A stretch of 64,000 nucleotides of DNA. Source: Steroidobacteraceae bacterium. Its GTDB lineage: Bacteria > Pseudomonadota > Gammaproteobacteria > Steroidobacterales > Steroidobacteraceae. Position numbers and translations under genes: made by a program. The DNA lies in NCBI GenBank assembly GCA_027456605.1, contig DAIDUQ010000065.1, positions 5,009-69,008 on the forward strand, written 5' to 3'. A model generated the notes under the pieces. That model had not been told where the DNA came from, did no database searches, and was given only the letters and a program-made list of their open reading frames with translations. Position 1 is the first letter of the stretch, and each line of letters begins with the position of its first letter. Shown here piece by piece: positions 1 through 64,000 of the stretch.

Positions 1-1408
1 AGGTGGCGTCGCCCGCGAAGTCATCGCGCAGGCTCAGGCCAAAGCGCAGGTAATTCGGGCCGATCGAGGTGCCGCGCGCGTCGATCAGCAGCCCATAGCG
101 CGCACCGCGGCGCACGAGTTGGTAATCGAGCGTGTCGAGCCCGCCCAGGCCGTACAGCGTGGTGATGCGCCGGGCGATCGCATTGGGATTCAGCCGCCGG
201 CCGACCATGTCGCCGAAGAGACTTTCGATCGGCGCCGAGAACTGCTGCGAGCCGGTCTCGACCTCGACGAACGCGATGCGCGGCGGCGGCCGGCGCAGCG
301 CGGCGCGGCGGCGCTGGTAGCGCTGGTACGCCGCGCGGCTCACCGAGAGCGCCTCGAGCCGCGTGCGCATCCGCCAGGCCGCGCCCTCCCCGAGGGCGAG
401 CAGCCGGTTCACGTTGCCGAAGTCGAACGAGGAGATGCCCCGCAGCTTCGGACGGATCAGGATGTCGTGCGGCCCGAGGGTCGCGAGCTCGCGCTCGGAC
501 TTGCGCGCCATCAGGATCGCGAGCGCCTGAGCGCTGATACCGGCCACACCGTTCAGCCGCGAAACCGGCTGCAACGGATAGCTCACGTCGACGACGATCA
601 GCACGTTCACGCCCATCGCGCGGGCGACATCGATCGGCACGTTGTCCGCCAGGCCACCATCGACCAACAGCCGGCCGTTGCGCGGCACCGGCGCGAACAC
701 TCCCGGCGCCGACATGCTGGCGCGCATGGCGCTGGTCAGATCACCCGAGCTCATCACCACTTCCTTGCCGGTGGCGAGGTCGGTGGCGACGGCGCGAAAC
801 GGCGTGGGCAGATCGTTGAAATTCGTGATGCGCGCGACGGGCAGTGTCAGGCGGCGCAGCAATTCGGTCAGGCTCTGTCCCTCGATCAACCCCTGCGGGA
901 GCACCAGATGCCAGTTCCTGACCCCGATCCGGAAACGGACCAGGAAGCTCTCATCCTCCTCCTTGCGCCGCAGGGTCAGATCCTGACGCGGGGGCTGATC
1001 GCGGAAAGCCTCCTGCCAATTGAGCGAGCGCACCATTGCGGCAATCTGCCGGGCCGTGAGACCGCTCGCGTACAGGCCGCCCACCACCGCGCCCATGCTC
1101 GTGCCGGCGATCGCGGCGATCGGCACCCGCAGCTTCTGCAGCACCTCGAGCACGCCGATCTGGGCAATGCCGCGGGCTCCGCCGCCGGACAGCACCAAGC
1201 CGATACGCGGGCGGCGCGGCGCACCCGGCCGCAACGCGCCCGGGTCGACGACATACACGCCGGCGGGCAGCGCCGGACGGCAACGCACCGCCGCGCAGGG
1301 ACAGACCGAGGCCGTTGGCGCCGTGGCGCGCGCGGCGGGCGCCAGCCACAGGCAAGCCACTAGACCCAGCATCCCGAGCCGAATGCCGGCCGTCTCCGAG
1401 CGCTTCAT
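1..1408 (-). CDS. patatin-like phospholipase with C-terminal POTRA/Omp85-like extension (PlpD/RssA-like); 3' end runs off the window
   Basis: Absent from the ORF track because its stop is off-window. Manual reverse translation from ATG at 1408 gives MKRSETAGIRLGMLGLVACLW (signal-like). Patatin motifs follow: GLVLSGGGARGIAQIGVLEVL (GGGxRG), AGTSMGAVVGG (GxSxG) and LLVDGGLADNVP (DGG). The distal part, YGLLIDARGTSIGPNYLRFGLSLRDDF, resembles the start of a surface-antigen barrel. Confidence 0.85.
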   Translation of the reverse strand, partial: MKRSETAGIRLGMLGLVACLWLAPAARATAPTASVCPCAAVRCRPALPAGVYVVDPGALRPGAPRRPRIGLVLSGGGARGIAQIGVLEVLQKLRVPIAAIAGTSMGAVVGGLYASGLTARQIAAMVRSLNWQEAFRDQPPRQDLTLRRKEEDESFLVRFRIGVRNWHLVLPQGLIEGQSLTELLRRLTLPVARITNFNDLPTPFRAVATDLATGKEVVMSSGDLTSAMRASMSAPGVFAPVPRNGRLLVDGGLADNVPIDVARAMGVNVLIVVDVSYPLQPVSRLNGVAGISAQALAILMARKSERELATLGPHDILIRPKLRGISSFDFGNVNRLLALGEGAAWRMRTRLEALSVSRAAYQRYQRRRAALRRPPPRIAFVEVETGSQQFSAPIESLFGDMVGRRLNPNAIARRITTLYGLGGLDTLDYQLVRRGARYGLLIDARGTSIGPNYLRFGLSLRDDFAGDAT

Positions 1409-1528
1409 TCAGTGTTCCGGCGAGAAAAGGCGTCGATGCGGGCTAGGATATCAGCATGCCGCCCCATCCCGTCCGCGAGGGACGGCAGCGGGATACGGCA
1501 CGCCCGATGCGGTAGGATATCAGGCTCC

Positions 1529-2269
1529 ATGACGTATCTGCTGTACGCCGCGCTCCCCTATATCCTCTCGCTGGTCTTGATCATCCACTGTATCAAGACC
1601 GGCCGCAGCTGGATCTGGGTGTTCGTGATGTTGTTCCTGCCGCTGCTGGGGGCCCTGGCCTACACCGCGGTGGAGATCCTGCCGGAGCTGGTGCGCGGGA
1701 GCTCCGGGCGCCGCGCCGCGCGCGGGCTGAAGAAAGCCATCGACCCGTTCGGGGATCTGCGCCGGTTCCAGCAGGAAGCCGAGCTCACCGGCAACGTGGC
1801 GAACCGCCAGCGCTATGCCGATGAGCTGGCCCGGCACGGCCGCTACGCCGAGTCGGCCGAGCAGTACCGCCAGACGCTGACCGGCCTGTACGAACACGAC
1901 CCGAATCTGATGCTCGGCTTGGCGCGCGCGCAGTTCGGCAACGGCGAAGCGTCGGCCGCCCGCGCGACCCTCGAAGCGCTCATGCAGCACAATCCGCAGT
2001 TCAACTCTCCGGAGCGGCACCTGCTGTATGCGCGGGCGCTCGAAGCCGAGGGCAGCGTGCAGCCCGCGTTGGAAGAGTATCGCACCCTGGCGCACGCCTA
2101 CCCCGGCGCCGAGGCGGCGGTGCGCTACGCGCAGCTTCTGCAGCGGCAGGGACAGCCGGAGGAGGCGCGCAAGGTGGCGCGCGAGCTGCTCGAGCAGGCG
2201 CGCCTGGCGCCCTCGCACTATCGGCGGGCACAGCGCACCTGGCTCGACGAGGCCGCGCGCCTGCTGTGA
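1529..2269 (+). CDS. membrane-anchored TPR-repeat protein (N-terminal PLD-nuclease-N / cardiolipin-synthase-N type 2-TM segment)
   Basis: Track ORF 1412..2269. The internal ATG at 1529 gives MTYLLYAALPYILSLVLIIHCIKTGRSWIWVFVMLFLPLLGALAY, followed by TPR-like helical repeats (YADELARHGRYAESAEQYRQTL; LLYARALEAEGSVQPALEEYRTL). Confidence 0.65.
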   Translation: MTYLLYAALPYILSLVLIIHCIKTGRSWIWVFVMLFLPLLGALAYTAVEILPELVRGSSGRRAARGLKKAIDPFGDLRRFQQEAELTGNVANRQRYADELARHGRYAESAEQYRQTLTGLYEHDPNLMLGLARAQFGNGEASAARATLEALMQHNPQFNSPERHLLYARALEAEGSVQPALEEYRTLAHAYPGAEAAVRYAQLLQRQGQPEEARKVARELLEQARLAPSHYRRAQRTWLDEAARLL

Positions 2270-2321
2270 CGCTCGCCGGGCGTGTACCGGCCCCGGAACG
2301 TGCGCACGATCGTCCGGCGAT

Positions 2322-3200
2322 TCAGAGCCCCTGACGCCCCGCGCGGCGCATCGCCGAACGGCCCAACACGACGCCAAACTCCTTCTCGCCCTCTCCGTGG
2401 GCGAGCGCCTCGAGCATCGTGTCCCGCATGAGGCTCGCGAACGGCATCGGGGCGGTCACCGCCTCGGCCGCCGCAAGCGCCAGCCTCACGTCCTTCAACC
2501 CCAGCCGCGCCGTGAATCCCGCCGGCTCGTCGCGGGCCGCCGCGATCAGCCGCCCGTAGCCCTGATACACCGGCCCGGGGAAGAACGTCTGGCTCACCAG
2601 CTCGAACAGCTTGCCCGGCTCGATGCCGTAGCCGCTGCCGAGCGACGCCGCCTCGCCCATCGACTCGATGGCCGCGGCCAGCATGAAGTTCATGGCGAGC
2701 TTGACGACGTTCGCCTGAGCGGCGCGCTCGCCGAACCGCCAGGTCCGCTGCCCGATCACGTCCAACAGCGGCTGCACGCGATCCAGATCGACCGCCGGAC
2801 CGGCCGCGACGATGTTGAGCTTGCCCGCCGCCGCGACGTCCGGCCGACCCAGGACCGGCGCGGCGATGTAGCCGCAGCCCTGATCGCCCAGCGCGGCGGC
2901 GAGCTCGTCGCTGAGATCCGGCGAGATGGTGGCCATGTTGACGTGCACGGTGCCCGGCTTGGCCGGCAGCGCAGCCTCGAGCAGCACCTCGCGCACCGCC
3001 CGATCGTCGCTCAGAATGGAGAACACCACCGGCGCGGCGCACGCCTCGCGAGCGGTCGCGACCACCGTCGCGCCCCGCTCGGCGAGCCGGCGGGCCGGCT
3101 CCGGGGAGCGATTCCATACCGTCATCGCATGTCCCGACGCGATCAGCCGCGCGGCGATGGCGCCGCCCATGTTCCCCAGGCCGATGAATCCGATGTTCAT
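2322..3200 (-). CDS. NAD(P)-dependent beta-hydroxyacid dehydrogenase family oxidoreductase (3-hydroxyisobutyrate/6-phosphogluconate dehydrogenase-like)
   Basis: 292 aa ORF with the N-terminal Rossmann motif MNIGFIGLGNMGGAIAARL. Length and overall pattern are typical of the family. Confidence 0.85.
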   Translation of the reverse strand: MNIGFIGLGNMGGAIAARLIASGHAMTVWNRSPEPARRLAERGATVVATAREACAAPVVFSILSDDRAVREVLLEAALPAKPGTVHVNMATISPDLSDELAAALGDQGCGYIAAPVLGRPDVAAAGKLNIVAAGPAVDLDRVQPLLDVIGQRTWRFGERAAQANVVKLAMNFMLAAAIESMGEAASLGSGYGIEPGKLFELVSQTFFPGPVYQGYGRLIAAARDEPAGFTARLGLKDVRLALAAAEAVTAPMPFASLMRDTMLEALAHGEGEKEFGVVLGRSAMRRAGRQGL

Positions 3201-3273
3201 GATCCGCCTCCGTTGACTCGCAGCGCCTCATGCTAGCATCGGTTCTCTCCACGGGTTCCCGAGGCGGGCGCGT

Positions 3274-4194
3274 ATGAGTCCCATGCCCACAACCGAGCCG
3301 GTCCACGCGGGTTCTCCCGCGACGGCCGAACTCGCGACAGTGCTCGAGGCACGATCGCACGATATCGGCGGATTGACGGTCGGGCGGGTCCTGCCCTCGA
3401 TGGCGCGCCGCAGGGTCGGTCCCTTCGTTTTCTTCGATCACATGGGCCCGGTGACGCTGCCGGCCGGGGGCGGCCTCGATGTCCGTCCGCATCCGCACAT
3501 CGGGCTCGCCACGGTCACGTATCTGTTCGAGGGCGAGATCATCCATCGCGACAGCCTCGGCTCGCATCAGGCGATCCGGCCCGGCGACATCAATTGGATG
3601 ACCGCCGGCGCCGGCATCGTGCACTCCGAGCGCACCGCCCCCGAGCAGCGCGCCCGGGGCGCACGCTTGAATGGTCTGCAGCTGTGGATCGCACTGCCCG
3701 CCCCGTACGAGGAGACGGCCCCGCAATTCCATCACCACGCCGCCGAAACGCTGCCCACCCTCGAGCGCGCCGGGGCCGAGGTCCGGCTCCTCGCCGGCGA
3801 GGCCTACGGCCGCCGCGCGCCCGTCAAAACCTTCTCCCCACTGTTCTATGCCGATGTCTCGCTCCTGGCCGGAGCGGAGTTTCCCGTCACCGACGAATAC
3901 ACCGAGCGGGCCGCCTACGTCGTGGCAGGCGATGTCACGTGCGCGGGCGGACGTTCCGGTCCCGGTCGGATGCTGGTGTTCGCCGCCGGGGCGGCCATCG
4001 GGCTGAGCTCCCCCACCGGCGCCCGGGTCGTGCTGATCGGCGGCGAGCCGGTGGGCGAGCGCCACGTCTATTGGAATTTCGTCGCAAGCTCCCTGGAGCG
4101 CATCGAGCAGGCCAAGCGCGATTGGCGCGAGGGCCGCTTCCCGAAAGTACCGGGCGACGATCTCGAGTTCATCCCGTTGCCCGAGTCGAGCTGA
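3274..4194 (+). CDS. pirin family protein
   Basis: 306 aa with bicupin pirin signatures: FFDHMGPV, RPHPHIGLATVTYLFEGEIIHRDSLG, INWMTAGAGIVHSER. Confidence 0.85.
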   Translation: MSPMPTTEPVHAGSPATAELATVLEARSHDIGGLTVGRVLPSMARRRVGPFVFFDHMGPVTLPAGGGLDVRPHPHIGLATVTYLFEGEIIHRDSLGSHQAIRPGDINWMTAGAGIVHSERTAPEQRARGARLNGLQLWIALPAPYEETAPQFHHHAAETLPTLERAGAEVRLLAGEAYGRRAPVKTFSPLFYADVSLLAGAEFPVTDEYTERAAYVVAGDVTCAGGRSGPGRMLVFAAGAAIGLSSPTGARVVLIGGEPVGERHVYWNFVASSLERIEQAKRDWREGRFPKVPGDDLEFIPLPESS

Positions 4195-4207
4195 CGGCGG
4201 GCACGTC

Positions 4208-5221
4208 GTGAGCGAGCTCGCGCTGGACTTCCCCGCCATCGAGGCCGCGCGCCGCCGGCTCGACGGCGTGGCGCACCGCACACCCGTGCTCACCTCGTCC
4301 ACCGCGGACGCGCTGACCGGCGCACGCCTCTACTTCAAGTGCGAGAACTTCCAGCGCATGGGCGCGTTCAAGTTCCGCGGCGCCTACAACGCCGTGGCCC
4401 GGCTCGATCCGGCGCACCGGGCCGCGGGGGTGGTCGCCTACTCCTCGGGCAATCACGCCCAGGCGATTGCGCTGGCCTGCCGGCTGCTCGGCAGCCGCGC
4501 GGTCATCGTGATGCCGCGGGACGCCCCGCGCGGCAAGCTCGCGGCCACGCGGGACTATGGCGGCGAAGTCGTGCTCTACGATCGCTATGGCGAGGACCGC
4601 GAGGCGATCGGCCGGCACCTCGCCACGCAACGGGGCCTGACGCTCATTCCGCCCTACGATCATCCCGACATCATGGCCGGCCAGGGCACCGCGGCCTGCG
4701 AGCTGATCGAGCAGGCCGGCCCCCTCGATGTGCTGCTGGCGCCGCTCGGTGGCGGCGGACTGCTCTGCGGCAGCGCCGTGGCGGCGCACGCGCTCTGTCC
4801 GGACTGCACGGTGATCGGGGTCGAGCCCGAGGCGGGCGACGACGGCCGCCAGAGCCTGCGCGCCGGGCACATCGTGCACATCGAAACGCCCGACACGATC
4901 GCGGACGGCGCCCAGACCCAACATCTGGGCCAGCACACGTTTCCGGTGATCCAGACGCACGTCCACGCCATCGTCACGGCGAGCGACGCGCAGCTGGTGG
5001 CCGCCATGGCCTTCTGTGCCGAGCGCATGAAGATCGTCATCGAGCCGACGGGAGCGCTGGCGGTTGCGGCCGCATTCGGCGGCGGGCTCGATATCCGCGG
5101 CCGGCGCGTCGGGATCATTCTCTCCGGCGGCAACATCGACCTCGAGCGCCACGCGGCGCTGCTCGCGGGAATCTCGCGCGAGGGCGCGTCCCTACGGCCC
5201 ACCGGCGCCGGCGGCGGGTGA
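4208..5221 (+). CDS. PLP-dependent serine/threonine dehydratase family enzyme (threo-3-hydroxyaspartate ammonia-lyase / serine racemase-like)
   Basis: 337 aa with a GTG start. The PLP-lysine motif is YFKCENFQRMGAFKFRGAYNA, and the tetraglycine-like loop is LAPLGGGGLLCG. Confidence 0.8.
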   Translation: MSELALDFPAIEAARRRLDGVAHRTPVLTSSTADALTGARLYFKCENFQRMGAFKFRGAYNAVARLDPAHRAAGVVAYSSGNHAQAIALACRLLGSRAVIVMPRDAPRGKLAATRDYGGEVVLYDRYGEDREAIGRHLATQRGLTLIPPYDHPDIMAGQGTAACELIEQAGPLDVLLAPLGGGGLLCGSAVAAHALCPDCTVIGVEPEAGDDGRQSLRAGHIVHIETPDTIADGAQTQHLGQHTFPVIQTHVHAIVTASDAQLVAAMAFCAERMKIVIEPTGALAVAAAFGGGLDIRGRRVGIILSGGNIDLERHAALLAGISREGASLRPTGAGGG

Positions 5222-6337
5222 GTTCGGCCGGACGCGCGCCGCGCGCGGATCGGGCACCTGCTGCGTGATGCAATGGATTCCGCCGCCGCCGAGGAGGATC
5301 TCGCGCGCCGGCACCCCGAGCAGCTCTCGATCGGGGCAGGCTCGCCGCAGCGTCTCGGCCGCCTGCCCGTCGGTGCGCGGGTCGAGCAACGGCATCACGA
5401 TGCCGCCGTTGGCGAAGTAGAAATTCACGTAGCTCGCCGCCAGACGCTCCGCCGCGCGGCGCGGCTTGCACGACGCGCTCGACTGGATGCCGCGCGCTTC
5501 CGCCGCGGTCATGTACAGCGGCCCGGGCATGGGCAGCTTGATGATCTCGAGCCTGCGGCCGAGCGCATCGCGCGCCGCGCGCAGACGCTCCTCTGCCGCC
5601 CGCGAGCGCTCGTATTGCGGATCGGCGCGATCGTCGGTCCAGATCAGACACACCCGGCCCGGCCCGAGGAAGCAGGCGAGATTGTCGATGTGCCCGTCCG
5701 TCTCGTCGTTGTACACCCCCGACTCGAGCCAGATGCAATGCCGCACACCCAGATAGTCGCGCAGCACCGCTTCCATGCGCTCGCGGGTCATCCCGGGATT
5801 GCGGTTCGGGTTGAGGACGCACTCCTCGGTGAGCAGCGCCGTGCCCTGCCCGTCCACGTGAATCGCGCCACCCTCGATCACGATCGGTGCGCGGTAGCGG
5901 GCGCGGCCTTCGTGCGAGAGCACCTCGATGGCCACCCGCTCGTCGCGATCCCAGGGATGGTAGAGCCCGCCCCAGGCGTTGAAGCGCCAATGCACGCCGC
6001 GCAACTCCGGCCGTCCGCTCACCAGATAGGTCGGTCCCACATCGCGCATCCAACAGTCGTCGTGCGCCACGACGTGCAGCGCGACCCGCGCCGGCAGCAG
6101 CGCGCGAGCCGCCGCGAGCTGCGGCGCCGAGACGCCGACCGACACCGGCTCGAAGCGCGCGATCGCCTCGGCCACCGCCGCGAAGGCCGCCTGCGCCGGT
6201 CCCGCCTCCTCGCGCCAGTTGTCCGGCCGCTCCGGCCAGAGCATCCAGCAGCGCTCGTGCGGCTCGAACTCCGCCGGCATCCACCAGCCGTCGGCGGCGG
6301 GAGTCCCCGCCAGGACAGCAGACTCCGGCGCGCTCAT
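5192..6337 (-). CDS. aguA: agmatine deiminase
   Basis: C-terminal 381 aa of track ORF 5192..7546, starting at the in-frame ATG 6337 (MSAPESAVL). Motifs: WMPAEFEPHERCWMLWP, DDCWMRDVGPTY, GGAIHVDGQGT, ETDGHIDN, GGGGIHCITQQ (catalytic Cys). Confidence 0.85.
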   Translation of the reverse strand: MSAPESAVLAGTPAADGWWMPAEFEPHERCWMLWPERPDNWREEAGPAQAAFAAVAEAIARFEPVSVGVSAPQLAAARALLPARVALHVVAHDDCWMRDVGPTYLVSGRPELRGVHWRFNAWGGLYHPWDRDERVAIEVLSHEGRARYRAPIVIEGGAIHVDGQGTALLTEECVLNPNRNPGMTRERMEAVLRDYLGVRHCIWLESGVYNDETDGHIDNLACFLGPGRVCLIWTDDRADPQYERSRAAEERLRAARDALGRRLEIIKLPMPGPLYMTAAEARGIQSSASCKPRRAAERLAASYVNFYFANGGIVMPLLDPRTDGQAAETLRRACPDRELLGVPAREILLGGGGIHCITQQVPDPRAARVRPNSPAAGAGGP

Positions 6338-7815
6338 CGGGTCCGTTGCTTGCTGTGCTTGAATCCGTACAGGACGTAGATCAGCCCCCCCAGGAACGTC
6401 CAGACCACCAGCCGGATCCAGGTCGCATCCGACAGGAAGTAGGTCATGAAGAGACACACGCAGGCCCCGAGCGGGCACAACACCACCGCCCACGGGACAC
6501 GGAACGGGCGATGCACGTCCGGACGCGTGTGGCGCATGACCAGGACGCCGATGCACACGACCGCAAACGCCAACAGGATGCCGATCGAGATCAGATCCGC
6601 CAACACATCGAGCGGAAAGACCGCGGCGATCAGCGCCGCGCCGATGCCCGTGATCGCCGTCGAGACGTGCGGGGTCTTGTAGCGCGGATGACAGCGGCCC
6701 ATGGCCGGCGGCAGCAGGCCGTCGTCGGCCATCGACAGCAGGATGCGCGGTTGCCCCAGGATGGACGTGAGGATCACCGAGGTCATGCCGATGACCGTCC
6801 CGAGGATCACCAGCGATCGCAGCCAGGACAGCGCCGGATGCGCATTGAGCGCTACCGCCACCGGCGCGGTCACGTTGAGCTTGGCGTACGGCACCATCCC
6901 GGTCACGACCGCCGCCATGGCGAGGTAGAGCACCGTCGAGATCACCAGCGTGCCGATGATCCCGAGCGGCAGGTCGCGCTGCGGATTGCGCGCCTCCAGC
7001 GCCGTGGTCGAGGCCGTATCGAAGCCCACGTAGGAGAAGAAGATGATCCCGGCCCCCCGCAGCACCCCGGTCCATCCGAAGCGGCCGAAGGTGCCCGTAT
7101 TGGGCGGGATATACGGGTGCCAGTTGCCCGGGTTGATGAACTTCAGCCCCGCGACGATGACGATCAGGATCACCGCGATCTTCAGGGCCACCATGAAGTT
7201 CGTGGCGCGCGCGGTCTCCTGTATGCCGACATAACACAAGGCGCTCAGCGCCAGCACGATCAGCATTGCCGGCACGTTCATGATGGCCCCGCTGGCCACC
7301 AGATGGCCCGCCGCGTTCTGGTGAAACGGCGCATGCACCCAGATGGCCGGCAGACGAATGCCCCAGCCGGCCAGCAGATCGACCACGTAGCCCGACCAAC
7401 TCACCGCCACCGCCGAGGCCGAAATGCCGTACTCGAGCAGCAGGTTCCAGCCGATGAACCAGGCCACGACCTCCCCGAGGGTGGCGTATGTGTAGCTGTA
7501 CGCGCTGCCAGGAACCGGCAGGAACGCCGCGAACTCCGCGTAGCACAGCGCCGCCAGGCCGCTGCCGAAAGCCGCGATCATCAGCGAGATCGTGATCGCG
7601 GGCCCGGAGTGTCTGGCCGCGACCACGCCGGTGAGCACGAAAATGCCCGAGCCGATCGTGGCGCCGATGCCAATGGCCATGAGCGCCCAGACGGACAGCG
7701 TCTGCTTCAGGCGCTCGGCCCCGGAGCGCTCCGGCGCGACGATGGGATGCACGGCAAAGAGCTTGCGCAGCAGCGAATTCCCGCCCGCGTTATCGTTGTC
7801 GGCGGCCTCGTTCAT
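6334..7815 (-). CDS. APC-superfamily amino acid/polyamine permease
   Basis: Track ORF 6334..7935, with start reset to ATG 7815 (MNEAADND). It has about 12 predicted TM segments. The APC signature is LMAIGIGATIGSGIFVLTG. A 4-nt ATGA overlap with the aguA start suggests an operon. Confidence 0.85.
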   Translation of the reverse strand: MNEAADNDNAGGNSLLRKLFAVHPIVAPERSGAERLKQTLSVWALMAIGIGATIGSGIFVLTGVVAARHSGPAITISLMIAAFGSGLAALCYAEFAAFLPVPGSAYSYTYATLGEVVAWFIGWNLLLEYGISASAVAVSWSGYVVDLLAGWGIRLPAIWVHAPFHQNAAGHLVASGAIMNVPAMLIVLALSALCYVGIQETARATNFMVALKIAVILIVIVAGLKFINPGNWHPYIPPNTGTFGRFGWTGVLRGAGIIFFSYVGFDTASTTALEARNPQRDLPLGIIGTLVISTVLYLAMAAVVTGMVPYAKLNVTAPVAVALNAHPALSWLRSLVILGTVIGMTSVILTSILGQPRILLSMADDGLLPPAMGRCHPRYKTPHVSTAITGIGAALIAAVFPLDVLADLISIGILLAFAVVCIGVLVMRHTRPDVHRPFRVPWAVVLCPLGACVCLFMTYFLSDATWIRLVVWTFLGGLIYVLYGFKHSKQRTR

Positions 7816-7998
7816 GATGCGGGCGACCCCCCAGAAAATAATTCGGGCAAGTGTGGCACAGTTGCCGCACCCCTGCCCGGCAGGCACGGGCCGGTGTCTG
7901 CCCCAGTCCGCCCTCCGGCAAGCCCGTGCTAGCATTACCGGCCCGCTCGGCTCAGGCCGCAGCCGGTCGCTCAGGTTTTCCGATTACGAGGAGTCCCC

Positions 7999-9303
<1,305 letters not shown>

Positions 9304-9319
9304 GCCGCTCGGCGCAGCC

Positions 9320-9949
9320 GTGACCATCGACCGGACGGCGGACGTACTCGACTGGGCGCGCAAGGTGCAGGCGTTGGCGCAGAACGGCCTTGCCTTCACC
9401 CGCGACCCTTTTGATCGCGAGCGCTACCACGAGCTTCAGGACCTGGCCGCGGCGCTGCTCGCCGGCGCGCTCGAGATCCCGATCGAGCGCGCCCGGGCTC
9501 TCTGGGACGGGGAGCCCGGCTATGCGACACCGAAAGTCGACGTGCGCGGCGCGATCTTCGAAGACGAGCGCGTGCTCCTGGTGCGCGAGCGCTCGGACGG
9601 CAAGTGGACGCTGCCCGGCGGCTGGGTCGACGTCAACGACGCGCCCTCGGCGGCCGTGGCGCGGGAAATCCATGAGGAATCCGGCTACGAGGCCCGCGCG
9701 GTCAAGCTCGCGGCGCTCGTCGACCGGCGGCGCCATCCGCATCCGCCCGCCATCCACCACATCTACAAGCTGATGTTCGTCTGCGAGCGCACCGGCGGGG
9801 AGCCGGCGGCCGGCACCGAGACCGACGCCGTGGACTTTTTTCCGGTGCGCGCGCTGCCCGAGCTGTCTACGGGCCGGATACTCGCGCCGCAGATCGAACG
9901 ACTCTACACCCATCACCTGCACCCCGATCTGCCCACCGACTTCGACTGA
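9320..9949 (+). CDS. NUDIX hydrolase with N-terminal helical domain
   Basis: 209 aa. Nudix box: GGWVDVNDAPSAAVAREIHEESGY. Confidence 0.8.
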   Translation: MTIDRTADVLDWARKVQALAQNGLAFTRDPFDRERYHELQDLAAALLAGALEIPIERARALWDGEPGYATPKVDVRGAIFEDERVLLVRERSDGKWTLPGGWVDVNDAPSAAVAREIHEESGYEARAVKLAALVDRRRHPHPPAIHHIYKLMFVCERTGGEPAAGTETDAVDFFPVRALPELSTGRILAPQIERLYTHHLHPDLPTDFD

Positions 9950-10003
9950 CACGGCCGCCGCCGCGCTCCCGTGTCCGCGGTGAATCCGGGTACACTGGCG
10001 CGC

Positions 10004-10204
10004 ATGAGCCGCATTCTGATCGTTCTCGGGACGCTGCTGACCCTGGTGGGCCTCGGCTGGCACTGGGTACGGCGCCTGCCGCTGTTCAAGCTGCCCGGCG
10101 ACATCGTCATCGATCGGCCGGGCTTTCAGTTCTTCTTCCCCATCACCACGATGCTGCTGATCAGTCTGGTGATATCGATCCTGGCATGGATCTTCCGGCG
10201 CTGA
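10004..10204 (+). CDS. DUF2905 family small membrane protein
   Basis: Track ORF 9971..10204. The ATG at 10004 gives the typical 66-aa protein MSRILIVLGTLLTLVGLGWHW...LPGDIVIDRPGFQFFFPITTMLLISLVISILAWIFRR. Confidence 0.6.
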   Translation: MSRILIVLGTLLTLVGLGWHWVRRLPLFKLPGDIVIDRPGFQFFFPITTMLLISLVISILAWIFRR

Positions 10205-10217
10205 GGCGCGCGCACGC

Positions 10218-11399
10218 TCAGGCTCCTGCGCGGCTCTCCCGCTCGACGAATTCCCGCAGGCGTGCGGCGGCCGTATCGAGCGTCGCATCGCGCTTGGCGA
10301 TGCACAGGCGCACGAGCGACAGCGGCGGCGGCTCAGCATAAAACGGCGACAGCGGAATCGACGCCACCCCCGCCTCGGTGAGCAGACGCTCGGCGAACGC
10401 GCTGTCCCCCGGCGGACCGATCGCGCTGAAATCGAGCAGCTGAAAGAAGGTTCCCTGCGCAGGGGGCAGCCGTAGCGGTCCCCCGTCGAGCGCGGCGCGC
10501 AACCGGTCTCGCTTGGCGGTGAAGAATGCCGCCAGATCCGCGCCCGTCTCGGGCCGCGCCGTCAGATATTCGGCGATCGCCCATTGCAGCGGATGCGCGA
10601 TGCTGAATGTATTGAACTGGTGCACCTTGCGCAGCTCGCCGGTGAGCGGCGCCGGGGCAACCGCATAGCCGACCCGCAGGCCGGTCGCATGCAGCGTCTT
10701 GCCGAAGGAAAACACGACCAGGCTGCGCGCGCGCAGCTCCGGGTGTTGTAACACTGAAACGTGCGGGCGGCCGTCGAACACCATGTGCTCGTAGACCTCA
10801 TCGGAGAGCACCGTGATGTCGCGCCCCCGGATGACTTGCGCCAGCGCGTCGAGGTCCGCCGCTGTCGCGACCGTGCAGCTGGGGTTGTGTGGAGAGTTGA
10901 TCAGAATCAGCCGCGTGCGGGGAGTCAGCGCCGCGCGCACCCGGTCCCAGTCGTAGGCGAAAGCCGGCGGCGCGAGCGCCAGGCGGACACAGCGCGCGCC
11001 GGCGAGCCGCACCGCGGGCTCATACGCGTCGTAGGCCGGATCGAAGACGATGACCTCGTCGCCGGGGCCCACCACGGCCTGGATGCCCGAGTAGATCGCC
11101 TCGGTCGCCCCCAGGGTGATGGTGATCTCGCCGCCGGGGTCGGCGCGCAGACCGTAGATCGCCGCGAGCTTCGCGGCGATCCGCTCGCGCAGCGCCGGCA
11201 GCCCCTCCATGGGCGCGTACTGATTGTGGCCCTCGCGCATGGCGCGCTCGACGAGCTGCGCCAACCGAGGATCGATTTCGTAGTCGGGGAAGCCTTGACC
11301 GAGATTGATCGCGCCCAGGGATTGGGCGCGGCGCGAGATGACCGTAAAGATCGTCGTGCCGAGCTCGGGGAGCTTGCTGCGCGCGCTCCAGCTCATCAC
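10218..11399 (-). CDS. class I/II PLP aminotransferase (YbdL/methionine aminotransferase-like)
   Basis: 393 aa. Motifs: INLGQGFPDY, NQYAPMEGLPALR, FSFGKTLHATGLRVGY (PLP-Lys). Confidence 0.85.
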   Translation of the reverse strand: MMSWSARSKLPELGTTIFTVISRRAQSLGAINLGQGFPDYEIDPRLAQLVERAMREGHNQYAPMEGLPALRERIAAKLAAIYGLRADPGGEITITLGATEAIYSGIQAVVGPGDEVIVFDPAYDAYEPAVRLAGARCVRLALAPPAFAYDWDRVRAALTPRTRLILINSPHNPSCTVATAADLDALAQVIRGRDITVLSDEVYEHMVFDGRPHVSVLQHPELRARSLVVFSFGKTLHATGLRVGYAVAPAPLTGELRKVHQFNTFSIAHPLQWAIAEYLTARPETGADLAAFFTAKRDRLRAALDGGPLRLPPAQGTFFQLLDFSAIGPPGDSAFAERLLTEAGVASIPLSPFYAEPPPLSLVRLCIAKRDATLDTAAARLREFVERESRAGA

Positions 11400-11424
11400 G
11401 AGCGGATCCTCGGCGCGGCCGGCC

Positions 11425-12174
11425 TCAGGCGCCGGCTTCCGCGGCCGCGAGCGCCGCGCCGATCACTCCGGCCTGGCCGGTGAACTGCGCCGGCTCGATG
11501 CGCGCCTCCGAGCGCAGCAGCGGCCCGAAGTCGGCGAACCGCTCGCTGATCGCCCCGCCGAGGATGAACAGATCCGGCCAGAACAGCGCGTGCATGCGCT
11601 CCAGATACACGTTCACCCGCTCGATCCAGGCCCGCCAATCGAGGTTCTCCAGGGTCTTGACGTGCGCCGAGGCCCATTTCTCCGCGTCCATGCCATTCAG
11701 TTCCATGTGCCCGAACTCGCTGTTGGGAAACAGACGGCCCGCCGTGAACAGCGCCGAGCCGATCCCCGTGCCGAACGTCAGCATGATCACCGTGCCGGCT
11801 TCGCCGCGACCGGCGCCGAGGCGCACCTCGGCCAACCCCGCCGCGTCGGCGTCGTTCAGGAACAGCGCCGGGCGATTGAGCGTCCGGCGCACGAGCGCCG
11901 CCCCGTCCGCGCCGATCCAGGCGTGATCCACATTGGCCGCGGTGCGCGCGCGGCCATGCTTGACCACGGCAGGGAAGGCCAGCCCGATCCGGCCCCGCGC
12001 CTCGGGCAGGCGGGCCGCGAGGCCGGCGATCACCGGCATCATCGCCTCCGGCGTCGACGGTTTCGGCGTCGGCGCGCAGAGCAGCTCGCCGAGCAGCTTC
12101 CCGGCCGCCACGTCCACCACGCCGGCCTTGATCGAGGATCCGCCGACATCGATACCCAACATCTTGTCCGTCAT
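11425..12174 (-). CDS. ppgK: ROK family polyphosphate glucokinase
   Basis: 249 aa. Motifs: MLGIDVGGSSIKAGVVD, TFGTGIGSALF, EFGHMELNG. Confidence 0.8.
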   Translation of the reverse strand: MTDKMLGIDVGGSSIKAGVVDVAAGKLLGELLCAPTPKPSTPEAMMPVIAGLAARLPEARGRIGLAFPAVVKHGRARTAANVDHAWIGADGAALVRRTLNRPALFLNDADAAGLAEVRLGAGRGEAGTVIMLTFGTGIGSALFTAGRLFPNSEFGHMELNGMDAEKWASAHVKTLENLDWRAWIERVNVYLERMHALFWPDLFILGGAISERFADFGPLLRSEARIEPAQFTGQAGVIGAALAAAEAGA

Positions 12175-12295
12175 GCTTTGTTCGCGCCTGTATCTGGTCC
12201 AGGGAATGGCCGCCGCGGCCCGGCGCGCATCGCATGCCGGGCGCGCGGCGTCGCGAGTATTGCGACAACCACGGCCCCGCGCAAGATTCGCTTCC

Positions 12296-13636
12296 TCAGA
12301 CGTTCAAGAGCAGATGTTCGCGCTCCCAGGAGCTGATCACCTGCAAGAACACCTCATATTCCGCCTCTTTGACGATGGTGAAGGCCGACACGAACGATTC
12401 CCCGAGCAGTTTCACCAGCGCGGTGCTGCCGCGCAGCGCGCGCAGCGCCTCATCGAGCGAGCGCGGCAGGCCGAACGGCAGCTCGTGCGCGCTGCCGGAG
12501 ATCGGATCGGTGGGCTGCAGCCCTTCGATCATCCCCAGATAGCCGCAGGCGAGCGAGGCCGCCAGCGCGATATAGGGATTGGCATCGGCGCCGCAGATGC
12601 GATTCTCCACCCGCCGGTCCTGCGGCTCGGACATCGGCACGCGCAGCCCCGCGGTGCGGTTGTCGTAGCCCCAGTGGGCGTTGATCGGCGCCGACAGATA
12701 CCGGGTCAGGCGGCGGTAGGAGTTGACATTGGCGCAAAACAGGGCCATGGCCGCCGGCAGGTACTTCTGCAGGCCGCCGATGTGGGCGAAGAACAGCCGC
12801 GAAGGGCTCCCGTCGGGATTGCTGAACACGTTGCGGCGCGTCTTGATGTCGACCACGCTCTGGTGGATGTGCATGGCGCTGCCGGGCTCCTTGGCGTGGG
12901 GCTTGGCCATGAAGGTGGCGTACATCTTGTGCCGCAGCGCCGCCTCGCGCGCGGTGCGCTTGAACAGGAAGGCCTGGTCGGCCAGATCGAGCGGGTGGCC
13001 GTGAATCAGATTGATCTCCATCTGTGCCGGGCCGTCCTCGTGGATCAGCGTGTCGATCTCGATGTCCTGATCCTCGCAGAACTGGTAGATGTCGTCGAAC
13101 AGCGGATCGAACTCGTTGACCGCCGCGATGCTGTACGACTGGCGCCCCGGCTCGGCGCGCCCGGAACGTCCGACCGGCGGACGCAGCGGATAATCCGCGT
13201 CCTTGTTCTGCTCGACCAGATAGAACTCCAGCTCCGGCGCCACGACCGGCTCCCAGCCGCGTTGGGCATACAACTCGACGATGTTGCGCAGCAGGTGGCG
13301 CGGCGCCATGGTCACGCGCCGTCCGTCGGCGTAGAAGCAGTCGTGAATCACCTGCGCGGTCGGCTCGGCCGCCCACGGCACCCGCCGCACCGTTCTCGGG
13401 TCGGCCTTCAAGATGATGTCGATCTCCGCCGGACTCATCGCGTGGGCGGTATCGGGCGGATAGTCGCCGGTGACCGTCTGCAGGAACACGCTTTCGGGCA
13501 GGCGCATGCCGCCGTCCTCGGCGAACTTCCCCGCCGGCATGATCTTGCCGCGCGCGATGCCGGCCATGTCGGGAATGATCGCCTCGACCTCGGAGATGGC
13601 GTGATCCCGGAAGAATTGACCCAGCTCACTCACCAT
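12296..13636 (-). CDS. puuA: glutamine synthetase family enzyme, gamma-glutamylpolyamine (putrescine) synthetase-like
   Basis: Track ORF 12296..13744, with start reset to ATG 13636 (MVSELGQFFRDH). GS type III-like motifs: ELEFYLV, FMAKPHAKEPGSAMHIHQS, NRTAGLRVP. Confidence 0.8.
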   Translation of the reverse strand: MVSELGQFFRDHAISEVEAIIPDMAGIARGKIMPAGKFAEDGGMRLPESVFLQTVTGDYPPDTAHAMSPAEIDIILKADPRTVRRVPWAAEPTAQVIHDCFYADGRRVTMAPRHLLRNIVELYAQRGWEPVVAPELEFYLVEQNKDADYPLRPPVGRSGRAEPGRQSYSIAAVNEFDPLFDDIYQFCEDQDIEIDTLIHEDGPAQMEINLIHGHPLDLADQAFLFKRTAREAALRHKMYATFMAKPHAKEPGSAMHIHQSVVDIKTRRNVFSNPDGSPSRLFFAHIGGLQKYLPAAMALFCANVNSYRRLTRYLSAPINAHWGYDNRTAGLRVPMSEPQDRRVENRICGADANPYIALAASLACGYLGMIEGLQPTDPISGSAHELPFGLPRSLDEALRALRGSTALVKLLGESFVSAFTIVKEAEYEVFLQVISSWEREHLLLNV

Positions 13637-13647
13637 GGATATACCTT

Positions 13648-14403
13648 TCAACGAGCGCGTGCGCGCGCGCGGCATGCCGCGCCGAAGGCGGCAAACAGCG
13701 CGCGCGAGAGGGGATTGTCCACGGCTTTCCACTCCGGATGCCACTGCACCGCCAGGGCGAACCGTGGCGCCGGCGCCACCCGGAATGCCTCGATCAGACC
13801 GTCCGTCGCCCGCGCCTCGACGACGAGCCCCCCGCCCAGCCGTTCAATCCCCTGCCAGTGCAGGGAGTTGACCCGGACCCGATCGACACCGGTGAGCTCG
13901 CGCAGCAGGCCATCGGGCTCGAGCGTGACCTCGTGCGCCGGCCCGTACTGCACCTCGATCGGCTGCGTCTCGTCGTCGCGGTGATCCAGGTGCCCCGGCA
14001 CCTCATGCACGCGCTGATACAGGCTCCCGCCGAAGGCCACGTTGATCTCCTGGAAGCCCCGGCAGATACCGAGTATCGGGACACTGAGGGCCACCGCCTT
14101 GCGGATCAGCGGCAGCGTGGTGGCATCGCGGTCCGGGTCATGCAGCGTGCCGGGAACGCTCGGCGGACCGGCGTAATGGCGCGGCTCGACGTTCGACGGA
14201 CTGCCGGTGAACAGCAGCCCGTCGAGCCGCTCGATGAGCGCCTCGAATCCCAGCGCCTCGGCAAGCGGCGGGATCAGCACGGGGAGCGCATCGGCCACAT
14301 CGAGCAGCGCGCGGGCATATTTCTCCGCCGCCGCGTGAAACGGCTGCGGGCCGATCATCCGGCGGTCCGCGAGAAGGCCAATGAGGGGGCGCGCCGATGG
14401 CAT
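13648..14403 (-). CDS. puuD: gamma-glutamyl-gamma-aminobutyrate hydrolase family (class I glutamine amidotransferase, peptidase C26)
   Basis: C-terminal 251 aa of track ORF 13648..15618, from ATG 14403 (MPSARPLIGLLAD). Motifs: ILGICRGFQEINVAFGG (nucleophile Cys) and AVQWHPEW. Confidence 0.8.
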   Translation of the reverse strand: MPSARPLIGLLADRRMIGPQPFHAAAEKYARALLDVADALPVLIPPLAEALGFEALIERLDGLLFTGSPSNVEPRHYAGPPSVPGTLHDPDRDATTLPLIRKAVALSVPILGICRGFQEINVAFGGSLYQRVHEVPGHLDHRDDETQPIEVQYGPAHEVTLEPDGLLRELTGVDRVRVNSLHWQGIERLGGGLVVEARATDGLIEAFRVAPAPRFALAVQWHPEWKAVDNPLSRALFAAFGAACRARARAR

Positions 14404-14433
14404 GGGTGTGGCGGCTATTATAGGAGCATCACC

Positions 14434-15702
14434 ATGCCCGCCGCCCATGCCCCGTCGTACTATGCCGCCTCGGTTCACATTCCTGTCCCGAGAACGCCGC
14501 TTCGCGGCTCGGAGCGGGTCGAGGTCTGTGTGGTCGGCGGGGGAATCGCCGGCTGCTCGGCCGCACTGCATCTGGCCGAGCGAGGCTATTCGGTCGCCCT
14601 GCTCGAGCGGCACCGTATCGGCTGGGGGGCCTCCGGCCGTAGCGGCGGGGAAGTCCTGCACGGCGTGGCGTGCGCCCAGGAAACGCTCGATCGGCTGATC
14701 GGCGCGGCCGGCTCGCGAGCGGTGTGGGATGCGGCAAGCGAGGCGGTGAGCCTCACCCGCGCCCTGATCGCGCGACACCGGATCGCGTGCGAGTGGACCG
14801 ACGGCTATTTGCTCACCGCGCTCAAGCGTCGCCACGACCGTGAGCTGCGCGCGCATATCGAGACGCTGCGGACCCGGTTCGACTATGGCAGCGTCCGCTA
14901 TGTGCCCGGCGACGAGCTGCGGACCACCCTGGCCAGCCGGCGCTACCGCAGCGCGATGTTCGACGCCAACGGCGCCCATCTGCATCCTCTGGCCTATACA
15001 TTGGGACTGGCGGAAGCGGCCGAGCGCGCCGGCGCGCGCCTGTTCGAGGGCACGCGCGCCGTGGAGGTTACACCCGGTCGGGTGCGCACCGAAGCCGGCG
15101 AAGTGCGCGCCGCGCACATCATCCTGTGCGGCAACGCCTACCTGGGCCCGGCCGCGCCGGCGCTCGCCGCCAAGATCATTCCCGTCGCCGCCCACGTGAT
15201 CGCCACCGAGCCGCTCGGCGCGGCGCGCGCCGCCGCCCTGATCACCAACGACGCGGCGGTGAGCGACATGAACTGGGTGCTCGATTACTTCCGCCGCACA
15301 GCCGATCATCGGCTGCTGTTCGGCGGCCCGATCAGTTATGGCCGCGGCACGGACTTCGACGCCCGGGCCGCGACACGCGCCCGGCTGCTGCGGGTCTTCC
15401 CCCAGCTGGCCGATGCGCGCATCGAGTACGCCTGGAGCGGACTGCTCGACCTGACCGCGAACCGCGCGCCGCACTTCGGCCGTTTGCTGCCCGGCGTGTA
15501 CTTCGCGCAGGGCTTCTCGGGCCACGGCCTCGCGCTCGCGGGCATGGCCGGCAAGCTCATGGCGGAGGCGATCGCCGGTCAGGCCGAGCGCTTCGATGTG
15601 TTCGCGCGCATCCCGCACCGGGACTTTCCGGGCGGTCCGCTCACGCGCCGCCCGCTGCTCGCCCTGGCGATGCTCTCCTACCGGCTGCGCGACTTGCTGT
15701 AG
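14434..15702 (+). CDS. puuB: FAD-dependent oxidoreductase, gamma-glutamylputrescine oxidase-like
   Basis: In-frame ATG 14434 within track ORF 13738..15702. The dinucleotide fold is VCVVGGGIAGCSAALHLAERGYSVALLE. It is divergent from puuD with a 30-nt spacer. Confidence 0.75.
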   Translation: MPAAHAPSYYAASVHIPVPRTPLRGSERVEVCVVGGGIAGCSAALHLAERGYSVALLERHRIGWGASGRSGGEVLHGVACAQETLDRLIGAAGSRAVWDAASEAVSLTRALIARHRIACEWTDGYLLTALKRRHDRELRAHIETLRTRFDYGSVRYVPGDELRTTLASRRYRSAMFDANGAHLHPLAYTLGLAEAAERAGARLFEGTRAVEVTPGRVRTEAGEVRAAHIILCGNAYLGPAAPALAAKIIPVAAHVIATEPLGAARAAALITNDAAVSDMNWVLDYFRRTADHRLLFGGPISYGRGTDFDARAATRARLLRVFPQLADARIEYAWSGLLDLTANRAPHFGRLLPGVYFAQGFSGHGLALAGMAGKLMAEAIAGQAERFDVFARIPHRDFPGGPLTRRPLLALAMLSYRLRDLL

Positions 15703-15732
15703 GCGCCGGCGCCCCGCGCGCCGGCGAGCGTG

Positions 15733-16785
15733 TCAGGACGACCCACGCGCACCCTCCTGCTGGAGCAGCTCCGCGATCTGCACGGCATTGAGCGCCGCGC
15801 CCTTCAGGAGCTGGTCGCCCGCGACGAACAGCGCGATGGAGCGGCCGCTCGGATCGGACAGGTCCGCGCGGATGCGGCCGACCAGGATCGGATCGGTGCC
15901 CGAGGCGTCCGCCGGCATGGGAAAATAATTGCGCTCCCGGTCATCGACCAACTTCACCCCCGGAGCACCGCCGATCAGATCGCGCACCGTGTCCGGCGTG
16001 ATCAGCCGCTCGCACTCGAAGTTGATGGCGATCGAATGCGCGCGCAGCACCGGCACGCGCACGCAGGTCGCCGTGACGCGGATCGACTCGTCGTCATAGA
16101 TCTTGCGGGTCTCGTACAGCGCCTTCAGTTCCTCCTCGTTGTAGCCGTTGTCCGGATTGACGGCCGAGTTGTGACTGAACAGATTGAAGGCATACGGGTG
16201 CGGCAGGACGCGCGGCGTGAACGGTTGCCGCTCCAGATAGGCGCGGGTCGATTCGCGCAGCTCCTCCATCGCGGCGGCGCCACCGCCCGAAGCCGCCTGA
16301 TAGGTCGAGAGAATCAGCCGCTTGATCGGGTTGCGCCGGTGTACCGGCCACAGCGGCGTGATCGCGATGATCGTCGAGCAGTTGGGATTGGCGATGATCC
16401 CCCGGTGGGTCTTGACCCTGTGTGGATTGATCTCGGGCACGACCAGCGGCACGGTCGGATCGCGCCGGAACGCCGAGGAGTTGTCGACCACGACCGCGCC
16501 CTGCTGCACCGCGAGCGGCGCGAACCGCTTGGAGATGCCGCCGCCGGCGGAAAACAGCGCGATATCGACGCCGCGAAACGAGTCCTCGGCGAGCGTCTCG
16601 ACCACGAGCGGCTCGCCGCGAAACGGCAGCGTCTTGCCCGCCGAGCGCGCCGAAGCGAGCAGGCGCAGCTTAGCGAGCGGGAACGCCCGCCGCTCCAGGC
16701 AGCGCAGCAGCTCGACACCGACAGCCCCGGTGGCACCGACGACCGCGACCACCGGCGAGGCGCCGGCCGAACGACCAGATGACAT
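15733..16785 (-). CDS. asd: aspartate-semialdehyde dehydrogenase
   Basis: Track ORF 15733..16803. ATG 16785 is preferred because GGAG lies 7 nt upstream. Motifs: VAVVGATGAVG, IIANPNCSTI (active-site Cys), STYQAASGGG. Confidence 0.9.
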   Translation of the reverse strand: MSSGRSAGASPVVAVVGATGAVGVELLRCLERRAFPLAKLRLLASARSAGKTLPFRGEPLVVETLAEDSFRGVDIALFSAGGGISKRFAPLAVQQGAVVVDNSSAFRRDPTVPLVVPEINPHRVKTHRGIIANPNCSTIIAITPLWPVHRRNPIKRLILSTYQAASGGGAAAMEELRESTRAYLERQPFTPRVLPHPYAFNLFSHNSAVNPDNGYNEEELKALYETRKIYDDESIRVTATCVRVPVLRAHSIAINFECERLITPDTVRDLIGGAPGVKLVDDRERNYFPMPADASGTDPILVGRIRADLSDPSGRSIALFVAGDQLLKGAALNAVQIAELLQQEGARGSS

Positions 16786-16810
16786 GTGCAGACTCCGCTC
16801 CATAGGCTCA

Positions 16811-16849
16811 GAAAAAACGAAGGCCCCGACGGTCGCTCCGGCGGGGCCT
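16811..16849 (-). terminator. rho-independent terminator (minus strand) immediately upstream of asd
   Basis: The minus strand reads AGGCCCCG-CCGGAGCGACCGT-CGGGGCCT followed by TCGTTTTTTC. This is an 8-bp GC stem plus a T-tract. It lies about 25 nt before the asd SD. Confidence 0.75.
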
Positions 16850-17540
16850 CTGGGTGTCTTCGCGACTCTCGCGCATCTTCAGCGCACGCGGATCCCCAGA
16901 GCCCCCCGGCGGGGCGTCTTCAGAATCTTCGTGCGCTTTTTCATCGGGAACATACGGGCCCAGAAGCTACCGGAAGCGCCGCGCCCTGTAAAGGTCGCCC
17001 GGGAGCCGCCGCCGGATGAATCCCCGCGGCGGCGATCAAGCCACGAATGCGCTCGAGCTCGGCGGCCGTCACGGCCCGTCCGCGGCGGCGCATCGGTCCG
17101 CGCGAATCGACCCGGCCGGTTTCTCGAGCGGCGCGCCGCGCATTGGGCCGAATGACCCCGGCAGGAAGGAGCGGACCGCGCGAACGCGACGCGATGGCAG
17201 AGGCGCCGGGAATCCACGGGACACCGATCAGGCGAGGGCCGAGGGATTGGACGTGACCCAACAGAACAGTGATGGCCGGCACGGTCGTGCGCCTCGCGAG
17301 GAATAGTACGTACAGGCCGAAATGCGCAAATTTCAACTTGTGGCATACTTCAGGACGTCGGGGCGCAGAGCAGGAGGCGGCGCTCAGGTCGCCAGACGGA
17401 TCTGCGCCGGAGCGCAATGAGCCTTTTTATTGTTCTCGTGCCGCGAATTTCTCTCCGCTCCGAACCAACAGCGCAAGGATCACACGACGCGGGGGCAGCA
17501 GCTGGCGACGATGGCGCTCATTTTCTCAGGAGGCGGCTGT

Positions 17541-18728
17541 ATGGCTCGGTACCAGTTCCAGGTGGTTTACTTCGAGGCGACGCGCAGGTGCGATCTGCGC
17601 TGTCCGTACTGCATGACGGGAAGTAATGACGCGAAGAAGGTGCGCCGCAGTGTTCTCAGGGAACTCACGCTGGAGGAGATCCGCGAGCGGATCCTGACCC
17701 CCGCCCGCCGCCTCGGGGTACATACCATCGGCTGGAGCGGCGGGGAGTTTCTGCTGCGCAAGGATGCGCCGGAGCTGCTGCGCCTGACCGTGAACATGGG
17801 CTATCAGTGCTCCGTGCTCAGCAACTGCAAGAAACTGACGCGCGCGCGACTGGAGAAGATCCGCGACGTGACCGATGGGCGCGCAAGAATCGTCGTCGGT
17901 CTGAACGCGGTGGACGCAGAGAACCGGCAGACGCGCGACAGCGAGTCCGACCGGACGCTGCGGGTGCTCGAGGACTGCACCGAGCTGGGGCTCGGCCAGC
18001 ACGTGGTCATCACGATCGGCAAGTACAACACCGAGAGCTTCGCGAAGACCGTCGAATTCTGCGTCGAGCACAACATCGCTTACAATCGCTCGCCGCTGGT
18101 CCCACGCGGGTCGGGATCGGGCTGCTTTGCCGGCATGGGATTCGACAGGAATGATCTCGAGCGGCACTTTCATCCGGCGCTGCGCCGCCATCCGCACGGC
18201 TATGTGAGTTATACGCCGTATTTCCTCTCGCCCGAGCTTCATGCGCGGGTGTCCGGGGGCGCTCGCAACAATACGGTCCCGCAGAATCCCTCGATCGGCT
18301 GCTGGGTCGGATCGTGGCTCACCATCAACGCCGAGGGAGATGTCTCGGTCTGTCCCGTGCTGCTGGATGCGCTGAGCGGCGGGAACGTGCGCGACATGCC
18401 CATTGACGAGCTGGTCGAATCCAGTCCCTTCTTCGCCGAAATCACCGACCGTTCCGCTCTGCAGGGCCGTTGCGGCCGCTGCCGCTACCAGTACACGTGC
18501 GGGGGATGTCGGGCCATGGCGTTCTATCACACCGGGGATTACATGGGGGAGGATCCCACCTGTTTCTTCGATCCGGTGGATCGCTCCACAGTCAGCGAGC
18601 ATGAGGCGGAAACGAATCGCGTCTTCAAGGAATACCTGCTGGTGGCGCGGGCGGCCGGGGCGTACAAGCCGCCGGCAGGCTGCCGGCTTGGAGGATCGCC
18701 CGCTCCGAGAAGCCTCGCCAGAGGCTGA
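17541..18728 (+). CDS. radical SAM / SPASM-domain enzyme (PqqE/peptide-maturase-like architecture)
   Basis: ATG 17541 is preceded by AGGAGG (17528-17533), within track ORF 17430..18728. The radical SAM core shows FEATRRCDLRCPYC (CX3CX2C) and GWSGGEFLL. The C-terminal auxiliary-cluster Cys pattern is CWVGSWLTINAEGDVSVC ... CGRCRYQYTCGGCRAMAF ... DPTCF. Confidence 0.9.
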   Translation: MARYQFQVVYFEATRRCDLRCPYCMTGSNDAKKVRRSVLRELTLEEIRERILTPARRLGVHTIGWSGGEFLLRKDAPELLRLTVNMGYQCSVLSNCKKLTRARLEKIRDVTDGRARIVVGLNAVDAENRQTRDSESDRTLRVLEDCTELGLGQHVVITIGKYNTESFAKTVEFCVEHNIAYNRSPLVPRGSGSGCFAGMGFDRNDLERHFHPALRRHPHGYVSYTPYFLSPELHARVSGGARNNTVPQNPSIGCWVGSWLTINAEGDVSVCPVLLDALSGGNVRDMPIDELVESSPFFAEITDRSALQGRCGRCRYQYTCGGCRAMAFYHTGDYMGEDPTCFFDPVDRSTVSEHEAETNRVFKEYLLVARAAGAYKPPAGCRLGGSPAPRSLARG

Positions 18729-18803
18729 TTTTCCGCTCGCGCGCGGTACGCAGGCCCATCGTCGTATCCGTTGCGCATCATTCATGAGGCTGGAGCCCCG
18801 CTT

Positions 18804-20771
18804 ATGCTCAATGTCACGACCCTGAGCGGCCTGATCGAGGCCAACCGCACCTACCCGCGCGCCATCACCTATCTGGAGGGTGAAAGCGACACTCACTCCG
18901 TCGAGTTTGCGGAGCTTTACGAGCGCGCCCTCGGCATCCTGCACCGTCTGCAGCGCCTCGGCGCGAGCCCCGGAGACACGCTGATCCTGTTCCTGGAACA
19001 CAACGAGCAGTTCATCGACGCGTTCTGGGCCGCGATCTTGGGCGGCATCATTCCGGTGCCGGTGGCGCTCGGCATCAGCGACGAGCACCGGCACAAGCTG
19101 CTGCGCATCGCCCGGCGGCTCGGCAATCCCTATCTCTACACCGAGCGCCGCTCGCTCGAGCGCATCGCGGCTTTCGCCGAGCAGACCGGGCAGTCCGAGA
19201 CGATACAGGGGCTGCACGCGCGCGCCTTTCTGGTCGATGACCTGGATGATATCTCGCAGGCGGGCACGGTGTACGCCGCACGCCCCGAGGACATTGCCTT
19301 CATCCAGTTCTCCTCGGGCGCGACCAGCGATCCCAAGGGCGTGGTCCTGACGCACGCCAACATCATCGCCAACGCGCGCGGCGCTAGCGAAGTGGCCGGC
19401 TTCAATGAGCACGACGTCAGCCTGTCGTGGATGCCGCTCACCCATGACATGGGATTGATCGGCTTTCACCTGATGATGTTCGCCAACCGGGTGCGGGCGC
19501 ACCTCATGCCGACGGATCTGTTCGTGCGCCGGCCGCTCCTGTGGCCGCAGTTCGCCAGCCGTATTCGCGCCACCATCCTCTGCTCTCCGAACTTCGGCTA
19601 CAAGCACTATCTGAAGGCGCTCGGCGAGCGTCCCGTCGAGGGGCTGGACCTCTCCAGCGTTCGATTGATTTTCAACGGAGCCGAGCCGATCTCGGTCGAG
19701 CTGTGCGAGCAGTTCCTCGACAGGCTCGCGCCGGCGGATCTTGCGCCGAACGCCATGTATCCGGTGTATGGCCTCGCGGAGGCCTCGCTCGCCGTGAGCT
19801 TCCCCCCGCCGGGTGCGCCGATGCGCACGGTGGCGCTCGACCGACACCGAATGGGCATCGGCGAGGAGGTTCGGCTCGTGGCGCAGGACGCTCACGAGGC
19901 CGTGCGGCTCGCTTCGGAAGGCAAGCCGATACCGTATTGCCAGGTGCGTATCGCGGACGACGGCGATCGGCCATTGCCCGACGGCCGCATCGGCCATCTG
20001 CACATGCGCGGAGAGAATGTCACGCGCGGCTACTACGAGAGCCCCGAGGCTGACGCCGAGGCCTTCACCGCCGACGGCTGGCTGCGCACGGGCGACCTTG
20101 CCGTCGTCCACGGCGGTGATCTGTATGTCTCGGGCCGGGCGAAGGAAATCATCTTCGTCAACGGCCAGAATTACTACCCCCACGATCTGGAGGCGATCGC
20201 CCAGCGCATCGAGGGACTCGAGCTCGGCAAGGTGGCGGCGGCCGGCGTGCGCCGGCCCGGATCGCAGATCGAGGAGTTGGCGCTGTTCGTGCTGCACCGC
20301 GGCGCGCTGGCGGACTTCCTGCCGCTCGCCCTTGCCGTGGCCCGCCTGATCAACGAGCGGACCGGGCTCGAGGTGGCCGAAGTCGTGCCGGTCAAGCGCA
20401 TCCCCAAGACCACCAGCGGCAAGATTCAGCGGCACCTGCTCGAGGAGCGCTTCGCCGACGGAGCGTTCGATGCCGAGCTCGAGGCGCTTGCCGCATTGCG
20501 CGAGGCGCGCCGCGATCCCGGGACGGCCGCCCGCAGCGTGATCGAGGACAAGCTCAAGACGATCTGCGACGCGGCGCTCGGCGACAAGCGGATCGATGTC
20601 CGCGACAACCTGTTCCAGCTCGGGGCGAGCTCGCTGAAGCTCATCGAGATCCACGAGCAGATCGACCGGGAATATCCCGGCCAGATCGATCTCACCGATA
20701 TGTTCGATTTCCCGACGATTGCGGAGCTGGCGCTGCACCTGCAAGACAAACTGTCCGCGAACGGGGCGTGA
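18804..20771 (+). CDS. fatty acyl-AMP ligase (FAAL) fused to a C-terminal acyl/peptidyl carrier protein domain
   Basis: Track ORF 18771..20771 (TTG). ATG 18804 is preferred, with GGAG 8 nt upstream. FAAL motifs: FIQFSSGATSDPKGVVLTHANI, WMPLTHDMGLIGFHL, VSGRAKEIIFVNGQNYYPHDLE, IPKTTSGKIQR. The carrier domain reads DNLFQLGASSLKLIEIHEQI (Ser attachment site). Confidence 0.85.
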   Translation: MLNVTTLSGLIEANRTYPRAITYLEGESDTHSVEFAELYERALGILHRLQRLGASPGDTLILFLEHNEQFIDAFWAAILGGIIPVPVALGISDEHRHKLLRIARRLGNPYLYTERRSLERIAAFAEQTGQSETIQGLHARAFLVDDLDDISQAGTVYAARPEDIAFIQFSSGATSDPKGVVLTHANIIANARGASEVAGFNEHDVSLSWMPLTHDMGLIGFHLMMFANRVRAHLMPTDLFVRRPLLWPQFASRIRATILCSPNFGYKHYLKALGERPVEGLDLSSVRLIFNGAEPISVELCEQFLDRLAPADLAPNAMYPVYGLAEASLAVSFPPPGAPMRTVALDRHRMGIGEEVRLVAQDAHEAVRLASEGKPIPYCQVRIADDGDRPLPDGRIGHLHMRGENVTRGYYESPEADAEAFTADGWLRTGDLAVVHGGDLYVSGRAKEIIFVNGQNYYPHDLEAIAQRIEGLELGKVAAAGVRRPGSQIEELALFVLHRGALADFLPLALAVARLINERTGLEVAEVVPVKRIPKTTSGKIQRHLLEERFADGAFDAELEALAALREARRDPGTAARSVIEDKLKTICDAALGDKRIDVRDNLFQLGASSLKLIEIHEQIDREYPGQIDLTDMFDFPTIAELALHLQDKLSANGA

Positions 20772-21098
20772 TCACGGCGAAGAGCCCCGGCAAGCGCATC
20801 GTCTCGACACCGAACGGGAATCTGCGCTCGATCGGGCACTGCGGCACGAACTTCGACAGCGTCCGCACGCCGCCGCCACCGCGGCGCGTGTCCTCGTCAT
20901 GGCCGCCAGAACGGATTTATCGTCGGACCGCGGGTTCTGCGCCCGCCCTCCGAGCATCCCGAAACGTGACCGCCGGCACGAGAAACGGCCGCCGATCTTG
21001 GTAAAAGCTAAGGTCATGCATGCACCGTGAGCCTCCGGGCTCGCGCGCATGCCGATCACCCGGCGGCTCCGCCCCCGGAGGCGCCGGCAGGAGATTCC

Positions 21099-22508
21099 AT
21101 GAATGCAGCCGCAGATCGCGCCCGAATCCCCGACTGGCTGATACCGCAGCCGGCGCGCATCGGCGCGACGGTACGCCTCGCGGAGATCATCGGAGCGCTG
21201 AGCTACGCCCTCGACCTCACCGAGGGCCAGCCGCCCGGACACTGCCTGCGCGGCTGCTGGATCGGCATGCACACCGGGCGGATGCTCGGACTGGATACCT
21301 TGACGCTTTCCGATCTCTACTACACGCTGCTGCTGAAGGACACCGGCTGCAGCAGCAACGCCGCGCGCCTCTGGGAGCTGTACGGCGGCGATGAGCTGCG
21401 CACCAAGCACGACTTCAAGCAGGTCGACTCGCAGAGCCTGCTGCAGCTGGCCCGCTTCGTGCTGCGCCACGCCGGACCCGGCGAAGCGCTGCGCGCGCGC
21501 ATCAAGCGGCTGGTGAACCTGTACCGCAATGGCGATGCGCTCGCCACCGAGCTGGTCCATACGCGATGCGAGCGAGGCGCGGAGATCGTGCGCCGGCTCG
21601 GGTTCGGCGAAGCGGTCGCCGCGGGAATCTTCAGCCTGGATGAGCATTGGAACGGCAAGGGTCGGCCGCAAGGCCTGCGCGGGGAATACATCCCGATCGG
21701 CGCACGCATAGCGCTGCTCGCTCAGGTCGTCGATGTCTTCAACACCGTCGGCGGCGAACGCGCCGTCGAAACCGAAGTGCGCCGCCGCACGGGCGCCTGG
21801 TTCGACCCGCAAGTCAGCCGGGCGTTTTTCGCGGTCGCGCGCAGCCGGGCGTTCTGGTCGGGCTTGCGCCCGGAGGGACTCGAGGAGCGGGTGATGGCGC
21901 TCGAGCCCGACGCGGGTACCGTGCTCGTCGATGAGCCCCGTCTCGACTCGATCGCTGAGGCGTTCGCCGACATCATCGACGCCAAGAGCAACTTCACCTA
22001 CGGGCACAGTCAGCGCGTGGCGAGCTACGCCGACGCGATCGCCGCGGACCTCGACGTGCCCGCTTCCCGCCGTCGCTGGCTGCACCGCGCCGCGCTGCTG
22101 CACGACATCGGCAAGCTGGGAGTCAGCAACGGCATCCTCGACAAGCCGGGCCGCCTCGATGCCGACGAATGGGAAGCGGTGAAGCGCCATGCCCGCTTCA
22201 CCGAGGACATCCTGGCGCGCGTGAGCGTGTTCAGCGCACTGGCGCCGATCGCTGGCGCGCACCACGAACGGCCGGACGGCACGGGCTATCCCAAGCGCCT
22301 GGCCGGCGCGGCGATTCCACTCGCGACGCGCATCATCACGGCTTGCGACATCTTCGATGCCGTCACCGCGGCGCGCCCCTATCGAGAGGCGATGCCGCTG
22401 GAGCGGGCGCTCGAGCTGATGGAGCGCGAGCGCGACAGCGCGATCGACGGGCGCTGCCTGGACGCGTTGAGGAAGACCGCGGGCACGCGGAGTTCCGCCG
22501 CGTCCTGA
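21099..22508 (+). CDS. tandem HD-GYP domain protein (degenerate N-terminal copy + canonical C-terminal HD-GYP, putative c-di-GMP phosphodiesterase)
   Basis: ATG 21099 within track ORF 21027..22508. The C-terminal copy reads HSQRVASYA, AALLHDIGKLGV and AHHERPDGTGYPKRL. The N-terminal copy reads LLLKDTGCS and DEHWNGKGRPQGL. Confidence 0.85.
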   Translation: MNAAADRARIPDWLIPQPARIGATVRLAEIIGALSYALDLTEGQPPGHCLRGCWIGMHTGRMLGLDTLTLSDLYYTLLLKDTGCSSNAARLWELYGGDELRTKHDFKQVDSQSLLQLARFVLRHAGPGEALRARIKRLVNLYRNGDALATELVHTRCERGAEIVRRLGFGEAVAAGIFSLDEHWNGKGRPQGLRGEYIPIGARIALLAQVVDVFNTVGGERAVETEVRRRTGAWFDPQVSRAFFAVARSRAFWSGLRPEGLEERVMALEPDAGTVLVDEPRLDSIAEAFADIIDAKSNFTYGHSQRVASYADAIAADLDVPASRRRWLHRAALLHDIGKLGVSNGILDKPGRLDADEWEAVKRHARFTEDILARVSVFSALAPIAGAHHERPDGTGYPKRLAGAAIPLATRIITACDIFDAVTAARPYREAMPLERALELMERERDSAIDGRCLDALRKTAGTRSSAAS

Positions 22509-22552
22509 GGCGGCTGTCCGTCGCCCGTCCGTAATGAAGCGCGCAGCCGCGC

Positions 22553-24784
22553 TCAGCGCGCGCGCAGCTCGAAACAGCGGTGAATGCGCGGATTGCGCTC
22601 GAAATCGCGCGGCAGCGTCGCCGCGGAGACATCGCTCACCGCGTAGCGCAGTCCGACATCGGCGTCCAGTTGGAATCGCTGCGCGTTGGTCGAGAACACG
22701 AGCAGCCCTCCGGGGGCGAGCAGCCGCATGCACTGCTCGATGAGCGCGCCGTGATCGCGCTGGATGTCGAGCACGCCCTGCATGCGCTTGGAATTCGAGA
22801 ACGTCGGCGGATCGAGAAAGATCAGATCATAGCGGCCCGGATCGCGGGCCGCGTCCCGCAGCCACTCGCGACAATCGGCCTGAACGAAGGCATGCGGGCC
22901 GTCCTGGAGCCCGTTCAACAGCAGATTGCGCCGCGCCCAGTCGAGATAGGTCCGCGACAGATCGACCGAGGTGGTCGCGGCGGCCCCGCCCGCGGCCGCA
23001 TACACGGTCGCGGTGCCCGTGTAAGCGAAGAGGTTGAGAAAGCGCCGGCCGCGGGCCGCGCCGCGCAGCCGCTCGCGGGTGAGGCGATGATCGAGGAACA
23101 ACCCCGTATCGAGATACGCCTCGAAGCTCACCTCGAATCTCAATCCTCCTTCGCTGACGACAGGGTGTGTGCCGCCGACCGTCCCGGGCGCCAGCCCCGC
23201 CGGCCCGCGCATCGCGCGCGGGCGCTCGGCGCTGCGCGACTCGTCCTTGCCATATTGCTCGCCGCGCCGGGTACGCCGGCGTGTGCGTACCCTGATCCGC
23301 TCGCGCGGCACGCCGCTCGCGCGCGGCAGACTCGCAAACACCTCGCCGCGCCGCCGGCGCACCGCCTCGGGATCGATGTCGCCCGGAGCGGCGTATTCCT
23401 GCACGTAGAGCCAGCGCTCGACGGGATCCAGCGTCTCGTACTGGTCGATGGCAAAGGCATACTCGGGCATGTCGGCGTCGTAGAGGCGATAGCACGAGAC
23501 CGCCTCGCGCTCGGCCCAGCGCCGCAGCTGCTTGAGGTTCTTCGTCAGCCGGTTGGCGAACATGCGCGCGCCGGGCGTTTCGGCCAGCAGGCTGTCCGGC
23601 CGCGCCAGCGAGCCCGGCGGGCGCAGGCTCCGGGCCTCGACGCTCATGCGCAACAGCCGGCATTCGATCGCACCGTTCCACAGCGTGTGGGTGCGTGCGG
23701 CACGAATTCCCAGCTCCATGCCGAATCGCGGCACCCCGGTCAGCACCGCCGCGCGCCAGCCCTGGAAGTGCTCGCGCAGCACCGCGCCGAGCTCCCGATG
23801 CGTCGCGCGCGCCTGCTCGAGATCGGTCAGGCGTGCGCCGTACGGCGGGTTGGTACACACGAGCCCGGCGCCGGGCCCCACCGGCCGCGCCTCCCGCAGC
23901 GGACCGGTCTCGAACCGCACCCATGCGGCGATGCCGGCCCGCTCGGCATTGGCGCCCGCGGCGCGCACGGCAGCGCGGTTCCAGTCGCGGCCACGGAGCA
24001 CGGGCGTCGCCGGCGCGCGCTCGAGGCAGCGAGCGCGCGCCGCCGCCTCGACCGTCCGCCACAGCTGCGCATCGTGGCCGCGCCAGCCGAGAAAGCCAAA
24101 GTACGCGCGGCCCAGGCCCGGGGCGCGCCGCGCGGCGATCAGCGCCGCCTCGATCACCAGCGTTCCCGAGCCGCACATCGGATCGAGAAACTCCGCCCCC
24201 TCGGCCGCAAGCTGCGGCCAGAGGCTGCGGATCAGCACGCCGGCGGCCACGTTCTCCTTCAGCGGCGCCTCACCCGCCGCGCCGCGATAGCCGCGCCGAT
24301 GCAGGCTTTCCCCTGAAAGATCGACATAGAGCGTGACGGCCGCGCCGTGCGCATGCGCGTGAACGCGCACATCCGGGCGATCCAACACGATGCTCGGCCG
24401 CGCGCCGCTCGGGGCGCGTACGGCATCCACGATCGCGTCTTTGAGCTTGAGCGCGCCGAAATGACTGTGGACGATGGTGGGATGCCGCCCGGTGAACTCG
24501 CACGCCAGGCTCGCCCCGGCATCCAGATGCTCGCCCCAGGCAAGCGCGCGCGACTGCGCGTAGAACGATTCGGTGTCCGGCGCCTCGAAGCGCGCGACCT
24601 GCAGCAGCACGCGGTTGGCGAGCCGCGACTCCAGGCAGGCGCGGTAGGCGGTCTCGAGCGTGCCGGCGAAGCTCACCGCCGCGGCTCGCTCGCGCACCTC
24701 CTGGGCGCCGAGCGCCGCAAGCTCGGCCGCGAGCAGGTCGGCAAGCCCGCGCGGCGCCGTGGCGAGGAATGGAAGCGGACTCAC
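22553..24784 (-). CDS. rlmL: bifunctional 23S rRNA m2G2445/m7G2069 methyltransferase RlmKL
   Basis: Track ORF 22553..24898. The likely GTG start at 24784 gives VSPLPFLATAPRGLADLLAAEL, like the E. coli N-terminus. Motifs: DPMCGSGTLVIEAA, LVCTNPPYGARL, second MTase FLNLFAYTGTATVYAA and IFLDPPTFSNSK. Confidence 0.85.
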   Translation of the reverse strand: MSPLPFLATAPRGLADLLAAELAALGAQEVRERAAAVSFAGTLETAYRACLESRLANRVLLQVARFEAPDTESFYAQSRALAWGEHLDAGASLACEFTGRHPTIVHSHFGALKLKDAIVDAVRAPSGARPSIVLDRPDVRVHAHAHGAAVTLYVDLSGESLHRRGYRGAAGEAPLKENVAAGVLIRSLWPQLAAEGAEFLDPMCGSGTLVIEAALIAARRAPGLGRAYFGFLGWRGHDAQLWRTVEAAARARCLERAPATPVLRGRDWNRAAVRAAGANAERAGIAAWVRFETGPLREARPVGPGAGLVCTNPPYGARLTDLEQARATHRELGAVLREHFQGWRAAVLTGVPRFGMELGIRAARTHTLWNGAIECRLLRMSVEARSLRPPGSLARPDSLLAETPGARMFANRLTKNLKQLRRWAEREAVSCYRLYDADMPEYAFAIDQYETLDPVERWLYVQEYAAPGDIDPEAVRRRRGEVFASLPRASGVPRERIRVRTRRRTRRGEQYGKDESRSAERPRAMRGPAGLAPGTVGGTHPVVSEGGLRFEVSFEAYLDTGLFLDHRLTRERLRGAARGRRFLNLFAYTGTATVYAAAGGAAATTSVDLSRTYLDWARRNLLLNGLQDGPHAFVQADCREWLRDAARDPGRYDLIFLDPPTFSNSKRMQGVLDIQRDHGALIEQCMRLLAPGGLLVFSTNAQRFQLDADVGLRYAVSDVSAATLPRDFERNPRIHRCFELRAR

Positions 24785-25005
24785 GTCAGGACGGCGAGAG
24801 GGACACGGATCGCGCGCGACTCGTGGCCCCTGGAATTCAGCTGCATCTGCGGGTCCCGGTGCGAGGATGCGTGCCGGTTGCACGCCTGAGCGTGGCATTA
24901 TGCCCGAACTGCCGCCGCCGGCGTCTCCTGGACAAATTCCAAAAAGTCTCCTAGCCTTCGGGACCTCCCCACCCCGGGATCGGATCCACTGACGGAGGAG
25001 CCCCC

Positions 25006-25614
25006 GTGACCTTCACACTACCCTCGCTTCCCTTCGCGCCCGGCGCCCTCGCCGCCCGCGGCATGTGCCAGGAAACTCTCGAGCTGCATCACGGCAAGCA
25101 CCATCAGACCTACGTCAATGCGCTGAACGGTCTGGTGGAAAAGAATGACGCCCTCAAGGGCAAGAGCCTCGAGCAGATCATCACCCTGGCCCACGGCCGC
25201 GATGACCTCGTGGCGGTCTTCAACAATGCCGGGCACCACTGGAACCACAGCCTGTTCTGGCATTCCCTGGCGCCGAACGGTGGCGGCATTCCCGGCAGCC
25301 TGGAGAAGAAGCTGACCAGCGATTTCGGCAGCGTCGAGAAATTCAAAGAGGAATTCAAGGCGGCGGCGCTCGGGCAGTTCGGCTCAGGCTGGGCGTGGCT
25401 GATCCTGGACCGCAACGGACGCCTGAAGGTCACCAAGACGGGCAATGCCGGCACCCCGCTCGCCACCGGGGAGGGCAAGGCGCTGCTGGTGCTCGACGTG
25501 TGGGAGCACGCGTACTACGTCGACTTCCGCAATCGGCGGCCCGACTTCACCGACAACTTCCTCGCCCGCCTGGCGAACTTCGAGTTCGCCGCCGCACAAC
25601 TCGCCGCGGCCTGA
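25006..25614 (+). CDS. Fe/Mn-family superoxide dismutase
   Basis: 202 aa with a GTG start. Motifs: HHGKHHQTYV, NNAGHHWNHSLFW, GSGWAWL, LDVWEHAYYVDFRNRRPDF. It mixes Fe- and Mn-type residues, so metal specificity is not called. Confidence 0.9.
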   Translation: MTFTLPSLPFAPGALAARGMCQETLELHHGKHHQTYVNALNGLVEKNDALKGKSLEQIITLAHGRDDLVAVFNNAGHHWNHSLFWHSLAPNGGGIPGSLEKKLTSDFGSVEKFKEEFKAAALGQFGSGWAWLILDRNGRLKVTKTGNAGTPLATGEGKALLVLDVWEHAYYVDFRNRRPDFTDNFLARLANFEFAAAQLAAA

Positions 25615-25630
25615 CCGGAACACGTTCGCC

Positions 25631-25655
25631 GCCGCGCAGGCGACGCCTGCGCGGC
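25631..25655. terminator. perfect 11-bp GC hairpin between convergent genes (possible bidirectional terminator)
   Basis: GCCGCGCAGGC-GAC-GCCTGCGCGGC lies 17 nt after the sod stop and 9 nt from the stop of the convergent gene. There is no clear U-tract. Confidence 0.45.
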
Positions 25656-25663
25656 GCGAGCGC

Positions 25664-26227
25664 TCAACCGCCGGCCGCCCCCGGCTTGCCCGGCGCGGCC
25701 ACCCAGAGTCGCAGCGTCAGACCGAAATGTCCGCCGGCCGCGCACTGGAGATTGCTGCGGACGATCTTCACCGGCAGCGATTCGAGCAGCGTCTCGCGGA
25801 TCTGGCGCAGCAGCTCGCAATCCGCGGCCGTAAGCCGCTTCGGCTTGCCGGGACCGATGGCGATCCGCCGGCGCACCGCTCTGAGGGTCGCCCACTTCAC
25901 AGCCTTGCCTCGCAACACGCTCGGCATCTGGAAGTGCACCTGAACGCGCGGGGAACGCAGATCCCCCGAGGGCGTGCGACTGCATTGATACGGCAGAACG
26001 TTCAAGGTCGCATACGGCGTTCCGAGACGCGCCAGCATGTCGTAAAAAACGTACCACAGCTGGTCGCAGGTATAGGTACGCGGCAGATTGTCCAGGTCCA
26101 CGATCATGTCGTAGGTCCGCCACATCGCGGGCTGCTGCGCGCCAACATCGTGCGCCGCGGCAGCCCAGGCGCCCGAAGGCAGCACCGCGAGGAGGCAGAC
26201 CAGCACCAGGCTTCGCAAGCGATTCAT
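25664..26227 (-). CDS. secreted hypothetical protein
   Basis: 187 aa. The signal peptide is MNRLRSLVLVCLLAVLPSGAWAAAA. Composition is normal and there are 4 conserved-looking Cys. I recognise no family. Confidence 0.6.
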   Translation of the reverse strand: MNRLRSLVLVCLLAVLPSGAWAAAAHDVGAQQPAMWRTYDMIVDLDNLPRTYTCDQLWYVFYDMLARLGTPYATLNVLPYQCSRTPSGDLRSPRVQVHFQMPSVLRGKAVKWATLRAVRRRIAIGPGKPKRLTAADCELLRQIRETLLESLPVKIVRSNLQCAAGGHFGLTLRLWVAAPGKPGAAGG

Positions 26228-26305
26228 GGCATGAGCCTCCGGCCGTTCAGCATTCGCATACCTTGACCTTCAGGCGGCTCGTCCGGTTCCCGGCGCGCCG
26301 GCCAG

Positions 26306-27898
26306 TCACAGAATCGGCGCGGGTCCCCGCTCCCGCATCACCAGATCGAGCCGCTGGCGCCACGGGTCGCGCTCCGGCACCGGTCCGTGCTCGGTGAAGT
26401 TCATCAAACGGTCGGTGCGAGCATGGTAGCGGGGCCAGGCGGGCTCGCCCGCCGGATCCGGCCGGCCGGTGCGTGCGAAGGCCACCCAGTAGCGGTGCAT
26501 CTGCCTCGCCACGGCCTCATCGGCCGCGGAGGTTCGGGCGCCATAGTGGGCCCGGACGGTATCGAATACGTACGGGATCTCGCTCGCGTGCGGCGCGCCG
26601 GCGGTCCAGATTTTGCGCATCGACGTGGCGACGTAGGAGAAACGGTACTCGTACACAGATTGACCGCGCGCCGAAAGGATGCGCGCAATGGCTCGCGCCG
26701 GCTCGAGCATGCAGCGCGCCCCGCCGATCTCGGCCGAGACCTGCGCGAGCGTGCGCTTGCCGTTCGGGTCGAACACCTCACGCGCCTCGGCGGCGTGCGG
26801 CCCGAAGCTCGCGAACAGCGCCTGCAGGGATTTCTCCGGCATCTCGCCGAGATCGGCGCTGTTCGTTCCGATCATCACCGGCACGCGCGCCCCCATGCCC
26901 TTGGCGTACTGATCGACGGCGGGACCGAAATACAAACGATCGTCCACGACCGGCCCGCCGACGAAGGTTTTGTCGCCGACCTCGGTCGCCATGTTCAGCC
27001 GGCCGCGCACCCGCGGTGCGGGCACTGCCCGCAGCGCCGCCAGCGCGCGCAGGCCCTCGCCGGGCACGCCGAGGTGGCGCGCCAGATCGACGCCGATCGC
27101 CTCGGCCGAGTCGGCTGCGCCGGTCAGTGGGCGCTGCGGCAACAGCATCCCGCCGCCGCCGCCGGACTCGATGATGGCTTTTTGAAACAGGCCCCGGGCA
27201 AGCGGCGAGATCAGCAGGGCGTTCACGGACATGCCGCCGGCGGACTCCCCGAAGATCGTCACGTTGCGGGGGTTGCCGCCGAAGGCGGCGATGTTGCGGC
27301 GCACCCAATGCAGGGCCGCGATCTGATCCATCAGAGCGAAGTTGCCGGCCGGCAGGCCGTGGCGCACCAGCGCCGGAAACGCGAAAAAGCCGAAATTGCC
27401 GAGCCGATAGTTGATGCTGACCAGCACCACGCCGTCGCGCGCGAATGCGCTGCCGTTGTAGACCGCCGGCGAAGTGCCGCCGTCGACGAATCCGCCGCCG
27501 TAGATCCACACCATCACCGGCAACGCGGCGCGCGAGGCGTCCCGGGGACGCCAGACGTTGACGAACAGGCAATTCTCGCTGGGGCGCGTGCGCAGCGGAG
27601 CCATGTCCCCGGGGGTGGGCCGCTGCATGCAGTCCGGCCCGAACGTCACCGCCGGCCGCACGCCGCGCCACGGCTTGGCCGGTTGCGGAGCGGCCCAGCG
27701 CAGCGCGCCCTGCGGAGGGGCCGCGTACGGAATGCCCTTGAATGCGATGACGCCGTGCGCCACCGCCCCGCGCACCCAGCCGTATTGCGTCCTGACCTGA
27801 AGCGGCGCCGGCGCGGCCCGCGCGCCGGCTGCCGCCAGGCCGAGCGCGAGAGCCCCGAGCGCGCCCACCGCATACCGTCGCTTGATCCTGACCATCAT
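26306..27898 (-). CDS. carboxylesterase type B (para-nitrobenzyl esterase-like), secreted
   Basis: 530 aa with an N-terminal signal (ALALGLAAAGARAAPAP). Motifs: VWIYGGGFVDGG and the nucleophile elbow FGESAGGMS. Confidence 0.85.
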   Translation of the reverse strand: MMVRIKRRYAVGALGALALGLAAAGARAAPAPLQVRTQYGWVRGAVAHGVIAFKGIPYAAPPQGALRWAAPQPAKPWRGVRPAVTFGPDCMQRPTPGDMAPLRTRPSENCLFVNVWRPRDASRAALPVMVWIYGGGFVDGGTSPAVYNGSAFARDGVVLVSINYRLGNFGFFAFPALVRHGLPAGNFALMDQIAALHWVRRNIAAFGGNPRNVTIFGESAGGMSVNALLISPLARGLFQKAIIESGGGGGMLLPQRPLTGAADSAEAIGVDLARHLGVPGEGLRALAALRAVPAPRVRGRLNMATEVGDKTFVGGPVVDDRLYFGPAVDQYAKGMGARVPVMIGTNSADLGEMPEKSLQALFASFGPHAAEAREVFDPNGKRTLAQVSAEIGGARCMLEPARAIARILSARGQSVYEYRFSYVATSMRKIWTAGAPHASEIPYVFDTVRAHYGARTSAADEAVARQMHRYWVAFARTGRPDPAGEPAWPRYHARTDRLMNFTEHGPVPERDPWRQRLDLVMRERGPAPIL

Positions 27899-27954
27899 GT
27901 GGACATTCTCCTCAGTTTACGCCCGGCGCCGCCGTCCCCCGGCGCGCAGGCCGC

Positions 27955-29040
27955 CTAGTGCGACGTGAAGCCGCGTCCGGCGAAAAATTCGCGCATCGCC
28001 CGCATGCCCGGGGCGAGATCCAGATGATTGCGCGCCACCCAGGCGTCATTGAAATACGTCGAGGCGTAGCGCTCGCCCTGATCGCACAGGATCGACACCA
28101 CCGACCCGTCGCGCCCCTGCGCGACCATCTCGGCGATCAGGTGGGCGCAGGCCCAGACGTTGGTTCCGGTCGACCCCCCGCACAGCCGCCCGAGCCGCTC
28201 GCTCAGCACGCGTGCCGCGGCAATGCTGTCGGCGTCGCGCACCACTATCATGCGATCGACCACGTGGGCAATGAACGACGGCTCGACGCGCGGCCGGCCG
28301 ATGCCTTCGATGCAACTTTCGCAGCGCTCGATCTCGGTGACGCCGCGGTCGGCGAAATGGCGATGAAAGACCGAGCCCTCCGGATCGCTCACGCAGATCC
28401 CGGTGGCGAAATGGTTGTAACGCACGAACCGGCCGAGGGTCGCCGAGGTACCCCCGGTACCGGCGCCACAGACGATCCATCGCGGCACGGGATGCCGCTC
28501 ACGGCCGAGCTGCTGAAAAATGGAATCGGCGATGTTGTTGTTGCCACGCCAATCGGTCGCCCGCTCCGCGTACTTGAACTGGTCCATGTAATGGCCGCGC
28601 ACCTCGCGCGCGAGACGTTCCGCCTCCCGATACACCTCGTTCGGATCGTCGGCGAAGTGACACTCTCCGCCCTGGAACTCGATCGCGGCGATCTTCTCCG
28701 CGGCGGTCGAGCGCGGGACCACCGCGATGAAGCGCAACCCGAGCATGCGCGCGAAGTATGCCTCGGAAACCGCCGTCGAGCCGCTCGAGGCCTCGACGAT
28801 CGGGGTATCCGGTCCGATCCAGCCGTTGCACAACGCGTAGAGGAACAGCGAGCGCGCCAGCCGATGCTTCAGGCTGCCGGTGGGATGGCTCGACTCGTCC
28901 TTCAGATACAGCTCGATCCCCGGATAGTGCGGCAGATCGATCGGAATCAGGTGGGTATCCGCGGACCGATTGAAGTCCGCCTCGATCCGGCGGACCGCCT
29001 GGTCCGTCCAGTCCCGGCGCGCGAGATGAGGGCTCGGCAT
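27955..29040 (-). CDS. PLP-dependent cysteine synthase/cystathionine beta-synthase family protein
   Basis: Track ORF 27955..29163, with start reset to ATG 29040 ([11 protein letters not shown]). Motifs: [19 protein letters not shown] (PLP-Lys), [24 protein letters not shown]. Confidence 0.8.
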
Positions 29041-29203
29041 GGCCGCCAACTTAACATGATCCCGCCCGCGGCGGTGGATTTGCCGCCGATCGATCCTTCG
29101 CGCGCCCCGTCGCCACCCCGCGGGCCCGCCGAGCGCGCGCCGGTCGCATGACCCTTGCGCCATGCGCCTGCGGCCGGCCCGGACGCGCGGCGGCCGCGGA
29201 GAG

Positions 29204-29938
29204 TTAGGCGCGTCCGCCGATCACGGCCAGCGCCTCCGGCCGCAGCAGCGTCACGTCGCGGGCGCGGACCCGCAACCAGCCCTCGCGCTTGAGCGCGCCG
29301 AACGAACGGCTGACGGTCTCGAGGGTGAGACCCAGATGGCGGGCGATATCGCGGCGGCTCATGCTCAGACGGAATTCGGTCGGCGACAGTCCCCGCCGGG
29401 CCAGCCGCCGGGACATATCCGCCAGGAAGCGCGCCACGCGGTTGCGCGCGTCGCACAGACTGAGCTGGCCGCGCAGCCGCTGGGACTCATCGAGCGCCCC
29501 GCCGAGCAGCCGCAGGATCTCGCGCCGCAGGCCGGGAAGTTGCTCGATCAGCGCCTCGAGCCCGCGCATCGGCATGCGGCAGTATTCGAGCGGCTCGAGC
29601 GCGGTCACGTCGCACGAGTAGACACCGGCGGCAAAGCCTTCCAGTCCCACCGCCTCGCCCGGCAACACGAAGCCGTGGACCTGCTCGACACCATCCAGCG
29701 TGACGCTGTGGGATTTGGCCGAGCCGCTGCGCACCACCAGCAGCGCGTGCATAGGCGCGCCACAATGCACCAGCGCCGATCCAGCCGGCAACGGGCGTCC
29801 ACGCTCGACGGCGCGCTCGAGCGCGTGCACCTCGGCGAGCGGCAGATGCCCCGGCAGACACAGCGCGCGCAGCGCGCAGTCGCGGCAGCTGACGCATTCC
29901 GGCGTGCCGGCACGTTTGGCGTGGAATCTCGTGTTCAC
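29204..29938 (-). CDS. fnr: Crp/Fnr family oxygen-sensing transcription regulator (FNR/Anr type)
   Basis: Track ORF 29204..30064. A start near 29938 (VNTRFHAK) gives about 244 aa. The N-terminal Cys cluster is [13 protein letters not shown]. The HTH region [32 protein letters not shown] is very close to E. coli FNR. Confidence 0.85.
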
Positions 29939-29988
29939 GCCCGGAAGGATAGCGCTCCCTGGGCCGCCGTATATTCCGGTTATCCGCA

Positions 29989-30002
29989 CTTGACATCGGT
30001 CA
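29989..30002. promoter_or_regulatory. FNR/Anr/FixK-type box TTGAC-N4-GTCAA in the fnr-ubiT divergent intergenic region
   Basis: The perfect palindrome TTGACATCGGTCAA was read directly. It ends about 35 nt upstream of the ubiT ATG and lies about 50 nt upstream of the proposed fnr start. Coordinates are +/-1 nt. Confidence 0.6.
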
Positions 30003-30036
30003 AATTCCGGCCTCGGCGGGCCATTACGATCGCGCC

Positions 30037-30540
30037 ATGAAGGCTTCGCCACCCGGGCGGGCACCGCTCGCCGATCTCAATCCGTTCGGTCCCCTGTTCG
30101 TCGGCGTGGTCAACCGCCGCACGCGCGGCCGGGGACTCGAGCAGACGCTGGCGGCGCTCGAGGGCAAGCGGATATGCATCCGCGCCACCGACCTGCCGCT
30201 GACCCTGACGCTGGCGGTTCGCGGCGGCAGGCTCGAGGCCGCGCCGGCGCGCGCCACGCCGCACGTCACACTGCGCGGCCGTTTGATCGATCTCGTCCGG
30301 CTGGCGTCGCGCGCCGAGAATCCGGATACCCTGTTTTTCCAGCGCCGATTGCGTTTCGAAGGCGAGACCGAGACGGGTTTGGCGATCAAGAACGCGCTGG
30401 ACGCGCTCGAGTGGCCGTGGCCGCGCGATGCCCGCCGCTTGGCGCCGCAGCCTCTGGCGACGGCCCTGCGCGCGACCCTTCGGCTGCTGCCCTGCTCGCC
30501 CTTCGCGCCATTGGAGCCGCGCCGTCCCGGATCGCGCTGA
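30037..30540 (+). CDS. ubiT: SCP2-domain ubiquinone biosynthesis accessory factor UbiT (YhbT-like)
   Basis: 167 aa. The segment NPDTLFFQRRLRFEGETETGLAIKNALDALE closely matches the E. coli YhbT segment DPDTLFFQRRLVIEGDTELGLYVKNLMDAIE. Confidence 0.8.
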   Translation: MKASPPGRAPLADLNPFGPLFVGVVNRRTRGRGLEQTLAALEGKRICIRATDLPLTLTLAVRGGRLEAAPARATPHVTLRGRLIDLVRLASRAENPDTLFFQRRLRFEGETETGLAIKNALDALEWPWPRDARRLAPQPLATALRATLRLLPCSPFAPLEPRRPGSR

Positions 30541-30814
30541 GCGTTCAGCGCCACGCATCAGCCGCCCGGCGGCGCGGCATGCAGGGCTGGGAGCGTTCCG
30601 GCCGGATACGCCAGCTCGACTCCGAGGTGCGCAGGCATCGCCGATGCACGCCCTGCGTCGAGCCCGAGCGTGATCGGCCGTGCCGCATCTTCCGGCCAAC
30701 ATCGCCGGATCGGCAGCCGTGCCAGGTCGATCTCGGTCCCGCCCGGGGTGTACTGCCGAAACGGCGCGCGCGGGACGCGGCGCGACAGCCCGCCCAGCCC
30801 ACTGCGGGCGGCGC

Positions 30815-33800
30815 CTACTGCGCGGGCGCCGCCTCCGAGGCCGGCGCGCGCCGATTCTGGCGCGCGTGGTCGGCCGCGAGCGCCAGATACACCGCCGGCA
30901 CGATGAACAGCGTGAACACCGTGCCGATCGACAGCCCCGCTGCGATCACGATGCCCATCGCGCGCCGCCCGGCGGCGCCCGCGCCGGTGGCGAAGACCAT
31001 CGGCAGTACGCCGACCACCATGGCCGCCGTGGTCATCAGAATCGGCCGCAGACGCACCTCGGCGGCCTCTTCGATGGCGCGCAGCTTCGAGACGCCGGAG
31101 CGCTGCAGGTCGTTGGCGAACTGCACCATCAGAATGCCGTGCTTGCTGATCAGACCGAGCAGCGTCACCAGGCCGACCTGGGTGTAGATGTTGAGCGTCG
31201 TGAAGCCGATGTTGATGAACAGCAGCGCGCCGAACAGCGCCGCCGGCACCGACACCAGGATCACCACGGGGTCGCGGAAGCTCTCGAACAACGCCGCGAG
31301 CGCGAGAAAGACGATCACCAGCGAGAACCCGAAGGTCATCAGGAAACTGTTCGAGCCCTTCATGAACTGGCGCGACTCGCCGGCGTAGTTGGCCCGGAAC
31401 CCGCTCGGCGCTACCTGGCGCAGCGTCTTGCGCAGGAACGCCAGCGCCTGGCCCTGCGGGACCGCGGCCACCCCGGCGATCATCGCCGAGCTCAGGCGCT
31501 GAAAGTGATTGATCGCCTGCGGCACGACTTCGCGCTTCAGCCGCGCCACGGTGCCAAGCTGCACCAGCGCGCCGCTCGCGGTGCGCAGGTAATAGTCGAG
31601 CACCTGATGCGGATTCAACCGGTACCTCTGCTGCACCTGCGGGATCACCTCGTAGGAGCGTCCGCCGAGCGCGAAGTAATTGACGTAGCCGCCGCCGAGG
31701 GCGGCGCCGAGGGTGCTGGCCACGCTCTGCTGCGTCAGGCCCAAGTCGGCCACTTTCGACGCACTGACCATCAGCTCGTCCTGCGGCTCGTCGATCTTCA
31801 AATCGCTGTCGACGAAGAAGAACCGGCCGCTCGCACGGGCCCGCGCCAGCACCTGGCGGGCGACCGAATACAGCCTGCCGATCGGCTCGGCGGTGGTGAT
31901 CTCGAACTGCACCGGCAGGCCGCTCGCGCCGGGCAGCGGCGGGAACTGGAAGGCCACGACGTGCGCCCCGGCGATGTGATTCCAGCGCGACTGCAGGACT
32001 TTCTGGATCTGCGTCGCCGTGCGGGTCCGCTGGCTCCACGGCTTCAACAGGACACCGCCGATGCCCTGGTTCACCGACGGCGTGCCCGTGATCTGGAACA
32101 TCTGTCGATATTCCGGCAGTGTGCGCGCCGCCTGAAAGATTTGCCGCTCGTAGCTGTGCATCTGCTGCAGCGTCGCATCCGGCGGACCGATGAGCTGGTA
32201 CATGACCACGCCCTGATCCTCCTGGGGCGCGAGCTGGGATTTCGAGGTCAGAAACAGATAGGCGATGCTGCCGAGCAGGATCACCAGCAGCACGATCAGC
32301 ACCGGCCAGGTGGCCAGCCAACTCGAGAGGACGCGCCGGTAGCGCGCGCGCAACGCGTTGAAGGCGCGGTCGAGCAGATGCGCGAAGCGGCTGTCCTCCT
32401 GCTCGGAGCGGAAGATTCGCGAGCAGAGCATCGGCGAGAGCGTGAGCGCGATGATCGCCGAGCAGGTCACCGCCCCGACCAGCGCGAAGGCGAACTGGGT
32501 GAACAGCGCGCCGGTGAGGCCGGTCTGGAAGGCGATGGGCGCATAGGCGGCCACCAGCACGACGGTCATGGCGAGAATGGGACCGCCGAGCTCGCGGGCA
32601 CCGAGCACCGCCGCATCGAGCGGCGAGCGCCCTTCTTTCATGTGCCGGTCGACGTTCTCCACGACGATGATGGCATCGTCGACCACCAGTCCGATGGCGA
32701 GCACAAGCGCGAGCAGCGTCAATAAGTTGATCGAATAGCCGAGCGCCAGCATCAGGATGAAGGCGCCGATGATCGACAGCGGCATCGCGAGCGCCGGAAC
32801 TGCGGAGGCGCGAGCGCTGCCGAGAAACAGATAGATGACCGCCGTGACGATCAGCAATGTCTCGATCAGCGTGCGCACCACGTCGACGATCGACGCGTCG
32901 ATGAACGTCGTCCCGTCGAACACGATCTTCTGCGTGATGCCCCGAGGCAGCTGCCGGGCGATGCCCGGCAGAGCGGCCTTGACCTTGTCCGCCACGTCGA
33001 GCACGTTGGCGCTCGGGGCGGACTCGATCCCGACGAATACCCCGGGACGTCCGCTGAAATCGACGCTGGAGTCATAATTCTGGGCGCCGAGCGCCACCGT
33101 GGCCACGTCCTTCAGGCGCACGAACGCGCCGTCCTGGGCGCGAATCACCAGATTGCGGAAGGCCCGTACCGTGTGCGGGTTGGTCGAGGCGGTGAGGTTG
33201 ACGCTCACCATCTGGCCCTTCGTGCGGCCGGCCGCGGACAGATAGTTGTTGGCCGCGAGCGCCTGATACACGTCCGCGGCCGTCACGCCGTACGCGGCCA
33301 TGCGCGAGGGGTCGAGCCAGGCGCGCAACGCGAATGTACGCGCGCCGAGCACCGCCGCGTCCTGCACTCCGGGAATGGCGTTCAGCTGCGGCTGGACCAC
33401 GCGCAGCAGGTAATCGGTCAGCGCGTTCTGCTGCAGCAAGTTGCTGAAGTAGCCGATGTACATGGTGTCCGTGGTCTGATTCTTCTGCAACTGGATCACC
33501 GGCAGCTGCGACTGCGGCGGCAGTTGATTGCGGACCGCATTGACCTGGGCGCTGATCTCGGTGAGCGCCCGGTTGGCGTTGTAGTTCAAGCGCAGCGTCG
33601 CGGTGATCACCGAAACGCCCTCGCTCGAGGAGGATGACAGATAGCCGATACCCTGCGCCTGGGCGATGGCCGTCTCGAGCGGTTGGGTGATGAACCCCGC
33701 GACCGTCTGCGCATCGGCGCCGTAGTAGGCGGTGGAGACGGTGATGACCGCGCTCTGGGTCTTCGGATACTGAGTGACCGGCATCTGGAAGATGGCGCGC

Positions 33801-33877
33801 AGCCCGAGCACCAGCATCAGCAGGCTGACGACGGCCGACAGCACGGGCCGGCGGATGAAGGTCTCCGTGAATTTCAC
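30815..33877 (-). CDS. RND multidrug efflux permease (AcrB/MdtB/MdtC family)
   Basis: 1020 aa. The N-terminus is MKFTETFIRRPVLSAVVSLLMLVLG. It has a 12-TM two-large-loop architecture and motifs such as VVDDAIIVVENV. Confidence 0.9.
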   Translation of the reverse strand: MKFTETFIRRPVLSAVVSLLMLVLGLRAIFQMPVTQYPKTQSAVITVSTAYYGADAQTVAGFITQPLETAIAQAQGIGYLSSSSSEGVSVITATLRLNYNANRALTEISAQVNAVRNQLPPQSQLPVIQLQKNQTTDTMYIGYFSNLLQQNALTDYLLRVVQPQLNAIPGVQDAAVLGARTFALRAWLDPSRMAAYGVTAADVYQALAANNYLSAAGRTKGQMVSVNLTASTNPHTVRAFRNLVIRAQDGAFVRLKDVATVALGAQNYDSSVDFSGRPGVFVGIESAPSANVLDVADKVKAALPGIARQLPRGITQKIVFDGTTFIDASIVDVVRTLIETLLIVTAVIYLFLGSARASAVPALAMPLSIIGAFILMLALGYSINLLTLLALVLAIGLVVDDAIIVVENVDRHMKEGRSPLDAAVLGARELGGPILAMTVVLVAAYAPIAFQTGLTGALFTQFAFALVGAVTCSAIIALTLSPMLCSRIFRSEQEDSRFAHLLDRAFNALRARYRRVLSSWLATWPVLIVLLVILLGSIAYLFLTSKSQLAPQEDQGVVMYQLIGPPDATLQQMHSYERQIFQAARTLPEYRQMFQITGTPSVNQGIGGVLLKPWSQRTRTATQIQKVLQSRWNHIAGAHVVAFQFPPLPGASGLPVQFEITTAEPIGRLYSVARQVLARARASGRFFFVDSDLKIDEPQDELMVSASKVADLGLTQQSVASTLGAALGGGYVNYFALGGRSYEVIPQVQQRYRLNPHQVLDYYLRTASGALVQLGTVARLKREVVPQAINHFQRLSSAMIAGVAAVPQGQALAFLRKTLRQVAPSGFRANYAGESRQFMKGSNSFLMTFGFSLVIVFLALAALFESFRDPVVILVSVPAALFGALLFINIGFTTLNIYTQVGLVTLLGLISKHGILMVQFANDLQRSGVSKLRAIEEAAEVRLRPILMTTAAMVVGVLPMVFATGAGAAGRRAMGIVIAAGLSIGTVFTLFIVPAVYLALAADHARQNRRAPASEAAPAQ

Positions 33878-33887
33878 CGCGGCGACC

Positions 33888-35057
33888 TCACCGGTTCGGC
33901 AACGAGGGATGCGGCGTGTCGAGCGGCTGCACGCTGTCGTTGATCGTCACGGCGGCCCCGTTCCTCAGCTTCAGCTGCCCACTGGTGACGATGCGCTCGC
34001 CCGCCGCGACGCCCTTCAGCACCGCCACCTGATCCCCGCGCGTCGGCCCGAGCGTCACGAACACCTGCCGGACGATCGCGTGGCTGCCGGGCCTGGCGCC
34101 CGAATGCACGACGAACACCGTATCGCCGTACGGGTTGTAGCTGATGGCCGCATCCGGCAGCGTGAGATAGCGCCGCGGCGCACCCGCGTCCACCGCGGTG
34201 TGCACGAACATTCCGGGCTGCAACAGCCCGCGCGGATTGGCGATGGTGGCCTCGGCCTCGAAATTGCGCGTGGCCGGATTCACCAGCGAGTTGGTCGAGG
34301 TGATCCGCCCGGTGAACACGACGCCCGGGAAGGCCCCGGTGCGCACCTCGACGGTTTGGCCGACGCGAACCCGCGCCAGGTCGTTCTGGGGCAGCTTGAA
34401 GTCGTCGAAGATCGGGTCGAGCGACTCCAATGTCACGATCGACGTGCCGGCCTGCAGGTACTGGCCGGGGTTGACCGTGGTGATGCCGAGTCGGCCCGTG
34501 AACGGGGCGCGCACGGTCTTTTCCGCGATCAGCGCCTTTTCCTCGTTGACCTGCGCGAGCGCGCTTTTCCACGCCGCGGTGGCGGCATCGAGGGTCTCGG
34601 TGCTGATGGCCTGGGCGCGGTACTGGATGACGTCGCGCTCATGAGTGAGCGCGTCGAGATGCGCCGTCGCCTGCAGCGAGTGCAGCTGCGCGACGTTGGG
34701 CGCGTCGTTGAGGCGCACCAGCACCTGCCCGGCGCGAGCGTAGGCGCCGGACCTGAACTCGACGCGGACGACCATGCCGGCCACCTGGGGACTGACGTCC
34801 ACGCCGTGCACGGCGCGCAGACTCCCGATCGAGCGCACGTGCGGCTGCCAGGTGGAGTAGGCGATCTGCGTCGCGCTCACGGTCTGCGGCTCGGCGGCGT
34901 TCTTCGCCATGAACCTGCGAATGAAGTGCGCCTTGACCATGTTCCAGCCGAACGCGCCGCCCACCAGCACGGCCATCACGGCGAGCACGATGAGCAACCG
35001 ACGCCAAATCAGGCGTTTGTCCACGATCTGCGAACTCCTCTGCGGGGGCGGGTACAC
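33888..35057 (-). CDS. RND efflux periplasmic adaptor (membrane fusion protein)
   Basis: 389 aa with an N-terminal TM, coiled-coil and lipoyl/beta-barrel pattern (RAPFTGRLGITTVNPGQYLQAG). It lies 10 nt upstream of the RND permease. Confidence 0.85.
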   Translation of the reverse strand: MYPPPQRSSQIVDKRLIWRRLLIVLAVMAVLVGGAFGWNMVKAHFIRRFMAKNAAEPQTVSATQIAYSTWQPHVRSIGSLRAVHGVDVSPQVAGMVVRVEFRSGAYARAGQVLVRLNDAPNVAQLHSLQATAHLDALTHERDVIQYRAQAISTETLDAATAAWKSALAQVNEEKALIAEKTVRAPFTGRLGITTVNPGQYLQAGTSIVTLESLDPIFDDFKLPQNDLARVRVGQTVEVRTGAFPGVVFTGRITSTNSLVNPATRNFEAEATIANPRGLLQPGMFVHTAVDAGAPRRYLTLPDAAISYNPYGDTVFVVHSGARPGSHAIVRQVFVTLGPTRGDQVAVLKGVAAGERIVTSGQLKLRNGAAVTINDSVQPLDTPHPSLPNR

Positions 35058-35162
35058 CTAGGGGCCCGAGCGGGATCCTCCCTGAGGAGACGATCCGGCC
35101 CGCGCAATGCGTCTGTGCAAGGGGAACCCGGCTATTTTAACCACAACGGCGCGGCGCCCGCC

Positions 35163-36944
35163 TCAGGCAGCGCGTTCGCGGGCCAGATATTCATCCACGG
35201 GAACGCGCTCGATGATGCGTCCGGCGTCCATTACCGCCACCTCGTCCACCAGTTGAGCCAGACCGCCCAAACGATGCGTGATGAGCAGCACCGTCCGGCC
35301 GCGCGCGGCCGCGGACAGCGCCGCGTACAGGTCGCGGACGGTGCGCGCATCCAAGCCTTCGGTTGGCTCGTCCAGCGCCAGCACGGGCGCATCCTGCAGC
35401 AGCGCGCGGGCAATGGCGATCCGTCGCGCCTCGCCGCCCGAGACGAGCGCGCCCGCCTCACCCAGCACTGTGGCGTAACCCTGCGGCAGAGACGCCACGA
35501 ATCCGTCCAGCTGCGCCAGATGGAACGCTCGCTCGATCCGACTCGCATCGGCCTCGGGCGCTGCCAGCAACACATTGTCCCACAGCGACAGATTAAAGAG
35601 CATGGGATGCTGAGCGATGACCGCGATGCGCCGGCGCAGCTCATCCCCCTGCAGCGCCTCCAGAGGCTCTGCGCCGAACAGCACGCGTCCGGCCTGCACC
35701 GGGTAGAGTTTCAACAGCACGCCGAGCAGCGAGCTCTTGCCCGCGCCGGAGGCGCCGACCACGGCGAGCCGCGCGCCGGCGGCGAGCGTCAGGTCGATCC
35801 CCTCGAGCGCCCACTGCGCATCCTCGGCGTAGCGCAGACGCACGCCTTGAAACGCGATGTCCGGCGCCGCCGCGACCGGGGCACCGACCCGCGGCTCGAC
35901 GAACGGCGGCGGTGTGTCGGCCAGCTCGAACACCCGCGCCCCCGCCCCGAGCGTGGCATGCCACTGCGCCAGCGCCTCGGGCAGCGGCCCGACGACTTCA
36001 AACAGCGCGAGCGTCAGCAGCGAGAGCATTGCCAGCTGGGCCGGCGGCAGCGCGCCGTCGCGCGCCGCCGCCACGCCGACGGCCAGCACGGCAAGCAGTG
36101 TCAGCTGCGCGAGCACGCCCGCCAACCCGCCACCGACGGCCTGCACCCGCTCGATACGGCCACGCCGCGCGCCCAGACGCTCCGCCAGCGCGTCGATGCG
36201 CGCGGCGTGCGCGGACACGCCCCCCCAGGCGAGCAGATCGTCATGACCACGCAACGCATCCAACAGCAATCCGCGCAGCATGGCGGCCTCGGACACCGAC
36301 TGGGCCGCATCGCGCCGCGCGCGCCAGCGCGTCCACATGGGCAGCAAGACCCCGGCGACCCCGACGCCGAGCAGCAGCGGCGGCACGGCGTCCGGCAGCT
36401 CGATTAGACACAACACGAGCGCCATGACAACGGACAACAGAGCCACCGTGGCCGGCACCAGCACGGCCAGATAGAAATGCTCCAGCGCGTCGATGTCGGC
36501 GCGCAGGCGCGCAAACAGCTCGCCGCTGCGCAACGCCGCCAGGCGGGCCGGCGCCAGCGGGATCAACCGTCGAAACAGCCACGCGCGCAATCCCGCCAGA
36601 CCGCGAAGGGTCGCCTCGTGCGTCACGACACGCTCGCCGTAGCGGCCGCCGCTGCGCGCAATGGCGCAGGCGCGGACGGCCGCCGCGGGCGTGTAGTAGT
36701 TGATGGCCACGCCGCCGGCCCCGGCCAACGCCATGGCCGCGATGAACCAGCCCGACACCGCCATCAGTCCGATGGCGGCGAAGGCGGCGAGGAATGCGAG
36801 GGCCGCGCCGCCGGCCATCCAGGCGCGGTGCGGACCGAGGACCGCCAACAGCCGCCGCACCGGAGAGCGCGGCGCGGCAGGCGTCTCGGCCGGAGGGGTC
36901 GGCGGACTCACCGGCTCGGACGCCGGCGCCGGCGAGGCTTTCAT
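35163..36944 (-). CDS. cydC: thiol reductant ABC exporter subunit CydC
   Basis: In-frame ATG 36944 (MKASPAP) within track ORF 35163..37100, with a 4-nt overlap with the cydD stop. It has 6 TM segments plus an NBD: GASGAGKSSLLGVLL, LSGGEARRIAIARALL, VLALDEPTEGLD. Confidence 0.8.
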   Translation of the reverse strand: MKASPAPASEPVSPPTPPAETPAAPRSPVRRLLAVLGPHRAWMAGGAALAFLAAFAAIGLMAVSGWFIAAMALAGAGGVAINYYTPAAAVRACAIARSGGRYGERVVTHEATLRGLAGLRAWLFRRLIPLAPARLAALRSGELFARLRADIDALEHFYLAVLVPATVALLSVVMALVLCLIELPDAVPPLLLGVGVAGVLLPMWTRWRARRDAAQSVSEAAMLRGLLLDALRGHDDLLAWGGVSAHAARIDALAERLGARRGRIERVQAVGGGLAGVLAQLTLLAVLAVGVAAARDGALPPAQLAMLSLLTLALFEVVGPLPEALAQWHATLGAGARVFELADTPPPFVEPRVGAPVAAAPDIAFQGVRLRYAEDAQWALEGIDLTLAAGARLAVVGASGAGKSSLLGVLLKLYPVQAGRVLFGAEPLEALQGDELRRRIAVIAQHPMLFNLSLWDNVLLAAPEADASRIERAFHLAQLDGFVASLPQGYATVLGEAGALVSGGEARRIAIARALLQDAPVLALDEPTEGLDARTVRDLYAALSAAARGRTVLLITHRLGGLAQLVDEVAVMDAGRIIERVPVDEYLARERAA

Positions 36945-38701
36945 GACTGCTCCGCCTGCAACAGCGCGGCATACGCGCCACGCGCGTTCGCCAACTCGGA
37001 CGGGGGACCCTGCTCGGCGATGCGGCCCCCGCTCATGACCGCCACCCAGTCGGCGGAGCGCGCCGCGCTCAATCGGTGCGCGACCAGCAGTACCGTGCAC
37101 GAGGCGGCGATATTTCGGATCAGCGTCTCCACTGTGAGCGCACTCGCGGCATCCAGATGGGCGGTGGGCTCATCGAGCAGCCAGATCGTCGCGCGCTCCC
37201 GCAACAGCGCGCGCGCCAGCGCCAGGCGCTGCAGCTCGCCGCCCGAGAGCCCCAGTCCGCGCTCGCCGAGCGGTGTGTCCCAGCCCCGCGGCAAGCGCGC
37301 GAGCACCGGCGCGAGGCCGCTGCGCTCGGCGGCGCGCTGCAGCGCGGCAACATCGGCCTGCGGCGCGGCCAGCCGCAGATTGTCCCGCACGCTGCCCTCG
37401 AAGACGTGTGTCCGTTGGGGCACCCAGGCCACGTGCGCGCGCCAGTCATCCGCATCGAGCGCCGTCAAATCCACGCCGTCGATGCGGATGCAGCCCCTGT
37501 CCGGCGCCGCGAAGCCCAGCAGCAGGCTGAGCAGCGTGCTCTTGCCGGCGCCGGTTGCTCCGACCAGCGCCGTCACGCGCCGCGCCTGCAGCACGATGCT
37601 GCAGTCACGCAGCGCCGCGGCCCGGCCGCGGTGCGCGTAACAGACGCGGTCGACGGCGATCTCGGGTGCCGTTGCCGTCGTCATCGCCGCGCGGTCCACC
37701 CGCGGCGGCGTCCGCGCCGCGGCGGGCAAATCATCGAGCGCCGCGAGCCGCCGCGCCGCGGCCAGCGCGTCCATGCGCGTATGGCGCAGCGCACCGAGCG
37801 CCCGCAGCGGCAGATACAGCTCCGGCGCCAACAGCAGCACGAACAGGCCGGCGCGCAGATGCAGCTCGCCCCACAGGAGGCGGAAGCCGATGAGCACCGC
37901 GACCATGGCGATGCTGACCATCGCGAAGAACTCGAGCACGAGCGCCGAAAGAAAGGCGATGCGCAACACCTGCATGGTGAGCGTGCGATACGCGCCGCTC
38001 TCCTCGTCCAGGTGTTGCGCGAAGCGCTCGGCGGCGCCGAGGAGACGCAACGTGACCAGCCCGCCGAGCGCTTCGATGAAGGCCGCCCCGAGCCGCCTCA
38101 GCTGTGCATACCGGCGCTCACTGGCGTGCTCGGCGGCGTGCCCCGCGAAGGTCATGAACAGCGGGATCAGCGGCGCGGTGAGCAGCAGGATCAGACCGGA
38201 AAGCCAGTCCGCGGGAAACACGAACAGCAGCAGCAACGCCGGAATCAGGACGGCGGCGAGCGCCTGCGGCAGGTAGCGCGCGAAGTACGCCTGTACCGCG
38301 TCGATCCCGTCGACCAGCTGAGTGATCAGATCGCCGCTCGCCTCGGCGCGCAGGCCATGCGGTCCAAGCGCCTGCGCGCCGCGCAGCACACGCCCGCGCA
38401 GCGAGTCGGCCAGCCGCTGCGCCGCTCGCTGGGCCGTGTCCCGGGCGCCGACGCTCAACGCGAAGCGTGCCGGCGCGAGCAGCAGCAGCGCCAGCGCCTG
38501 CGGCCACAGGCGCGCCAGCGGCGCGCGCCGCATCACGGCCTCGGCGAGGATCCCGGACAGCAGCCACGCCTGCGCCACCAGCGCCAGTGCCTGCGCTGCC
38601 GTCAACAGCGCGACACGATGCCGCGGGCGGCGAATCTCTTGCGCCGCCCGCCGCAGCCAGTCCTCGGCCGGCGGGGTCGCGGTCAACCCCGGGGACGACA
38701 C
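36941..38701 (-). CDS. cydD: thiol reductant ABC exporter subunit CydD
   Basis: Track ORF 36941..38833. GTG 38701 (VSSPGLTATPPAEDWLRR) is preferred because it lies downstream of the cydX-like stop and aligns with the E. coli CydD N-terminus. Motifs: YLPQALAAVLIP, GATGAGKSTLL, LSGGELQRLALARALL. The start is uncertain. Confidence 0.8.
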   Translation of the reverse strand: MSSPGLTATPPAEDWLRRAAQEIRRPRHRVALLTAAQALALVAQAWLLSGILAEAVMRRAPLARLWPQALALLLLAPARFALSVGARDTAQRAAQRLADSLRGRVLRGAQALGPHGLRAEASGDLITQLVDGIDAVQAYFARYLPQALAAVLIPALLLLFVFPADWLSGLILLLTAPLIPLFMTFAGHAAEHASERRYAQLRRLGAAFIEALGGLVTLRLLGAAERFAQHLDEESGAYRTLTMQVLRIAFLSALVLEFFAMVSIAMVAVLIGFRLLWGELHLRAGLFVLLLAPELYLPLRALGALRHTRMDALAAARRLAALDDLPAAARTPPRVDRAAMTTATAPEIAVDRVCYAHRGRAAALRDCSIVLQARRVTALVGATGAGKSTLLSLLLGFAAPDRGCIRIDGVDLTALDADDWRAHVAWVPQRTHVFEGSVRDNLRLAAPQADVAALQRAAERSGLAPVLARLPRGWDTPLGERGLGLSGGELQRLALARALLRERATIWLLDEPTAHLDAASALTVETLIRNIAASCTVLLVAHRLSAARSADWVAVMSGGRIAEQGPPSELANARGAYAALLQAEQS

Positions 38702-38715
38702 CGGGCCCGGCTCGA

Positions 38716-38919
38716 TCAGGACTGCTCGCGCCCGGCCGCGGCGGCGCTCGCTTCCTGCGCATCGAGCAGCGCGCCGCCGGCGGCGCTGACCAGCACCAGC
38801 ATCGCGGTGCCGATCAGCCATGCGAAGTACCACGCCCCCTCGTCACCGAGGATCGCCGCCAGGATCGTTATCACCACGGCAAGGAACATGAACAGCAGGA
38901 AATAGAGGAATGTGCGCAT
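38716..38919 (-). CDS. cydX: cytochrome bd oxidase small subunit, CydX-like with an extra N-terminal TM helix
   Basis: Track ORF 38716..38946. ATG 38919 has GAGGA 7 nt upstream and lies 10 nt after the cydB stop. The C-terminal half AWYFAWLIGTAMLVLVSAAGGALLD matches E. coli CydX (MWYFAWILGTLLAC...). The N-terminal half MRTFLYFLLFMFLAVVITILAAIL is an additional TM segment. Confidence 0.6.
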   Translation of the reverse strand: MRTFLYFLLFMFLAVVITILAAILGDEGAWYFAWLIGTAMLVLVSAAGGALLDAQEASAAAAGREQS

Positions 38920-38929
38920 CAGTCCGTCC

Positions 38930-40066
38930 TCAATAAGCGTGCTCATCGCCGCGCGCGATCTTCTCGGCGCTGACCTTGCCGCGCATCACCCAGAACGCCC
39001 AGCTCGTGTACCACAGGATCAGCGGCACGAATACCGCGGCAAAACCCGCCATCCACAACAGCGTGTCCTTGCTGGAGCTGGCATTCCACACCGTCAGGCT
39101 CATCGACGGATCGGCGCTCGAGGGCAGCATGAACGGAAACAGCGCCGCGCCGGCGGTTGCGATCACGCCGATCCACGCCAGCGCCCCCAGCCACCAGCCC
39201 AGGTGCGAGCGGTCCGCGCGCGCCGCGAGCCACGCGCCGGCCATGCCCCCGAAGCCGGCGAGCGGTGCGAGCCACAGCAGCGGATACGCGCCGAAGTTCG
39301 TCAGCCACGCTCCGGGGACCGTCACGACACTCTGCTGCAAGGGCGTCTGGGGCACGCCCGGACCGGGGCCGCCGATCAGCCGGTAGCCCGGCATGGCATG
39401 CACCCAGAAGCCGCCGACCGCGAACAGCGCGAGCGCCGCGCCGGCGGCCACCTGCACCACGCCGCGGGCGCGTTGGAACAGCGCGCCTTCGGCGCCGTTC
39501 ATCACCATCAACGCGCCCATCATCGCCGCGAGCGAGAGCGCGAGCACCCCGGTCAGCAGGGCGAAGGGATTGAGCAGCCCGAGAAAGCTACCGGTGTAGA
39601 ACGATGTCAGGTTCCATTCGAAGTGAAACGGCACGCCGCGGAACAGATTGCCGAATGCCGCGCCGAACACGATCATCGGCACCGCGCCACTGACGAACAG
39701 CACCCAGTCCCAGGTGTTCCGCCAGGCCGGACGCGCGATCTGACTGCGATACTCGAAGCCGAGCGGACGCAGAATCATGGTCCACAGCAGCAGCAGCATC
39801 ACCACGTAGAAGCCGGAGAAAGCCGTTGCATACAGCAGCGGGAACGCCGCGAAAATCGCCCCGCCGCCCAGGACGAACCACACCTGATTGCCGTCCCAGT
39901 GCGGCCCGATGATGTTCAACGCCACGCGCCGCTCCAGATCGCTCCGACCGACATAGCGCAGAATGGTCCCGACGCCCATGTCCATGCCGACCATCACGGC
40001 CAGGGCCATCAACAGCACGCCGAGCAGCAGCCACCAGATCACTTGCAGGGTCGCATAGTTCCCCAT
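38930..40066 (-). CDS. cydB: cytochrome bd ubiquinol oxidase subunit II
   Basis: 378 aa polytopic protein. The N-terminus is MGNYATLQVIWWLLLGVLLMALAVMVGMDMGVG and it contains WDGNQVWF. It sits directly downstream of cydA. Confidence 0.9.
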   Translation of the reverse strand: MGNYATLQVIWWLLLGVLLMALAVMVGMDMGVGTILRYVGRSDLERRVALNIIGPHWDGNQVWFVLGGGAIFAAFPLLYATAFSGFYVVMLLLLWTMILRPLGFEYRSQIARPAWRNTWDWVLFVSGAVPMIVFGAAFGNLFRGVPFHFEWNLTSFYTGSFLGLLNPFALLTGVLALSLAAMMGALMVMNGAEGALFQRARGVVQVAAGAALALFAVGGFWVHAMPGYRLIGGPGPGVPQTPLQQSVVTVPGAWLTNFGAYPLLWLAPLAGFGGMAGAWLAARADRSHLGWWLGALAWIGVIATAGAALFPFMLPSSADPSMSLTVWNASSSKDTLLWMAGFAAVFVPLILWYTSWAFWVMRGKVSAEKIARGDEHAY

Positions 40067-40069
40067 GAC

Positions 40070-41677
40070 TCAGCCCTCCGCCTTGCCGCCGTGCGCGGCG
40101 GCCGGAACCGTCCGCCCCGCAAACGTCCCGTGCCCGCCCAGCGCCTCGCCGGAGCCGCCGGGCTCGGCCGGTCCGAGCCGGATGGCGCGCACCAGGAGAT
40201 ACAGCTCGATGACGATGAAGATCGAATACAGCCCCAGGAAACCGATCAGCGAGAAGACCATGTAGGCCACGCTGTGCGTCGAGGCGCTCATCCACGTCGG
40301 CAAGACATCGAACACCGTCCAGGGCTGGCGGCCGAGCTCGGCCACCAGCCAGCCGCACTCGTTGGCCAGGAACGGCGCCGGAATCATCCACACCGCGACC
40401 TTGAGGAACCACCGCTTGTTCTGCACCGTGTTGCGCAGCGAGTACAGCGCCGCCAGCACGAAAAACGCCAGCATCAGCAGTCCGAGGCCCACCATCACGC
40501 GAAACGACCAGAACACCGCCGCCACGGGCGGAATGGTGTCGCGCGCCGCCGCGCGCACCTGCGCCGGGGTCGCCTGGCTCAGATCGGGCGCATAGCGCTG
40601 CAGCAGAAATCCGTAGCCCAGATCACGCCGATGGGCGGTGAATTTCGCCAGCGCCGCCGCGTTGGTCGGATCCCTCGCCAGCACGCGCAGCGCCTGCACG
40701 GCCGGGATACCCTGCTCGATTCTGCGCCGCGCCTGACGCTCGAGCGCGTCGACGCCGAGCACCGTGCGGCCGAGAGAGTGCGTGACCAGCAGCGACAGCA
40801 GATCCGGCACCTGCACCGCGCCGTCGTTCTTCTGCTCGGTCTGGCTCGGGAAGGCGATGAGATTGAACGGCATGGGCGCGGACTGGGCCTTCCACAGCCC
40901 TTCCATGGCCGCGAGCTTCGTCGGCTGCACCCGCGCGGCGACGAAGCCCAATGCATCCCCGAGCGTGATCACGCCGATGGTCGCCAGCACGCCGAACAGC
41001 GCGGCCATGCGCAACGAGCGTTTGGCCAAGGGCACGTGGCGCTTGCGCAGCAGATAAAAGGCGCTGACGCCGGTGACGAACACCGCCGCCGTCACGTAAC
41101 CGGCGATGCTCGTGTGCACGAACTTCGACTGCACGTCGGGACTGAAGATGAGCTTCTGAAAGCTGGTCAGTTGCATGCGCATCGTGAGCGGGTCGAAGGT
41201 CGCGCCCACGGGATCCTGCATGAAGCCGTTGGCCACCAGAATCCAAAGCGCCGAGAGATTCGACCCGAATGCGACCAGCCAGGTGACGGCCAGGTGCTGG
41301 CCCCTGGACAAGCGTTCCCAGCCGAACACCATCAGACCGACAAAGGTCGATTCCATGAAGAAGGCCATCAATCCCTCGATGGCGAGCGGCGCGCCGAAGA
41401 TGTCGCCGACGAAGCTGGAGTAGAACGACCAGTTGGTACCGAACTGAAACTCCATGGTCAGGCCCGTGGCCACGCCCAGCGCGAAGTTGATCATGAACAA
41501 CTTGCCCCAGAACTGCGCCATCTGCCTGTAGATCGGCTTGCCGGTCGTGACGTACACGGTCTCCATCGCGGCGAGCAGAAAGCTCAGGCCCAGGGTGAGC
41601 GGTACGAACAGGAAGTGATACAGCGCGGTAGATGCAAACTGCACGCGAGACAGATCGACCACGGTTCCGTTGATCAT
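40070..41677 (-). CDS. cydA: cytochrome bd ubiquinol oxidase subunit I
   Basis: In-frame ATG 41677 within track ORF 40070..42979. Motifs: LSRVQFASTALYHFLFVPLTLG, GAPLAIEGLMAFFMESTFVG, AELGRQPW; a Q-loop region is present. Confidence 0.9.
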   Translation of the reverse strand: MINGTVVDLSRVQFASTALYHFLFVPLTLGLSFLLAAMETVYVTTGKPIYRQMAQFWGKLFMINFALGVATGLTMEFQFGTNWSFYSSFVGDIFGAPLAIEGLMAFFMESTFVGLMVFGWERLSRGQHLAVTWLVAFGSNLSALWILVANGFMQDPVGATFDPLTMRMQLTSFQKLIFSPDVQSKFVHTSIAGYVTAAVFVTGVSAFYLLRKRHVPLAKRSLRMAALFGVLATIGVITLGDALGFVAARVQPTKLAAMEGLWKAQSAPMPFNLIAFPSQTEQKNDGAVQVPDLLSLLVTHSLGRTVLGVDALERQARRRIEQGIPAVQALRVLARDPTNAAALAKFTAHRRDLGYGFLLQRYAPDLSQATPAQVRAAARDTIPPVAAVFWSFRVMVGLGLLMLAFFVLAALYSLRNTVQNKRWFLKVAVWMIPAPFLANECGWLVAELGRQPWTVFDVLPTWMSASTHSVAYMVFSLIGFLGLYSIFIVIELYLLVRAIRLGPAEPGGSGEALGGHGTFAGRTVPAAAHGGKAEG

Positions 41678-42091
41678 GACTCTGACCCTCGACTCGTGTC
41701 GCCCAAGCACCCCCCCGCCGCGGGAGGCGCACCTGATCAAGCGCTGCGCCGGACCCGGGCAATCCCGCGCCGGAGCCGCCCAATCGCTCCATAATGACAC
41801 CGGTCGGCCCGTGTGGCGGCATCGACCCGAGAGATCCGGATCCGGAGCCGGCGCGGCCGCCGCGTCATGGCGCAGGAGGCAAGAGTAGTACACTGGCGCG
41901 CCGGCGGAAAATGCGAACCGCCGCAGCCGGGCCGCGGGAAAGCGCCGGCGTGCGCTCGGCCTACGCTGCGCCGCCAGCAAGTGCTTGAAAGCAGGCGGGT
42001 TCTCCCGGAGAATCCTCCGGGCCCGCAAATCCCTTCCATGAGGCGCCCCGCGGCTCGATCCGGCATCGGGCACCGCGGCCCCGGTCAGCTG

Positions 42092-42649
42092 ATGAACGAC
42101 ACGTCCACCGAGACCGATACGCTCGAGCAGCTTCTGGCGCGCACCGCAATGGGCGACCGTGCCGCATTTGCCCGGCTCTATCAGCAAACCGCGCCACGCC
42201 TGTTTGGCCTGTGCGTGCGGCTGCTGCGGGAGCGCAGTGAGGCCGAAGACGTGCTGCAGGAGGCATTCGTCTCGGTCTGGCGCCGCGCGAATCGCTACAA
42301 CCCCTCCCTGGGCGGCGCGAACACGTGGCTCACCGCCGTGGTCCGCAATCGGGCGATCGACCGGTTGCGCCAGAGGCGCGAAACGACCAACACCGATCCG
42401 CTGGAGTTCGAGCGGCTGCCCGACGCGAGCCACGGGCCCGACGCGCGCGCCATGGCGAGCGCGGACTATCTGCGGCTGGAGCGTTGCCTCGAGCAGCTCG
42501 ATCCCAAATACAGCCGTTCGGTGCGTGCAGCTTTCTTTACGGGAGCAACGTATAAGGAGCTGGCGGAACGCGGCCAAGTGCCGCTCGCCACCCTGAAGAG
42601 CTGGATCCGCCGCGCCCTGCTGCAACTGCGCACCTGCCTCGAGACATGA
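42092..42649 (+). CDS. ECF-type RNA polymerase sigma-70 factor
   Basis: ATG 42092 within track ORF 41813..42649. Region 2 reads DVLQEAFVSVWRRANRY and TWLTAVVRNRAIDRLR. Region 4 reads YKELAERGQVPLATLKSWIRRALLQLR. Confidence 0.85.
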   Translation: MNDTSTETDTLEQLLARTAMGDRAAFARLYQQTAPRLFGLCVRLLRERSEAEDVLQEAFVSVWRRANRYNPSLGGANTWLTAVVRNRAIDRLRQRRETTNTDPLEFERLPDASHGPDARAMASADYLRLERCLEQLDPKYSRSVRAAFFTGATYKELAERGQVPLATLKSWIRRALLQLRTCLET

Positions 42650-43413
42650 ACACTCCCACCGACGACGACAAGGGCGACCTGCGCTACGCCGAGTACGTGC
42701 TCGGCGTGCTGGACGCCGATGCGCGCGCCGCGGTGGAACGGGAGCTGGCCGCGAGCCCGCAAGCCGCCGCGGACGAGGCGCAATGGCGCCAGCGTCTGTT
42801 GCCGCTCGCCGAAGAAGTCGGCCCCGAGACGCCCCCGCCGCAACTCTGGGCGCGGATCCGCGCGACACTCGAATTCGACGCGCCCGCCCGCGCCGCGGAC
42901 GCGCGCGGCGGCTGGTGGGAAAACGTCCGGCTCTGGCACTGGCTGACATTCGGTTCCGGCGCGCTGCTCGCCGCCGCATGTGCCGCTCTGCTGGTCATGG
43001 CCACCCACCGCCCGCCCACCCCGCCGATCCCGTATATGGCCGCCACCCTCATGGAGACCAACGGGCAGGTCGGCTGGACCGCAACCATGGACGTCGGCAA
43101 GGCGCGGATGATCGTGGTGCCGGCGGCGCCGCAGGCGGTGCGCGCCGGCCACACGCCGGAGCTGTGGCTGATCCCGCAGGGCGCGCGTCCCATTGCCGTC
43201 GGCCTGATCTCGATCCACGCGCCCATGACGCTCGCGCTCAGCGCGAGCCTGGTTGCCCGCCTCGGGCCGACCGCCCGGCTCGCCGTATCCATCGAGCCGC
43301 GGGGCGGCTCACCCACCGGGCAACCCACCGGGCCGGTCGTCGCCGCCGGCGCCATCGGCGCCGCACCGGCCTCGGCGCTGCGCCTCGTGGGCACCCCGCA
43401 ACGCCCCGCCTGA
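42646..43413 (+). CDS. anti-sigma factor (RskA / anti-sigma-K type, single TM)
   Basis: 255 aa with an ATGA overlap with the sigma gene. The N-terminal anti-sigma helix region is YAEYVLGVLDADARAAVEREL, followed by a central TM (WLTFGSGALLAAACAALLV). The C-terminal RskA-like motif is ELWLIPQGARPIAVGLI ... LAVSIEPRGGSPTGQPTGPVV. Confidence 0.75.
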   Translation: MNTPTDDDKGDLRYAEYVLGVLDADARAAVERELAASPQAAADEAQWRQRLLPLAEEVGPETPPPQLWARIRATLEFDAPARAADARGGWWENVRLWHWLTFGSGALLAAACAALLVMATHRPPTPPIPYMAATLMETNGQVGWTATMDVGKARMIVVPAAPQAVRAGHTPELWLIPQGARPIAVGLISIHAPMTLALSASLVARLGPTARLAVSIEPRGGSPTGQPTGPVVAAGAIGAAPASALRLVGTPQRPA

Positions 43414-43454
43414 GGCGGCCCCCGCCCCTGACCCAAACGGCCGAGCAGGCGCCT

Positions 43455-43481
43455 GCATCCAAACGGGCGCCCGCACCGTAT
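43455..43481 (+). promoter_or_regulatory. candidate ECF-type promoter (GCATCC-N15-CCGTAT) ahead of the desaturase-led operon
   Basis: Read directly. The -35-like GCATCC and the CGT-containing -10-like CCGTAT lie 32 nt upstream of the GTG at 43513, immediately downstream of the sigma/anti-sigma pair. The assignment is inferential. Confidence 0.35.
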
Positions 43482-43512
43482 AGAGCACCACCGTCACCGC
43501 TGGTGCCCTACC

Positions 43513-44478
43513 GTGAGCCGTCCGCACACCGCCATTGCGCAAACCAGCCCGAAGCCGCCGTCCGCGTTGCGCACGCTGAGGCACTGGTTCGACAGCGGCG
43601 ACCGCGGCGCGCCGCTGGACCCCCGGAGCGCCGATCGCATCGACTGGCTGCGCGCCGCGCCGTTTCTCGTTCTGCATCTGGCCTGCCTCGGGGCCCTCTG
43701 GACCGGGGTATCGGCGACGGCGCTCATCGTGGCCGCCGTGCTGTACGCGGCGCGCATGTTCGCGCTCACCGGCTTCTATCACCGCGGGTTTTCGCACCGC
43801 ACGTTCCGCGCCTCGCGCCCGGTGCAGCTGGTGTTCGCTGTGATCGGCGCGGCCTGCGTGCAGCGTGGACCGCTGTGGTGGGCGGCGCATCATCGCAATC
43901 ATCACCGCAACGCCGACACGCCGCTCGATCCGCACTCCCCGCGGATCCACGGCTTCATCTGCAGCCACATGGGATGGTTCCTCACCCGGCGCGCGTTCCG
44001 CACCGATCTCGCCCGCGTGCAGGATCTGGCCCGGTATCCGGAGCTGCGTTGGCTCGATCGCTACGACGTCGCAGTGCCCTTGCTGCTCGCGGCGGCGATG
44101 TACGCCCTCGGCGGCGTGCTGCATCGCTTCGCGCCGCGGCTCGGCACCGACGGTCCCCAGCTCCTGGTGTGGGGCTTCTGCATCTCCACGGTGGCGCTGT
44201 TCCACGCCACCGTCACCATCAACTCGCTGGCGCACCGCTGGGGCTCCCGCCGCTTCCCAACCTGCGACGACAGCCGTAATAACTTCCTGCTCGCGCTGCT
44301 GACCTTCGGCGAGGGGTGGCACAACAACCATCACCGTTTCCCCGGCACCGCGCGCCAGGGCTTTCGCTGGTGGGAGATCGATCTGACCTGGTATGGGCTG
44401 CGCCTGCTCGCCGCCCTCGGGCTGATCAGTGGCTTGAAGCCGCTGCCGGCGCGCGTTCTGGCGGCCGCGAGGCGCTGA
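43513..44478 (+). CDS. membrane acyl-CoA/acyl-lipid fatty acid desaturase (delta-9-like, three His boxes)
   Basis: 321 aa with a GTG start. His boxes: HRGFSH, HHRNHHRNAD, GEGWHNNHHRFP. Confidence 0.85.
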   Translation: MSRPHTAIAQTSPKPPSALRTLRHWFDSGDRGAPLDPRSADRIDWLRAAPFLVLHLACLGALWTGVSATALIVAAVLYAARMFALTGFYHRGFSHRTFRASRPVQLVFAVIGAACVQRGPLWWAAHHRNHHRNADTPLDPHSPRIHGFICSHMGWFLTRRAFRTDLARVQDLARYPELRWLDRYDVAVPLLLAAAMYALGGVLHRFAPRLGTDGPQLLVWGFCISTVALFHATVTINSLAHRWGSRRFPTCDDSRNNFLLALLTFGEGWHNNHHRFPGTARQGFRWWEIDLTWYGLRLLAALGLISGLKPLPARVLAAARR

Positions 44479-44482
44479 CGCC

Positions 44483-45754
44483 GTGCGCATCGCGGTCATC
44501 GGCTCCGGCATCGGCGGCCTCGCCTCGAGCTGGCTGCTCTCGCGCCTGCACGAGGTCACCCTGTTCGAGGCGAACGACTATCTCGGCGGCCACACGCACA
44601 CGCACCGGGTGCGCCTGGGCGGGCGTGATTACGCGGTCGATTCCGGCTTCATCGTGTTCAACCCGCGCCACTATCCGCTGTTCACGGCGCTGCTCGCCGA
44701 GCTCGGGGTTGCATCGCGGCCGACCACCATGAGCTTTTCGGTGCGCAACGAGGCCAGCGGACTGGAATACAACGCAACGAGCCTCAACACGCTCTTCTGT
44801 CAGCGGCGCAACCTGCTCGCGCCGCGCTTCCTCGGCATGATCCGCGACCTGCTGCGCTTCTATCGCGAGGCGCCACGCCTGCTCGCGGGCGACGCCCCGG
44901 GGCCGACGCTCGGTGAGTACCTGACCGAGGGCCGATATGGCGCGGCATTCCGCGACGATCATCTCGTACCGATGGCCTCGGCGCTGTGGTCCGCGCCGCC
45001 GGCGCGGATCCTCTCCTTCCCCGCGCGCTTCCTGGTGCAGTTCATGGCGAACCACCAGATGCTGAGCGCACGCGGCCGCCCCGAATGGCGCGTCGTGAGC
45101 GGCGGCTCGGCCAGTTACGTAGGCGCGCTGCGGGCCCGCTGGCCCGTACGCGAGCGCCTCGGCTGCCCGGTCCACTCGGTACGCCGCGATGCCCGCGCGG
45201 TGAGCGTCGCCCACGCCGGCGGCGCCGAGCGCTTCGATCACGTAGTGCTGGCCTGCCACAGCGATCAGGCCCTGGCGCTGCTGGCGGACGCGAGCGCCGC
45301 GGAGCGCGCCGTGCTCGGCGCGATCGCCTATCAGGCGAATGAAGCGGTGCTGCACACCGACACGTCGATGTTGCCGCGACGGCCCGAGGCATGGGCGGCA
45401 TGGAACGCCTTCGTGCCGCGCGATCCGGACGCGCCCTGCACGGTGAGCTACTGCATGAGCCTGCTGCAGGGCTTGGACTCACCCGCGCCGCTCATCGTCA
45501 CCCTCAATCGCACCGCGGCGATCGACCCGGCCAAGATACTGCGCACCATGCGCTACGCGCACCCCGTGCACACCCATGAGGCGCTCGACGCGCAGCGGCG
45601 GCGGGGCGAGATCCAGGGCGTCAACCGCACCTGGTTCGCCGGCGCCTACTGGGGCTGGGGCTTTCACGAAGACGGCATGCGCAGCGCAACCGCCGTGGCG
45701 GCGGCGCTCGATGCGCGCTGCGTCCAACCGTCGCGGCGCCAGGCGGCCGCATGA
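44483..45754 (+). CDS. FAD/NAD-binding amine-oxidase-like oxidoreductase (family of R. sphaeroides UfaD)
   Basis: 423 aa. The N-terminal dinucleotide fold is [34 protein letters not shown]. It occupies the conserved position upstream of DUF1365 and the cfa-like genes. Confidence 0.8.
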
Positions 45755-46515
45755 GCCGCGCCGTCACGCTCAACAGCGCGATATACGAGGGCTCCGTGCG
45801 GCACTGGCGGCTGTCGCCCCGGCGGCACGCGTTCAGCTACCGCATCGCGCAGTTGTGCCTCGATCTCGACGAGCTCGAACAGGTCTTCGCCGGGCGCCTG
45901 CTGTGGTCGGTCGACCGGCGCAACCTCGCGGAATTCCGCCGCGGCGACTACCTGGCGCCGGCGACGCTGCCACTGGCCGAGGCGGCGCGCACCCTGGTGC
46001 AGCGTCATGTCGGGGTTCGGCCCCGCGGCGCGGTGCGGCTGCTGACCCATCTGCGCTATGGCGGATACGTTTTCAATCCGGTCAGCTTCTACTACTGTCA
46101 CGACACCGGCGGCGCGCTCGTGGCGATCATCGCCGCCATCACCAATACGCCATGGAACGAGCGGCACGCCTACGTGCTGCCCGTGGCGGAGGCGCAGCGC
46201 AGTGGCCCGCTGTGGGAATGGGAGCTCGACAAAACCTTCCACGTCTCGCCATTCCTGCCGCTCGATCGCCGCTACCGGTGGCGGTTCAGCGCGCCCGGCG
46301 AACGGCTGCGTGTGCACATGTCGGTCAGACGCGGCGAGCGGCCCGAGCTCGAGGCGAATCTCGATCTGCGCCGCCGGCCGCTCACGGACGCGAATCTTGC
46401 GCGCGTGCTGTGGCGTTACCCGCTGATGTGCACCCAGGTGATCGGCGCGATTTATTGGCAGGCGCTGCGCCTTTGGCTGAAGCGGGTACCGCGCCACGAC
46501 CATCCACACGGCTGA
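45751..46515 (+). CDS. DUF1365 family protein (family of R. sphaeroides UfaO)
   Basis: 254 aa with a 4-nt overlap with the upstream gene. Motifs: [21 protein letters not shown] and [12 protein letters not shown]. Confidence 0.8.
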
Positions 46516-46535
46516 AGACCGTTGCGGGGATACAC

Positions 46536-47822
46536 ATGAATACGACCGTCAGCCCGATGACGCGGCCGCGCGCCGCGACACTGGATCGCTTTTTGCGCGC
46601 ACGTCTGCTGTCGCGTCTCACCAGGCTGGAGCACGGCCGGCTCGAGCTGCGCGACGCCGCCGGAACCGTCGCGCTCGGCGCAGCCGATCCCGGGGTGCGG
46701 CTCGAGGTGTCGGATCCGGCTTTCTACCGCGCGGTGGCGGCCGGCGGCAGCGTCGGAGCCGCGGAAAGCTACAGGGACGGGATGTGGCGCTGCTCGGCGC
46801 CCGGGCTCGATGGATCGGATGCGCTGGTGGCGCTGGTCAGACTCCTGATACGCAACCGGGCCCTGCTCGACGGTCTCGAATCCGGTTGGGCGAGCCTCGC
46901 CGGCGTCCTGCGCCGCGCGTGGCACGCGACACGAAGCAACTCCCGGGCCGGCAGCCGGCGCAACATCGCGGCGCACTATGACCTGAGCAACGCGTTCTTC
47001 GCGCTCTTTCTGTCGTCGGACCTGATGTATTCCTCGGCGCTGTGGCGCAAGGATGCGGATACGCTCGAAACCGCTTCGGCGCGCAAGCTCGAGGCGGTCT
47101 GCCGCAGACTCGCGCTCAGCAGCTCCGATCACGTGCTGGAGATCGGCACCGGCTGGGGCGGCTTCGCGCTGCACGCGGCGCGCCACCATGGCTGCCGAGT
47201 CACCACCACGACGATCTCGCGCCGGCAATATGAGTTTGCGCGCGAGCGGGTCCGCGCCGCCGGACTGGACCGCCGCATCGAGCTGCGCCTCGAGGACTAC
47301 CGCGACCTCGGCGGCCGCTTCGACAAGCTCGTATCGATAGAAATGATCGAGGCGATCGGCGCCGATCACCTCGAGGAGTACTTCGCGACGATTTCCCGCC
47401 TGCTGAGCCCGCACGGCGCGGCGCTGTTGCAGTCGATCACCATCGAGGATCACCGCTATCGGCAGGCGCTGAAGTCGGTGGACTTCATCAAGCGCCATGT
47501 GTTTCCCGGCAGCTTCATCCCCTCGGTGAGCGCCATGATGGCGGCCAAGACACGCGCCAGCGATCTGGCCCTGGTCGCCCTCGATGACTTCGGGGACTCG
47601 TATGCGCGCACCCTCGAGGCGTGGCGCCGGCGCTTCATGGCGCGACTCGCCGACGTGCGCGCCCTCGGCTTCGATGAGGGGTTCATCCGGCTGTGGGAAT
47701 TCTATCTGGCGTATTGCGAGGGCGGCTTTCGCGAGCGCGCGCTCGGGGTGGCGCATCTGCTGCTGGTGAAGCCCCGGTGGCGTCACGGGGCAGGGGGGGC
47801 GGACGCGTGGCTGCCCTGCTGA
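46536..47822 (+). CDS. cyclopropane-fatty-acyl-phospholipid synthase family SAM-dependent methyltransferase
   Basis: ATG 46536 within track ORF 45576..47822. Motifs: HYDLSNAFFALFLSSDLMYSSALW, VLEIGTGWGGFA, FDKLVSIEMIEAIG, WEFYLAYCEGGF. Confidence 0.85.
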   Translation: MNTTVSPMTRPRAATLDRFLRARLLSRLTRLEHGRLELRDAAGTVALGAADPGVRLEVSDPAFYRAVAAGGSVGAAESYRDGMWRCSAPGLDGSDALVALVRLLIRNRALLDGLESGWASLAGVLRRAWHATRSNSRAGSRRNIAAHYDLSNAFFALFLSSDLMYSSALWRKDADTLETASARKLEAVCRRLALSSSDHVLEIGTGWGGFALHAARHHGCRVTTTTISRRQYEFARERVRAAGLDRRIELRLEDYRDLGGRFDKLVSIEMIEAIGADHLEEYFATISRLLSPHGAALLQSITIEDHRYRQALKSVDFIKRHVFPGSFIPSVSAMMAAKTRASDLALVALDDFGDSYARTLEAWRRRFMARLADVRALGFDEGFIRLWEFYLAYCEGGFRERALGVAHLLLVKPRWRHGAGGADAWLPC

Positions 47823-48340
47823 CCTTCGTCGCGTACGAGGTCGTGTGGTTCGCCGCGGTGATCGGCGCCGGCCACGGTAGTGTCTGGCCGGGCGTGGGCG
47901 CGGCGCCCGTGTTCGCCGGCTGGCGCCTGCGCGCCTCGGCGCACCCCCGGGTGGAGACTCGATTGCTGGCCGCGGCGTTCCTGATCGGCGCCATACTCGA
48001 GACCTGCTGGGTGCGTGCCGGCCTGATTCGTTACGCGGCAGCCTGGCCGCTCGCCTCATCGCCGGCATGGCTGCTCGCACTCTGGGCCACCTTCGGCCTG
48101 ACGATCGTGCCCTTGTTCGGCTATCTGCGGACCCGCCCGTGGCTGGCGGCAACTCTGGGCGCCGTCGGGGGGCCGCTGTCCTACTCGGCGGCCGCGCGCG
48201 GCTGGCATGCCGTGTACTTTCCCTCGCGACCGTGGCCGTCGCTGCTCGTCCTCGGGCTCGGCTGGGCGCTCGCCCTGCCGGTCCTGAGCCTGCTGGCCCG
48301 CCGCTGGCTCGCCGCCGAAGCCCTCCGGAGCGCCCCGTGA
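47807..48340 (+). CDS. DUF2878 family membrane protein
   Basis: GTG 47807 within track ORF 47693..48340, overlapping the cfa-like stop. It is a hydrophobic 4-5 TM protein (VAALLTFVAYEVVWFAAVIGAGHG...) in the position typical of this operon. Confidence 0.6.
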   Translation: MAALLTFVAYEVVWFAAVIGAGHGSVWPGVGAAPVFAGWRLRASAHPRVETRLLAAAFLIGAILETCWVRAGLIRYAAAWPLASSPAWLLALWATFGLTIVPLFGYLRTRPWLAATLGAVGGPLSYSAAARGWHAVYFPSRPWPSLLVLGLGWALALPVLSLLARRWLAAEALRSAP

Positions 48341-49131
48341 GCCCGGCTAGCGTCCTCGGCCTGCTCTGGCTGCTCGCGGCCGCGGTCATGTTCGCAGGCT
48401 GGCTCCGCCAGCGCCGTCACCACAATGCCGGCCTGGTCGATGTGTTGTGGGCCGCGCTGCTGGCGCTGTGCGCCGGGGTGTTGGCCGCGACGGGCGCCGG
48501 CGCGGGTGCGCCGCGCCTGTTGCTGGCGGTGCTCGGCGGAGGCTGGGCGATCCGTCTCGGGGCGCACCTCGGCGCCCGTGTGAGCCGCGAGCCGGAGGAT
48601 GGTCGCTATCAGGCGCTGCGCGATCGCTGGCGGGACGATCAACGCCGCTGGTTCATATTTTTCCAATGTCAGGCGCTGTCGGTGCCGTGGTTCGCTCTGC
48701 CCTTCGCCGCCGTGGCGGGCAACCGCCATCCGCACACGGTGTGGCTCGCCGCCGGAACCGTGATCTGGCTCGTGGGCGTGCTCGGAGAATCTCTGGCCGA
48801 CCGGCAGCTCGCGCGCTTCCGCGCGGTGCCCGCGCATCGTGGCCGCGCCTGCCGCACGGGCCTGTGGCGTTACTCGCGCCACCCCAACTATTTCTTCGAG
48901 TGGCTGCACTGGTTCGCGTACGCCGCATGGTCGGTCGGCTCACGCCTCGCGCCGCTGGCCTGGCTGGGACCGGTGACGATGTTCGTGTTCCTGCGCTATC
49001 TCAGCGGTGTCCCGTGGACCGAGCAGCAGGCGCTGCGCTCGCGGGGCGAGGACTATCGGGATTACCAGCGCAGCACATCACTCTTCTTTCCATGGTTCCC
49101 GCACCGGCCACGACCAGGAGCCGACCGATGA
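48337..49131 (+). CDS. DUF1295 family membrane protein (steroid 5-alpha-reductase / ICMT-like fold)
   Basis: GTG 48337 overlaps the upstream TGA (GTGA), within track ORF 48067..49131. Motifs: GLWRYSRHPNYFFEWLHWFAYA and LRYLSGVPWTEQQ. Confidence 0.7.
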   Translation: MSPASVLGLLWLLAAAVMFAGWLRQRRHHNAGLVDVLWAALLALCAGVLAATGAGAGAPRLLLAVLGGGWAIRLGAHLGARVSREPEDGRYQALRDRWRDDQRRWFIFFQCQALSVPWFALPFAAVAGNRHPHTVWLAAGTVIWLVGVLGESLADRQLARFRAVPAHRGRACRTGLWRYSRHPNYFFEWLHWFAYAAWSVGSRLAPLAWLGPVTMFVFLRYLSGVPWTEQQALRSRGEDYRDYQRSTSLFFPWFPHRPRPGADR

Positions 49132-50207
49132 GCACGATATCGACGCACGCCGAGGAGCTCGACGCCGGGCGCCCCGCCCGGGGACTACTCGGACTCGCCG
49201 AGCGTGGGCTGCTGCCCGACGCGCTGGTGCGCCTCGGCATCCGCCGCCTTTGCGCCGAACGCCTGCGCGCCGAGCGCCGCGGCGGCATCGCGGCGCAGGC
49301 CGAGCGCTTCGCCGAGCGCATCGATTCGCTGCGCGCCGCGCCGGTTGCCCTGCACACCGAAACAGCCAACGCCCAGCACTACGAACTGCCGCCGGCGTTC
49401 TTCGAGTCGTGCCTGGGACCCCGTCTGAAGTACTCCTGCTGCTATTTCCCGAGCGGCCTGGAGACCCTGGCGCAGGCCGAGGAGGCGATGCTCGAGCTGT
49501 ACGGACAACGGGCCGATCTCGCCGACGGCCAGCAGATCCTCGAGCTCGGCTGCGGTTGGGGATCGCTCACCCTGTGGATGGCGGGCCGATTTCCGCGCGC
49601 CCAGATCCTGGCGGTTTCCAACTCGAACGGCCAGCGCCGTTACATCGAGGCACAGTGCCGGGAACGCCGCCTCACCAACGTGCACGTCCTGACGCGCGAC
49701 GTGAATCATTTGCGCCTCGATCCGGCCTGCTTCGACCGCTGCGTATCCGTCGAGATGTTCGAGCACGTGCGCAACTACGCGACCCTGATGCGGCGCATCG
49801 CCGGCTGGCTCAAGCCGGGCGGCAAGCTGTTTACCCACGTGTTCGCGCACCGGACACTGATGTATCCATTCGACACGGTCGGCGCGGACAACTGGATGGG
49901 GCGGCATTTCTTCACCGGCGGATTGATGCCCTCGGCCGAGACCCTGCTGCACTTCCAGGACGATCTCGCTCTCGAGCGCCGCTGGTTGATCGACGGCACA
50001 CATTACCGGCGCACCGCCGATCTGTGGCTCGCGCACCAGGATGAGCGGCGCGGTCGGGTCCTCGCGGTGCTCGGCGAAGCCTACGGCGCGAACGCGCGAC
50101 TGTGGTTCGAGCGCTGGCGTCTCTTCTGGATGGCGTGCGCGGAGCTGTTCGGCTATGCGCACGGCACCGAATGGCTGATCGCCCACTATCGGTTCACACG
50201 GCCATGA
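49128..50207 (+). CDS. second CFA-synthase-like SAM-dependent methyltransferase
   Basis: ATG 49128 overlaps the upstream TGA (ATGA), within track ORF 48447..50207. Motifs: QHYELPPAFFESCLGPRLKYSCCYF, ILELGCGWGSLTLWMA, FDRCVSVEMFEHV. Confidence 0.8.
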   Translation: MSTISTHAEELDAGRPARGLLGLAERGLLPDALVRLGIRRLCAERLRAERRGGIAAQAERFAERIDSLRAAPVALHTETANAQHYELPPAFFESCLGPRLKYSCCYFPSGLETLAQAEEAMLELYGQRADLADGQQILELGCGWGSLTLWMAGRFPRAQILAVSNSNGQRRYIEAQCRERRLTNVHVLTRDVNHLRLDPACFDRCVSVEMFEHVRNYATLMRRIAGWLKPGGKLFTHVFAHRTLMYPFDTVGADNWMGRHFFTGGLMPSAETLLHFQDDLALERRWLIDGTHYRRTADLWLAHQDERRGRVLAVLGEAYGANARLWFERWRLFWMACAELFGYAHGTEWLIAHYRFTRP

Positions 50208-50459
50208 CCGCGCGCGTGTCGCGATCGTGCCGCTCGGCGGTGTGAGCGGGGCCGCATGCCGGACGTGCGCGTCCGCCCAACCGCCAATCGCGCCGCTCGC
50301 CCCCATCGGTCTGTCCCGCTCCAGGGGCCGGAACCGACCGGGCCACGCGCCCGCGACGGGAGGCTGCGCCTTTGACGCCGGCGTGAGCTGTGCCTGTTCT
50401 GGAAGATTTGCCTCTCTTGGGGTAGCGTACCGGCTCGACTTGGCGACACGGGGACCACC

Positions 50460-51167
50460 GTGAAGAAATCCTCGCTTGCATTGTTGTGTGCCGGTTTGCT
50501 CGCCGCGGCGGGGCTCGTCGCCTGCAGCTCCTCGAACGCCGCCTGGCAGAAGGCCTCGGCGCAGGGCACGATCGCCGCCTACCGCGGCTTCATCCGGCTG
50601 CATCCCGAGGATTCGCGGGTGCAACAGGCGCGCAATCGCATCGATGCGCTGGAGGATGCCCGCGCCTGGCGGGCGGCCAAGAGGGCCGGTACCGAGCCGG
50701 CCTATCGGCAATACCTGGCGCGATACCCGGCCGGCGCATACACGGCCCAGGCGCAGGACGCGATCACCGCCCTCAAGGAGTCGAGCGCGTGGCGCACCGC
50801 GCGCACCGCCGGCACGATAACGTCCTACCGGGCGTTCCTGCAGACGTTCCCCGGCGCCCCCGAGGCCAGCCAGGCCCAGGCGCGGCTCGACAAGCTGGCC
50901 GGCTACCAGGCGCAGCTCGGCAGCTACCGCACGGCGAGCGCCGCCAATGCGGCCGCCCGGCGCCTCAAGACGCGCTTCGGGAGCCTGCTCGGGACGATCC
51001 GGGTCGTCCCGCCCGGCGGCGCCGTAAAAGTCACGACGGTACGCTCCGAGCAGATGAGCCGGCCGGCGGCGCTGGCGCTGTGCGCCAAGCTGCGGCGGGC
51101 TGGGCAGGGATGCTCGGTGGTCCCGATCCCGTCGAGCTCGAGCGGCGTGACGCTCTCCGGCCTGTAG
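50460..51167 (+). CDS. lipoprotein with helical repeats and C-terminal SPOR-like domain
   Basis: 235 aa with a GTG start. The lipobox is LLAAAGLVACSS. The unit W(R/Q)xAxxxGTIxxYRxFLxxxP is repeated. The C-terminus YQAQLGSYRTASAANAAARRLKTRFG...ALCAKLRRAGQGCSVV is SPOR-like. Confidence 0.65.
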   Translation: MKKSSLALLCAGLLAAAGLVACSSSNAAWQKASAQGTIAAYRGFIRLHPEDSRVQQARNRIDALEDARAWRAAKRAGTEPAYRQYLARYPAGAYTAQAQDAITALKESSAWRTARTAGTITSYRAFLQTFPGAPEASQAQARLDKLAGYQAQLGSYRTASAANAAARRLKTRFGSLLGTIRVVPPGGAVKVTTVRSEQMSRPAALALCAKLRRAGQGCSVVPIPSSSSGVTLSGL

Positions 51168-51168
51168 C

Positions 51169-52656
51169 TCAATCGTGGTCGGACGCGGCTCGGTGCAGCG
51201 GCGCGACCCGCCCGCCGGCGGCCAGTAGAAGACGGATGGTGTCGAGGTACTGGCCCTGCTCGGCGTCGAGCAGGCCGAGCTGGGCGCGCTCGCGTTGACG
51301 CTCCGCATCGAGGACGGGCAAGAGGCCTGTGTTGCCGGCGAGGTAGCTCTCCCGTTCGAGGACCAGGCGTTTGCGGGACAAGGACAGCGCGCGCGCCTGC
51401 GCGGCGCGCAGCTGCGCGTCGTGCTGCAGTGCATCGAGCGCATCGGCCACCTGCCGGAAGGCGTTCACGACCACCTGTCGATACAGGTCGGCTCGCTCGT
51501 GCAGCACATCCAGCGCCGCTCGACGCTCGGCATGCAGCCGACCGCCCTCGAACAACGGTGCGGTCAGACCGGCGATCAGCGACCAGGCGGCCGAGCTGGC
51601 ATTGAACAGCTGGCCCGGCTGCAGCCCTTGCTGCCCCAGCGAGGTGGAAAGCTCGATCTGCGGATAGAGATTCGCCGTGGCCACCCCCACGGCCGCGGTG
51701 GCGGCACGCAGCTCGGCCCGCGCGGCAAGGATATCCGGCCGGCGGCGCAGCAGCCGCGACGGCACCGTCACCGGCACACGACGCGGCAATGTCAGCTCGC
51801 CCAGCGTCGGGTCCGGCTGGCGCCAATCTGCCGGTGCGCGGCCCAACAGCGCCGCGAGCGCGTGACGCGCCACGGCCAGTTGCTGATACAGCGGGGGCAG
51901 CAGCGTCGCATCGCCGGCGAGCTGGGTCTTGGCGGCGAGCACATCCAGCCGTGGCACCGAGCCCGCCGAGACCGCCTCGCGCACGAGCTCGACGTTGGTC
52001 CGATCCGCGCGCAGCAGACCGTTCACCGCATGGATCCGGGCCTGGGTCGAGGCGATCATCACCGCCTGCGCGGCCACCTCCCCACTCAGAACGAGCCGCG
52101 TCGCCGCCAGCTCGCAGCGCCGGTATCGCTCGAGCGAGCGCCGCTCCTCGATGCGCTCGCGCGTGGCGCCCACGTAATCGAGGTCGTACGCGACACTGAT
52201 GCCCGCCTCGAAATAGGTGAATGGGGGGAAATGCTCGGGCCCCAGAAACGCCGCGCCATATTTCTTCCGTCCGGCGCCCAGGCTCCCATCGATCTGCGGA
52301 TAACGGGCAGCGCCGGCGATTGCAACACCCTCGCGCGCCTCGGCCAGCGCCTGCGCCGCAGCGGCGACGTCGTGATTGTCGGCCAGCGCCCGCGTGATGA
52401 GCGCGTCGAGCTGCGGCGAGTGGAACAGGCGCCACCACCGCCCGGCCGCGCCCGCCCCGACAATCGTCCGCTGGCGATACCGCGCCGGTACCGCGGTCTC
52501 GCCCGCCGCTCCCTGCGCGGGCGGCCGGTAGTGCGGCGGCGTGGGCACGCGCGGACGCCGATACACCGGACCGACCGCGCAGCCGGCGAACAGCAGCGCC
52601 GTGAGCGCCAGCGCATGACGCCAGCCGATGTGTCCGCGGTTTCGCGATCGTTTCAT
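51169..52656 (-). CDS. efflux outer membrane factor lipoprotein (NodT family)
   Basis: 495 aa with lipobox LLFAGCAV. It shows the two-repeat OMF helical pattern and is the last gene of the marR-emrA-emrB operon. Confidence 0.85.
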   Translation of the reverse strand: MKRSRNRGHIGWRHALALTALLFAGCAVGPVYRRPRVPTPPHYRPPAQGAAGETAVPARYRQRTIVGAGAAGRWWRLFHSPQLDALITRALADNHDVAAAAQALAEAREGVAIAGAARYPQIDGSLGAGRKKYGAAFLGPEHFPPFTYFEAGISVAYDLDYVGATRERIEERRSLERYRRCELAATRLVLSGEVAAQAVMIASTQARIHAVNGLLRADRTNVELVREAVSAGSVPRLDVLAAKTQLAGDATLLPPLYQQLAVARHALAALLGRAPADWRQPDPTLGELTLPRRVPVTVPSRLLRRRPDILAARAELRAATAAVGVATANLYPQIELSTSLGQQGLQPGQLFNASSAAWSLIAGLTAPLFEGGRLHAERRAALDVLHERADLYRQVVVNAFRQVADALDALQHDAQLRAAQARALSLSRKRLVLERESYLAGNTGLLPVLDAERQRERAQLGLLDAEQGQYLDTIRLLLAAGGRVAPLHRAASDHD

Positions 52657-52660
52657 GCGC

Positions 52661-54184
52661 TCACTCCATCACCACCGTTTCCTCGCTGGCGCGGGCCCTG
52701 CGCGGCCGCAACAGCAGCACCAGGGGAATGATCGCCAGGGTCATCAGACTCATCAGCTTGAAGTCGTCGTTGTAGGCGATCATGGTCGCCTGCTGCGTCA
52801 CCGCCTCGTTGAGCGCCGAGAGGCCGAAGACCGAAGTGAAGCTGAACGGCGCGTGCAGCTGCAGCTGACCCCCATACGGCACGATGTGCGCCACCAGGCT
52901 CTCGTGCACGACCTGAGTATTGTAGGTCAGCAGCGCGCTCGTACCCGCAATGCCGATGCTGCTGCCGACGTTGCGCAGCAGATTGAAGATCGATGTGCCT
53001 TCGGAGCGCTGGTGGCGACTCAATGTACCGAATGCCACGGTCGTGATGGTGACGTAGGTGAGGCCGATGCCCAAGCCCTGAACGAAGGTCTCGCCCCAGA
53101 TCAACATCTGGGGTATCTGCATGGAGAAGTCATTGGCCATGCTCCACAGCGAGCCCGCGGCGATCGCCAATCCGACCGCGATCAACACCCGAGAATCGAC
53201 GCGCCCGATCAACCGACCGCCGAGAAACATGGCGAGGAAGCTGCCGGCGCCGCGCGGCGCCATGGCGATACCGGCCGTGAGCACCGGATAGCCGAGCACG
53301 TTCTCCATCAGCGGCGGCAGCAGCGCGAGCGTGGCGAACAGCACCATGCTGATGACCAGCATCAGTATGTTGCCCACGGTGAAATTGCGGTCGCGGAACA
53401 GCTTTGGACTGACGAAGGGCTCACGCGTGGTCCACGTATGCACCAGGAACCAGTACAGACCGAGCAACGCGACGGCCGCTTCGATCCAGATCTCCATCGA
53501 GCCGAACCAGTCCTTGAGCGAGCCGCGGTCGAGAACGATCTGCAGCGCCCCGACCGCCAGGCTCAGGGCGGCGAAGCCGAAGAAGTCGAATGAGGAGCGC
53601 CGCCTGGTGGTCTCGCGCAGGTATGCGACGATGAGTATCGCCGCGAGAATGCCGAACGGCACATTGATGTAGAACACCCAACGCCAGCTGTAATTGTCGG
53701 TGAGCCAACCGCCGAGCACCGGCGCCAGCATCGGTCCCAACACCACCCCCTGGCCCCACAGCGCCATCGCGCGGCCGTGACGCTCGGGAGGATTGATGTC
53801 GAGCAACACCGCCTGCGACAGCGGCACGAGTCCGGCGCTGAACCCGCCTTGCAGCAGCCTGAACAGCACGATCTGATCGATCGAGCGCGCCAGACCGCAC
53901 AGCGCGGAACAGATCGTGAAGCCGATGACGGACACCAGCAGAACCTTCTTGCGCCCGAAACGGACGGCGAGCCAGCCCGACAGCGGCGTGACGATCGCCG
54001 CGGCGACGATGTACGAGGTGAGCACCCAGTCCATCTGCACGAGGGTCGCACCCATGCTGCCGCCGATGTGCGGCAGCGCGACGTTGGCAATCGTGATATC
54101 GATTGACTGCAGGACGGTCGCGAGCGTCACCGCGATGGTGATCGGAATGCGATGCGGATGGGCGCTGTCGGCAGTGTGATCCAT
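52661..54184 (-). CDS. emrB: DHA2-family MFS multidrug efflux permease (EmrB/QacA, 14 TM)
   Basis: 507 aa. Motifs: LQSIDITIANVALPHIGGSMGA and GWLAVRFGRKKVLL (MFS motif A). Confidence 0.9.
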   Translation of the reverse strand: MDHTADSAHPHRIPITIAVTLATVLQSIDITIANVALPHIGGSMGATLVQMDWVLTSYIVAAAIVTPLSGWLAVRFGRKKVLLVSVIGFTICSALCGLARSIDQIVLFRLLQGGFSAGLVPLSQAVLLDINPPERHGRAMALWGQGVVLGPMLAPVLGGWLTDNYSWRWVFYINVPFGILAAILIVAYLRETTRRRSSFDFFGFAALSLAVGALQIVLDRGSLKDWFGSMEIWIEAAVALLGLYWFLVHTWTTREPFVSPKLFRDRNFTVGNILMLVISMVLFATLALLPPLMENVLGYPVLTAGIAMAPRGAGSFLAMFLGGRLIGRVDSRVLIAVGLAIAAGSLWSMANDFSMQIPQMLIWGETFVQGLGIGLTYVTITTVAFGTLSRHQRSEGTSIFNLLRNVGSSIGIAGTSALLTYNTQVVHESLVAHIVPYGGQLQLHAPFSFTSVFGLSALNEAVTQQATMIAYNDDFKLMSLMTLAIIPLVLLLRPRRARASEETVVME

Positions 54185-54214
54185 GTTGACGGGAAGGCCG
54201 CTCGGTCCTTCGAC

Positions 54215-55297
54215 TCAGCCGCGCGCGCGGTGCGCGCCAGGGCCGGACTGCGTGTCGATCGTCACCTCGGCGCTCAGTCCCGAGCGCACCGGCGGCGGCG
54301 GCCCCATCAGCCGCAGCCGCACGTCGAGGCGCTGCACCACCTTGACCCAATTGCCGGTGGCGTTCTGCGGCGGCAATATCGCGAACTGCGCGCCGGTGCC
54401 GGGCGTGATGCTGGCCACGACCGCATGGAAGGTCCGGCCCGGATAGTCATCGATGGTCACCGTGGCCTTCTCGCCCGGACGGACGTTGGTGAGAACGTCT
54501 TCCTTGTAGTCCGCCGCGATCCACTCGTCCTGCGTCGAGACCAGCACGAAGGCCTTGGTGGCAAGCGGCAGGTAATCACCCACCTGCAGGTGCTGCACTT
54601 CCGTCACGATGCCGGCCATGGGAGCGCGCACGGTGGTATAGGAGAGCTCGAGCAAGGCGTGATTGAGCGCGGCCTGCGCCTCGGCGACCTGCGGGTGCCG
54701 ATCCAGGGGAATGTCGGGACTGCCGCCGAGCCGGGCGAGCACCGCCTGGATCCGCTGCCGGGCGCCCGAAACCGCCTGGCGCGACTGCTGCAGGACCAGC
54801 TGCGCGCGGTCGAATTGGGATTTCGAGGAGACGCCGATCTTGAGCAGTCGCACCTGGCGGCGATATTCCTGCTGCGCGTAGGCCAGCCGGCTCCGGTCGG
54901 AGGCGAGCGCGGCCTGATCGGCCCGGTCATCGGCTTCGAGCGATTCGACGGCGAGCCGCGCGGCGGCGAGGCGCGCACGCGCGGCCTGTTCGGCAATCAG
55001 GAACGGCCGGTCATCGAGCCGAAAGAGCACCTCTCCGCGCCGCACCCGCTCGTTGTCGTGCACGTAGCGGGCGACCACGCGGCCCGGGACATCGGCACTG
55101 ACGGCCACCTGCGCCGCCCGCAGATAGGCATCCTCGGTCGACACATAACGGCCGCTGTTGAGGTAGAAATAAAGAGCGGCCGCGATCGCCAGCAGCGGCA
55201 CGCCCCACAGCAACAGGGGACGCAAGCGCGCGCCGAGCGGGCGCGCCGCCGGATCCGCCGCCGACACCGCCTCGCCGTCCTGCACTGAATCATTCAT
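54215..55297 (-). CDS. emrA: HlyD-family efflux adaptor (EmrA-like)
   Basis: 360 aa with a single N-terminal TM, a long coiled coil, and TTVRAPMAGIVTEVQHLQVGDYL. There is a 4-nt overlap with the marR stop. Confidence 0.85.
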   Translation of the reverse strand: MNDSVQDGEAVSAADPAARPLGARLRPLLLWGVPLLAIAAALYFYLNSGRYVSTEDAYLRAAQVAVSADVPGRVVARYVHDNERVRRGEVLFRLDDRPFLIAEQAARARLAAARLAVESLEADDRADQAALASDRSRLAYAQQEYRRQVRLLKIGVSSKSQFDRAQLVLQQSRQAVSGARQRIQAVLARLGGSPDIPLDRHPQVAEAQAALNHALLELSYTTVRAPMAGIVTEVQHLQVGDYLPLATKAFVLVSTQDEWIAADYKEDVLTNVRPGEKATVTIDDYPGRTFHAVVASITPGTGAQFAILPPQNATGNWVKVVQRLDVRLRLMGPPPPVRSGLSAEVTIDTQSGPGAHRARG

Positions 55298-55791
55298 CGC
55301 TCACTCCTCGTGGCCTTGCGGCCGGTACCGGCGCCGTCCGCCGAGTCCGCCGGCAGGGGCGGCAGCGCGTTCAGGTTCGCATGCACGCGCTCCAGCAGCG
55401 CCACGAGCTGCGCGCGCTCCTCGCCCGACAGACCCTGCAACATCTCCGCCCGCGTCTCGCCGATGAGCTGCCAGATCTGCTCGAGCACGGTTCCCGCCGC
55501 GGCGGTCAGCCAAATCGTGTGTGCGCGCCGGTCGGTCGGGTCGAAACGACGCTGCACCCAGCCGTCCGCCTCCATGCGATCGAGGATGCGCACGAGGGTC
55601 ATCGGATCGAGCTCCGCCAGCTCGGCCAGGCGCTTCTGGCTCACGCCTTCGTTGTCCTGCAGGAGAATCAGCACCCGGCATTGCGGCAGGGTGAGCGCGA
55701 ACCGCTGCGCCCGCTCCTCGAAGCGGCGCGTATACCGGCGGCTGACGTCCTTCAAGAGGAAGCCCAGCTGGCGAAAACGATCGGGGGTCAT
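55294..55791 (-). CDS. MarR family transcriptional regulator
   Basis: 165 aa. The winged-HTH reads LTLPQCRVLILLQDNEGVSQKRLAELAELDPMTLVRILDRMEADGWVQRRFDPTDRR. Confidence 0.85.
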   Translation of the reverse strand: MTPDRFRQLGFLLKDVSRRYTRRFEERAQRFALTLPQCRVLILLQDNEGVSQKRLAELAELDPMTLVRILDRMEADGWVQRRFDPTDRRAHTIWLTAAAGTVLEQIWQLIGETRAEMLQGLSGEERAQLVALLERVHANLNALPPLPADSADGAGTGRKATRSER

Positions 55792-55816
55792 CTGCGGTGA
55801 ATTAGGGTTAATGGTT

Positions 55817-55851
55817 TATTATCACGATTGCGATTATATCATGTGATAATA
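55817..55851. promoter_or_regulatory. inverted repeat (candidate MarR operator) in an AT-rich divergent promoter region
   Basis: TATTATCAC-N17-GTGATAATA (9-bp perfect arms) begins 26 nt upstream of the marR start. It sits in the only strongly AT-rich stretch of this intergenic region. Confidence 0.5.
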
Positions 55852-56076
55852 TCTGACCACAATGCCGCCGGGACGAGAGCGCCGGGCTCCGCGTTGCGGG
55901 TCGGCGACTCCGCGGCGCTTGACACTGTGCCGATACGGGACGCGGGGGCGCCCCGCGCAGCAGCGGCTGCACCGGCTGGTGGACCTCGAGGGCGCCGAAC
56001 ATTGGTCTGTCACACGGCGAACCCGATCGGCGGCACGTACAATGGCGGCAGGAAAATCGCGCCGCAGGAGCGCGCC

Positions 56077-56343
56077 ATGGCGAACGGCTGGGCCGGCGAC
56101 GGCGCCGTGAATGAACAAATCGACGCGACCGTGACGGACGGCGTCAGGCGGGCCCGCAGCCGCCTGCCGCAGGGGGCGGGTCTGACCCACTGCGCGGAAT
56201 GCGGCGAGCCCATTGCGCCGGAGCGCCGCCGGGCCCTCCCGGGTGTGCGCCTCTGTCTCGCCTGCCAGAGGCTCGCCGACCGCGACAACCCGGGCTCCAG
56301 CGGTTACAACCGCCGCGCCAGCAAGGACAGTCAACTGCGTTGA
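56077..56343 (+). CDS. TraR/DksA family C4-type zinc finger protein
   Basis: ATG 56077 within track ORF 55828..56343. The zinc finger is CAECGEPIAPERRRALPGVRLCLACQ. Length is 88 aa. Confidence 0.75.
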   Translation: MANGWAGDGAVNEQIDATVTDGVRRARSRLPQGAGLTHCAECGEPIAPERRRALPGVRLCLACQRLADRDNPGSSGYNRRASKDSQLR

Positions 56344-56477
56344 GCGCCTCGCGCGCACCGCCGCGGTCACGCTCCGGGTGATGTTTCATTCGCCTCGGCG
56401 AGCGCCGAAACCGCAGGGACGTCATCGCTCGAGCCGCTGCCGCGCCCCAAGCTGCGACGCGCGGACCTCGGCGGACT

Positions 56478-56720
56478 TCAGCTACGCAGATCCCGCTTCT
56501 TCTGCTCGAACTCCTCGCTGCCGATCTCGCCCCGCGCATAGCGCTCCTCGAGAATCGCCTGCGCCCTCTTGCGGTGCCGCGAGTGCTGCACGGACGAACT
56601 CTGCCGCCGGACCAGTCCCAGCGCCAGCGCCACAACCGCCGCCACAACGAGAACCCAGAACAGACCCATATACACGCCCATGCCCCACCAGAGCCCACTC
56701 ATCATCTGATTACCCCACAT
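56478..56720 (-). CDS. SHOCT-domain small membrane protein
   Basis: 80 aa with an N-terminal TM (GLFWVLVVAAVVALALGLV). The C-terminal region AQAILEERYARGEIGSEEFEQKKRDL is the SHOCT signature. Confidence 0.7.
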   Translation of the reverse strand: MWGNQMMSGLWWGMGVYMGLFWVLVVAAVVALALGLVRRQSSSVQHSRHRKRAQAILEERYARGEIGSEEFEQKKRDLRS

Positions 56721-56856
56721 CGCACGACCTCCACTGGGCGACCGGCCGCCTGACGCACACCGCGGAACGAATCCGCGCCGTGCCGCGCGTCCCGCGGATC
56801 AAGTGGAGCACCGCCCGCGGCGTGCGGCCATACGGAATTGTCACATCAGCGGGCAT

Positions 56857-57100
56857 CGCGACGAACATCGCCGTCGCACCCTCGCTGCGCAGACGCTCGG
56901 CTTCAGGCGCGAGTGTTCCGGGCGGCACCCGCAGACTCTCCAGCAGCGCCGCCTTGCCCACCGCCACTGCGCGGCCGGCCACCGTCCCGAGCACGCCTCC
57001 ACCCGTCACCGAGTGAACGTCCGCAACCGCTTGCAGCGAATACCTCCGCTCGCGTGCGGCGCCGGCAACGGACGGGCGGCCGAATCCAGGAAGCCCGGCG
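56857..57100 (-). pseudogene. remnant of a heavy-metal (CopA-like) P-type ATPase, about 80 codons only
   Basis: Manual translation gives ...AARERRYSLQAVADVHSVTGGGVLGTVAGRAVAVGKAALLESLRVPPGTLAPEAERLRSEGATAMFVA. This matches the nucleotide-binding-domain segment of P1B ATPases (x-G-x-GV-x-G-x-V-x-G-x-x-V-x-VG ... G-x-T-x-x-x-VA). No upstream or downstream ATPase domains are present. Confidence 0.45.
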
Positions 57101-57156
57101 CGCGCCGATCCCGGCTGAAGACCCGGTCGCGGGACATTCCGCGCCGGAAGTCTCCA

Positions 57157-58410
57157 TCATGGGGCGCGCAGCGACGCCTCGAGCGCATCCATCAGACCCG
57201 CAATCTCCCCAGCGGTCGTGTAGTGCACGAATGAAATGCGCGCGACACCCCTGTGCGGATCGACATTCATTGCCTGCAGCAGGCGCACGGCATAGAACCC
57301 GCCATACCCGATCATGAATCCGCGGCGCGCGAGCCGCTCGCCGAGCTCCCGGGGCGTGACGCAACGCGGCACGAATGCGACCGTCGCGGCGCGCTCGGCC
57401 GCCTGGGCGGGGCCGAGCAGCCGGATGTCCGTCCGGCGCCCGAGGAACTCGAGCAGAGTCGACAGCAACGGCAGCTCGACCGCGCGCAGTGCCTCGCGCA
57501 CGCGCCGCGGCCGCTGCGCGGGCGTCCCACCCGGATGATGGCGCGCGTCGAGCAGATCGAAGTACTCGGCAATTCCGCGCGAGGCCGCCACTTGCGCGTG
57601 ATCCGCGCCGGCCGGCGTCAGACGCTTGAAGGGCTCGTGACTGTTGAAGTAGTGACCCTCGTTGCCGAGCTGCTCGAGCAGTCGCGGGCCGAGCACCATG
57701 ACACCCTGATGCGGCCCAAACGTCTTGTACAGCGAAAACAGATAGATGTCCGCGCCCAGCGCGCGGACCTCCGGCAGACCGTGCGGCGCCGAGGACACTC
57801 CGTCGACCACTGTGAGCGCCCCGACCGTGCGCGCCCTCGCGGTAATGTCCCTGACCGGATTGTTGTGTCCGACGATGTTTGAGACATGCGGGAACGCCAG
57901 CAGCCGCGTACGGCGCGACAGCAGGGCGTCGAGCTGGCGCACATCGAGACACCCCGTCCCGGGGTCCACCCGCCATTCCTTGACGACCGCGCCTTGGTCC
58001 GCCAGCCGCCGCCAGGCGCCGCTGTTGGCCTCGTGATCCTGATTGGTGACGATGATCTCGTCGCCGGACTTCAGCAGCGGACGAACGGCGTGCGCGAGCA
58101 CGTAGGTGTTCTGCGAGGTCGAGGGCCCGAACTGCACCTCGCCGGCCGGAACCCCCAGGTACTCCCCGAGCCGCTCGCGCGCCGCCTCCATCCATTGGGC
58201 GGCTTCCACCGACGCCGCGGACGCGTAGCCCGGCTGGACCTTCAAGCGGCGGTAGTATTCCTGCAGGCGCCCGATGACCGCTGCGCAGGCATACGAGCCG
58301 CCGGCGTTGTCGAAGAATGCCTGGCCCGCAAGCGTCGGCTCACTGAACGCAGGGAACTGGGCGCGGACAAAATCCGGATCGAGCGCCGATGCGGCGTGCG
58401 TCGTTTCCAT
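57157..58410 (-). CDS. class V PLP aminotransferase/cysteine desulfurase-like enzyme
   Basis: ATG 58410 (METTHAAS) has GGGGAGGA upstream, within track ORF 57157..58518. Motifs: FFDNAGGSYA, IVTNQDHEANSGAW, HVSNIVG, LFSLYKTFGPHQG (PLP-Lys). Confidence 0.8.
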   Translation of the reverse strand: METTHAASALDPDFVRAQFPAFSEPTLAGQAFFDNAGGSYACAAVIGRLQEYYRRLKVQPGYASAASVEAAQWMEAARERLGEYLGVPAGEVQFGPSTSQNTYVLAHAVRPLLKSGDEIIVTNQDHEANSGAWRRLADQGAVVKEWRVDPGTGCLDVRQLDALLSRRTRLLAFPHVSNIVGHNNPVRDITARARTVGALTVVDGVSSAPHGLPEVRALGADIYLFSLYKTFGPHQGVMVLGPRLLEQLGNEGHYFNSHEPFKRLTPAGADHAQVAASRGIAEYFDLLDARHHPGGTPAQRPRRVREALRAVELPLLSTLLEFLGRRTDIRLLGPAQAAERAATVAFVPRCVTPRELGERLARRGFMIGYGGFYAVRLLQAMNVDPHRGVARISFVHYTTAGEIAGLMDALEASLRAP

Positions 58411-58688
58411 ACCATCCTCCCCATTTATCCCGAATCGTTGATTCATCAACCTCACATGCGCCCTCGATAGCCACGGGCGGAGTGGATTTCGAGCCGGAAG
58501 CGATGCGCCGCCGGGCAAGCCTCGAGCCCGTCGTGGCGACGAGCAAGGCGAGATTCAGGCGGCCGCCCGCGCCCCGCCGGCACCTCGCGGCCAACAGCCG
58601 TGCCCCGCGGCCCTGCGCATGCACAGGGCTCGCGGATGAAATCCCCGAGGACATTGCGCGATTGGGCATACGAACGTCCGGATCTGGA

Positions 58689-59444
58689 CTACAGCGACTG
58701 CGCCGCGGCACGCGCCAGCGTTTCCTCCAGAGGCTCACCCGCGCCCCGCAATGCCGCAAGCTGCGCGGCCGCCCAGGTCTGCACGAGCCGTCCGGCGATC
58801 ATCAGACCGACTTGGTCGGCATGGCGCTCGACGATATCGAGCGCGTGCGTGGCGAGCAGGACCGAGCTGTGGCCGGCTTCGACCCGGGCGTGCAAGTGCC
58901 GTTTCAGGCATGCCGCGCTCGAGGGATCGAGTCCGTTGAAGGCCTCGTCGAGGACGATCAGGCGTGGCGCGCCGATCAACGCCTGCAGCACCGCGAGTTT
59001 CTGCCGCGTCCCCAGCGAATAGGTGTCCACGTACTGATCGAGGAGCGGCGTGACGGCGAACCGCTCCGCCAACTCGAGCACTTCGCCGTCGATGGTCCGC
59101 GCGCCCTTCGCAGCCGCATAGACCTCCAGACACTGCCGGCCGGTGAGAAGACCGGGCAATCGCTCCGGCGCACAGGCGAAGCCGAGTTCCCGCTTGGCGT
59201 TGCGCGCCTCGGTCGCGAGCGACACGCCGCCGAGCTCGATCCGGCCCGCCCGGGGCCGCAACAGTCCCGCGACGCAGTACAGCAGCGTCGACTTGCCGCT
59301 GCCGTTGGGACCGAGCAGCACATACCACTGTCCGAGGCCGACCTCGATGCTCACCTCGCGCAGCACCGTGCGCGCGCCATAGCCGGCGCTCAAACCGCTG
59401 ACACGCAGCAGCGGAGCCGCGGAACTCGCCGCGGCGCCGTTCAT
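58689..59444 (-). CDS. ABC transporter ATP-binding protein
   Basis: ATG 59444 within track ORF 58689..60134. Walker A is GPNGSGKST, the signature-like motif is YSLGTRQKLAVLQAL, and Walker B is LIVLDEAFNGLD. Confidence 0.85.
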   Translation of the reverse strand: MNGAAASSAAPLLRVSGLSAGYGARTVLREVSIEVGLGQWYVLLGPNGSGKSTLLYCVAGLLRPRAGRIELGGVSLATEARNAKRELGFACAPERLPGLLTGRQCLEVYAAAKGARTIDGEVLELAERFAVTPLLDQYVDTYSLGTRQKLAVLQALIGAPRLIVLDEAFNGLDPSSAACLKRHLHARVEAGHSSVLLATHALDIVERHADQVGLMIAGRLVQTWAAAQLAALRGAGEPLEETLARAAAQSL

Positions 59445-60571
59445 CCGCGCCACCGGAACACCGCCCGCTCCGCCTTGGAGCCGGTGCGCGATGCCAGCGC
59501 GCCCACGGCAACGCCGAGCCCGCCCGCCACCACGAGCCAGAGCGCGCAGTCCAGCACGGCGGCGCGCGCCGGCGCCGGACCGCCGAGCGCGTAAGTCAAG
59601 ACGATCAACACGGCGCAAGCGGCGGCGGTCGCCGCCAGGGCGCGCCCACAGAGCGCAACCGCGAAGCGCACCGGCCCGAGGGAGGTCGGCGCGAGCCACC
59701 AGGATGCCGGAAACGCGGTACGCAACATCGCGCGCAGAAGGTTGAGCAAGTGCAGCATCAACAGCCAGACGAACACGGCGGCCAGGATGTGTCCGACCGG
59801 CTCGTTCATGGGTACCGCCAACAGCAACAGCCAGAGGCTGCGCGCCCGGATGTTCGGACGGTCGCCGAATCGCGCCTCGGCGAGCGGCCAGTGCCCGAGC
59901 GGAGACAACACCGCATGGGTGGCCCATCCGGACCGCGGGCGCTCGCCCAGCGAATGACGCGAGCGCCGCCGCACCCGCAGGTCGGCCCGGCCGCGCCGCG
60001 CGCGCCACTCGAGCACCGCCGCGATGGCGGCGGCAAGCGTCACGCCGATCGCGGCGCCGGCGAAGCAGACCACGATGAGGCGGGCGGGCATCCACGCCGG
60101 CAGCCGCGCAATAGCCGAGGCCAGCGCGAGCCACAGGGCCGCCGCGAGCCCGAGCGCCAGCGGCCCGCTCGCGGCGCGGACCATCGGCGACACATCGCTC
60201 GGCAGCGCGCCAAGCCAGCGGCGGTGAGCCTCACGCGCGATCCGGCGGCGTCGGCGCGCCACGAGGACCGTCGCAATCAGGGTGGAGATCGTCAGGACCA
60301 GCCACGGCTCGCGCGCCGCGGCCGCGATCGCCCGCGCGACCGCGCTCGCTCGCCCGAGCGCCACGAACGCGCCCAGCGCGAACGGCGCGGCAAGCCCGGC
60401 AAGCGGCCAGCGCCGCAGCGCATTGCGTCCGGTCAGCCACACGACGCGAGCCGACGGCCGCGCATCGAGCCACGAACCTACGGCGTCGCGCATGGCGCGC
60501 CACGCGCGAGGGACACGCCCGCGGGACAGGCCCGACCCGCGCCCGCGCCGCGCGCCCGCTCTCCAGCGCAC
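59441..60571 (-). CDS. hypothetical polytopic membrane protein, putative partner of the downstream ABC ATPase
   Basis: 376 aa ORF with about 7 hydrophobic segments separated by Arg-rich loops. A 4-nt ATGA overlap with the ABC ATPase start argues for translation. I recognise no family. The start is uncertain; ATG 60493 is an alternative. Confidence 0.5.
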   Translation of the reverse strand: MRWRAGARRGRGSGLSRGRVPRAWRAMRDAVGSWLDARPSARVVWLTGRNALRRWPLAGLAAPFALGAFVALGRASAVARAIAAAAREPWLVLTISTLIATVLVARRRRRIAREAHRRWLGALPSDVSPMVRAASGPLALGLAAALWLALASAIARLPAWMPARLIVVCFAGAAIGVTLAAAIAAVLEWRARRGRADLRVRRRSRHSLGERPRSGWATHAVLSPLGHWPLAEARFGDRPNIRARSLWLLLLAVPMNEPVGHILAAVFVWLLMLHLLNLLRAMLRTAFPASWWLAPTSLGPVRFAVALCGRALAATAAACAVLIVLTYALGGPAPARAAVLDCALWLVVAGGLGVAVGALASRTGSKAERAVFRWRG

Positions 60572-60923
60572 TCGCGCGCCGGCCCGACGCGCCGGTTGGC
60601 CCGCCTCGGAGCCGAGAGGCCGGCCTGGTCACAAGCGGCGCGTTCCATTCCGGATGACTCCAACACCTCACTGCAGAATGATGGGCATCGGGACGGGCGA
60701 CCCCGAGGCGTGTTCGCATTCTCCTTGCCGTAGTCTCATTCGATCGATCCAGACTGCCCGCGCAGCGGACGCCGTCGCGCGCCGCGACGGGAATTGTCCC
60801 GCGCCAGCCCGCGAAAACGCAAGCGCCGGCGGCGCCGGCAGCGTCCCGGCGACGTGCGCCCTACGGCCGGGAGGCATTGTGTTGACGCAGCGCGGGCGTG
60901 CGCTCGAGCGGATCCCGGCGCCC

Positions 60924-62408
60924 TCACGCGCGCCGCCGCAAACCCTCGAATCGTGCCAGGGCTCGCTTGCGCGCCTCGGCGTGCACGACGATCGGGCGCG
61001 GGTAGCTCTCGCCCAATCTGACGCCGGCTTCCTCCAACACTCTGGGCGCGGCGGTCCATGGCTCGTGGATTGCCGGCGCCGCCAGCGCCCGCAGCTCCGG
61101 AATCCATTCGCGCAGATAAGCGCCGTCCGGATCGAACCGCTGACTCTGTGCGACGGGATTGAAGATGCGGAAGTACGGCGCGGCATCGACGCCGCAGCCG
61201 CTCACCCACTGCCAGTTGAGCGCATTGTTCGCCGTGTCGGCATCGACCAGCGTGTCCCAGAACCACGTCTCGCCGCGCTGCCAGGGAATGAGCAGGTCCT
61301 TGACGAGGAACGAGCCGACGATCATCCGGACGCGATTGTGCATCCAGCCCGTCCGCCACAATTCGCGCATGCCGGCATCGACGATCGGGTATCCCGTGCG
61401 CCCGTGCCGCCACGCTTCCAGTGCGCGCGCATCGTCGCGCCACTCGAAGGCGGCGAATTCCGGGCGCAACGGCCGCACGGGCAGATCGGGGAAGTGGCGC
61501 AGCGTGTAGCGCGCGAACTCGCGCCAGCCGAGCTCGCGCAGAAAGCCCGCGCCCGTCAGCTCGGTCCGCCCCCCCGCCGATCCGCGCAGGACCGCGTGCC
61601 AGACCTGCCGCGCACTGATCTCTCCGAAACGCAGGTGCGGCGACAGGCGCGAAGTGCCCTCGAGCGCCGGGAAATCGCGTGTGCCGCGGTAGTCGGCCGA
61701 CCGCTCGCGCAGGAAGGCGCGCAACCGAGCCGCGGCGCCGCGCTCCCCGGGTGTCCAGATGCTCGCGAACTGCGCGTCCCAGCCGATACGCGGCAATAGA
61801 CCCCAGTCCTCGATCCGCTCGCTCGCCAGCGGCCCACCGTAGCCCGCCAATGCGCGCGGCGCGGGCAGTGGCTCGGCCGGCTCCAGGCTTTGCAGGCGAT
61901 TCCAGAACGGCGTGAAGATCCGAAACGGGCCGCCGCCGCCGGTGACCAGCGCGTCCGGCTCGGCGAGCATTTCCCCGCCGCAGCGCTCATATGCGACGCC
62001 CAACCGGCTCAGCGCCGACTTCAAGGCCGCATCCGCCGCATCGACGAGCGGATCATAGGTGCGATTGCAGATGATGCGCGACGCGCCCGTCGAGACGCTC
62101 AGCTTCGCCAGCACATCGGCCGCTCGACCGCGCCGCAGGAGCAGCCTCGGCGCCTGCCCGAGATCGCGGCCGAGCGCATCGAGCGAAGCGGCCAAGGCGA
62201 TCAGACTGTGGTGCAGCCACCAGCGGGCGGCGCCCCCGAGCGCGCGGCCCGCGCCCGGGCCGTCATCGAGAATGTAGAGCGGTATGACCGGCTGAGCGGA
62301 TTCGCGCGCCCTGAGAAGCGCCGGATTGTCGCTCAGGCGCAGATCGCTGCGCAGCCACACCACCACGGGGCGTGCCGCCGGATCGGGCGATACGCTTGAT
62401 TTGTCCAT
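60924..62408 (-). CDS. phrB: deoxyribodipyrimidine photolyase (class I CPD)
   Basis: ATG 62408 (MDKSSVSPD) within track ORF 60924..62474. Motifs: VVWLRSDLRLSDNPAL, TSRLSPHLRFGEIS, GWMHNRVRMIVGSFLVKDL, DADTANNALNWQW. Confidence 0.9.
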   Translation of the reverse strand: MDKSSVSPDPAARPVVVWLRSDLRLSDNPALLRARESAQPVIPLYILDDGPGAGRALGGAARWWLHHSLIALAASLDALGRDLGQAPRLLLRRGRAADVLAKLSVSTGASRIICNRTYDPLVDAADAALKSALSRLGVAYERCGGEMLAEPDALVTGGGGPFRIFTPFWNRLQSLEPAEPLPAPRALAGYGGPLASERIEDWGLLPRIGWDAQFASIWTPGERGAAARLRAFLRERSADYRGTRDFPALEGTSRLSPHLRFGEISARQVWHAVLRGSAGGRTELTGAGFLRELGWREFARYTLRHFPDLPVRPLRPEFAAFEWRDDARALEAWRHGRTGYPIVDAGMRELWRTGWMHNRVRMIVGSFLVKDLLIPWQRGETWFWDTLVDADTANNALNWQWVSGCGVDAAPYFRIFNPVAQSQRFDPDGAYLREWIPELRALAAPAIHEPWTAAPRVLEEAGVRLGESYPRPIVVHAEARKRALARFEGLRRRA

Positions 62409-62588
62409 TACGATCAGCCTCGGCGAATCCGGTTTGACCCCGGACGGTGGTATCGCGCCGCAAACAGTGTGCATTAGACCGCCCGGTCCTGTCGAGCGCG
62501 GTCGCCTCTGCTATAGTGACGGCAGATTCAGCGCAAACGCCGCCGGGTTGGCGTGCACCGCACGTTCCTTCGGGGAGAACCAACGCGC

Positions 62589-62933
62589 ATGAACAGTCAG
62601 CCGCCGCAATACAACAACACGCCCGCCGCGTTCGACCGCAGCGTCGACAACATCACGTACGGCCTGTATTCCGCCGCGGTCGTGTTCCCGGTGCTCGCCG
62701 TAGCCGCCGTGATCATCGACTACATCAAGCGGTCGGAAGTCCGCGGCACGCTTCTGGAGAGCCATTTCACCTGGCAGATCCGCACCTTCTGGTTCATGCT
62801 CCTGTGGAGCGTGATCGGCGGCCTGCTCTGCCTGATCTTCGTCGGCTGGGCGGTGCTCGCCGCCGCCGGCATCTGGTACATCTACCGCGTGGTCAAAGGC
62901 TGGCTGCGCCTCAGCGAGGGCAGGACTCCGTAA
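62589..62933 (+). CDS. small integral membrane protein (3-4 TM, uncharacterised family)
   Basis: ATG 62589 within track ORF 62553..62933. The sequence reads NITYGLYSAAVVFPVLAVAAVIIDYIKR ... SHFTWQIRTFWFMLLWSVIGGLL. Coding composition is normal. Confidence 0.6.
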   Translation: MNSQPPQYNNTPAAFDRSVDNITYGLYSAAVVFPVLAVAAVIIDYIKRSEVRGTLLESHFTWQIRTFWFMLLWSVIGGLLCLIFVGWAVLAAAGIWYIYRVVKGWLRLSEGRTP

Positions 62934-62942
62934 CGGGGTCCG

Positions 62943-63770
62943 TCAGAACATCACTCCGAGCCCGGCGCCCGTGTAATTCGAGAAGCCGCCGAGGTTCCCC
63001 TGTACGCTCACGCCCTCTTCCAGATCCACTTCGAAATTGCGATTGATGAGGTACTGAATGCCGCCGTCCGCGGCGGTTCCCCAGCCCTGGTCGTATCCCG
63101 ATGACGACTGCGCATAGACCTCCCCATAGAACTGGAAGCGCGGATTCCACAGCCAGGTCACCACCAGGTCGGGATTGAAGCTCGTGTAGCGCTGCCCGCC
63201 CGCCAGGGTCGGCTCGGTCTGCGACGAGACCCCCATCTGGAACGACACGCCGAGCGGACCGTTGCTGCTGTAGCTGACGATCGCATTGGCCGCGCCCCCG
63301 ACCCCGTTGCTGCCGAACTGCGCGTCGCCCGAGGGGAGCGTCGCCAGCGCTTCGGCGGTCCATTGCCAATGTTGGGTCGTGCCGAGCACGTGCTTGAAGC
63401 CGATGGTCGTCGCACCGAAACCGCTCATCGCCGGCGACTGGCCACTGAAGGCCATATATTGGTAATTCGGCGGCAGCCAGACGAACTCCGACTGGTCCGG
63501 CAAGCCGAATCGTAGCTCGAGATTGGGCAGCGTATCCGCGACCCCGCCCGGCAGACCGGGCAGATTTCCGGCGGCGATGCCCGCCTCCAACACCGCCTTG
63601 CCATCCGGCACCACGCAGCTGGAATCCGCGATCGTGGGACGATCGAGCAGACCGAGCAGGCCCGAAGGACCCGCGCAGGGATTGACCACGTTGGAGGCAT
63701 GCGCCGCCGGCAGACACGCTGGCGCGATCGCGGCCAGTCCCAGAAGCATCACACAACAGTGTCTTTTCAA
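62943..63770 (-). CDS. outer-membrane beta-barrel protein (MetA-pathway 'transporter' family-like)
   Basis: TTG 63770 has AGGAGG 7 nt upstream, within track ORF 62943..63866. The signal peptide is (M)KRHCCVMLLGLAAIAPACLPAAHA. It shows an alternating beta-strand pattern and a C-terminal ...GAGLGVMF ending in Phe. Confidence 0.6.
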   Translation of the reverse strand: MKRHCCVMLLGLAAIAPACLPAAHASNVVNPCAGPSGLLGLLDRPTIADSSCVVPDGKAVLEAGIAAGNLPGLPGGVADTLPNLELRFGLPDQSEFVWLPPNYQYMAFSGQSPAMSGFGATTIGFKHVLGTTQHWQWTAEALATLPSGDAQFGSNGVGGAANAIVSYSSNGPLGVSFQMGVSSQTEPTLAGGQRYTSFNPDLVVTWLWNPRFQFYGEVYAQSSSGYDQGWGTAADGGIQYLINRNFEVDLEEGVSVQGNLGGFSNYTGAGLGVMF

Positions 63771-63862
63771 GCGCCATCCTCCTGCGTTTGATCCTGCGCG
63801 GACGGCGGGCGCGACCAAGCGCGCGCGCCGGCCGTCTTGCCGCCTCGTCCGCGCCCGCGCGC

Positions 63863-64000
63863 TCAAATCACGGCCATGGGAATGCCGGCGAGGTAATCCC
63901 GCTTGCCGATCTCGACGCCGCAGTGGCGAAGAATGCCGTAGGCCGTGCTGATGTGAAAGTAAAAATTCGGCAGCACGAAATGATTGAGATAGTCCGCGGC
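63863..64000 (-). CDS. DUF1993 family protein, C-terminal 45 codons (5' end off-window)
   Basis: Manual reverse translation gives AADYLNHFVLPNFYFHISTAYGILRHCGVEIGKRDYLAGIPMAVI*. The motif FYFH..TAY.ILR..GV..GK.DYLG is typical of the family. Confidence 0.6.
   Translation of the reverse strand, partial: AADYLNHFVLPNFYFHISTAYGILRHCGVEIGKRDYLAGIPMAVI

Follow-up and report, generated by a model that had tools for sequence, protein, structure and literature searches.

A radical SAM/SPASM gene upstream of a FAAL-carrier didomain gene occupies the slot of a displaced cytochrome P450 in a Steroidobacteraceae bacterium

The locus described here lies in a 64-kb stretch of DNA from a Steroidobacteraceae bacterium (the window) and contains two genes on the same strand, one for a radical SAM/SPASM enzyme (rSAM) and one for a protein in which a FAAL-like adenylation domain is fused to a carrier domain (FAAL-ACP), with 76 nt from the stop of the first to the start of the second (Table 1). 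Both genes, this gap and the neighbors asd, an HD-GYP-type protein and rlmL were found where an earlier, sequence-only reading had placed them. That reading had also noted the lack of NRPS/PKS partners, and no KS, C, TE or PPTase gene was found near the pair, nor any P450 or DUF374 gene; P450 and DUF374/lpxJ genes are absent throughout the window. The rSAM start codon is preceded at 8 nt by AGGAGG, and no terminator-like site was found between the two genes in the window.

Table 1 Features of the rSAM and FAAL-ACP genes and their surroundings in the window
Feature	Position (nt)	Strand	Basis
asd	15733-16803	-	Neighboring gene
Possible decayed lpxJ (DUF374) remnant	17040-17312	-	Translation alignment
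Degenerate copy of FNR/CRP-like box, TTTATTGTTCTCGT	17426-17439	+	Comparison with clade box
Radical SAM/SPASM enzyme, 395 aa	17541-18728	+	Pfam and NCBIfam domain models above cut-offs
CX3CX2C radical SAM cluster, CDLRCPYC, residues 17-24	17589-17612	+	Motif search
SPASM region, seven cysteines C254, C271, C311, C314, C320, C323, C341	18300-18563	+	Homologue alignment
Fossil 3' end of cytochrome P450 gene, forming the rSAM-FAAL-ACP spacer	18733-18803	+	blastn against L179
FAAL-like adenylation domain fused to carrier (ACP/PCP) domain, 655 aa	18804-20771	+	Pfam, solved relatives, motifs
Carrier domain, predicted attachment serine the second S of LGASS (nt 20631-20633)	20550-20741	+	PF00550
HD_5/HD-GYP-type protein	21027-22508	+	Neighboring gene
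RlmL	22553-24898	-	Neighboring gene

The rSAM protein scored 71.3 bits against Pfam Radical_SAM (PF04055; cut-off 29.5), placing it in the radical SAM superfamily, and exceeded the cut-offs of both SPASM models, with 27.3 bits for Pfam PF13186 (cut-off 21.5) and 37.5 bits for NCBIfam TIGR04085 (cut-off 27). The cluster motif and the GGEFLL motif (residues 67-72) quoted from the sequence were both located. The auxiliary cysteines are spaced as C254-x16-C271 (with G266-x4-C271), C311-x2-C314-x5-C320-x2-C323 and C341, and all seven, together with C17, C21, C24 and C146, are invariant in 41 homologues; with these cysteines, the C-terminal set expected of a protein with two auxiliary 4Fe-4S clusters, and with the domain scores, the protein belongs to the SPASM subclass. 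The full SPASM pattern claimed earlier thus stood as to the seven cysteines but not as to the central motif, which is CX2CX5CX2C and not the canonical CX2CX5CX3C. An AlphaFold model (pLDDT 74.9, pTM 0.80) was structurally closest to PqqE, SuiB, SkfB, MoaA and anSME, with CteB also among its neighbors. Many SPASM enzymes are peptide maturases, and the presence of PqqE, SuiB, SkfB and CteB in this list would suit the alternative, raised in the sequence-only reading, of a minimal RiPP or lipopeptide cassette in which rSAM matures an unannotated small peptide and FAAL-ACP lipidates it. We consider this very improbable. The protein has no N-terminal RRE domain, its cluster motif beginning at residue 17, and no conserved small ORF was found beside rSAM in 92 loci, where the conserved small-ORF clusters were all alternate-frame shadows of real genes. 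There is likewise no C domain, peptidase or exporter nearby, and no peptidase or transporter was found to travel with rSAM in a comparison of neighborhoods.

In a profile search of NCBIfam and Pfam, no curated family model matched rSAM and every equivalog fell far under its cut-off, which agrees with the earlier placement of the protein outside characterized families. The top NCBIfam matches, both aligned over the full length, were NirJ2 (118.3 bits) and AhbD (116.1 bits), with lower scores for PqqE (91.4 bits, cut-off 381), NirJ (83.5 bits) and MftC (53.1 bits, cut-off 265); the cut-offs for AhbD, NirJ and NirJ2 are 500-515. The Tes model NF045702 gave 45.6 bits (cut-off 450) with an alignment limited to the radical SAM core, and the Tes structure 7TOL matched only residues 11-154 (E 1.1e-6). 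Homologues are nevertheless plentiful: 1023 proteins matched at E<=1e-5, and in species-representative genomes 98 relatives share 62-95% identity with rSAM. The family occurs in Steroidobacteraceae, Binatia, Myxococcota, Gemmatimonadota, Acidobacteriota and Dadabacteria, and with 62-69% identity maintained over at least five phyla it stands out as a distinct orthologous group. This conservation speaks against rSAM being an AhbD/NirJ-like tetrapyrrole or small-molecule decarboxylase or side-chain-cleaving enzyme unrelated to lipids, a reading that would otherwise account for the full-length matches, the compact rSAM plus SPASM architecture shared without an RRE domain, and the JGI label 'AdoMet-dependent heme synthase' carried by some family members. 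The best scores moreover fall short of the curated cut-offs (500) by a factor of about four, and heme, siroheme, heme d1 and nir genes are absent from the 25 commonest families among 134 immediate neighbors, as are tetrapyrrole genes from the called genes at 20 rSAM loci and the scanned genes of the window. An enzyme of this kind therefore seems unlikely.

FAAL-ACP contains all five motifs quoted earlier and scored 187.6 bits against the Pfam AMP-binding model and 42.9 bits against PP-binding (PF00550; cut-off 20.8), the latter identifying a carrier protein. Its top NCBIfam model was NF006624, a FAAL subfamily, with a score of 354.9 bits (cut-off 600), and its best solved relatives were the McyG loading A-PCP didomain and the bona fide FAALs 3KXW, 3PBK and FadD32/28/23; McyG, the closest of these, loads phenylpropanoids. 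The LGASS motif, which was compared with the carrier pattern (L/F)G(x)(x)S(L/I), spans residues 606-610, and its attachment serine lines up with the McyG serine (in GGHS) that takes phosphopantetheine.

Orthologues of FAAL-ACP (60-86% identity over the full length) are found in Steroidobacteraceae-like soil bacteria, where the usual arrangement is a divergent lpxJ/DUF374 gene followed by a P450 gene whose stop overlaps the FAAL-ACP start. Of 75 informative metagenome loci, 70 had this cassette, which we define here from 70+ loci, and it was also present at L094, L095 and L176-L180, so the pair is not an orphan. Five deep-branching loci have lpxJ adjoining FAAL-ACP with no P450. DUF374 corresponds to LpxJ, a family of secondary acyltransferases for the 3' position of lipid A (PMC6148475). 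The cassette P450 resembles the CYP97, CYP3A, CYP4 and CYP102 families by sequence and not CYP107H, and is of a fatty-acid or terpenoid hydroxylase type. The cassette appears to be undescribed in the literature searched, in which we found no paper or experiment linking FAAL-ACP or the P450 to LpxJ, and it hints at a dedicated, tailored lipid A acyl donor in abundant soil Gammaproteobacteria. A GGDEF-EAL gene and fur are likewise syntenic with the cassette in one family. Compared with the cassette, the window retains the orthologous FAAL-ACP gene and lacks an intact upstream P450 and a divergent lpxJ.

The spacer between the two genes preserves a trace of the missing P450. The FAAL-ACP gene is homologous throughout to that of the P450-type locus L179 (86.7% nucleotide identity), and by blastn this homology starts at position 18733, so that the stretch ahead of FAAL-ACP corresponds to the final 71 nt of the P450 gene at L179. 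The stop codon of that P450 gene shares one base with the FAAL-ACP start. Over window positions 18733-18804, 51 of 72 nt are identical to the end of that P450 gene; the first 55 nt of the fossil contain 37 identities, whereas none of 5000 shuffles gave more than 30. The fossil translates as PLARGTQAHRRIRCASFMRLEPRL, compared with a P450 C-terminus of PIELEAQINLRTRYPVFMKLEPR before the stop, and still provides the FAAL-ACP ribosome-binding site, GGAG. Homology to the P450 locus starts just past the rSAM stop; these fossils place the window rSAM in the P450 slot and show that the P450 was displaced in situ, unusually direct evidence of non-orthologous gene displacement. This history also weakens the peptide reading further, since the spacer is a P450 remnant and not a coding gene, and the slot formerly held a fatty-acid or terpenoid hydroxylase-type P450.

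Relatives hold P450 fossils of other lengths, longer or shorter, and one holds a P450 pseudogene; L011 retains the C-terminal codons LEAQTKLRTRHPVYMRLERR with the stop, and L093 has a 489-nt spacer with two P450 fragments (E 3e-9). Fossil lengths vary by lineage, and the P450 seems to have been replaced more than once. FAAL-ACPs linked to rSAM and those linked to a P450 are interleaved, and that of the window is 84-85% identical to the P450-linked L179 protein versus 72-81% to most rSAM-linked copies. In L181 (94% nucleotide identity to the window) and L011, the rSAM-FAAL-ACP pair lies at the ancestral nadC-grx-RNaseT-amidohydrolase-PepM17 locus, and MAG JAJYUL01 carries both the rSAM and the P450 versions.

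A possible remnant of lpxJ lies in the 737-nt non-coding stretch between asd and rSAM. Its minus-strand translation aligns colinearly with three LpxJ proteins of the cassette, covering roughly their residues 134-228, at 25.0 bits, a score reached by 3 of 400 shuffles and by none of 83 other 737-nt tiles of the window, and its orientation agrees with that predicted from the ancestral cassette. We regard this identification as suggestive only.

The adjacency of rSAM and FAAL-ACP was found in 13 loci of the gammaproteobacterial clade of rSAM, in at least seven different outer contexts. Most members of the family nevertheless lack it: of 80 non-redundant loci, 59 have rSAM standing alone, among them relatives with 85-87% identity, and all members outside the clade stand alone. 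Because most family members stand alone, an adjacent FAAL-ACP is dispensable for rSAM. None of the best 80 metagenome matches to FAAL-ACP was rSAM-linked. No neighbor gene was conserved across the whole family in the neighborhood comparison, and no carrier-domain residue was found that distinguishes rSAM-linked from P450-linked copies.

These observations, together with the IS element that flanks rSAM at L093, would be expected if the adjacency were functionally meaningless, an independent single-gene rSAM having landed upstream in rearrangements that destroyed the P450, with FAAL-ACP working untailored and rSAM perhaps modifying a general lipid, a cofactor or another small molecule. The five loci with FAAL-ACP beside lpxJ and no tailoring gene fit the same view and mean that loss of the P450 could be tolerated without a substitute. 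This account, which we hold possible and the less probable one, needs repeated chance landing in the same slot and orientation in lineages with differing breakpoints and contexts. In L093 the P450 decayed after rSAM sat upstream, as redundancy would predict. In L009, L019 and L032 the rSAM frame extends to the FAAL-ACP start (by the ORF calls of our own script), and the missing terminator in the window also argues against a chance neighbor. At L030 rSAM is retained with a carrier protein only, a stand-alone ACP with LGASS intact and 66% identity to the carrier domain of the window; this pairing ties the link to the carrier domain specifically. Overall, the pairing is best explained as recurrent and selected, and the two genes as a probable operon.

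The rSAM gene has its own conserved promoter, a feature that would also suit an independent gene. An FNR/CRP-family-like box, [CT]TGA[CT]-N4-[GC]TC, lies 90-110 nt before the rSAM start in 21 of 36 clade loci and anywhere within 200 nt upstream in 25 of 36 (in four it is the -35 element itself), with 0.74 matching loci expected from shuffling; in 20 clade loci a TTGAC -35 element follows the box at a distance of 15-24 nt. The box was absent from all 58 P450 upstream regions. Because clade rSAM promoters carry this box and P450 promoters do not, the pattern would fit an oxygen switch. The window copy is degenerate, with a G to T change in the left half-site followed by 7 extra nt.

Taken together, we favor the interpretation, at a probability of roughly one half, that rSAM is an oxygen-independent tailoring enzyme acting on a carrier-tethered acyl chain in the place of the P450. 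Of the two hypotheses offered by the sequence-only reading, this is the one that the comparative evidence favors, with rSAM outside known families and its adjacency to FAAL-ACP recurring in the clade. The source of the pair would be a three-gene envelope-lipid cassette that is conserved in Steroidobacteraceae-like Gammaproteobacteria, with lpxJ divergent from P450-FAAL-ACP. By homology, the substrate that the FAAL-like domain adenylates and loads onto its own carrier would be a free carboxylic acid and probably a fatty acid. Gene order and the displacement suggest that the enzyme encoded directly upstream then modifies the tethered chain, a P450 akin to CYP102, CYP4 and CYP97 hydroxylases in most relatives and the O2-independent rSAM/SPASM enzyme in the window. 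In the weakest step, proposed from synteny, the modified chain might be handed on to an acceptor lipid, which could be lipid A, with LpxJ as the late acyltransferase. Candidate rSAM reactions include dehydrogenation or desaturation, net hydroxylation or oxidation, and C-C bond formation or cleavage. P450-type hydroxylation is not known for radical SAM enzymes, so the products of rSAM and the P450 need not match. The separate rSAM promoter, the degenerate window box and the carrier domain without partner-specific residues were counted against this interpretation; synteny in one family only, the lack of an lpxJ gene in the window and the marginal fossil were counted against the LpxJ link.

Neighbors of rSAM in other phyla have a lipid flavor and were counted in favor of an acyl-chain substrate; they include acyl-CoA dehydrogenase with acyl-CoA synthetase, WS/DGAT, PEMT (at six loci), a CarF-like desaturase, an Htd2-like dehydratase and GpsA. 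More speculatively, the whole family might be an O2-independent modifier of ACP- or lipid-bound fatty-acyl chains, interchangeable with P450 hydroxylases and allowing diderm soil and sediment bacteria to make the same modified envelope-lipid acyl chain with or without O2, which LpxJ might deliver to lipid A as a secondary chain; we think this rather doubtful. If tailoring in the P450's place is correct, rSAM would provide the first demonstrated case of a radical SAM/SPASM enzyme tailoring an acyl-ACP in that role, an aerobic/anaerobic enzyme pair would be added to envelope-lipid biosynthesis, and a large unannotated family would gain a concrete substrate, the acyl-FAAL-ACP encoded next door.

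P450s are known to act on carrier-tethered substrates, as with BioI/CYP107H1 on acyl-ACP and the NRPS beta-hydroxylases, and the sister cassettes similarly encode a tailoring oxidoreductase coupled by stop/start overlap to a substrate-presenting carrier. The window enzyme differs in being a radical SAM/SPASM and not a heme enzyme, and, unlike BioI, the displaced P450 is not CYP107H-like and no biotin genes lie nearby. With AhbD, NirJ and NirJ2, rSAM shares its full-length alignment and compact form without a peptide-recognition domain, and its substrate is probably also a small molecule, whereas its bit scores, its CX2CX5CX2C motif and the absent tetrapyrrole context set it apart. Lipid-modifying radical SAM enzymes include Tes, Mss, Gms, GrsA/B, HpnH, Jaw5 and the proposed ladderane enzymes; Tes and Gms also carry SPASM, and ACP-linked substrates have been proposed for the ladderane enzymes and Jaw5 (PMC13459092). 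The proposed role of rSAM resembles theirs in applying radical chemistry to inert hydrocarbon chains, although those reviewed neither come paired with a FAAL-ACP nor take the place of a P450 (PMC13459092). The synteny of the cassette with LpxJ suggests a dedicated acyl donor for secondary acylation. AcpXL/LpxXL is a dedicated acyl carrier system for lipid A, and the ancestral cassette is comparable in that FAAL-ACP lies divergently beside an LpxJ-family gene, unlike the window, which has no intact lpxJ and at most its marginal fossil. Finally, HemF/HemN and AcsF/BchE are pairs of O2-dependent and O2-independent enzymes. Unlike these pairs, the P450 and rSAM may make different modifications, but here too an O2-requiring and a radical SAM enzyme would hold the same position in a pathway.

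The radical SAM/SPASM gene (rSAM) and the FAAL-like adenylation and carrier didomain gene (FAAL-ACP) are listed in the table with the other features discussed here. The motifs quoted for rSAM in the sequence-only reading are all in the protein, with CDLRCPYC at residues 17-24, GGEFLL at residues 67-72 and seven C-terminal cysteines of the SPASM type (C254-x16-C271, C311-x2-C314-x5-C320-x2-C323, C341). None of the seven SPASM cysteines varies among 41 homologues, and neither do C17/C21/C24 or C146; the Pfam models Radical_SAM (71.3 bits) and SPASM (27.3) and the NCBIfam model TIGR04085 (37.5) are all matched above their cut-offs. In the NCBIfam model comparison, no curated family claimed the protein: the NirJ2 and AhbD models align over the full length at ~118 bits, against cut-offs of 500, and the PqqE, MftC, Tes and sactisynthase models score below that level. 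An AhbD/NirJ-like enzyme, to which the full-length alignments would point, is improbable, as that assignment has no supporting gene context. The best PDB sequence match is PqqE (64.6 bits), and the AlphaFold model (pLDDT 74.9) resembles PqqE, SuiB, SkfB, MoaA and anSME; both likenesses are generic. Foldseek against the PDB was rejected as a guide to function, as it returned only generic SPASM/twitch relatives at TM about 0.5-0.6. The family comprises 1023 proteins at E<=1e-5, and the window protein is 62-69% identical to members in MAGs of Binatia, Myxococcota, Gemmatimonadota, Acidobacteriota and Dadabacteria, an unusually high conservation. One MAG (JAPTUI01, FAK.bin15) holds two rSAM copies, L017 and L020, whose identity to the window protein is 82% and 79%; they are either paralogues or strain heterogeneity.

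Coordinates of the features discussed (window positions unless a locus handle is given)
Feature	Position	Strand	Description
puu-like trio upstream of asd	12296-15702		Putrescine-utilisation-like: PuuA-like glutamine-synthetase-family, PuuD-like class-I glutamine amidotransferase/peptidase C26, DAO-family FAD oxidoreductase
Homology to L181	12795-20752		94% nt identity
asd-rSAM non-coding stretch	16804-17540		Unusually long, 737 nt; possible lpxJ remnant and promoter box
LpxJ-like stretch	17040-17312	-	Weak resemblance to LpxJ residues 134-228
Promoter box, degenerate copy	17426-17439		TTTATTGTTCTCGT
rSAM	17541-18728	+	395 aa; Radical_SAM and SPASM domains above cut-offs
P450-like spacer	18733-18804		51/72 identical to the last 72 nt of the L179 P450 gene
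FAAL-ACP	18804-20771	+	655 aa; AMP-binding 187.6 bits, PP-binding 42.9 bits
FNR-type palindrome	29990-30003		Perfect, TTGACATCGGTCAA
Variant operon	L030:1843-6060		rSAM, ACP, phosphoesterase (phospholipase C family), acyl-CoA dehydrogenase; no adenylation domain
Lipid-like island	L081:1-7728		Two B12-binding radical SAM genes (one with DUF4070), sulfotransferase, LPG_synthase_TM protein, Omp85 protein, squalene/phytoene synthase-family gene
P450 pseudogene	L093:9492-10003		Two fragments, internal deletion
Public gene calls	L181:4214-5925		Look wrong

The FAAL-ACP start codon lies 76 nt past the rSAM stop, as had been stated, and the 655-aa protein carries all of the FAAL and carrier motifs ascribed to it; among solved structures it is nearest to the McyG loading A-PCP didomain and to true FAALs. 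No terminator-like site was found between the two genes in the window, and a GGAG stands 9 nt ahead of the FAAL-ACP ATG. Domain searches confirmed the reported neighbours asd, an HD_5/HD-GYP protein and RlmL, and SodB is also encoded nearby. An Rfam scan of the entire window gave no match.

The sequence-only reading had spoken of an orphan enzyme paired with a stand-alone didomain, but FAAL-ACP is not an orphan, because a cytochrome P450 and a DUF374 gene regularly accompany it. Orthologues are very numerous (60-86% identity). Among the best 80 metagenome loci, 75 had enough upstream sequence, and in 70 of these a P450 gene lies immediately upstream on the same strand, with DUF374 divergently upstream of the P450 wherever the contig extends that far; in the other five DUF374 adjoins FAAL-ACP directly, with no P450. 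Seven more loci from protein look-ups share the P450 arrangement; in them the P450 and FAAL-ACP genes overlap by a single base, at the stop of the one and the start of the other. The nearest relatives of this P450 are the CYP97 carotenoid hydroxylases, CYP3A, CYP4B1 and CYP102 (BM3), and DUF374 corresponds to LpxJ, a family of lipid A 3' secondary acyltransferases (PMC6148475). FAAL-ACP is thus usually found with a tailoring P450 and a lipid acyltransferase rather than with an NRPS or PKS.

Sequence fossils show directly that rSAM displaced the P450 in the slot upstream of FAAL-ACP, and this displacement is solidly documented. A blastn comparison of the window with L179, a P450-type locus, placed the left edge of homology at position 18733, five bases past the rSAM stop codon and 71 nt ahead of the FAAL-ACP ATG; in L179 the P450 gene ends with the corresponding 71 nt. 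With the ribosome-binding region left out, the first 55 positions of the spacer are identical at 37, against a maximum of 30 in 5000 shuffles. The window spacer translates as PLARGTQAHRRIRCASFMRLEPRL, compared with a P450 C-terminus of PIELEAQINLRTRYPVFMKLEPR followed by the stop, and the P450 C-terminal codons are still readable in another paired locus, L011, as LEAQTKLRTRHPVYMRLERR and a stop. In L093, a P450 pseudogene lies between rSAM and FAAL-ACP: the 489-nt spacer retains two pieces of the P450, covering residues about 165-229 (E 3e-9) and 406-430. Just upstream of the L093 rSAM is an IS element (HTH_Tnp_1 and rve), and methionine-salvage genes (MtnA, MtnB, APH kinase) lie near it, as they do beside the solitary rSAM of L086.

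Apart from L001 and L002, which are near-identical to the window, the closest relative is locus L181, whose order, puuA-puuD-DAO-asd(-)-rSAM-FAAL-ACP-nadC(-)-grx-RNaseT-amidohydrolase-PepM17, joins the upstream synteny of the window to the downstream synteny of the P450 cassette, the latter also seen in L011. On the minus strand of the long asd-rSAM interval, the LpxJ-like stretch has the orientation expected of an lpxJ remnant; its 25 bits were reached by 3 of 400 shuffles and by 0 of 83 other window tiles, which is suggestive only. The interval as a whole is 92% identical in L181 at the nucleotide level, with no match in Rfam. An Arg/Pro-rich ORF of 199 aa, called ahead of the L181 rSAM, was dismissed as a shadow ORF, since the window, at 92% nt identity, does not keep that frame open. 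The public call of the L181 rSAM, at 371 aa from an internal Met, leaves out the CX3CX2C motif. The puu-like trio is found in synteny in both L181 and L002 and seems to have no connection with the pair; its PuuD-like domain was assigned from the syntenic L181 gene.

A simple one-time replacement was rejected on two observations. The rSAM-linked FAAL-ACPs occupy one part of the FAAL-ACP tree and are not monophyletic, being interleaved with P450-linked copies: the window FAAL-ACP is 95% identical to the L002 copy and 86% to the L181 protein, 84-85% to P450-linked L179 and only 72-81% to most rSAM-linked copies, while that of L011 is 83% identical to P450-linked L178. In addition, the MAG JAJYUL01 (DX4.bin29, GCA_021792555.1) carries both versions, a complete lpxJ-P450-FAAL-ACP-nadC cassette on contig 3 (JAJYUL010000003.1, L178) and an rSAM-FAAL-ACP pair on contig 14 (JAJYUL010000014.1, L006); identity between its two FAAL-ACP copies is 77%, the contigs are similar in G+C, and the co-presence is possibly a binning artefact. 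P450 fossil lengths also vary between lineages. The simplest reading is that rSAM was recruited to the P450 slot repeatedly, or moved there by recombination, taking the place of the P450 in some cases and joining a second copy of FAAL-ACP in others.

The pairing was surveyed in 80 species-representative loci together with loci from look-ups. FAAL-ACP lies directly 3' of rSAM in 13 non-redundant loci, the window included, all within the gammaproteobacterial (Steroidobacteraceae-like) clade of the rSAM family, in whose tree linked rSAMs are mixed with solitary ones. Outside the pair, at least seven different contexts were found: asd/HD-GYP (window), asd/nadC, GST/nadC, SQS_PSY/P-type ATPase, IS element/amino-acid permease, MarC and outer-membrane efflux protein. 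In L081, the lipid-like island lies directly upstream of the pair. In L030, rSAM is followed by a stand-alone ACP with LGASS intact, 66% identical to the window carrier domain. The main rival reading, that the adjacency has no functional meaning, is rather unlikely but draws on several observations: most rSAM family members are solitary (59 loci, among them relatives at 85-87% identity and all members outside this phylum), rSAM carries a promoter of its own, FAAL-ACP can exist with no tailoring gene, and no carrier-domain residue tracks the partner enzyme when rSAM- and P450-linked copies are compared. ORF clustering and Pfam counts in 80 genomes gave no family-wide conserved neighbour of rSAM; PdxH (11 loci) and molybdopterin oxidoreductase (7 loci) were rejected as conserved partners, as they reflect Binatia synteny.

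The lipidated peptide proposed in the sequence-only reading loses its footing, since a search of 92 loci for a conserved small ORF or precursor near rSAM returned only alternate-frame shadows of real genes, and rSAM has no N-terminal extension able to hold a peptide-recognition domain. A RiPP or lipopeptide cassette, likewise with no supporting gene context, is highly improbable. A short conserved stretch reading RKRGIQRGTDRQ and then a stop occurs on the + strand 40-180 nt past the rSAM stop in 15 loci (L046, L047, L050 and about 12 others, mostly Binatia) and is absent from the window; its possible explanations are a conserved non-coding element and the shadow of a neighbour gene.

The rSAM promoters were compared across the gammaproteobacterial clade (loci including L003-L032, L081 and L093). 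A box, [CT]TGA[CT]-N4-[GC]TC, is present in 25 of 36 rSAM upstream regions, against 0.74 expected by shuffling, and in 0 of 58 P450 upstream regions. It lies 90-110 nt ahead of the ATG in 21 of the 36, the other four matches being the -35 element itself; in 20 loci the box is followed, 15-24 nt further on, by a TTGAC(A) -35 element and then by a TAAnA-like -10, which puts the box near -61.5. The box resembles FNR/FixK/Dnr-type sites, which would fit induction of rSAM under anoxia. The window copy is degenerate. Elsewhere in the window there is a perfect FNR-type palindrome, and the pattern TTGAYNNNNRTCAA (<=1 mismatch) occurs 7 times against 1.4 expected, which suggests that the organism may have an FNR/Anr-like regulon.

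Beyond the observed gene structures, P450 cassette and displacement, we propose that the FAAL domain would, as homology predicts, load a carboxylic acid onto its own carrier domain. The rSAM enzyme may then modify this tethered chain, as a counterpart of the P450 that needs no O2, because it occupies the P450 slot, pairs recurrently with FAAL-ACP and has a variant with the ACP only. The product might be delivered to a lipid, and the synteny hints that this could perhaps be lipid A, via LpxJ. In other phyla, rSAM often has lipid-flavoured neighbours, among them acyl-CoA dehydrogenase and acyl-CoA synthetase (L059), WS/DGAT (L034), PEMT (six loci), a CarF-like desaturase (L089), an Htd2-like dehydratase (L086) and GpsA (L090), which is consistent with an acyl-chain substrate in general.

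Our literature search found no report of rSAM/SPASM enzymes with FAAL or acyl-carrier lipid gene clusters, or of LpxJ with a P450. A 2026 review of lipid-modifying radical SAM enzymes covers Tes, Mss, Gms, GrsA/B, Gmm, Cds, HpnH/J/P/R, Jaw5 and proposed ladderane enzymes (PMC13459092); unlike the window rSAM, none of these is a FAAL-ACP-linked SPASM enzyme. Displacement of the P450 gives a widespread orphan rSAM family a testable candidate substrate. Carrier-dependent acyl tailoring and the substitution of aerobic by anaerobic enzymes are known in kind; the new elements are the uncharacterised rSAM family and the ancestral cassette, which appears undescribed in the literature searched.
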